A stretch of 64,000 nucleotides of DNA from Chrysomallon squamiferum. Lineage: Eukaryota > Animalia > Mollusca. The notes below the pieces were generated by a model that had not been told where the DNA came from, did no database searches, and worked only from the letters and a program-made list of their open reading frames with translations. The stretch's first letter is position 1. Each line of letters begins with the position of its first letter. The position numbers and the translations under genes were made by a program. The stretch spans positions 12,028,001 through 12,092,000 of the forward strand of contig CM022668.1 in assembly GCA_012295275.1 (NCBI GenBank). Reading direction: 5' to 3'. Shown one piece after another: positions 1 to 64,000 of the stretch.

Positions 1-474
1 GCAGGCAAAAAGTAAAGCAACTTTGCGCCCGATTATATTCAAACCTGAGTATGTGTGCGTGTATATATATATATAATATATATAATATATATAATTATAC
101 ATATCTAATTAAAATTACAATTTAATAGCAGACGAAGAATTATATTCTTTTTTTAAAAAGATGGTAAATTAAAGTTATGAACACACAATAATTACTAATA
201 AATCGTTTCTTCGACAACTTCTCGCATATGGCGATATTTCTCGAGATTCTCGTTCCTGTGGCATTTCCCGATGTATTTTTTCGTCCATACAGATATCGTT
301 CGTTGTTGTGTCTTTTAGTTCTTTTGTGATACTAGTTACAAACAACACAAATCCACGCTCGCAAACTCACGAACAGAAATATAGAGTTAGCGTACCCATA
401 CACAGAGAAAAAGATATATTTTGAATAAAAACAGTCATTAAAAACATATATTTTAAAACAGTTCTACAGCAAAA

Positions 475-541
<67 letters not shown>

Positions 542-950
542 GAGATTAACAGTATAGTTGCTGTATTTAAAAAATAATATCAACAACACGAAAAAATAAA
601 AAAAATAAAGAAAAGAAAATGCTTAAATATAATTTTCTGCCATACAGCATTTTATCAAATGACACTACATATTAAGATAAAAATAGATAATGCTACTTCT
701 GTTAACATATATCATGAAAAACAATTGAAATGATGTCATATTGTAATATAACGTCATCAGACAAGAACATCATAAACGATGGAGAAAAAAAATGTTCGAA
801 GTTTTGATTGCCTGATAATATATGACGTCATAATATTGTTTATTATTTATCTTTTCCTTTAAAATTCAAATTTCAAATTTAATGCTTCTTTGAAATTTTG
901 ATAATTTGACTTCTTGATTATCTGATTCGACGAAATTTGCCGTCTGTTCC

Positions 951-15283
<14,333 letters not shown>

Positions 15284-15316
15284 CTTTGTAACAGAGTTTG
15301 AGTTCTCTTACAGGCA
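15284..15316 (-). other. 5' UTR part of the first coding SLC4 exon; implies at least one non-coding exon further upstream
   Basis: An acceptor (tttgcag) lies 33 nt upstream of the ATG, with an in-frame TAA in between. Confidence 0.6.
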
Positions 15317-15360
15317 CTGCAAATATATTTATATATTTTATTTATACAGGTGTGCTGAAA

Positions 15361-15407
<47 letters not shown>

Positions 15408-15410
15408 TCT

Positions 15411-15488
<78 letters not shown>

Positions 15489-15565
15489 GTATAATCTACG
15501 GATCGCTATAATGTTATCAGTCTGTCTATATATTATCATCATTATTATTACTACTACTACCATTA

Positions 15566-15596
<31 letters not shown>

Positions 15597-15623
15597 AATA
15601 ATAATAATAATTATTATTATTGG

Positions 15624-15654
<31 letters not shown>

Positions 15655-15675
15655 CTATTATTATTATTATTATTA

Positions 15676-15758
<83 letters not shown>

Positions 15759-16655
15759 GTTGTTGTTATTATTATTATTATTGTTATTGTTATTGTTATT
15801 GTTATTGCCATCGTTGACACTGGCAGTGAGGACACTAACAGGTTGTTCAGATTCGGAGACGCAACGTAAATCACTCTTCTCAACCACTTGACGGATCTTC
15901 ACGAACTATAATTTATGATTGACTGTCTGGGTCAGTCAGTATTTATTTTTTTTATTTCTTAGCGATATAAACCGTGACTTGCATTAACTATGAATTTGTG
16001 TAATTAACAAGTTTGTAAATATACAATGCAAGGAATTATTAAAAAAAAAAAAAAAAAAAAAATCAGTTCGGTTAATTTTCCCTTTAAATACAGTTTTAAA
16101 ATATAGTTAAAAAAATAATAGCAGAAATCAAACAAACAAACGAACAATTAAACAAATAAATAAATAAATTGCAAATAATAACAAGAAAAAAAAAGGATAT
16201 AAACCAACAAATAACAAATAAATAAATAAATAAATAAAAAGATAATAAATAAAACATATATATATGAAATAACATATATATATATATATATAAAAAAAAA
16301 AAAAAAAAAAAAAAAAAGCTATATGACAGAATATAAAATAAATAATTTCAGTAGTAATAGAAAATAAAATCACACAAAAAAAAAAAAAAAGCAGAAAGAT
16401 GAATAAAGAAGAGAAAAAAAATGAATGATTATTCACCCTAAGCAGGATTTTTTTTATTTTTATTTTTATTTTTATTATACATAGAATATTGCGTTTATGT
16501 CTGGTGAAAATGAACAATTTTACTGGGGGCTAGAAAAAGACCCAGAAACCGGTAAGTTATCAGGTACATTTGAAATTGAAGACATAACGAATTTTAACAT
16601 AAATATATATATACATGCATATATTATGTATATGCGTTTATGTATATATGTGTCT

Positions 16656-16719
<64 letters not shown>

Positions 16720-17106
16720 TACTATTAGCACAAACGATTCATATTTTGAGTATCTGTGTCATCGTAATGAACTGGACTAAGGCAGTTTATTTAAGAAAAA
16801 AGAGTGACGTGCAGTTTTGAATTGAAATGAGAGTGAGTGGCTTTCAGTGCAAGTCAGTCACTATAACATGATGTTCTGTTAACCGCCATACACGTATTGC
16901 AATTTCTTTATTTCTTTTTACACCATACATATATATATATATATACATACATATATATATACATGTATTAAAATAAACGCTCAGACTTGAATAGAAACAT
17001 CTCTCACAGAAGGACACAGAAATGAGAGAGAGACAGACAGAGAGAAAGAAAAGAAAACAGTATAAAAATAGAAAGTGGAAATGAGTATTTGTGTTTCTAT
17101 TGTGCG

Positions 17107-17211
<105 letters not shown>

Positions 17212-17311
17212 AGAAATGAGACAAAGAGAAAGCGACAGAGAAAGAGAAAGAGAGAGAGAATTACATCGGGCGTAACAGAGAAAAACAAAAAAGATGATAA
17301 ACTCGTCAGGC

Positions 17312-17342
<31 letters not shown>

Positions 17343-17651
17343 CCCCCGCAGCTTTGAAAGAGACAAAGAGATTTGATCCTGTAATACATCATGCTTCAGA
17401 CGAACGTTCTAGCACCTCGGCTACATGATGCAACAACTGTGCGTTACTCCCAGACATATCTGTCAGCTAAAAATAAGCACGACACGACACAACACAAAAC
17501 AAAATGTCTGCCGCACATAAAACGCTGACGAACTTCGGATCTTGACAGGAATCTGGGTCAGTAGGTCAGTCGGATGAGTCAAGCGGCCATTAACACAGAT
17601 AACAGAAATAAATCAAAATTAAAAATTAAAATTAAATTTTGAAAAGGAAAG

Positions 17652-17683
<32 letters not shown>

Positions 17684-18530
17684 ACGAGTGAAGAAATAGT
17701 GTGTCTGTTTGGATGCCTGAATGTTTCTTTTTTAATATTTATGCATTTATGTATGAGTATGTCTGTGTATATGTGTGAGTGTGTTTATGTGTGTGCGTAT
17801 GTGTTCGTGACGTATAGACATACATACATGCAAACAATATACATATATATAATAGATATACATACATTCACACATATATACATACATAAATAAATACAAA
17901 CATACATTTATACGTACATACATATATACATACATACGTACATACGTACGTACGTACCTAAATAAGTAGTTCACATTTTTTGATATTCTTAACAATATTC
18001 AGCGACCTAACAACAAGAACTTTTACGAAGTGAATCAGAATAATCAGATTCAGAAACAAGTTTCCTAGGCTGATTATCGTCACTGATGCTGTACTAGTCA
18101 CGAATGACGTGGTTGTTGTCACCGTTGCTCTTTCGTCAAAGTGGCTGCAGTCATAATTTTGCTGTTTCCAAAAGTAATTTCTCCTGTATATCAAGTTCTC
18201 ATTTTAAACTGTGTTTGTGCTATAAATATTTCTTGTGGGATTTTTTTTTTTTTATTCTTTTTTTTTTTTTTTTTTTTTTAATATCAAACAGTAATATGTC
18301 AGAAAGATTTTATTTTTTATTATATTATTATTATTGTTATTTTTATTATTATTATTATTATTATTAAGAAATTTTTATAATTTTGGAATATGATAAAATC
18401 GCCATATATATATATATATATATATATACATATGATTAATTCAGTAGCTTTATCACCGCGACCCAAGTCCAGATACAACAGACGGCGAAGAGAATATTTA
18501 GATCAGTTGTCATGAAGATAGTATTTTTAG

Positions 18531-18600
18531 TAGCCAATCAGAAAGCAGAGACCGACATAATGGCGGAGGAAGAAAGTAATTTGTCACTGGTGACGTCTTC
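18531..18600. promoter_or_regulatory. Promoter-like motif cluster upstream of SLC4
   Basis: CCAAT box (agccaatcag), YY1-like ataATGGCGg and a CRE-like tgacgtc within 70 bp. Confidence 0.35.
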
Positions 18601-18722
18601 CGTGAATGATTCGGTTCAGAGATTACAAAATTCTTTTTAATTTTTTATTTTTAATTTTTTATTTTTTTTGTTCAATGAATACAGTTTTGTTAATAGAATA
18701 CAAAATTTTATAGGTGGATAAA

Positions 18723-18762
<40 letters not shown>

Positions 18763-18844
18763 TAAAAATGTTTTTATATAAACAAACTTACTGAATAAAT
18801 AAACGTTATTAATACATATGCTACTATGCCTACATTTTCTACTT

Positions 18845-18880
<36 letters not shown>

Positions 18881-20150
18881 TAACACTAGTACTGCTGCTA
18901 CTATAAGTATTGTTGTTATTACTATTTGTATAGCTCTTAATATTATTACTACTATTGCTACTACTACTACTACCATTACCGCCTCTAGTACAACAACAGT
19001 TAGTATGTTATTATTACTACCACTATTTTAACTGTAAGTAAATGTATAACACTTACTACGACTACTACTATTAGTAATATTACTACAAATACAACTGCAA
19101 ATACTACCATTACTACAAATACTGCTTCAACTATTACTATTAGTATAGTTATTGTTATTATTACTACTGCTACCAATACTAATACTATCAGTAGTTCTAT
19201 TGCTGCAACTTCTACTTGTTTGTTTCCCTGTTTATATATTTATTTATTTACTACGTCATAGCACGACCCATCCCAACCTCTTGTTCGCATTCCATCCCAG
19301 TTTGTTTTCATCATTTATCATTTATCATCTATTTTCACCACACCCGATAGATACTGCATTCAGTTGTTTAATCGGTACCACACAGATGAAATGCAAAGCA
19401 CCGTCAAGCCACGTTGATTGACAGGAACGGGAAAATACTGAAGCACGCGCTCCTCGGAGTGCTAACTCTTGACATTCATCACGCCATGGAGTGTAAATTT
19501 CAACAATGACGTTGCCGCCGTGTTGCCAAACGTTACGCATTTGTTTTCCATTTTTCATTTTGACGACGCGAGAGACATTCCGACTGAAGCCGTTAACCCT
19601 TTAACGACCGATTTCAACACTGTCCAGTACTGTCTACACACACACACACTGATAGTAAATCTAAGAACTTCAGCTCTGTCCAGTACTATACATTAATGAT
19701 ACTAAATCTACCATTCTTCATAACGGACAGTTTACCGTTAACATAACTGTAAATAATTTACAGCGAGACTGGAAAAATTCCGTACGAAACAATCCGAACG
19801 ATTTCAAACGAATGAGTTGGGAAATTTCATCTGTCAGCCTGTTTGTGTTTACAATAATAAACATCGTAAAAGAAGAAAAAAAAAAAAAAAAAAAAAAAAA
19901 AGGGTTTGTTGAGACCATTCAATTATATTTATTATTAGTTGTTTTTTTTGTATGTGTTGTTTTTGTTGTTGTTTTGATTCGGTTGGTTTTCGTTTTATTG
20001 ACATTTTTAAATTTTTGTTTTCTAAAGGCCAAATTGATATTTGTTGTTTCGGTTTTAATTTATACCATTGTGGAGCAATATGAAATACAGTGATAAAGTT
20101 TAGGTTGTACTGGAATTTTACAAGTTGAATTTAGGACAAAGGGGCTTGTT

Positions 20151-20237
<87 letters not shown>

Positions 20238-21027
20238 TATTTTATTGTAATTCCCTATATCAGTAAAAAACAAAACAAATAAATGAATGAAGAGAAAAAT
20301 AAAGCACTTAAATTCTATGACGTCATTCAAACTTAATATTTTACTTTTGGGGAAATCACAAGAACTGTAAGTCGTCTTAACACCAGTATTGTTGCTAGGT
20401 TTTTTATATTATATACGTCATCTTAGTTGCTAATGAATGACGTCATGATGACAACTGGACACTATGACACCATGCTTTGTTCAAATGGTATAACATTTTG
20501 AAAACTTAAGAAAAAAGTAAACATAAATGCGAAAGGCAAGTAAAATTCTTTTGCCGATTTAAAAAAATATATATATATTTTTTTAATGAATGAATGAATG
20601 AATGAATGAATTATTATTATTATTATTATTATTAAAAACCTCAGATTTCTAATATTTATAGACACACACACACACACATACAAACAGGGAGAAAGGTATA
20701 AACATAACAAAAAAATCGTTTCTCTCGTGTTCTATCTTACAAACAAGTTATTTACACGCTGTCCTACCCACCACATCGTGTTCACACCTGGCTGGATGGG
20801 CGTGTTTGTACCTGTGATATAACTTATACACGACAAAGTGACAGTTACTTGACCACTACTAAATCTTGTCTACAGCTCGACATAACGTCAACAAGATGAA
20901 ATCATATTTATAATTCTTGACCGTGTCAGAAGTATCTCAACGCATGCGCAGAAAGAAAAAAAAGTTTCGAAACCAGACGTGTTATCTAACAATAATAAGA
21001 ATAAGGTAGAAGAACAATGAAATACGT

Positions 21028-21091
<64 letters not shown>

Positions 21092-21145
21092 CAACAACAA
21101 TAATAACAACACTAACCGGAGTAATTTAACTGGGTTTTTTTCTTC

Positions 21146-21240
<95 letters not shown>

Positions 21241-22159
21241 TGAATGTATAAATATATGTCTTTAATAATGTAGTATTTAAGTGTATTTCAGATATCTTTA
21301 AGCCAAATACCTATTCATTCGCATTCCACAAAGAACGTTACTCTGGTACATATTCGGCTGAATTATTCGAAAGTGGCAAATATCTGCTATCCATACACCC
21401 TTTATTAATGTCTACGTGTGATATACTAATACCGTAATTGATAATATGCTGCTAGTATTGTTTGAAGCCATTTATTAAGTTTACACCTAACACTTAACAA
21501 TGACTGGTACATTAATTATTACACACACAGCGCCGATGTCCTCTTATGCTTCCCTATAAACTATATTGAGAGCAGAAGACAGCTGATCACGTGATGTTAA
21601 TGATAATTTATAACACCTGTAACGTAACATGTCATTGGTCAGAAATTATGTTCGAGAAGGGAGTGGGTATTATTACTAACGAAAGAAAACTTTCCATCTG
21701 ACCTTGACCTTAAATACGTACTTTGGAGATTTTTTTTCCTTCTTATTACATTTATTTATTTTTTTATATATATATATATATATTTTTTTTTTATTATTAT
21801 TAATTTTTAATTTTATATTTTACATATTATTTTGCTGTTTTATTTTAAGACGTTAGATAAATTCAACTATTCATTTAACTAAAATAAATTTAAATTATAT
21901 AAAATAAGTAAGTAAATACATAAGATTTTTTTTTTTTTTTTTGTAATTTTTGTTTGTTTTGTTTTTGTTTGTTTTTTTTTATCGTCTGCGTTCGTTTCGT
22001 TATTCGAGTGAGGTTTCTTTAAACCAGTGGCTGGAGTTTGACCCGGGATCAGAATTCAACCTGAAGCGTCCATAGGAGTATTTAACATATAAAAAATAAT
22101 TTAAATATAAAAATAAATAAAACGACAGCAGCAGCAACAGCAACAACAGCAACAACAAT

Positions 22160-22450
22160 AATAATGATTTATGCTGCTGCTCTGATAATAAATATATAAA
22201 TAATAAAAAAAATATTAAAACAACAGTATCAGCATCATCATCAACAACAACAACAATAATAATAAATATAATAGTAACAGTAATGATGTTTATGATGATG
22301 CAGATGATAATAAATATATATATAAAAAAAAAAATTAAAACAACAACAACAGTATCAACAGCAGCATCAACAACAACAGTAACAACATCAACAATAATAA
22401 TAATAAATATAATAGTAACAGTAATGATGTTTAGAAGCTGATGATTATAA
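22160..22450. repeat. Compound microsatellite block duplicated about 2.3 times
   Basis: aataataaatataatagtaacagtaatgatgttta and ttaaaacaac..agtatca each recur. Confidence 0.7.
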
Positions 22451-22923
22451 ATAAATAAATAACTAGAAATAAATAAGCAAAAATAAAATGACAGATATCA
22501 TTTTATACAGTTATTAAATCACAACCTGAATTTGTACTAACTGCATTTTTCCCATTTTTATGAACTTATAACATTTTTTTTTTTTTTTTAATATATATTT
22601 ATTTTATTTTATTTTATTTGTATTTATTGATAAGCATTTTTATATGTATTTATATTTATATACGTAACATAATTTTTGAGTGGGTTCATTTCTTCTTCTT
22701 TTTTTTTAAATTTATTTTCTTTCTTTGTGAACTGTTTTTCTTTCATTCTTCGTCTTTGCTTTTATTTATTTATTTATTTCCTCGTTTTCTTCTATTAGTC
22801 TTTCATTATCAAAATGTTATTTTTATAGCTCTATGAGCTCTTATCGGGCCAGAACTAATAGTAATAATGCAAAATATTGCGTATGCATTTTTTCCCGTAT
22901 CTATATCCGACACATCGACATAA

Positions 22924-22960
<37 letters not shown>

Positions 22961-24130
22961 TACAAAATAAAAAAAAAAATAAAAATAAAAATAAAAAAGT
23001 TAAATAAAATAACATAAAAATAAAATAAAATAAAATAAAATAAAATAAAATAAAATAAAATAAATGTTTTCCGTAACTGTAACCCCACCTCTTGTTTAGG
23101 TTCGGCCTTTCTCTACCGGAAGAGTAAACTAGATAATGAACTCGCCTCAGAAATTCATTAATTATTACGAAAGGAAAAAACGACGTCTGCTTCAAAAATA
23201 GTCACATTTCAAGAAGAAACGGAAAAAACAAACCAAAAAAAGAACTCGTGACCTAGTTTTTTAAGATGTATTTGCCCGAGATGTATTGTTGTTGCTGTTT
23301 AATTTATTTGTTTTCTTCTTCTTTTTCTTCTTCGCGTGTGTGTTGTTATAAATGCTCTAATTCGTTTGACCTATATTAAGAACGAGAGAACTGCGGTTTT
23401 AAAATATTTTCAACGCAAAAGAAAATGACAAAATTCGTGATATAAAAATAATTACGTTTATATTCCGTTTAATAGACGTAGACAGTATACACACACGAAA
23501 AGGGGGGCGATGTGTATTATTACTAACAATACTATCGCTGTGTATTTGATTTGTAACAAACCATTTTATTTCATCTTTGAAGTTATATCGACTCATATTG
23601 CAGAAATCAGGTATCCACCCCCACCTCCCCTATTCACCAATATAACCAATGCATGATTTGCAGAGAAAACAAATATTCTTCAAAGGTTAGATTATTACTC
23701 AGTCATAAAATGTACATAAAATTTTGGGTGAAATAAATAAATAAAAAAATTAACAGAGAATTTGTTGAGCTGGATTTGAATGTTTATTTTTTATTTTTAT
23801 TTATTTATTTTATTTTATTTATTTTTTCTGTTTCGAGTTTATTTATTTATTTATTATTGGGTTTTTTTTGGGGGGGGTTAGGGCTTTTTTAAAATTGTTT
23901 TTATTTTTGTTGTTGTTGTTGTTTGTTTTATAACTGTTTATTCATTGTTATTTATTTATTTACTTATTTATTTTGTTGATTTTTGGGGTTGGTTGTTTCA
24001 TTGTCTATTTCTATGTCTGTACTTTTTTCTCTCAAACATAAATATTTTTTTTCTTTTAATTCTTGATCTTTTTACGATTTATTTTCAGAAAATATACAAA
24101 TGTAATGTAGTTTAGATTATTATTATTATT

Positions 24131-24162
<32 letters not shown>

Positions 24163-24214
24163 GTTTCAACTTTACTTGCTTGTGTGAACATCGGTACACC
24201 AGAAAGTGCTTATG

Positions 24215-24298
<84 letters not shown>

Positions 24299-25399
24299 AA
24301 AAGAGATGAAAATGGAGGCAGACGAAGAAAAAAGAAAGTATTAATCAGACAGAGACTGACAGAGAGCGAGAGAGCAGATCTAAAGAGAGTACTGTATTTT
24401 CTCGTTAATAACATTTTAATTTGTAAATTTTATTCGCCACACAAAACATGTCGAATAAAAGATTATAACGAAATCACGTTCGGAGGTCATAATTACTGAA
24501 CTGGAACCAGTCTAGTTATTCCTTATTCGACTTTTCCTCTCCATAACTTTTTTTTTTACCCGTCCGAATGTTTATTTTATTATTTTCTTTTTTCGTAAAT
24601 ATATATAACGTGTAATTTTATTTTATTTTATTTTATTTTATTTATTTTTTTTTTAAAAAACAACACAATAAAATATGAATAATAAATAATTTAAAAATAA
24701 TAAAACATAATATGCAATGGGTTTTTTCTATAAAAACGTATTCCTTTATTATTATTATTACCGTAGCAACAGCAAAAACTACTACCACAACAATAACAAC
24801 TACAACTGCAACAACAACAACGACAGCAATAACATCAACTACTACTACTAGTCTGGTAATAATTTTACTACCAGCGCGGTGACATCAGCAACAGCAACAA
24901 GAATAAGTAGCACCATTACTACTGCCACTAGTATTACAACTACTACAACTGCTGCTATTACAACTACAACCATCGCTACTACTATTAATAATACTACTTT
25001 TGATTACTTTTACGACTATTACTATTAAACTATCACATCTAATATTAATAATATTATTAATACTACCGCTATTTTATCATCATACTCACACTACCGTTAC
25101 CACTGCTTCTACTACAACCACTACTGCTACTACTACTACTACAACTACAACTACTACTACTGCTACTACTACTACTACTACTATTGCTGCTTCTGCTACT
25201 GCTACTGGTACTACTGTGACTTCTAAACTATTACAACTAATATTACTACTAATGTTATTAATATTAGAGATATCGTCCTCATACATCAACTATTACTACT
25301 ACCTCTACTACTACAACTACTTCTACCTCTACTATTACTACTGTTATTACTGCTACTGTTACTACTGCTAACAACAGCAGCAACAACAACAACTTTAGC

Positions 25400-25484
<85 letters not shown>

Positions 25485-26093
25485 GTACGTACAAAAATAC
25501 ACATACATTTATATATATATACATACATACATACATATATATTAATATACATATTCATTGTCAATTTAATGCACCTACCTTTTTTATGTAACAACCTTTT
25601 TTTCCTGTCCTTAATAGGCAGGTCAGAAAAACAATCGCAGAAAATTCAATACCAATAATTTCCACATTATTTTCGCTCGTCTAAATCTGCTAACCAAAAG
25701 TTTTATTTCGTATTTCATTAGTTTATATAATGCTACGTTATGAATATTCATGAGCATGCTCTTATGCGGGCATAGCGTTACATCTGAGATTATAATCGCC
25801 GGCTTGTTAATATTCATGAGCTTGCCCTTATAAGGACTGACCCAGAATGTGGATTTCTTTTTTTTTTTTTTTTTTTTTTTCTTTCTTACATTTGACACGT
25901 GATTCGGTGATAGATAAGGAAATAAAAGGTGGGTTAAATATTGCTTAGGATGTCCATTATGTGGAGAGAAGAAAGATATCTATGTTAACGTATTTGCGAG
26001 AAAATTGTTGTTAAGAAAAGAAGACGATATTTTCACTTGTGATAGCTTGTCGAAAAACAGCTTGAGCGAGACATACAGACAAACTGACATAGC

Positions 26094-26194
<101 letters not shown>

Positions 26195-26608
26195 TGTGAT
26201 ATATATAAAGAGCGAGATTGAGAGAGAGCGAGAGAGAGAGAGAGAGAAAGAAAGAAAAAGAGAAATATACACACAGAGAGACAGAGAAAAACAGTGATGG
26301 CTGAAAACGTGTAATTAAACTCTGTACATAATCGAATATATAAATATACAGTTATATGTATGTATGTGTGTATGCATGTGAGGCGTACAGCTGTGTTTTG
26401 TGTGTATATGTGTGTATGTCTATTCGTATGAAATGCAACTGAAGATAATGGGAACTAAGTTTTAAAATGTCGAATATTGTCTGGTTTCAGATTCTAAATT
26501 GCATGGCCGTTTTGTGCTAAATTTCTCTTTTAATCCATCTTATTTATTTATATATGTATGTATGTATGTATTATGTATGTATGTATGTATGTATGTATGT
26601 ATGTATCA

Positions 26609-26673
<65 letters not shown>

Positions 26674-27112
26674 GCTGTTGTTGCTGTTATTTAAATATAA
26701 CTCTTCGAAGCCTACATTTTTGTCCAGCGATGAAGTGAACATGTTTTGCGATCGGCCAACTTTAATTTCGTGAAATTATATTTATCAGTAAATCATGTGA
26801 CCAACTGTATGAATAACAGCAAAAATGCACTGTTTTACTGTTGTTGTTAGTGACTGGCAATAAACCCAGATTTTTTTTAAACTTGAGGTTGGAAATGATG
26901 ACTAACTGTACAGAATTACATGTAAAGAATAGGCTACAATTAAAAGCAATGTTTTTAGAAGTCCGAAACTAGCGAAAGCAGGGCTAGAAGTCATCGTAAA
27001 CAAATATAAGAATGAAACTTTTATTATAATAACTTTATAACTCATGGGACAAGTGTGTAAGCGATATTTTGTTAAAGGCCCTGGTTTTTTTTTTGTTAGA
27101 AACAGAACACCA

Positions 27113-27191
<79 letters not shown>

Positions 27192-28521
27192 GATGTTTAA
27201 TTTTATGTTTGTGACAATAGCTTGGTTTGTGTCGTTTTGTCTTATTTCTCCTTTACAAAAAGCTCACTCCGCCATAAAGTGTCTGGAAATAGGAAGAAAC
27301 GACTTCTCCCTGTTTTTTTTTGTTTTTTTTTTTACCCTCGCGTTAACGATTCGTAGATAATCTTTCTGTTTACACAGCGGATTTGATTTTAAAAAACACA
27401 CCCCTCCCAAAAAAAAAAAAAAAAAAAAAAAACCCTCTTCTATTAATTTGGATTTAGGAAGTTCGATACGTTGTCCGTTTTTTTTTTTTTTTTTTTTTTT
27501 TTAGGTCGCTCTACATTCAGAAAAACCACCCCTCACATATTTATACAGACCGCTTTCTGCTTTTGACACTGAATCGAAATGAGTGTTTTTGACATAGGTA
27601 TCAACAGACAGACGCTGATAATAATCGTGTTCATTTAGCTGCATGTGGTAATTACAAGAAGCGTGATATCACTGTTTATTAAGCCATCAAACAAGCGTGA
27701 TCACTTGATCTCACGTGGTAACCTAGTTTTAAACCTGCAGTTTAAGAGGTGATCGTACGTGCAAAATTGTGAGCCGATATTGACAAAACTAATTACTATA
27801 CAACTTGTCGGGTTTTATTTTTTATTTATTTAATTTTTTTTTTTTGTTCTGAAATTTACACCTGAAATCCGGAGTAGACAATGATAATGACTTTATTTTC
27901 ATAAACTGTAGGATTATAATGCATTACAAAAAAAAAAAAAAAAAATGAATATCCGGATTAGACATATTTTTGTTCATAAACTGGACGGGACTTTGAAATG
28001 GTGCCGGTTTACACAGTGTTACAGGGGCTGGTTTTCACGTAGTCCACTGTTTGTGTGTGTGTGTACGTAAATATGTATAAAAGTATGTGTGTTATGCTTT
28101 TAGGTATGTATTTGACTACGTCCCTAAAACACTAGCTAATTCATCATTCATTATTATCGTTTCTTATAGTTTTGTGCTAATTAAAAAATTCTTAACGGAA
28201 AAACGATAAAACCGCTCTAACTGGAATCAAATGCGCAGGAGGAAATAACAGAAAACAAACTCCCTGCACCCTGAAATTACCATCTGTGACGTAAGCATTT
28301 TCGGTGGACAGAGTAATATATTGCATTCTCGTACAATTCCGCATTTACTTTTGAATTACTCGGAATAGAGCAATGAAATAGTTTTCAGAATTTCTTCTTT
28401 TGTATCTTAGTGACGTCATTACATACGGCACAAGTATTTACGTAATTATAACGTATAATGTATTAAAATATACAACAGTGTATAAACGTCTGTTGTAATT
28501 CATAGGCAAAAAAAAAAAAAA

Positions 28522-28553
<32 letters not shown>

Positions 28554-29607
28554 AGATGACGGTGATGATGATGTTGTTGTCGATGGTGATAACAATAATA
28601 CTACATGCATTGATATTTACAATTTATAAAGATATATATTTTTCTGTCCTTTGGTATTTGTATATTTTAAATTTGTGTATGTGAAAACATTTATTTATTT
28701 ATTTATTTGAGGTCTATATGTGGGCTGTTCCTTGTTTTTGCGTGAATTTGTGCAGGAAGAATTTAATTATAATATATATATATATATATATAGCCACGTA
28801 TTACAAGGTAATATCTTTCTGGTAAGTTCGTCGCCCTGGTAACGTGTAAAAATAGAGAGATGGGTCAAAGGTGAAGAACCTGTGTTTGACTGGTACGAGA
28901 CTTTCACTTTCCGAGTACGACGTCATCAATCACGAGATCTGCCGGAAACCGTCTGTTTCTTTGAATTAAATTAACACCGAGAAAGCTTGTCACAACTGAC
29001 AAAATAATTTATGTAGACGGAGAAGATAATAAAATAAACTTTTATATAACTCTTTTCCTTCTTTATAATTTGTCTTTATTTTCTCTTTTATGAGTTTATT
29101 TCGCAGTCACAAACAGTCTTTGTTGCTTGTAATTCGAAATCATTTTCAGTGAAGGCATTATAAATTAAAAATAATCACAAAATATATTACTGGTTAAAAA
29201 AAAAGCAAGAAAAAACCAAAATCATATCTGAATTTTATATGTTTTTATTGCCTGGAGATTATAGATTCATAAAATAAAATGAAATATTCGTTTGTGTATA
29301 TATGTATGTATGTATGTATATGTATGTCTTTATGAATGTATGTACTTATGCACATAAATCAACAAAATTCAAATATCATATACGCATATCCACACACACA
29401 CACATACATAAACACACACGTATAAAACATAACACACACACACACACACACACAAACTAATACATACCATATAAACTCCCTAAAGCACTTTAATACATCC
29501 ATTCATGAATACACAAAGGGCGTAACCAAGATTTGTGAAAAGGGAAGAAGCCACAGTCATATAAATCAAATTACACACACAACGGCAATACGTAGAGAAA
29601 TACGCAG

Positions 29608-29643
<36 letters not shown>

Positions 29644-30920
29644 ACACACACACTCACAGGCACACACACACACATATACACAGACAAAAACAAACACACT
29701 CATAATTATATACATATGCAAATATATATATTTTTAATTACATACATATATACATATGCAAACATATATATAATTACATGCATATATACACAAGCAAACA
29801 CTCACAGACACACACACACACACATATATATACATATACATACATACATACATATATACGCGCAAACACACATATACATACATACATATATACATACATA
29901 CATTATATATATATATATACATACACATATACACATATGCATAATCACAGTACATAATATATCCAGTTTTAAACACATTACACATACATACACATACACA
30001 CAAAGACACAGTCTCAGTATACGCACAAACAGACACGTATTTACTGACATCAAGATAACGCATTTAAACATCCACAGACACACAAACGCACGTTCTGGAC
30101 TTAAGGCTAAATTAAGATACTTGGTAGAATCTAGAAAAATATTCTAGATATAAAACAGTGACAGAGCCTCTGGCGAATTTTCACGTTTTTATGTCATTTC
30201 TTTAAACCACGCACCGAGCACGAGACAAGTACAGGGGCAGAATGACCTTTAATCGTAGGTCATGTGTGTATATATATATATATATATATAAGTTTCTCTT
30301 CGTAAGTAGGTACATACACACACACATGTATATATATATATATATTATTCATACACTAAACTACACACAATTATTTTCAATTATTAGACGATATCTTATT
30401 TCACTATAAGTATATTTTTCTACTGCTATAACGTATTCGCTGTATATGGGATGGTACGTAAAAAAATTGCCCTTACTGCTAACCAGTAAGAGTAACTCGA
30501 AAAGTGTCCATCCAACGTGATTCAGCTAAAAAATATTATTTGTCGAAAAAAGATATCGTTTAATAACCGTTAGCATCAAAATTTTTTTTTTTTTTTTTTA
30601 TTATTATTATTATTTTTTTTTTTTGAGTTTTCGTTAGACAATTATCTGTCATACTTTTCTGATGCGCACCAGTTATCTTCTCTCGCTGAGTTCAGCTGAA
30701 TTAAGGAGCACAATACGTCTATTCTTTGTGGAGACCATGCGTATCTATCGCTTTTCATTACACACATAAATAATAATAGAGGTCAAATTTGATCTTTATG
30801 TTCTTCAGAGATGCATATCTGGTGCTGAAATGCGTAACTAAAGCTTAGTAAATAATGAACTTGAAATTTTAGAATAGTAAGGGAAAATTGAGATTGAGCT
30901 TCGGAATATATTTTTTATTT

Positions 30921-30960
<40 letters not shown>

Positions 30961-31121
30961 CTTGGTTAGACGATTTCGCTCTGTTTGGCTCGGTCTCGCA
31001 GTTAAGTGAAGACGAACAAGTATGACGTCATAACCGGAGTGCAATCTATACACAACAAAATAAAATCAGCTAGGCTACTAGACAAAATAAATAAAATAAA
31101 ATAAAATAAAATAAAATAAGA

Positions 31122-31152
<31 letters not shown>

Positions 31153-31845
31153 AATGAAGTTGAATCATCCGTAATTTATTTTAATATTGCATTCCTACTG
31201 TAACCTATTTCAAATCACGTGGGTAAATTCGCGGCTATTTATAGCATGGCTTCCATAAAATGGCGTATCTTTTAATTTCTTTCCTTTTTTTTTTTTTAAA
31301 TTTTTTTATAGTACTTTATTTTCATTGGTCGTTTTAACAATAACATTTATTTAGTATTAATGCAGTGTTTTGACGTAAATATTAATTTAATGTTAAGACA
31401 AGATCTTCTTTGCGATCCGCGTGCGGAAAAAAAATTGACGTTGAGGATCCTTTACGAATGATTGTAAACCATACAATGAACACGTGCACAGAAAGCACCT
31501 CTTGTGACGTAAGAAAGAAGAATCAAGCGTCACATACTATTATCCATGTGCGCACCGTTTTGTTCCGTTTTCAATTCGTTGTCGATAAATTAGAGTTTTA
31601 CGCTTTCCGCTGTTTCACATTTTCCGCTAGAATGGAAAATGCTGTATGTAGTCATCTTTTTTTGCATACGGAGATGAACTTTTTATAATTATAAAGACGT
31701 TCTTTTCATTTGTTTCTTTCTATCTTTTTTATATAAATAAATTTATATTCCTGTAGCTTTATATATATATATTTAAATTTATTTTTATATTATTTACACA
31801 CTGTTTTATTTTTTATTTTTAATTATATCCGTTTTTGATGTGCAA

Positions 31846-32008
31846 TACTGTTTATGGGTTGGTGCACACAAACGATTCCTTTACTGCTAATCGGACACAG
31901 TAACCCGTTAACTGACTGCAGTTGATGTCCTATCTCGCTCTCCACGTGGACCTTAATCATATTATGTCCGACAATATTTATCTTTAATAAAATATGTCGA
32001 GTGAGTAT
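31846..32008 (+). mobile_element. Decayed SINE-like fragment; a shorter relative lies at about 30443-30500
   Basis: The two loci share atggg(a/t)tggt(a/g)c..aaa..cc(t)ttactgctaa. From memory this resembles the core of an abundant gastropod SINE; I did not verify this against a database. Confidence 0.45.
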
Positions 32009-33305
32009 TATTATTATTATTTTTTTTTTTTGTAATATGATTTTTCGCTCTAACAACCCCGTATACAAAATGATTGCGGTCAATTTTTTTTTTCTTATCT
32101 AAAATCACGTGTTCCACCCAAAAACTCACCCTAATCCATTTTTTCGGTCTAGTAAACATATAAATATTTAAGGGACACAAACTCAGGGGCAGATCTTGTT
32201 CTGTGCAAGTGCGTATGAGGATCTGAATCAGCAAAATTCTTTTAAATATTTATCGTATTATATTACATTAATAACTGACTTTTTTTTCTTCTGTCTTATT
32301 TTTTTTTTTTTTCTCTCTCTTCTTCTTTTTTTTTTTTTTTTTCACGTGCTTCGTGATATATGATATGTGGTATAATATATGATGTAATATTTGATGGTAC
32401 ATTGTTATTCATCAAAAAGTTAAAGTGTACTGAACTTGACTCTAGTCAGATATATCGATGTTACTGTTTGAAATTAACATAATAAGTAGTATCGACTTCA
32501 TCATCATCACCATCGTCTTCTTCTTCTTCCACGAATATTATCATTAACAGACGTCATCGTCAGCATTATCATATTTTGTTCTTCTTCTTAGTAACATCAT
32601 CGTCATTATTATACAACATCTTCATTATCATCATCATCAGTATTAATATATTCTTTTTCATTATGTTAATAATAATAATCTGCATAACAACAAGAGCCAA
32701 CAACAACAACATCAACGGCATAAAAACAACAGCAGTAACAGTTACAACACTAAAAATAATAACAACAATAACAACAGAAATGCCAACAATAACTACAGTA
32801 GCAACGACAACCACAATAATAACAACAACAACAACAATCATATTACTGCTACTACAATAAATACTAATAATAACAACAACAATAAAAATAATCAAAACAA
32901 CATTAAATAAAAAAATAAATAAAACAAATAAATAAATAAATAAATATAACAACAACAAATAAATAAATAAATAAAAAATAAATAAATAAATTAAAAAAAA
33001 CCTGTATAAATAAATAAATAAATAATCTTCTTCTTCGCTTCATCGTCTTCACCTTCATCGTCGTCTTTATTTTGCTCAACGATGTTGCTCATTCATCATA
33101 CACAACATCACTACACGGGTCATAATTTTCTGATCTGCCGTCACTGTCTAAAGTGCAAAAAAGCAAACTCGGATTTCTTATCAGTTTTTTTTTTACGTCA
33201 GTGACTTTCAACAAACAAGCATTGTATCCATTTTCTGTATGGCTTCGTTACATTGTTGTTTTGTCAGTGTGTCTGTGTGTGACAAAGGGAGAGAGATAGA
33301 TGGTG

Positions 33306-33336
<31 letters not shown>

Positions 33337-33974
33337 GAGACGTCTACAATTACACATGTATTACGATTATCGCATCAAAACCTACAGCTACATCAACTAC
33401 ACTACGACAGCATTGCTGTTACTACTATATCTACCTCTATTACCACTACCGCCACCATCACTACCATAACTGCTTCAACTACAACCACTACTCCTGCCAC
33501 TACTACTACTACTACTACTACTACCATTGATATTGCTACCACCACTATCAATACTACAACAACTACTACTACTGCTGCTGGTTCTGCAACTACAACAATT
33601 TCTATTATAAACTACAGCCACTACCACGACTGTCGTTACTACATCTCTGATACTTTCATCATTCTGCAACAACGACAGCATTTTTTTATTTCCATTACAA
33701 CTACTATTACTGCATCAATTACAATTTATTTTATGACTACGCTGATATACTTACCGTTACTACTACGATTACGATTGTTACTACTACGACTACGCCTGCT
33801 GCACTATAGTGTAATTTAAATATTTGACAACCACAACAGCATTTTATTATTTCTACTACAATTAACATTACTGCAAATACAATAACCATAAAATATCTAT
33901 CTCTCTATCTATCTATCTATCTATATATTGTTATCTATATCTATATCTGTATATATCTATTTAAATCATCTATC

Positions 33975-34095
<121 letters not shown>

Positions 34096-34700
34096 TATTA
34101 TTTACAGCTCCTAATATTATCTGTGTCGTTTCACGGTTAACTTTTTGTTTAATTTTTTTTTTTTTTTTTCTTGTTTCAAAAAAGGGCGGGAACCGTTTAA
34201 CAGTCATATCGTAATTTGTAGTTATTTTATTTTCAAAGCTCTGATTTCATGTCTTATACTTTCTTAAAAAAATTAAAAATAAAAAAAAAAAAAAAATAAA
34301 GAAAAACTCGATAAGCCAGTTTTTTTTTTTTTTTTTTTCCCTTTTTTGGTCTTCTGTTCTTTTTTTTCTTACTCATTTATCTGGAATCTCTGAAATTTAT
34401 TTTCGTCGTAATTTAAACTGTATGTACGCGTTTTGTACAATCTTTTAAATTTAATTCTAATATTTTTATCATTATTCTTGTTTTATTTTTTACATTTTAC
34501 TGGTTTTATTTTATTTAATTTTAAATTTTATTTGTTTTGCTTCTTTCTACATAATATTTGCATATAACTATATTTGGTATTATATACATATATATATATA
34601 TATATATATTTATTTTTTTTTTTTTTCTAGGCTAGCGGATGTCCCGTTATACGTTATATTTAGTTCTTACTCCTTTTTTTTTAATTATTATTATTTTTTT

Positions 34701-34971
34701 TTTAGATGACAAAAAAAAAATGGAGATAAAATATTCCTGAGTTTTATTGAGGGTATAAAACTCGAAAATAGCTCTTGATGCTATTTTTAGTAACAAGTCC
34801 ACTCATTAAATATGTATGAGTGTACGAAAAGTAACTTTGAGAAGAGCAGATAACTCTTACCCGTACTGTCAAGAGTTGTCAACTTAATCGTTTAATAATT
34901 GTGACAGTTTTAGGGCCTCCCTAAACAACTGACATTATGCAAGAAACAAGTTGGCTATTTACAGTGTTCTA

Positions 34972-35062
<91 letters not shown>
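34701..35062 (+). mobile_element. Interspersed repeat, left copy (~270 bp core plus (TA)n(GA)n tail)
   Basis: Matches the reverse complement of 44668-45032 over long identical blocks, for example gtaactttgagaagagcagataactcttacccgtactgtcaaga and ctaaacaactgacattatgcaagaaacaagtt. Confidence 0.85.
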
Positions 35063-35064
<2 letters not shown>

Positions 35065-35167
35065 TTTGTGTGTATACGTAGAAATGTATATTATATGTGT
35101 GTGTGTGTGTGTTTTTATATGTGTATTTACGAATGAATCTTTTAAAACATTTTCTTTAAATTTGTAT

Positions 35168-35263
<96 letters not shown>

Positions 35264-35342
35264 TACTTTTTATTTTATTTATCAAATAATTTATTTATTT
35301 ATTTAATAAGTTATTTATTTATTTATTTATTTGTTAAGTAAT

Positions 35343-35381
<39 letters not shown>

Positions 35382-36429
35382 TTAAAAGGCTGTATCAGTA
35401 CTTGACCTATTTGTTCGGAGTACGTACGAGTAGGTGTCACACATACAAGAACCATACACATGAGTCTGTGTGTTCTCTAATATGTTCCATCTCATTAACC
35501 TACATACACACATCTACCCGTACAGACACACACTGGTACGTACCAACACACGCAAATACTGTCACAATCACACACACGTGTTGATGCAAAAATACTTTAA
35601 AACATGCACACGTACACACATACATACATACATAAATACATACATACATACATATATACATACATACACGCATACATACATACATATATACATACATACA
35701 TACATACATACATAATATATATATTTATATATATACACACACACATACAAAGATACATACATACATATACACATATATATACATACATGCATACATATAT
35801 ACATACATACATACATACATACATACATACATCCATTCATCCACACATACATATATACATAGATATATACATATATCCTTAAACACATACTTTGCACACA
35901 CATACACACGCACATATACGTACGTACGAACATACGCAAACATACATAAATATTATATTGAAATACATACATACGCACATGCGATTTTTTTCGCATAATA
36001 CATGCATATTCAGTCACATATACTATGTTTTTCAACATTAATTGCATTAAAATTATATGCAATGTAATATATTTGTAGGTAATTACCTTCAGAGCGGTAT
36101 TTTATACAAGAAAAATACTTAACTGACATTTTGCATAATAAAATAGTTTTGTTAATAGAGGGTAAGAAAATACAAAGAGAAAGTGAATTACATTTTATGT
36201 GCATTAATAATTTTGTACTATAGTCCAAAATAAATCATTCATTCGAAGATGAATAAAACGAAGTAAAAATAGGTCACGCTAACCATATAAACACATCCCT
36301 GGTTCCACTGGGCAGTAATTGAAAATATTTAGCATACTGGTTCAGACAAGATTTACAAAGAAAGAAGCAAAAATTGATAGATACTTAATTGAAAAGAATT
36401 TGACTAAAGAAGTAACGATGGAGTGCTCT

Positions 36430-36520
36430 GATATTCGAGATGCAATTTACAACGTGAAAAACGGAAGTTAGAAAGACATGAGCATTTCCTGCTTTTAATG
36501 GTTACTCATTAAAACGTAAA
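36430..36520 (+). promoter_or_regulatory. Putative B4GALT promoter and non-coding first exon
   Basis: ETS-like aaCGGAAGtt at about 36460, a possible donor aaac|gtaaat at about 36515, and an acceptor tttcag at 36899 ahead of the ATG exon. Confidence 0.35.
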
Positions 36521-36964
36521 TAAATATATAATATTAATATATATTTTGAATAATTTTTATAGCTAAATACGAGACATTTTATGTGTGTTGTTGTAGCATC
36601 GATTTGATTAGTAGTTCTGTGTGTATTCTTTTGGATTTATATAATTGAAACTTAAGTTTGTATGAATGTAGATTGTGTTTCCGTGGTAGATTTTCAAAAC
36701 CCGAAAACGTTTTCCTAGTTACAGGAAACAATACAGTACATACTTAACTCTGTTAACAGTAAAAAATTTTTTTTTTTTGCCTATATATATATGTTTTTAC
36801 TCTTTTAAAATTTAGTTTTAAGTAATTTAGGATAAAATCACAGCATCAGTTGATTAAATGAAATTATATGTTATCAATATTTTCCCATTTTCGTTTCAGA
36901 TTTTTCAAAGATTTATTTTATTTCACGATGAGATGATACTGAGACTGATTTGATAATTATTACA

Positions 36965-37446
36965 ATGGCTATAAAGAAAGGTCGAGCACGACGTTACGTC
37001 ATCTACTTCTTATCATTTATTTATTTCTCTCTGTGGGGATTTGCGTTGTTCAATTACCGGAGCCATTGCGTTTTTACGATGCCAAACACGTTGATGGAAT
37101 TGCCACAAGTTGACAATTCAAATGCTGGCAAATGTCAGGTTAACTGGGACAGTTTAGGTAAGTTGTTAAAATATATATTTTATGAATAGCCAATTTTTTA
37201 ACTTGCACACTAATAATTTACTGAATAGTTTTAAATAAAAAACTTTTGAATTACAATAACTTGGTAATTTGTTGTTGTTTTTTTGTTTGTTTGTTTGTTT
37301 GATTTTAGAAAATAGTTTTATATTTGAATACAAATTTAATATCATTTGTATTGAACTTTTAAATATTTAATCCTTCAATTTTTATTTTCTTGAACTTTTA
37401 AATCATTTAATCTCTTCAATTTTTCTCTCTCTCTCTTCTTTCTCTC

Positions 37447-37500
<54 letters not shown>

Positions 37501-40500
37501 TTATCTCTCTATCACATTTATCCTTTATGCTGTGTTTATACAGGAATTTATAATCTGAAGATATATTCAGTAATGCTCTGTGTTTTTATTTTACAGTTCA
37601 TGTCCATGTTGATATATTCAAGGAACCAACTTTCAAAGAAATAGCTATGCAGAATACACATGTACTGAAAGGGGGGAGGTGGAAACCAGAGAAATGTCTT
37701 TCTTGGCAGAAGGTTGCCATAGTGATACCTTACAGAGACAGATTACATCATCTAAAGATTCTTCTGAGTCGAATTCATCACATGTTGTATAAACAGATGA
37801 TAGAATATAGAGTGTTTGTAGTTGAACAAGTAAGTTTTTTATAGACAAGTGTGTTTTTAAAATTTTGTATATTCAAGCATGTACATTTTTTGTTTTAATA
37901 GTCAAACAAGTTAGTTGTTTATTTTTACAGTCAAAGAAGTGACTTTTTTTTAGTCCTATGACTCTGTAAGTGAATTTTTTTTGTTGTCAAACAAGTGACT
38001 TTTTTGTTTTAATGGTCAAACAAGTGATATATTTTATTTTTGTAGTTAAACAAGTGAATTTTAATTTTTTAGTCTACTAATGAATTTAAATTTTTATAGA
38101 CAAACAATTGAGTTTTTACAGTCAAATACAATTTTTTTTATAGTAAAACAAGTAAGTTTTTAAAAAAATGTATAATCAGTTAAATGTGTTTTTTGATTTT
38201 GTGAATTTGTTATTTTTATACTGAATCAAGTGAAATTTTTTTTTTTTTTTATAAACAGTTTATTATAAATATTTGTATTTTAAAATTTGATGTTGTAAGA
38301 TAATAACTACTTAAAACATAGTCACAAAATTAATTTAAAAAACAAAAAAGTAAAAAACAAAATAAATAATGATAAACAATAACAATAATAATAAATAAAT
38401 GAATAATCTTCACAATCTCTTACTGCGTATTTAGAATTTTAACCAATCATTCAGATTTTTATATCTTTAAAATTTTTTATCCTCTTTCATTTTTAGGCTG
38501 CAGACACAAAGTTTAACAGAGGCAAACTGATGAACGTTGGTTTCCTGGAGGCTCTGAAGTTTGACAAATTCGACTGTTTTGTTCTCCACGATGTAGATTT
38601 GATCCCAGAACATTACAAAAACTACTACATGTGTGATCAGCATGCCAGGCATCTCTCTTCGGCTATTGATGAAATGAGATACCAGTGAGTAAAAGATATC
38701 CATGATATCTTATAATTTATATCACTGGATATTAAGATATAGCCACAATATTGATTATATTAGTTTTATTGATAATAATGATATCTGTTAATGTTATACA
38801 GGTATTTAATATCCATATCATTGGATTAGATATCCACAGTATTAGATAATAATCAAAAATAATATCTGTTTTTGTGGTATTAGATATCCATGATAACTGT
38901 TATAATCTATATCATTGGATATTAGATATTCAAAATATCTGTTATATATTAATTTTAGATAACAATAACAGTAATATCTGTTGTACTGGTATTGGTTATC
39001 CATAGTATCTATTATATCACTGAGTATGACATATCTATAATTCTGTGGTATTTTATATCAGTATTAGATATAAGTGGTGTCTGTTACATTATTGAGTATA
39101 TCATATCTATGGTATCAATGAATTTATAGTATTGTCATAGTGATTATAAGATATTCATTATACAAGTTAAATATGTCTTAGATGTAAATATATTTAATAT
39201 CCATGATGACAAAGAATTGAAGTTATTTATAATCACATTATCAGTTAAAGATTTTTCCATGACAGTTGATATGATTAAGTATAAAATATTCAAGATATTG
39301 GTATATGTTTAAGCATTGTTTACATATGTGAGTTTATTATATCTATTATGAGTTAAGATGTCTGATTAAATGGAGTTTATAATGTCAAATATATTTTATA
39401 TATTCATAATATAAATAAATTTAAAATAGCTTTAATAACACTGAGTTAAAGAGTACATATCTGTCAGTTTAAAATATTCATATTTGAGTTTGTGATACTG
39501 GTTATTTATAATATCCATAACTGAGTTTGTAATATCAGTTATTTAATATATCCACCCATGAATCTGTGATATCAGTTATTAAATATCTCCATATTTGAAT
39601 TTGTCATGTAAGTTATTCCAGATAACCGTATTTGCATTTGTGTTATCAGTTACTTAAGACATCCATATTTGTGACCCATCACATTGAACCAAGTCTTAAG
39701 TCTCATTTTGGATGAACATTTCTAGGTTATAGACTGAATTAGCCTCATTTTGATACCTCATCCATCCCTGTATCACTTTCAGTTCTAAAGATATGGTCAG
39801 CAATGTCTGGACAAACTGGATGGCTTCTGATTTTAAAGCAAATAATAATATTCACAAATATGTTCTAAAACACACCTATGGTTTGATTAACAATTATTTA
39901 ACATACCCTTGAGTTTGTGGTGAGTTTGTGGTATTGGTCATTTAAGATATCCTTGTTGATGATGAGTTTGTGATATCAGTTATTTAAGATATTCTTGCTG
40001 ATGGTGAGTTTGTGATATCAGTTATTTAAGATATTCTTGCTGATGGTGAGTTTATCAGTTATTTAAGATATTCTTGCTGATGTTGAGTTTGTGATATCAG
40101 TATTTAAGATATCCTGTGATATATTCATGATACAAGTGAGTTTAATGTATCTAAGATGAAAATTTGTTTAAGACATATTTTAATTTTAATGAGTTTATTA
40201 ACTGGAACTAAACGTAATTTTCAGTGTCATGTACTACAACTACGCTGGTGGGGTCATCGCCTTGAACCGCGAGAACTTCAAGAAAATCAACGGCTACGCC
40301 AACAGCTACTGGGGCTGGGGAAATGAAGATGATGATTTATCAGCAAGGTGAGTAGAACATTTAAGTTTTAAAAAAAATAATTAATTCCAAAATAAATCAT
40401 AAATCATTTAAATCTGATTTTTATTCCGTTAAATATAAGAAATATTTAAGAATTATGTTTAGCTGTGGTGGTGTTAGCAGTCTAAATATATTTTGAATAC

Positions 40501-41441
40501 TTTTAATTATCTGTTTTGTTGGTTTTTTACTAAAATCCATTCTTTGCTAATAATAAAGGTACTGCTGTATAAAAAGACTTCGTATATGGAGCGTAATATC
40601 CACTGAATGAAAAAAGAAGAAGAAAAATGGCTACTTTCATTAATTTCTCCTCACTAGTTATTTTACTGACATATTTAGCACTAGAAACAACCAGTTTTCA
40701 TAAAGAATTAACTTTGGAAAATGAAAAGTACATTTGACAGAATGTATTTATTTAGAACAAAAAATAAAATAAGAAAAGTATTACTACAAATTTTACTAAT
40801 TTTGTTGATGTTGTTATTACGATTATGATTATTATTATTATTCTTATTTATTTGTTAATATTGCTATTGTTGTTGTTGCTGCTGTTATCGTTATTATTGC
40901 TGTTGTTGTTATTATTATTGCTGTTATTTATTATTGCTCTTGTTGCTGTTGTTGTTGCTGCTGTTAATGTTGTCATTATTATTATGATTATTATTATTAT
41001 TATTGTTATTGTTATTGTTGTTGTTATTTCAGAATCCAGGCAGCAGGTTTGATGTTAACTCGACCACCGGAGCACATCGGCAGATTTAAAATGGTCAGAC
41101 ACGCAAAACAGACACGCTCAGACAACGGGTAAAACATTTCAAAAAACATTTTAAAAAAAATCGCCTAAAGCTAAAAAATAGAACAAAAAAAGTTCACAAA
41201 CCCAAAAAGAAAAAAGAAAAAAAAAATTCACATAGTTTTAGTGGAATAAGTGTATTTGGTTTTGTCTAAATATTTATATAGGTTGTTAGTTTTATTGTTT
41301 CAAAAAAAAAAAAAAAAAAAAATTATTATCTTCAAATGTAGGGTTAAAAGATGGAAAAGGTATTGTTGGGTTGTGAGTTATCTCCCATGGCATGATAGCT
41401 TCATGCTTTTTATTAACAGATTTGTAAAACACACACACACA

Positions 41442-41483
<42 letters not shown>

Positions 41484-42416
41484 ATATACCATAACATACA
41501 AACATACGAAAACACAAACACAATCATTACTACCACTGTAAATGAAACCTTTAACACATACCATCAACCATTTTTAAAACCAACAACTCCAAGCACACAC
41601 ATAATTTCTAGTTCAAACAACAACAACAACACACACACACATTTATCTCTTTAACCTTTGTTCCTCAGCAATGAAAGATTTTTTGGCTGGCATGAAAGAT
41701 GGTTAAGAGATGGCTTGAATGACCCAGTGGGAATGAACTACACAGTTCTGGGAATAAAAGAAAATGATCTGTACACAAACATTTCTGTTCACATTGGGTA
41801 CCCACCTCCCAATCTGAAAGAACTCGACAAAGATGGGCCAAAAGAGACTGTTTGGTGGTACGTTTTTAATTTTTATATTTCCTCGTAGAATTTTTTGTTA
41901 CGTACTCGTTGAATTATTGTTATATTACTGATAACGTAATTGTTATTTACTAATTGGTATAGTGGTTATATATTTTTGTAATTGATTTGCTGTTATAAAC
42001 TATCTACTAAATAATTATTATCTACTCAAAAAAAGTACAGTAATTTTCTTGTCATAGTATTCTTGATATTGTTTTACTGTATAACTATTATCTTCTTATT
42101 GGATGATTATTCATTCTAGTCACATACTTTTTATTCATTCATCAAGTAAATTATCCACTGAATAATTATTATATGCCCATTTATAGTTGTTATCTACTCT
42201 TTGAATAATTTTTATATATTCACATTGTAATTTTTTTCTGTTCAAAATGTAATTATTTTCTGGTCAGAATAATAATGATAATCTACTCATTTTATAACTG
42301 TAATCTAGTCCCTATTTGATTAATATCTAATGACAGTATATCTGTTCTTACTATTTTTGTTATTTATTTTTTTATTATTTTTTTTTTACAGGTTTTTAAA
42401 ATTCTACTATCCATAA
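36965..42416 (+). CDS. B4GALT: GT7-family beta-1,4-galactosyltransferase-like type II Golgi membrane glycosyltransferase; 7 coding exons, about 348 aa
   Basis: Exons: 36965-37157 (MAIKKGRARR plus TM segment), 37597-37829 (GGRWKP..C..KVAIVIPYRDR..HL), 38497-38684 (FNRGKLMNVGF..HDVDLIP; DxD motif), 40225-40347 (YAGGV..NGYANSYWGWGNEDDD), 41033-41128 (FKMVRH), 41669-41857 (DGLN..YTNISV), 42392-42416 (FLKFYYP*). All introns are GT-AG, phases are consistent, and the total is 1047 nt. The last micro-exon is the least certain. Confidence 0.94.
37815..38240 (+). repeat. Degenerate ~28-30 bp tandem array resembling the B4GALT exon 2 donor junction
   Basis: Units such as tttgtagttaaacaagtgaatttt and tttatagtaaaacaagtaagtttt compare with the junction tttgtagttgaacaa|gtaagtttt. 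Confidence 0.85.
38670..40150 (+). repeat. Degenerate tandem arrays in B4GALT intron 3 (about 36-38 bp unit in the regular parts)
   Basis: Unit gagtttgtgatatcagttatttaagatat(c/t)c recurs at about 39485-39670 and 39905-40120. More degenerate tagatatccat units lie at 38690-39200. Confidence 0.8.
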
Positions 42417-42478
42417 CATCAGCTGGAGGGTAAACTTTACAAGTAGAAGAAAGAAGATTTATTAATATTGTTGTTGTT

Positions 42479-42511
<33 letters not shown>

Positions 42512-42645
42512 CTGCTTCTATTATTATTGTTATTGTTATTGATTTTATTGTATTATTTATATTTTTATTATTTTTACTTTTATTTTTGTTTTTATTGCTT
42601 TTATTATTGTTAATAATATTTTTATTATTATTATTATTAATAATA

Positions 42646-42694
<49 letters not shown>

Positions 42695-43291
42695 ATTTTA
42701 ACAATAGGTACTTTGGTTTAAGTATTTCAGAGTCAATACCAGCATAATGGAAAAAGTCATGTATATAGTTTTATAAATATGTATTTAATTTATAAATCCA
42801 AAGATGAATGATGTAATTAATATATATGTTATTGTGATATTACAACAGTTTAAAAAAAAATATATATTATGAAAATTCACACTTGAAGAAAGAAATGGAT
42901 TATGAAGCATTTGTTAGTTCACATTGTGTGAACTGTCATGATACAAACAGTAACTGTTAGTTCACAAAATGTGAATTAATGACATTGTAAACTTCTTTAC
43001 AGATCAGCTAGAAGTATGTGAACTATACCACAGATTTTATATATATATATATATGGTTATATAAATTAATTATTAGTTCACACTGAATTAAAACATGCAG
43101 TATATTAATTTTTAGGACAATAGTTCACAGTGTGAACTAACATACATGCAGTACATTAATTTACAAAATAACTAATAGTTCACACTGAACTACATTACTA
43201 AATCACTGAAAACTACTTTATTACTAAATTCTTTTTACAATAAACAAGAATTTATTTAAATGTTTTGGATATTTTTAAATATATTGTTGCA

Positions 43292-43347
<56 letters not shown>

Positions 43348-43697
43348 GTTATATGTGTTTGTGTGAATTATCTGTATATTTAACAGATTGTCTCGGTTGT
43401 TTTTTTCTTTGTGTTTTTTCTACATTTTTTTTTATAATGAATAATGGATAAATTTTTTGTATATTTGTGTGAATGTATTTTGTGGACAAATGCACGTGCA
43501 TGGTATATGTATGTGTGTATCAAATCATAATAACGTCATTTTTTTTATAAATTCTTGTGTATTGTTCATTTTATACACTCATGTATATTAGCGTATGTCT
43601 GTTTGTACAGGTGTGCAGGCTTCATCTTCTAACAACAAAAATTATCTATTTTTTCTGACTTTACAATGACTGATCATGATATAAAAATTATATTTTT

Positions 43698-43703
43698 AAT
43701 AAA
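43698..43703 (+). terminator. Candidate polyadenylation signal of the B4GALT gene
   Basis: AATAAA followed about 15-40 nt later by a GT/T-rich tract (ctttgttgtttctggttttctttt). Confidence 0.45.
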
Positions 43704-44157
43704 TCAAAGAAGAACCTTTGTTGTTTCTGGTTTTCTTTTTCGTTTCTTTTTTTTAAATTTTTTTAAGAGATCTATAAATTTATAGTGCTTGTTATTTTCT
43801 ATTATTTTTTTTTTGTGGTGATTAAAAAGCCATGAGGGATTCCAGAATCAGTCCTCTTCACACTGCCATTTACAGAGTTTCCCATTCTAACGTTACCTCC
43901 AAAACAAAAAAAAAAAAACAAATTCTCCCTTTTTTGAAGTGATACATATAAAACATCACACGATACAATGAATAAAAAATATATATTATAAAAATATTGA
44001 ACATTTGGTATCATTGTAGTCAATGACAGATTGTGTATTGGTGTCCTTCGAGGTAAAACAAAGCACTGATGTTTTACTCCTTTTTTTTAATTTTATTATT
44101 ATTATTATTATTTTTCTTTGGGATGGTATTTTTTTTTTTTTTTTTTATTTATTATTA

Positions 44158-44188
<31 letters not shown>

Positions 44189-44665
44189 TTTTCTAAGGAA
44201 AATCACTGGTAAAGAAACACAATACATTTAATGTTTATATTTTTCCGACTACCGAATTAAGTTCCTTCATATTTCGGCAATTCTCGCCATTTTTATGACG
44301 TCATATATACTTTTTTTTTACGTACGCTGTTTTGATGTCACGTTCTGTATAGACAGCGGTTATACGAACTAAAAAAAAATATATATAGGACGATTCAGGA
44401 CATACCATTAGTAAATATTCTTTTGACTGAAACCTGGTACTCACAAAGAGTTGATTTATTAATATTCCCGAGCAAAAGTTTAGTTAGTGTAAGTACGCGG
44501 GATGTTAATTTAACGATATCGTTTTACCTCGTTATTTAAAGAGAAACGGCGCGCTATTTTTCATTACTTTTTTTGCTCAGCAAAACTTGATTTATCTAAA
44601 ACAGTGGTATGTATATTCCTGTTCATGTCAAGGAAAAGGCGCATATATTCTTGCTTATAATCAGT

Positions 44666-45032
<367 letters not shown>

Positions 45033-45356
45033 AAAAGAAAACTAAAACAAACAAACGCATGTTAAATATAGAATATTTTATTATATAAAGAAACGCTCTT
45101 TCACCTTTTCTCCATTTTCTGTCTTTCACATACAGTCGAACATGTTCAGTTTAACAACCATCAACCGATCGTCTTAATTTTAGCGATAATTATATTTATT
45201 TGAAAATTTTCTTTCTTTCTTTTTCTATCCCTTATACCACTACTGCTAGTACTACTACTACTTCTAGTACTACTCCTTATTTTTTTACTTATTTATTATT
45301 AGTAGTAATTGTGTTTTTTTCTTTGATCTTTTGTTTTTTTTTTTTTTTCAGTAGGC

Positions 45357-47865
<2,509 letters not shown>

Positions 47866-48834
47866 ACATACACATATATAACGATACATATGTAACGTAC
47901 GTAATACATAATCACACACACACACACACAGACAGACATGCATACAGACAAACAAATATACAGAGATAGATATACACATGGATGTTTGTGTGTATGAACG
48001 AGTGACTGTGTTTCCAAATTATATAATTTTTGTATACGTTTCTATAAGCGCCTCTTTAAATAATTTTTATTTATTTACTTTTCTTAAGTTGTTGTTTGAC
48101 AATTATAAAAAACTACAGAAGAATTATTTGTAATAACAGAGCTTGCATCCATCTCTTTTCCTTCTTTTTTTTCCATTTTGCTCTTCAACTTACCGTTGTC
48201 CCTGGTAACTGTTTCAGCCAATAAAACAAGCGTAGTGAAGGCAGCTCGCTGATAAAATCGTTCATCAATCCAAGACAAATGTTCACGTCGTCCAGAGGCC
48301 AGATTTCTGATAACGACTGCAGGTTAGACGAAAGTAAAAAGAAATTTTGTTATTATTATTATTATTATTTTTTTTTTTAACTGGTTTCTGTATATTTAGT
48401 TTTTGTAGGTTTCTTATTTACTTGTCTAGATACTGACGAACAACAGTAACAAGAGAAAAACACATAAAACAGACACACACACAGAAAAACAAAATATATA
48501 TATATATTTAAAAAATCGATAAAAAAAAAAAATAAAAGATAATCAAATAAATCAAGAAAAAACAAAAATACTACAACAACAACAACAACAATAAAAATAA
48601 TATAAAATAAGAAAATAAATAAAAATAATAATAAAGATTATAATAATAAAATAATAATAATAATAACAACAACAATAGTAAAAAATATACAAATATAAAT
48701 AAATTAAAAAATAAATAAATAACAGCAATAACAACAACATTAATAATAATAACACAACAATAATAATAACAACAATAATAACAAAAACAATAATAACAAT
48801 AACAATAATAAAAAAATAATAATAATAATAATAA

Positions 48835-48865
<31 letters not shown>

Positions 48866-49546
48866 CGACGTCAGCGACGATGTTGTTAACGATGTTGTTT
48901 TTCACACAGGGCTGTTGTCGCAGTGAAGAGAGAGGGTTTCTTCCTGAGAAGAAGAAATTCTTTTTGTGAGATCAGAACGCTACACTGACGTCAACACTAC
49001 AGAAACACACACACACACACAGACAAACGGATCAATTCGAAATAAAAATACTGTTTAATAACTATACATATTTATCATTATTTATCATGGAGGTTTATTA
49101 TTAAAATTAAAATTTTTATATTGTCGTTATTATTTTTATTGTTATGGTTGTTGTTGTCGTTGTTGTTGTTGCTGTTACTGTTGCTGTTGTTGTTACATAA
49201 ACTAGAATTGTTAGAAATGAATGAATAAGTGTATGATGATGTTCTGCAGCAATTAATATATAAGTAATTTAATTTTCACGTATAGTTACATTATTTATGC
49301 AGTATATTGCTTCTTACAAGATCGCGAGCGTAAAATATCATAAAATAAAAATAAAATAAAAAAATAAGAAAAATAAACAAATAAACAAGAACAATCTCCC
49401 ACAAAAAAAAAGAAGAGAAGAAGCCCTTTGTTATAATTATTAACATTGTTTTGTCATTCATTCTTTCTTTCTTTTATTCTTATTTATATATTTTTAAATT
49501 AACGGTTGCTAGATGCCCACTTGGTACACTATAAAAAGAAAAAGGT

Positions 49547-49671
<125 letters not shown>

Positions 49672-50034
49672 TGAATGAATCAGACAACGAAAAAACGCAA
49701 AAAAAAAATATCGGTTACTGTCATAAGAGAGAGAGAAAAAGAAGAGATAAAAAAAAAAAAAAAAGAACATCCGAGTCCATCTTCCTCTGTCTTATCCCGA
49801 GTGTAGTTTGAATGCAGATAAAATCCACCAGTCTTTCCGAACTGCATTAGCATCTGTTATATGTCACGTGCAGCCTGCTTTATGACGTGTTTCTTTTGAA
49901 ATAATAGCACATTGTAACAGGAACGATCGTGTTTATTCTGAAATATGAAAAATAGTAAATAAAGAAATAAAGAAAGAAAAATACAAGAAGGAATATAAAA
50001 ATTAAAACTAAAGAAAATAAATAAAGCATAAACC

Positions 50035-50083
<49 letters not shown>

Positions 50084-51162
50084 ATTGTTTTTTTTTTTTT
50101 TTTTTTTTTTTTACTAGCATCATCAATAATATTGAAAAAATAAATATGTTTGCTTATATCACACCTATTTATAATGATGACGGTAGGCAAAATGAAATGA
50201 AATGAAACAGAATAGAATAGAAAAGAATAAAATAAAATAAAGTAAAATATAAAATAAAAGGAAATAAATAAAATAAGATAAAATAAAATAAAATATAAAA
50301 AAGGAAATAAATAAAACAAAATAAAATAAAATATAACAAAAAAAATAAAATAAAATAGAATAAAATAAAATAAAAGGAAATAAAAATAAAATAAAATAAA
50401 ATAAAATAAAATAAAATAAAATAAAATAAAATAAAAATAAAAGGAAATAAAAAAAAAGGAAATAAATAAAACAAAACAAAATAAGATGAGATAAAATAAA
50501 ATAAAATAAAATAAAATAAAATAAAATTACACAAAATACAAAAATGAAATGAAATAAAACAAAATGAAATAAAATAAAATAAACTACAATATAATAATAC
50601 ATTATGCAAAACACAAAATAAAATAAAACAAAATAAGATAAGATAAAATAAAATACAAAAAATACAAAATAATATCACACAAAATACAAAAATGAAATGC
50701 GGTAAAATAAAATAAAATAAAAAAAAATAAAAAAATAAAATAAAACACTAAAATAAAATAAAAAAATATAATAATACATTATACAAAAAAAAAAAATAAA
50801 AAAATAAAAATGAAATAAAAAATAAAAAAAAATAAAATAAATAAAATGAAGCAAACCTCTATCGGCAAAGCTCGCGTGTCTCAACTAGACAAAACGTTGC
50901 TTGTAACGCTAGGAATGGGAAGATTTCGGCACAGCCTAGAAGATGGGGAATTCGTTTTAAAACAATCTAAATATTGGAAACGAGAGAATGTTTGGATGAG
51001 TAATTCGTCTGTGTCGTGTCTCTGGGGACAGGAATTTTCTACCTGAGTCTGATTTACCTGCCTGAGGTGTGATGTTGGTTTTCTTACAGGTAAGTCGATA
51101 TAAAAATTTACCTGTAAATTGTTAGCGTTTCTTTGAATAGAGAGGTATGTACTATTACGTTA

Positions 51163-51199
<37 letters not shown>

Positions 51200-52319
51200 C
51201 TTATTATTATTACTATTATTATTATTGTTATATTATTATCTTCATCATCATCATCATTAATATTATTTATTTATTTATTTTTTTCATTCAGTTAATTATT
51301 ATTAAATATTATGTCTATTTCACCATATATATTATATATGGGTTTTTTTATCATTTTTATCCAAAACTTCTGTTTCTTTTTCAAAGTTTATTTCTTTTTT
51401 TTATTCCAAGTATTCTAGAAAGAAAGAAAGAAAAAATTATAATAAATAAAATTAAAGACAATAATACATAATTTAATTCAATTCTGATTTGTAAAAAAAA
51501 AAAAAAAAAAAAAAAATTTATTGAAATTATTATAAATTTTTTCGCAAATTTCAAATCACATTTTACTTACTGTAAATTCATCGTAATTCTGATAAAGTTA
51601 TGTTTAATTTATTATTATTGTAAAACTGTTATGTTTGGGTATGATTTGTAAAGTAAAATAAAATAAAATAAAATAAATTAAACATAAATATATAATGAAA
51701 TAAAAAGATAGAAAGAAAGAAAGAAAAAGAATAATTCAAAGAAAAGAAGATGTTAATAATACTACTACTACTACTACTACTACTACTGATGATGATGATG
51801 ATAATAACATTTGTGTAAATTAAATAATTAAAAAGTAAACTATCTACCCATTTCCTCAGAAAATCTCACATTTCATTGAAATGTATTATGGAAATTTATA
51901 TAAAATCTCAAAATTCCAGCTGTTTAGATTACTGAATAAATGTAAAAACAACTCATTTCAATAATAAATAAAATTATTAAAAGAAAAAAATTAAGATAAA
52001 TATTAATGATACCTCTAATTAATTTCAAAAATGTAAAAATTACAAATTTTACTTCTTTATTATAAAAAAAAAACGTCCATCCAAAAAATATAAATTATAA
52101 TAATACTTTAAAAAATTCCCTAGAATTACCTGTTAATATTTCATAACACGATTTAAGTTCACAGTAACACTGTACGTAAATATTATATTTCCCTGTTTAC
52201 TTTATTCAGATATTTAATCATTTTTATTTGCAAACATATAAAAAATAACATAAAATCTGTAAGACTAATATTATCACATAGCCTCAGGGACAGGACTATT
52301 GTAACATCAAGGGGAACCT

Positions 52320-52633
52320 GGGGCGGATCCATTTTTTCTGATGGGGAAGGGGTTTCCATGACAAAAAGGGCACTAACATATTATGAAAAGGCACTACTGA
52401 AATATTGCACACGGTTCACATGGACCATAATATAATAGTGCTACAACAGGGATGCTGGCAAACTTATTCTAAAGTGTTCTATACATTGACGAAAACATTA
52501 AAAAATAAAAAAATTAATTAAAAATTAAATTTGTGAAATTTTTTTTTTTTTTTAAATTAAATAAAAGGGGCACTTCTAAAATTTGTGTGGGTGGGGTTCG
52601 GACACCTTGGACCCCCGCCTCTAGATACGCCCC
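52320..52633. mobile_element. MITE-like non-autonomous DNA element with short terminal inverted repeats
   Basis: Ends are ggggcggatcca and tagatacgcccc (reverse complement ggggcgtatcta). Internal aaaa(g)ggcact repeats, about 314 bp, no coding capacity. No clear target-site duplication. Confidence 0.65.
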
Positions 52634-52699
52634 AAGGGACATGATGGAATCTGTGGGGGAAAACAAATGGAGTATGGTGGGGCTCGTACTGATATATAA

Positions 52700-53365
52700 C
52701 AGAGATAAGAAAATACAGTGAATACAAGAAAGGAGGGTTGATATAAACATTAAGGGTAGGTCTGTTAGAGAGAGAGAGAGAGAGAGAGGGTGTGGGGGTA
52801 GAGATGTTAGGGAGTGGCACAGATAAAGAAATAAGAAGATGAAGGGAATATCAGAACTGAGGTTTGATGTAAATTTGAAGGGCATCTCTGTAAGAAAGCT
52901 AAGAGGGTGATAAAAATTTGTTTAGGTATGGTACATATAAAGAAATATTTAGATGTAGAGTTATTAGAAAAAAAAAAGGAGGGTCTATATAAACACTAAA
53001 TGCAGGGATGACAGAGAGAGTGGTAGAGATATTGGGTGTGGTTATATATATATAAAAAATATGAGAAGGTGGGGATATCAGAAAAATGAAAGGGAGACTT
53101 GATATAAATATTAAAGGCAGGGCTTATAGAGAGAGTGGTACAGGTATTGGGTGTGGTTATATGTAAAATATATATGAAAAATGTTGGGTTATGAGAAAAA
53201 ATAAAAGGGAGAGTTGATGTAAATATTAAGGACAAGGCTGACAGGGAGGGTGATATAGATGTTTGGGGTGGGGTATAATTGTAAAAAAATATAAATAGGT
53301 GGGGTTATTAGAAATGTGAAAGGGAGGGTCGATATACACATTAAGGCTAGGGCTGAATGAGAGTT
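52700..53365. repeat. Degenerate purine-rich ~115-125 bp tandem repeat, about 5-6 copies
   Basis: Recurring aaagggagngttgatataaa(c/t)attaagg..agggct..agagagagtggta.ag.tattgggtgtgg. Confidence 0.75.
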
Positions 53366-53693
53366 ATTAAGGATAAAGTTCGTAAAGAAATTAATTGTGA
53401 TACTGATATAAGCACCTCTTTTTTTCCATGTGTCTTTAACTTTGTCCCTTCTGTGTTAGTGTATCAGAAAAAAAAAAAAAAAAAAAAAAAAAAGAAGAAG
53501 AAGTAAAAAGAATAATGGATAAAAAAAAAGGAGAAATATATTAAAATAATAATAATAATTACAAAAAATACCATTAACAAAAACAACAACAATAATAATA
53601 AAAATTCTGACGATAATAATAAACATTTAAAAGATTATTATTAATTATTTTATTTTTATTATATATTTTCAAACAACAAAGTATAATTTTTAA

Positions 53694-53735
<42 letters not shown>

Positions 53736-54232
53736 TTTTGTTTTGAAAAAAAAAAAAAAAACCCGACCCCCCCCAAAAAAAACCATAAAAATAATAACCA
53801 TTAAATAAATAAGAAAAAAAAAAAAAAAAACAACAACAAAAACAACATTAATTTCACACTTTCTAATAACGCTAGGGCCTAACAAAGACGGGTTTTGAAA
53901 GATATTGATTTTAACAAAGTGAAACAATGTACACGTTTGTGTGTAAACATCAAACAAAGAACACATTGTATTAATCCTCTGACGCGACTGACGTGTTTCC
54001 ACAACAAAAACACTTTTCTGTTTGTTTTCGTCTTTCACTTTAACACAATGTTTTATCTTTGACTGCTACCATTTTTCGAACAATTTTCTCTCGTTTTAGT
54101 CGTCTGTCTGTCTTTCTGTCTGTCGTTTTTCATTTCTGAGTCATTATTTTTTTTCTCCTGTTTGTGTTTATGTTACGTCTCTTCGTCTTGTGTTTGTCTC
54201 TGTCTTTAATCATCTCATTCTCTTTCTCTCTT

Positions 54233-54270
<38 letters not shown>

Positions 54271-54923
54271 TCTTTTTGTCTAACTCTTTTTCACACATCT
54301 CTCTATTTGTTTTTTTTCTGTCTCTTTTTTTCTGTATAAAACTCTTTTTTTCTCTTGTTTCCTTTTTGTCAAACTCTTTTTCGTTTTTCTTTTTTCTGTC
54401 TTTTTGTTTTTTTAGGCATTTATTTCTGTTCTTCTCATTATTTTTCATTCTTTTTATTTTTTGCGATTTCTTTTGTTTTCTTTCTTCTGCTCTCTTATTA
54501 TTTGTTTATTTCTTTGTTTATTTGCTTCTTATATTTTTCATCCTCTTTTTCCCTTTTCGGCCTTGAAAAAGAACGTCTTAAATCGTACAAACAGAAAATG
54601 CATATTTAGCCTCCAATTCTAACCCTGATTTTTTGTAGTCTCGTACAACACAACCGTTTGCTTTTGACTTTCGTGATAATTCGGCTTCCTCCGTAACATT
54701 TCGTATCTACACGGTAATTCCAAAAACAATAACTCCCGATCAAAAGTAAATACGGATTTAATGTACAAATTTATCAAACGGTTTCACCATGGAGACTTTT
54801 AAACATAGTCAAAGTGACGTATGACGTTTTTGATTACCTGGAAATGTCTACGTACATTGGCTATGATTATTCTAACTGCGAAAAGTCATTATTCATAATA
54901 ACGATTATTTAACCAGTGTAGTG

Positions 54924-54974
<51 letters not shown>

Positions 54975-55196
54975 TTCCAGATCTTTTTCTTTGGTTTTGT
55001 TTATTTTAATTAATTATTTAGATATTTATTGTACAAAAAGTTAGTCTCTTTCATTCTCTTGATTTTTATCTATTTGTCTACCTGTTTATCTGTATTTCTT
55101 ATCCTTCTTTCTGTTTGTCCCTTTGTTCGTTTCTCTCAGTTTCTCGCTCTGTACACAAGTTTTTCCCGTTATAACTTTTTCTCTCCCTCTCACACT

Positions 55197-55289
<93 letters not shown>

Positions 55290-55390
55290 ACAATCCTGGA
55301 CATAACTATATTGTTCATAGTACTAAGGTTTCAAAACATGTAGTTTTATTTACTTGTCTGAAACTAACAGTATAACTGTCTAGACCAAAC

Positions 55391-55464
<74 letters not shown>

Positions 55465-55943
55465 TCATTCATACTGTCTGTCAAGATTCAGTTTTAATCT
55501 TCTCTGCAACATTTACATATAACCGTCTGCACATATTTTTGTTGTCTTTTGTTATTACGCTGCAGCCAGTATTGATGCATTAAATATTATACCATTGCTT
55601 TAACAGCAAAGACATGATTACAAACAGAAAAAAAATATCAAAGGAAAATATTACATTGTGTAACAATGTGCATAATAGTGGCATCAGTCAACTTCTGTAG
55701 GTCATTTGGTTCTTGGGCTGTTTTAAATAACAATTCAGCTATCAGAATACATAGAACAACACTGCTTGGTTCGATACTTATAAATATTTGAAAACCAAAT
55801 GGAGAAGACAAAATAAAATGAAGAAAGTCAAATGAGAACGGGAGTAACACAGAGAGAAAGAAAGAGAAAGATATACGGACAGAAAGAAATAAAGAAAATT
55901 AAAGACACAGAGAGGGATACTCAGAGGTGGAACAAACTTTGTT

Positions 55944-56016
<73 letters not shown>

Positions 56017-57883
56017 ATAATATTTTATTCTTTCAGGGTTTCTTATTATTTATTTATTTTTAAATTAAATTTAAATGTAAATAATGTAAATATCAGTCTT
56101 CGTGCTTCCAAACAAGCAATTTATTTTGCTATCTTATTTATAACTCATTATCATTATTGTGCAACCGTGCAAAACCCCCAGCATGTTACCTGAATCAGCA
56201 TTTAACAGTATTCATATTTTCCTTAAAATTTAAATAAATAAATTTATAAATATTATTTCACATCAATTTACAATTATGTGGCCGACATTTTGCAGCATTC
56301 CTCTGTCGTTATGCAAGACAAACAATATCTCGTGTCGTTGCATCAGACTGTGACGTCATAACACGATCGGGAGGGGGAGGGGGGCAAGAAAATGGCGGCT
56401 GTGAATAGTAGTTTTGTTCTAAGCGATTTGCAGCATTTCGACAGCAAACACGAACGTTTTTTCAAGGCTAAAAGTCAGCTTGCTGTCATAAATAGAACAA
56501 AACAAAATACGAAACAAATTCGCTCGCCTGATCACGTAATGTTAATTTCGCGAAGTGACGTTGGAAGGGCACATGTTGCAATTTGTGTGTGGTTCTTTAG
56601 AAAAATGTTTTCAGAAAAACGTTAAACGAGTGTTTTGTGGTTCGTTCGTTTATGAAATACAAGCAGCTGGCGCCGTGATGCAGTTTGTAGCTAGTTTTCA
56701 GGGAACTGGTAGTGACATGGTATCGTTCACTGAAGCATGTTTTGTTGTAATATGTTAATTGTTTTCTAGAAAATAGCATCAATAAGCGAAAATGTTAATG
56801 TTTGTAGAACGGGGGTAAAAAAATGTTTCAAGCTTGGTGTTGTAATTAATTGTTAGTTGTTTATAAACTATTGTTTTTTTATGGTTAAGATATTTATGTA
56901 TGTGTGTGTGTGTGTGTGTGTGATATTTTCAACCTACTCATTTGTAATTCTTACTTTAATTCTTTAATTATTATTGTAATTATATTTGTAATTACACTTA
57001 TTTCCCGAGACATTACAAAATCACTTGAAATAAAGTTTTGTAGATTCGTAAAAGATTATAGCACAAAAATCTATCTATAATTTATTTTATCATATCTTGT
57101 CATATCATATTGTATATCATGTCATATATAAAATTATGTCATGTCATATATATTACATCATATTATATCATATTGTATCTCATATCATAAAATATATATC
57201 TTATATATCACAACATGTATGATATGATATCATATTAAATTCTGCTGTTGTCTTGCCATGCTCTGAATTATCAAAGCAAAGCAAACAAAACCAAATAATT
57301 TAAATAAATATATAAAATAAAATAAAATAAAATAAAACGGCACAGTACTTCGAAAAGCAAAGACAAAAATAATATTTCAAATCATAACTATATTTATTTT
57401 TCTCTTTGTCGTGTCTTTAATTTTTAAAACCAAAAAAAAAAAAAAAAAAAAAAAATATCACACTATGCTGTGATTCCGTGAGTATCTTATTTTCGTTGAC
57501 AGTCGTATTTCTCTAGAAAAGCGGAGGTCATGCTTAATGTGACACGAATTTCACAGTTGGGCTCGAAGATTGTTGCCACAAAAGGCGTGTTTGAACCGAG
57601 TTTGAATATAAGAACGTTAATCTTGAGCCTCAACATTGATGATGGGCTACGTTATCGATTCGTTGGTTTAAAAGAAAAAGGGGTAAAAAAACAAAAAATA
57701 AAAAATAAAAAAAATTAGAAGAAAAAAATAAGGAGAAGTGTTTTCAAATTTGAGGCGAGGTTAAGTAACAGAGGTGGTTTTGTTTTGTACATAATGTCAC
57801 TGTGGGTAGCTATTTTGTTTATTGTAGTTATGTGTCTTGTCTTTTTGTTTCTTTCTTTGTTTCTTTTTTTTCTTTTCTTATTT

Positions 57884-57947
<64 letters not shown>

Positions 57948-58006
57948 AATTTTCTTTGTTGGTTATTGGTGGCAACGAAAGGATACTTTTGTTTGATTTA
58001 TCGTTT

Positions 58007-58086
<80 letters not shown>

Positions 58087-58165
58087 AATGAATAATTATG
58101 TAAAGATGCGTCTTGATTGATGTGTAATATGCAGAGGCAGCTTCAATAGCAAAGCAATTACATTA

Positions 58166-58198
<33 letters not shown>

Positions 58199-58294
58199 AA
58201 ATAGTAGTAGTAGTAGTAGTAGAAGTAGTAATTGTAGTTCAAAAAGTAATGATGATGATAATGATGAATAATTAAATAAATAAGTACTAGGTAA

Positions 58295-58331
<37 letters not shown>

Positions 58332-59146
58332 ATATTATTATTACTTGAAATATTATTATTATAATAACAACAATAACAAACAACAACACAAACAACACTA
58401 ACAACAACACAAACAAAACAACAACAGCAACAATAACACACTGACACAATCAGACATGTCATTCAACACTCTGTACAGTTATGGTTATCGATCCGCTAGA
58501 CGTGGTTCTGGTATATCAAAGAGACAAAACAATGTTTAGCATTGTGACGAGCCTCGAAACGTTTCCAAAATTTTAAAATATCAACAAATATTCTAGTTTA
58601 TCTTGATGTGCCCGATTTACGGGTGACAAATCTCATTATTCTGCAGCTTTTGCTTTGAATGTGGGAACCCCTCAGACAAGTGAGTTCTTTTTTAGTTTTT
58701 TTAGGAAAATACACGCACGAATTAATACAATTTTTATATTAATTACGAAAATAGACTGGCAGAAAGTCCATTGTCGTAGAAATTTAATGACGAGTTTGTG
58801 TAAGGTTGGGTAATAAAGTATTAATTATTTTAAAATGGAGTGAAATTAAATAATAGTTATGATGATGATTATTATCATATGTATTACTATAATTGCATTT
58901 ACTGCTACTACTACTACTACTACTATTATTACTACAACTACTGTTGTTGTTGCTGCTGCTGTTGCTACTACTACTACTACTATAAGTACTCCTACGATTG
59001 CGTACTGTTATGATTCTATATTATTATCGCCATTGTTATAATTATAATTATCTTAATATAATTTTTATTATTACTGTTATTACTACCACTACTACGATTG
59101 TACTCCTGCAACAACTACTACTTTATCATTATCATCGTCATCATCG

Positions 59147-59234
<88 letters not shown>

Positions 59235-59441
59235 TAGTGTTGTTGTTGTGTTGTTGTTGTTGCTGCTAAAGCTGTCGTTGTTGTACTTATTATTGCTGTT
59301 ACTATTTTCTCATTTATCTTCGTCTTCTTCTTCTTCTTCTTCTTTCTTCATACTTCCAAAACAAACTTCATCCTTATAATTTTCGCAAACAATACAAAAT
59401 CTACTTTCACAGTTGACTATAAAATTTGCAACTCATCTCTG

Positions 59442-59472
<31 letters not shown>

Positions 59473-59735
59473 AAATTAAAGAAAAAAAAAGATGGAGTTG
59501 AAAAAGAAATTAAAATCCATAAACCGGAAGAGAATATTTACTTTTCTAATCGCGTCTATTATCACCCAGTTAAAAATGTCGCTGTTATGAAGAGTGAATT
59601 ATTTACATTGTGGGCGGCCATTTTTGTTTGGTTACACACTCAGGTTGATATTGCGTGATTCAGCGAGGTGTCGCGGAAACCATCTTTGTTAAGAAATAAG
59701 AAAGAGAGAGAACAGAAACACACACACACATACAC

Positions 59736-59827
<92 letters not shown>

Positions 59828-60507
59828 AATTGAGAAGAGTGTAGGAAAAAGTAAAGGACAGAATAACAATAAAAGAAAGAGAATGAGACTTAGAGACAGA
59901 CAGACAGACTAACAGACGGACAGATAAATACGTAAGCATATAGACAAAAAAGACAAATAGACACATGGAGAGATATATTGTGGATGTTTTTGAATAGATA
60001 TAGGTTTTAAAAAAAAATGGATTGTTTGATGATAAACAGGTAGATATAAAAGAATTGATTTATTGACGGAGGGATATAAATAGAACCATAGAATTATATT
60101 AACAACAAGAAATAACGGAATTAATTTATTCCATAAAATGAACAAAGAAACAAATAAACAAACAAACGAACAAGCAAATAAATAAATAAATAAATACTAC
60201 TGTTATTGTTAATAAAAGTCTAGGAAAAAAGTATTTAATTCTTTCTTAGCAATTTGTTTGTGCTGTGTTCTCAAAATCTCGCCAAGTTTCCGAAATATCT
60301 CGAGAATCTCGTAAAAAAAACTATCTGTGTTAAGAATTCCGGTTTCCGGTAAATTTCGTGATCTTTGATAATCAAAGTTCAGGCTGTTTCTTCTTCTTCT
60401 TCTTCTTTTTCTTCTGCTGTTGCTGTTGTCGTTGCTTCTACATCATTTTCTATTATAATGATTTATACGTAATCGCTGACGTCTTCATCATCATCTTGTT
60501 GTTGTTG

Positions 60508-60560
<53 letters not shown>

Positions 60561-60845
60561 GGTCAGAAAGCGAATTTTGAATAAGCAAATCAAAACAGCA
60601 TTATTGTACAAAGGTAATTTCTGTTGGAACAATTACAGAAAAACACCTTGACGATTTAAAAAAAAACAAAAAAAAACAACAAATTCAGTTAATATGATAG
60701 GATGTTAATTAAAACGAATTCTGATGTTAAAACCCTCCAGCAATTAATTCAAGATGCATTCTGGGAGCTGAAGCCTGTCGCAGAACCTAAATATCCAACA
60801 GAAATACTTCAGAATTATTAATACATTTTCTATTCCTTTCCTTAG

Positions 60846-60981
60846 AGGTCAAAGGTCAATACCTCTGTAGGTCAGAAGTCATTAATCAGCAAAAGCTATT
60901 CGCGTTAATTAAGTCTACCTTGACATCGCCACTATTTTCGCCACGAGTGAAAATGTCACGACCTCTCTGGGCCAAAGGTCA
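60846..60981 (+). promoter_or_regulatory. Pair of nuclear-receptor DR1 elements
   Basis: AGGTCAAAGGTCA at 60846-60858 and GGGCCAAAGGTCA at 60969-60981. Confidence 0.5.
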
Positions 60982-62418
60982 TTAGCTTTACAACGTCATA
61001 CGCGTCAGGCATGAAGAGACGCGCGAAAAGAGGACCAGTCTTGTTAAGAGTTTTTGACCCTGATTTCGTACAAGAAGCGAAGCAGACGACTTAAAATGAA
61101 AACATTTCGGAAAATGCGGGTTTTTTTTTTTTTTTTGTGACTCGCCATGTTTGCCAATATTGACAATGTTCCCGAGGCCCCGTGAACAAAGAGAAGTGTG
61201 TGTGTTTTGGGAGGCTGGGGGCCAACACAATATCTAAATCTTTGTACAATAATTGTTAATGTAGACGAAAACGAGAAAAAGCGAAGAATAAGTAGGGTGG
61301 TTTTTTTTGCTGAAAGGAGTTACCGGCTGTTTCTGTGGGGGAAAAAAGTTGCAGTTTGTCATTAGAAAGAAGTTATGGTGGATTTTGTTAACATCAGATT
61401 TTTTGAAATATGTAAGTAATCTGTTCATTTCAATTCGATTTAAACATTTTAAATACCAAAGCTAAACAGACTGCAAAAAAATCAAAATGGTAGCGAAGAC
61501 TGCATTATTATTGTTAATACTGATGTTGCTGCTTCTGTTACCACGCTACCACTACTAATGCTATTGCTGCCGCTGCTACTACTACTACTACTGCTACTGC
61601 TACTGCTACTACTACTGTAGTATCGTTACTGTTACAATTACAAAACTACTGTTACTGCTGCTACAGGTACCAAAAGTTCCGTTTTAATCATAATTCATAT
61701 TTTGATTTTAATTTGTTTCCTTTTTTTCTCATAATTGGTTTAATTAAATTTTGTAGTTATAATGACATTATATTTTTTTTTACTTTTCTCTCTCTTTTTT
61801 TCTGTCGTTCTTTCGCTTTGCTGTCTCAAAATTAGAATAAATACACAAAATATTTAATTTCTATTTATAATTTTGCGGTTCGCAACGTTTATTGGTGGAA
61901 ATTACCTAAAGATAACGTATTTTTATTTGTATATTTATAATGTTTTATTATTTTTAATAATACCGAACCTTTATACATTGTTAAAATTCTGGGAGGTATT
62001 ATAAATCAAATATTAAATATCATTCTCGAATGAGTCAGTACAAATAAATGCTACTAGACAGACGTAAAAAGAGGTAAACACCAAAACAAAACAGGGATGA
62101 CACACCCACCCTCCACCCTTAGAGAACAAAGGCTACGACCCTGAAGAGCTTGGAACTGTGCCCGGGACAGAACAGTTCTTAGAAATGTTTCGTTTGTCAG
62201 ATGTGATTCCAATATTTACCTCTAGTCTCGATTTAAGATAAATAATTTTTTCCCTTTATTCTCTTCCTTGATTTTTTTTTTGTTTTGAATTTTCGTACTT
62301 TGGTCTTTCTGTCTTTTTCCCTTCCTGCGTGTCTCTTCTCCCCCCCCCTTTGTGTCTCGTACCCTCCATTTGTTTCTTTTTCTCAGTCTATCGCCCCTGC
62401 TGTTCTTCACTTACTTTC

Positions 62419-62531
<113 letters not shown>

Positions 62532-63244
62532 GTCACTCTAACTCTTTTTTTCATTTTTCATTTGCTTTCTCTCTCTGTCTCTTTCGATCATACTATCTTT
62601 CCGTTTGTCCGTCCGTCCATTCGTACATCTGTTTGTCTGTCTGTCTGTCTCTTTTTCTGTCTGAATAAATGTCTTTTATATATATTTATCTATTTGTCTG
62701 TTTGTCTGTCTGTCTGTCTTCTATATATCTATATCTCTCTCTATTTGTATGTCTGTTTGTCTGTCTCTCTATCTCTGTATCTATTTATCTGTCTGTCTAT
62801 CTGTCTATCTATATACCTATCTTTTTAGCCATATGTCTGTACTTTTATCTATCGTCTGTCTGACTCTTTGTCTGTCAGTCTGTTTTTATATCCATCCATC
62901 CATCCATCCATCCATCCATCTGTCATATTTGTTGTCTCTGTTTGTCTCTCCTATTATTATTATTATTTTTTTTTTATTATTTGACTTGTTTTTATAAAAA
63001 TCTTTACAATCGAAAATTCCTGTTCTAGATATTAGCCTTAAGTGCTGGTGAACGCATAATGCTTGAGGAATAAATAACAGCGCCACAAGGTAAATACACA
63101 CAGCGGGATGTTTTGGAACGATTTTCATTGTTATTGAAACGCCTCAGCGACTTTAGGCTAACTGTCATAGGATTACTGTGCAGGTTTAAAATGTAAACAC
63201 ACACACACAAAAAAAAAAAAAATGGGACTAGTAATCTAAAAATT

Positions 63245-63811
<567 letters not shown>

Positions 63812-64000
63812 TGCTTACAGAGAGGAAGAAAAGAAAAAACAGACAATAAGACAGAGTGAAGAGAGAGATTTAGAAAGAGGGCGAAAAAGGATCGAATTAT
63901 AGCTGGGGTTTTTTGTTTTCTTTTCAAGTCACGAAATACTGCATATCGTTACTTCAAAATAAACCACACGACCGCGCCTTTAGAACGATAATCCTAATAA

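What the first reader, a model, noticed from the sequence alone, without database searches (positions are those of the whole stretch)
37815..38240. Splice-junction echo array: B4GALT intron 2 starts with about a dozen copies of its own 5' splice site
Seen: the junction TTTGTAGTTGAACAA|GTAAGTTTT is reiterated in ~28-30 bp degenerate units, for example tttttacagtcaaagaagtgact, tttgtagttaaacaagtgaat and tttatagtaaaacaagtaagtttt. Many units keep a T-tract plus YAG, then 8 nt, then a GT(A/G)A donor-like motif, so each looks like an acceptor, an 8-nt micro-exon and a donor. Inference: these could be decoy or recursive splice sites, a frameshifting micro-exon array, or the footprint of a mutational process that amplifies splice junctions. 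The same pattern in other introns of this window points to a systematic mechanism rather than a one-off.
Basis: partly seen in the sequence, partly recalled or inferred. Interest (0 to 1): 0.8.

Follow-up and report, generated by a model that had tools for sequence, protein, structure and literature searches.

The report
Splice-donor minisatellite in snail glycosyltransferase intron
About 15 bases from the end of an exon of a snail sugar-transferase gene, with the splice signal, recur roughly a dozen times in decayed form in the next intron; assembled RNA uses only the first signal, so this is likely a harmless new example of a repeat type already known from lancelets and humans.

Summary
Window 37815-38240 is a degenerate ~29-bp minisatellite whose consensus matches the exon/intron junction of a gastropod B4GALT-family gene better than any of 127,444 other window positions. 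It beats shuffled and mismatched-junction controls. The 'acceptor + 8-nt micro-exon + donor' look comes from the exon's own codons (TTT GTA GTT GAA CAA, F-V-V-E-Q). Only 4 of 13 copies keep both AG and GT, and the intron has no AG|GT recursive site. Contigs from 3 of 3 RNA runs laid join the first donor directly to the next exon; rare use is untested. Any micro-exon or downstream donor would create a premature stop. Clear donor echoes occur in 2 of 26 modelled introns, plus one weaker case, and none at acceptors. This is not above the self-duplication rate in other introns (p=0.28), so a splice-targeted mechanism is unproven. The layout is the known amphioxus 'mirage' / human F7 IVS7 type. This scan has noted the same kind of repeat elsewhere in this genome and in oyster, mussel, urchin and Kipferlia DNA. 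Verdict: new member of a known kind, most likely neutral.

The parts
37597..37829 (+). Coding exon 2 of a glycosyltransferase family 7 (B4GALT-type) gene; its last ~15 nt (F-V-V-E-Q) are the exonic part of the repeat unit
   Evidence: PF13733 E=2.3e-24; covered by RNA contigs X1-X3; F, V, E, Q of FVVEQ invariant in 5 of 5 aligned proteins
37815..37838 (+). Authentic junction = first unit of the array; donor GT at 37830, the one used
   Evidence: (loose ends at 37830 continue as exon 3 in 3 of 3 RNA contigs)
37834..38240 (+). Degenerate minisatellite, about 13 copies, mostly 27-30 bp apart (some ~22); consensus TTTATAGTCAAACAA-GTGAGT; 21% GC
37924..37944 (+). Copy with CAG + 8 nt (37931-37938) + GTGACT; both sites score within the range of this window's real sites (acceptor 8.3, donor 5.2)
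38039..38059 (+). Copy with TAG + 8 nt (38046-38053) + GTGAAT; acceptor 7.4, donor 5.9; 18/21 identical to the junction
38137..38160 (+). Copy with a donor 9-mer identical to the authentic one (GT at 38152); weak acceptor (3.7); its 8-mer would begin with an in-frame TAA
37830..38496 (+). Whole intron (667 nt, GT..AG), removed in one piece in the RNA contigs; in-frame TAG at 37842 for any read-through
38497..38684 (+). Coding exon 3, the splice partner; not echoed in the array
   Evidence: PF13733 E=2.9e-18; acceptor-side test negative
38685..40224 (+). B4GALT coding intron 3: a second, weaker donor echo (37-42-bp units)
   Evidence: Gapped score 36.0 vs 25.1+-1.6, 0 of 23 other junctions; negative; TRF
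2789..3607 (-). Intron of the SLC4 bicarbonate-transporter gene: clear donor echo (26-bp units)
   Evidence: z=5.5; z=4.8, 0 of 38 internal 14-mers higher; 40.7 vs 23.5+-2.0

Best explanation
The array is a decayed minisatellite whose unit is the gene's own exon end plus splice donor, likely made by a short tandem duplication across the junction of an existing intron and likely tolerated because splicing keeps using the first donor, as the assembled RNA shows. Steps. (1) Shown: the unit carries ~15 exonic and ~9-14 intronic bases of this junction. (2) Inferred: copying ran exon to intron, since F-V-x-E-Q is conserved from snails to an annelid while the array consensus has lost it (V to I, E to K). 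(3) Inferred: a ~29-bp duplication left the upstream copy attached to the exon, so the mRNA was unchanged; a mutated internal copy was then amplified by slippage or unequal crossing-over and drifted towards A+T. (4) Shown at contig level: the first donor is joined to exon 3. (5) Inferred from F7 IVS7: the most upstream donor wins, and rare use of the others would make premature stops removed by NMD. The micro-exon look is a by-product: the exon itself has TAG eight bases before the donor, and each copy inherits a T-run from the intronic tail of the copy before it.
For: Junction specificity. Consensus differs from the junction at 4 of 21 positions, two of them amino-acid-changing at residues invariant in 5 of 5 proteins. 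RNA: 3 of 3 contigs go 37829 to exon 3 with no insert. Pseudo-donors are mostly weakened: in the three arrays 1 of 11, 1 of 8 and 0 of 7 copies reach the authentic donor's score. Local self-duplication is common in this genome's introns: 14 of 162 pseudo-junctions have a downstream echo. Published precedents with normal splicing: PMC3087553 (passages), PMC3902484 (passage), PMC1557585 (abstract, Introduction, Discussion).
Against: Contigs drop rare isoforms, and the RNA evidence is three contigs of one study at word depth 5-11. Two copies have both splice sites within the range of real sites of this window, and one has a donor identical to the real one. In human 6-16 and CBS the proximal pseudo-sites are used (PMC1557585 Introduction). 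G is kept at the AG (8/10) and GT (7/10) more often than at three other G positions (3/10, 0/10, 3/10); copies are not independent, so this cannot be tested. No independent DNA covered the array (X5), so the duplication process and length variation are inferred.
Confidence: 0.72

Rival explanations
1. Donor-targeted copying: a transcription- or splicing-coupled lesion at 5' splice sites (pausing, R-loops, breaks at the GC/AT step) seeds downstream-polar duplications, so donors are real hot spots. The arrays remain functionless.
For: 3 of 26 donors vs 0 acceptors with an exon-spanning echo. 3 of the 6 modelled introns with a complex array have donor-derived units (my reading of the table). 3/23 vs 22/951 outside genes, p=0.019.
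Against: 3/23 vs 12/162 in other introns, p=0.28; with the first filter 2/22 vs 11/101, p=0.71, and vs 28/733, p=0.20. Exon-only rank test 4 of 24, p=0.21. The filters were relaxed after so that all three echoes passed, and background windows overlap. Published mirages occur at both boundaries.
Confidence: 0.14
2. Low-level poison micro-exon or decoy donors: one or two copies (37931-37938, 38046-38053, 38144-38151) are included or chosen in some tissues and tune enzyme level through NMD.
For: Two copies have acceptor 8.3/7.4 and donor 5.2/5.9 against real minima of 5.4 and 4.9; the copy at 38152 has the authentic donor 9-mer and an in-frame TAA; upstream intron lengths of 101-314 nt are feasible. 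Pseudo-site use is known for human 6-16 and CBS.
Against: Not seen in 3 of 3 contigs. Only 4 of 13 copies keep both AG and GT; +5 G is kept in 3 of 10. The other two arrays mostly lose GT (3 of 8 and 2 of 7 keep it). 8-nt exons generally need dedicated enhancers (general knowledge, recalled).
Confidence: 0.1
3. Recursive splicing or a translated micro-exon array.
For: Only the visual AG..GT pattern.
Against: 0 AGGT in the intron; the intron is only 667 nt; single units stop within 0-13 codons; the two in-frame triples with feasible spacing both contain TAA, and the two open triples need a 21-nt intron.
Confidence: 0.02
4. Chance resemblance of an unrelated AT-rich repeat to the junction, or an assembly artefact.
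For: The region is 21% GC; no independent DNA run covers it.
Against: Junction is the best match to the array consensus among 127,444 positions; controls; copies are only ~66% alike, unlike collapsed or duplicated reads.
Confidence: 0.02

Closest known systems
Amphioxus 'mirages' (Adh3 10-72 bp units; globins BflGb6, BflGb9; troponin C; PGBD5). PMC3087553 and PMC3902484, passages read; the original Adh3 paper not seen
   Same: Minisatellite-like tandem copies of an exon-intron boundary running into the intron; many but not all units keep splice signals; normal mRNA splicing; several genes per genome affected.
   Different: Here in a gastropod; units are short (29 bp) and far more decayed (~66% matches vs 81-100% for BflGb6); only donor-side cases among 26 introns; length polymorphism and somatic instability not tested.
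Human F7 IVS7 37-bp VNTR, and the similar arrays in 6-16, CBS, LAMIN B2 and PDGF. PMC1557585, abstract, Introduction and Discussion read
   Same: First monomer spans the donor, so the donor is reiterated down the intron, and the most upstream site is the one used.
   Different: F7 pseudo-sites are identical and hold 4 exonic bases; here 15 exonic bases are copied and only 1 of 13 copies keeps the authentic donor 9-mer. The copied exon end happens to include a YAG.
Intron gain by tandem duplication of an AG/GT proto-splice site (Rogers model, as summarised in PMC3087553)
   Same: Tandem duplication of exon sequence containing AG and GT.
   Different: The array does not include exon 3 sequence or the acceptor, and Gigantopelta models diverge right after the same EQ, which fits an older intron that the array invaded (inference).

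Membership tests
Mirage / boundary-spanning minisatellite | Repeat unit contains both exon and intron sequence of the flanking junction | tested here: met
Mirage / boundary-spanning minisatellite | Head-to-tail minisatellite-sized units extending into the intron | tested here: met
   Period 29, 10 copies by permissive TRF; about 13 by anchoring
Mirage / boundary-spanning minisatellite | Many but not all units keep splice signals | tested here: met
   9 of 13 keep GT, 8 of 13 keep AG, 4 of 13 both
Mirage / boundary-spanning minisatellite | Normal mRNA uses the authentic site | tested here: met
   3 of 3 RNA contigs; major form only
Mirage / boundary-spanning minisatellite | Length polymorphism or somatic instability | not testable with these tools
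   No DNA run covered the array; no whole genome held
Mirage / boundary-spanning minisatellite | Internal units homogenised apart from the boundary unit | tested here: inconclusive
   8 of 9 copies are closer to the array consensus than to the junction and 1 ties, but that is partly by construction
F7-type VNTR with identical pseudo-donors | Pseudo-sites identical to the authentic donor | tested here: not met
   1 of 13
Recursive splice sites | Juxtaposed AG|GT inside the intron (definition recalled) | tested here: not met
   0 AGGT in 667 nt
Functional micro-exon array | Inclusion in mRNA | tested here: inconclusive
   Absent from 3 of 3 contigs, which cannot show rare forms
Functional micro-exon array | Reading frame kept | tested here: not met
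   8-nt units; all feasible combinations reach a stop
Glycosyltransferase family 7 (host gene) | Glyco_transf_7N and 7C domains | tested here: met
   PF13733 in exons 2 and 3, PF02709 in exon 4; sugar specificity not tested

The most novel reading that the evidence does not exclude
In this snail lineage 5' splice sites are hot spots of a polar, transcription- or splicing-coupled copying process that hits about one donor in eight and spares acceptors, with selection letting only donor-weakened units amplify and occasionally leaving an NMD-triggering 8-nt poison exon.
Probability: 0.15. Interest if true: 0.55.

Novelty: new member of a known kind. Interest (0 to 1): 0.2.

Why it matters
As it stands it extends mirage-type repeats to a gastropod and gives a natural test of 'first donor wins' outside mammals. 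It also warns annotators that such introns mimic micro-exons. The origin of mirages is described as unclear in PMC3087553. If a genome-wide count showed donor-specific enrichment, it would point to splicing-linked mutagenesis and make that question testable. One window cannot show it.

Tried and rejected
No whole genome is held, so the genome-wide test could not be run. A homologue search with exon 1 alone found nothing. A metagenome scan for orthologous loci found none: 589 pattern hits, 0 confirmed, so conservation of the array in relatives is untested. The RNA laying ended inside the intron, so the exon 2-exon 3 join is read from the contigs' loose ends. SLC4 intron 6513-5626 passed the ungapped test (z=6.1) but is A-rich and failed the gapped one: dropped. 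SLC4 intron 2647-1927 has an acceptor-adjacent repeat with no exon part: dropped. SLC4 intron 4956-4209 looks donor-like by eye but failed. The 22-23-bp array in B4GALT intron 41858-42391 is not a junction echo (78 and 90 of 100 shuffles score as high). The 'archived old allele' idea from notes on Kipferlia does not fit: of three exonic consensus changes two are amino-acid-changing at invariant residues. Literature: six searches listed no report of such repeats in a gastropod; the library lacks most subscription papers, and I read no supplements.

Full report
Setting. The window is animal DNA of about 20-38% GC per 2 kb, dense in microsatellites. It holds an SLC4 bicarbonate-transporter gene on the minus strand (20 exons, open over 1,116 codons; best named hits are gastropods at 57-60%) and a glycosyltransferase family 7 gene on the plus strand (PF13733, PF02709). 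The closest named protein is from Gigantopelta aegis (75% over 83% of exon 2), so the host is a gastropod, likely near that genus. Coding exons: 36965-37157, 37597-37829, 38497-38684, 40225-40347, 41033-41128, 41669-41857 and probably 42392-42416. The 7-exon end aligns better to the Solemya homologue than the 6-exon read-through (86 vs 63).

Observation. The junction at 37815-37838 is followed by about 13 decayed copies up to 38240, mostly 27-30 bp apart. Against dinucleotide shuffles, other donors and other introns, the match is unique to this pair: 0 of 300, 0 of 23 and 0 of 23 reach it. A gapped test with local shuffles gives 39.7 vs 25.9+-1.5. Using exon sequence alone, the terminal 14-mer outranks 52 of 52 internal 14-mers. 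The consensus of the copies, built without the junction, matches it at 17/21, higher than at any of 127,444 other positions. The echo is real.

Anatomy. The unit is about 15 exonic bases, the donor and a T-run. The exon ends TTT GTA GTT GAA CAA, which contains TAG eight bases before the donor. Each copy therefore inherits AG-8nt-GT, and the T-run of the previous copy supplies an apparent pyrimidine tract. Two of these would change residues invariant in 5 of 5 aligned proteins, so the copies are decayed derivatives of the exon and not the reverse (inference). The shared changes suggest that a mutated internal unit, not the junction itself, was amplified (inference).

Splicing. Four RNA runs from one study hold part of the gene; I laid three of them and X5. 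Each RNA run gave one contig that joins exon 1 to exon 2 and leaves the stretch at 37829/37830 with the sequence of exon 3, with no extra bases. Contigs cannot show rare forms. By matrices trained on 24 other introns of the window, two copies have both sites within the real range, and the copy at 38152 has the authentic donor 9-mer, so rare use is possible. All outcomes are unproductive: read-through meets TAG after four codons, single 8-mers stop within 0-13 codons, and the two triples with feasible spacing contain TAA. There is no AGGT in the intron, so it is not recursive.

Is it systematic? Of 26 modelled introns, the SLC4 intron 3607-2789 is a clear donor echo in all three tests. B4GALT intron 3 passes the gapped test only. 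No acceptor has an exon-spanning echo. Local duplication is, however, common. One-sided echoes: 3 of 23 donors passing the filter, 12 of 162 pseudo-junctions in the other introns (p=0.28), 22 of 951 outside modelled genes (p=0.019). Those filters were relaxed, where the comparisons gave p=0.71 and 0.20; background windows overlap. The exon-only rank test gave 4 of 24 (p=0.21). So the pattern recurs, but targeting of donors is not shown. In all three arrays the copies have weaker donors than the real one (1 of 11, 1 of 8, 0 of 7 reach it). General G/C loss could explain that as well as selection.

Mechanism. Most likely a short tandem duplication crossed the donor of an existing intron. The upstream copy stayed with the exon, so the mRNA did not change, and the intronic copies expanded and decayed like any minisatellite. 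Preference for the most upstream donor is shown for human F7 (PMC1557585; abstract, Introduction, Discussion) and is inferred here. The three Gigantopelta RefSeq models continue 'EQ-VR' into unrelated sequence at exactly this point, which fits a donor at the same position; whether that intron has an array I could not see.

Known context. Amphioxus 'mirages' are minisatellite-like duplications of exon-intron boundaries with 10-160 bp units that do not disturb splicing and whose origin is called unclear (PMC3087553 passages; PMC3902484 passage). Human F7, 6-16, CBS, LAMIN B2 and PDGF have donor-spanning minisatellites. I reached these papers through earlier notes of this scan and read the cited parts myself. 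Those notes also list similar arrays in oyster, mussel, urchin, Kipferlia and another piece of this genome; I did not check them. Six literature searches listed no gastropod case.

Verdict. Real, explained, and of a known kind: a mirage-type donor minisatellite, likely neutral. Interest 0.2. The open point worth a genome-wide count is whether donors are preferred seeds.

Noticed in passing
window 2789-3607 (minus strand): SLC4 intron filled with donor-derived repeats that change from 17-25-bp to 47-bp to a young 26-bp array (81% matches) with distance from the exon.
   Followed up: partly
window 38685-40224: B4GALT intron 3 (1,540 nt, the longest modelled) is largely GATATC-type repeats; the 42-bp units near its 3' end resemble the donor 1.2 kb upstream.
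   Followed up: partly
window 41858-42416: Probable last intron and 25-nt last coding exon; the intron's first 31 nt (GT..AG) read YVFNFYISS*, loosely like the exon's FLKFYYP*, and a 22-23-bp array follows. Not significant as an echo; no RNA check.
   Followed up: partly
P0121, P0125, P0126 (Gigantopelta aegis LOC121387752): All three RefSeq models stop resembling the family right after exon 2 (EQ then VR), suggesting read-through of this donor or a broken annotation; X2 also lacks 14 residues at the start of exon 2.
   Followed up: partly
window 1932-2372 (minus strand): TTAC/TACTTA-rich repeat just upstream of an SLC4 acceptor, giving many branch-point-like motifs; contains no exon sequence.
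   Followed up: partly
window 46205-46570: Isolated GC-rich Ig-like exon (weak Ig_3/I-set/V-set hits, E 0.01-0.05) preceded by a ~175-bp duplication at about 45810-46100.
   Followed up: no
window 34830-35000 and 44660-44930: Two inverted copies of one ~150-bp repeat next to (TA)n(GA)n tracts, one on each side of the B4GALT gene (seen by eye).
   Followed up: no
window 52932-53363: 115-bp tandem repeat, 3.8 copies, outside modelled genes.
   Followed up: no
window 36516-36899: 5'-UTR intron of the B4GALT gene shown by the loose end of one RNA contig (X3).
   Followed up: yes
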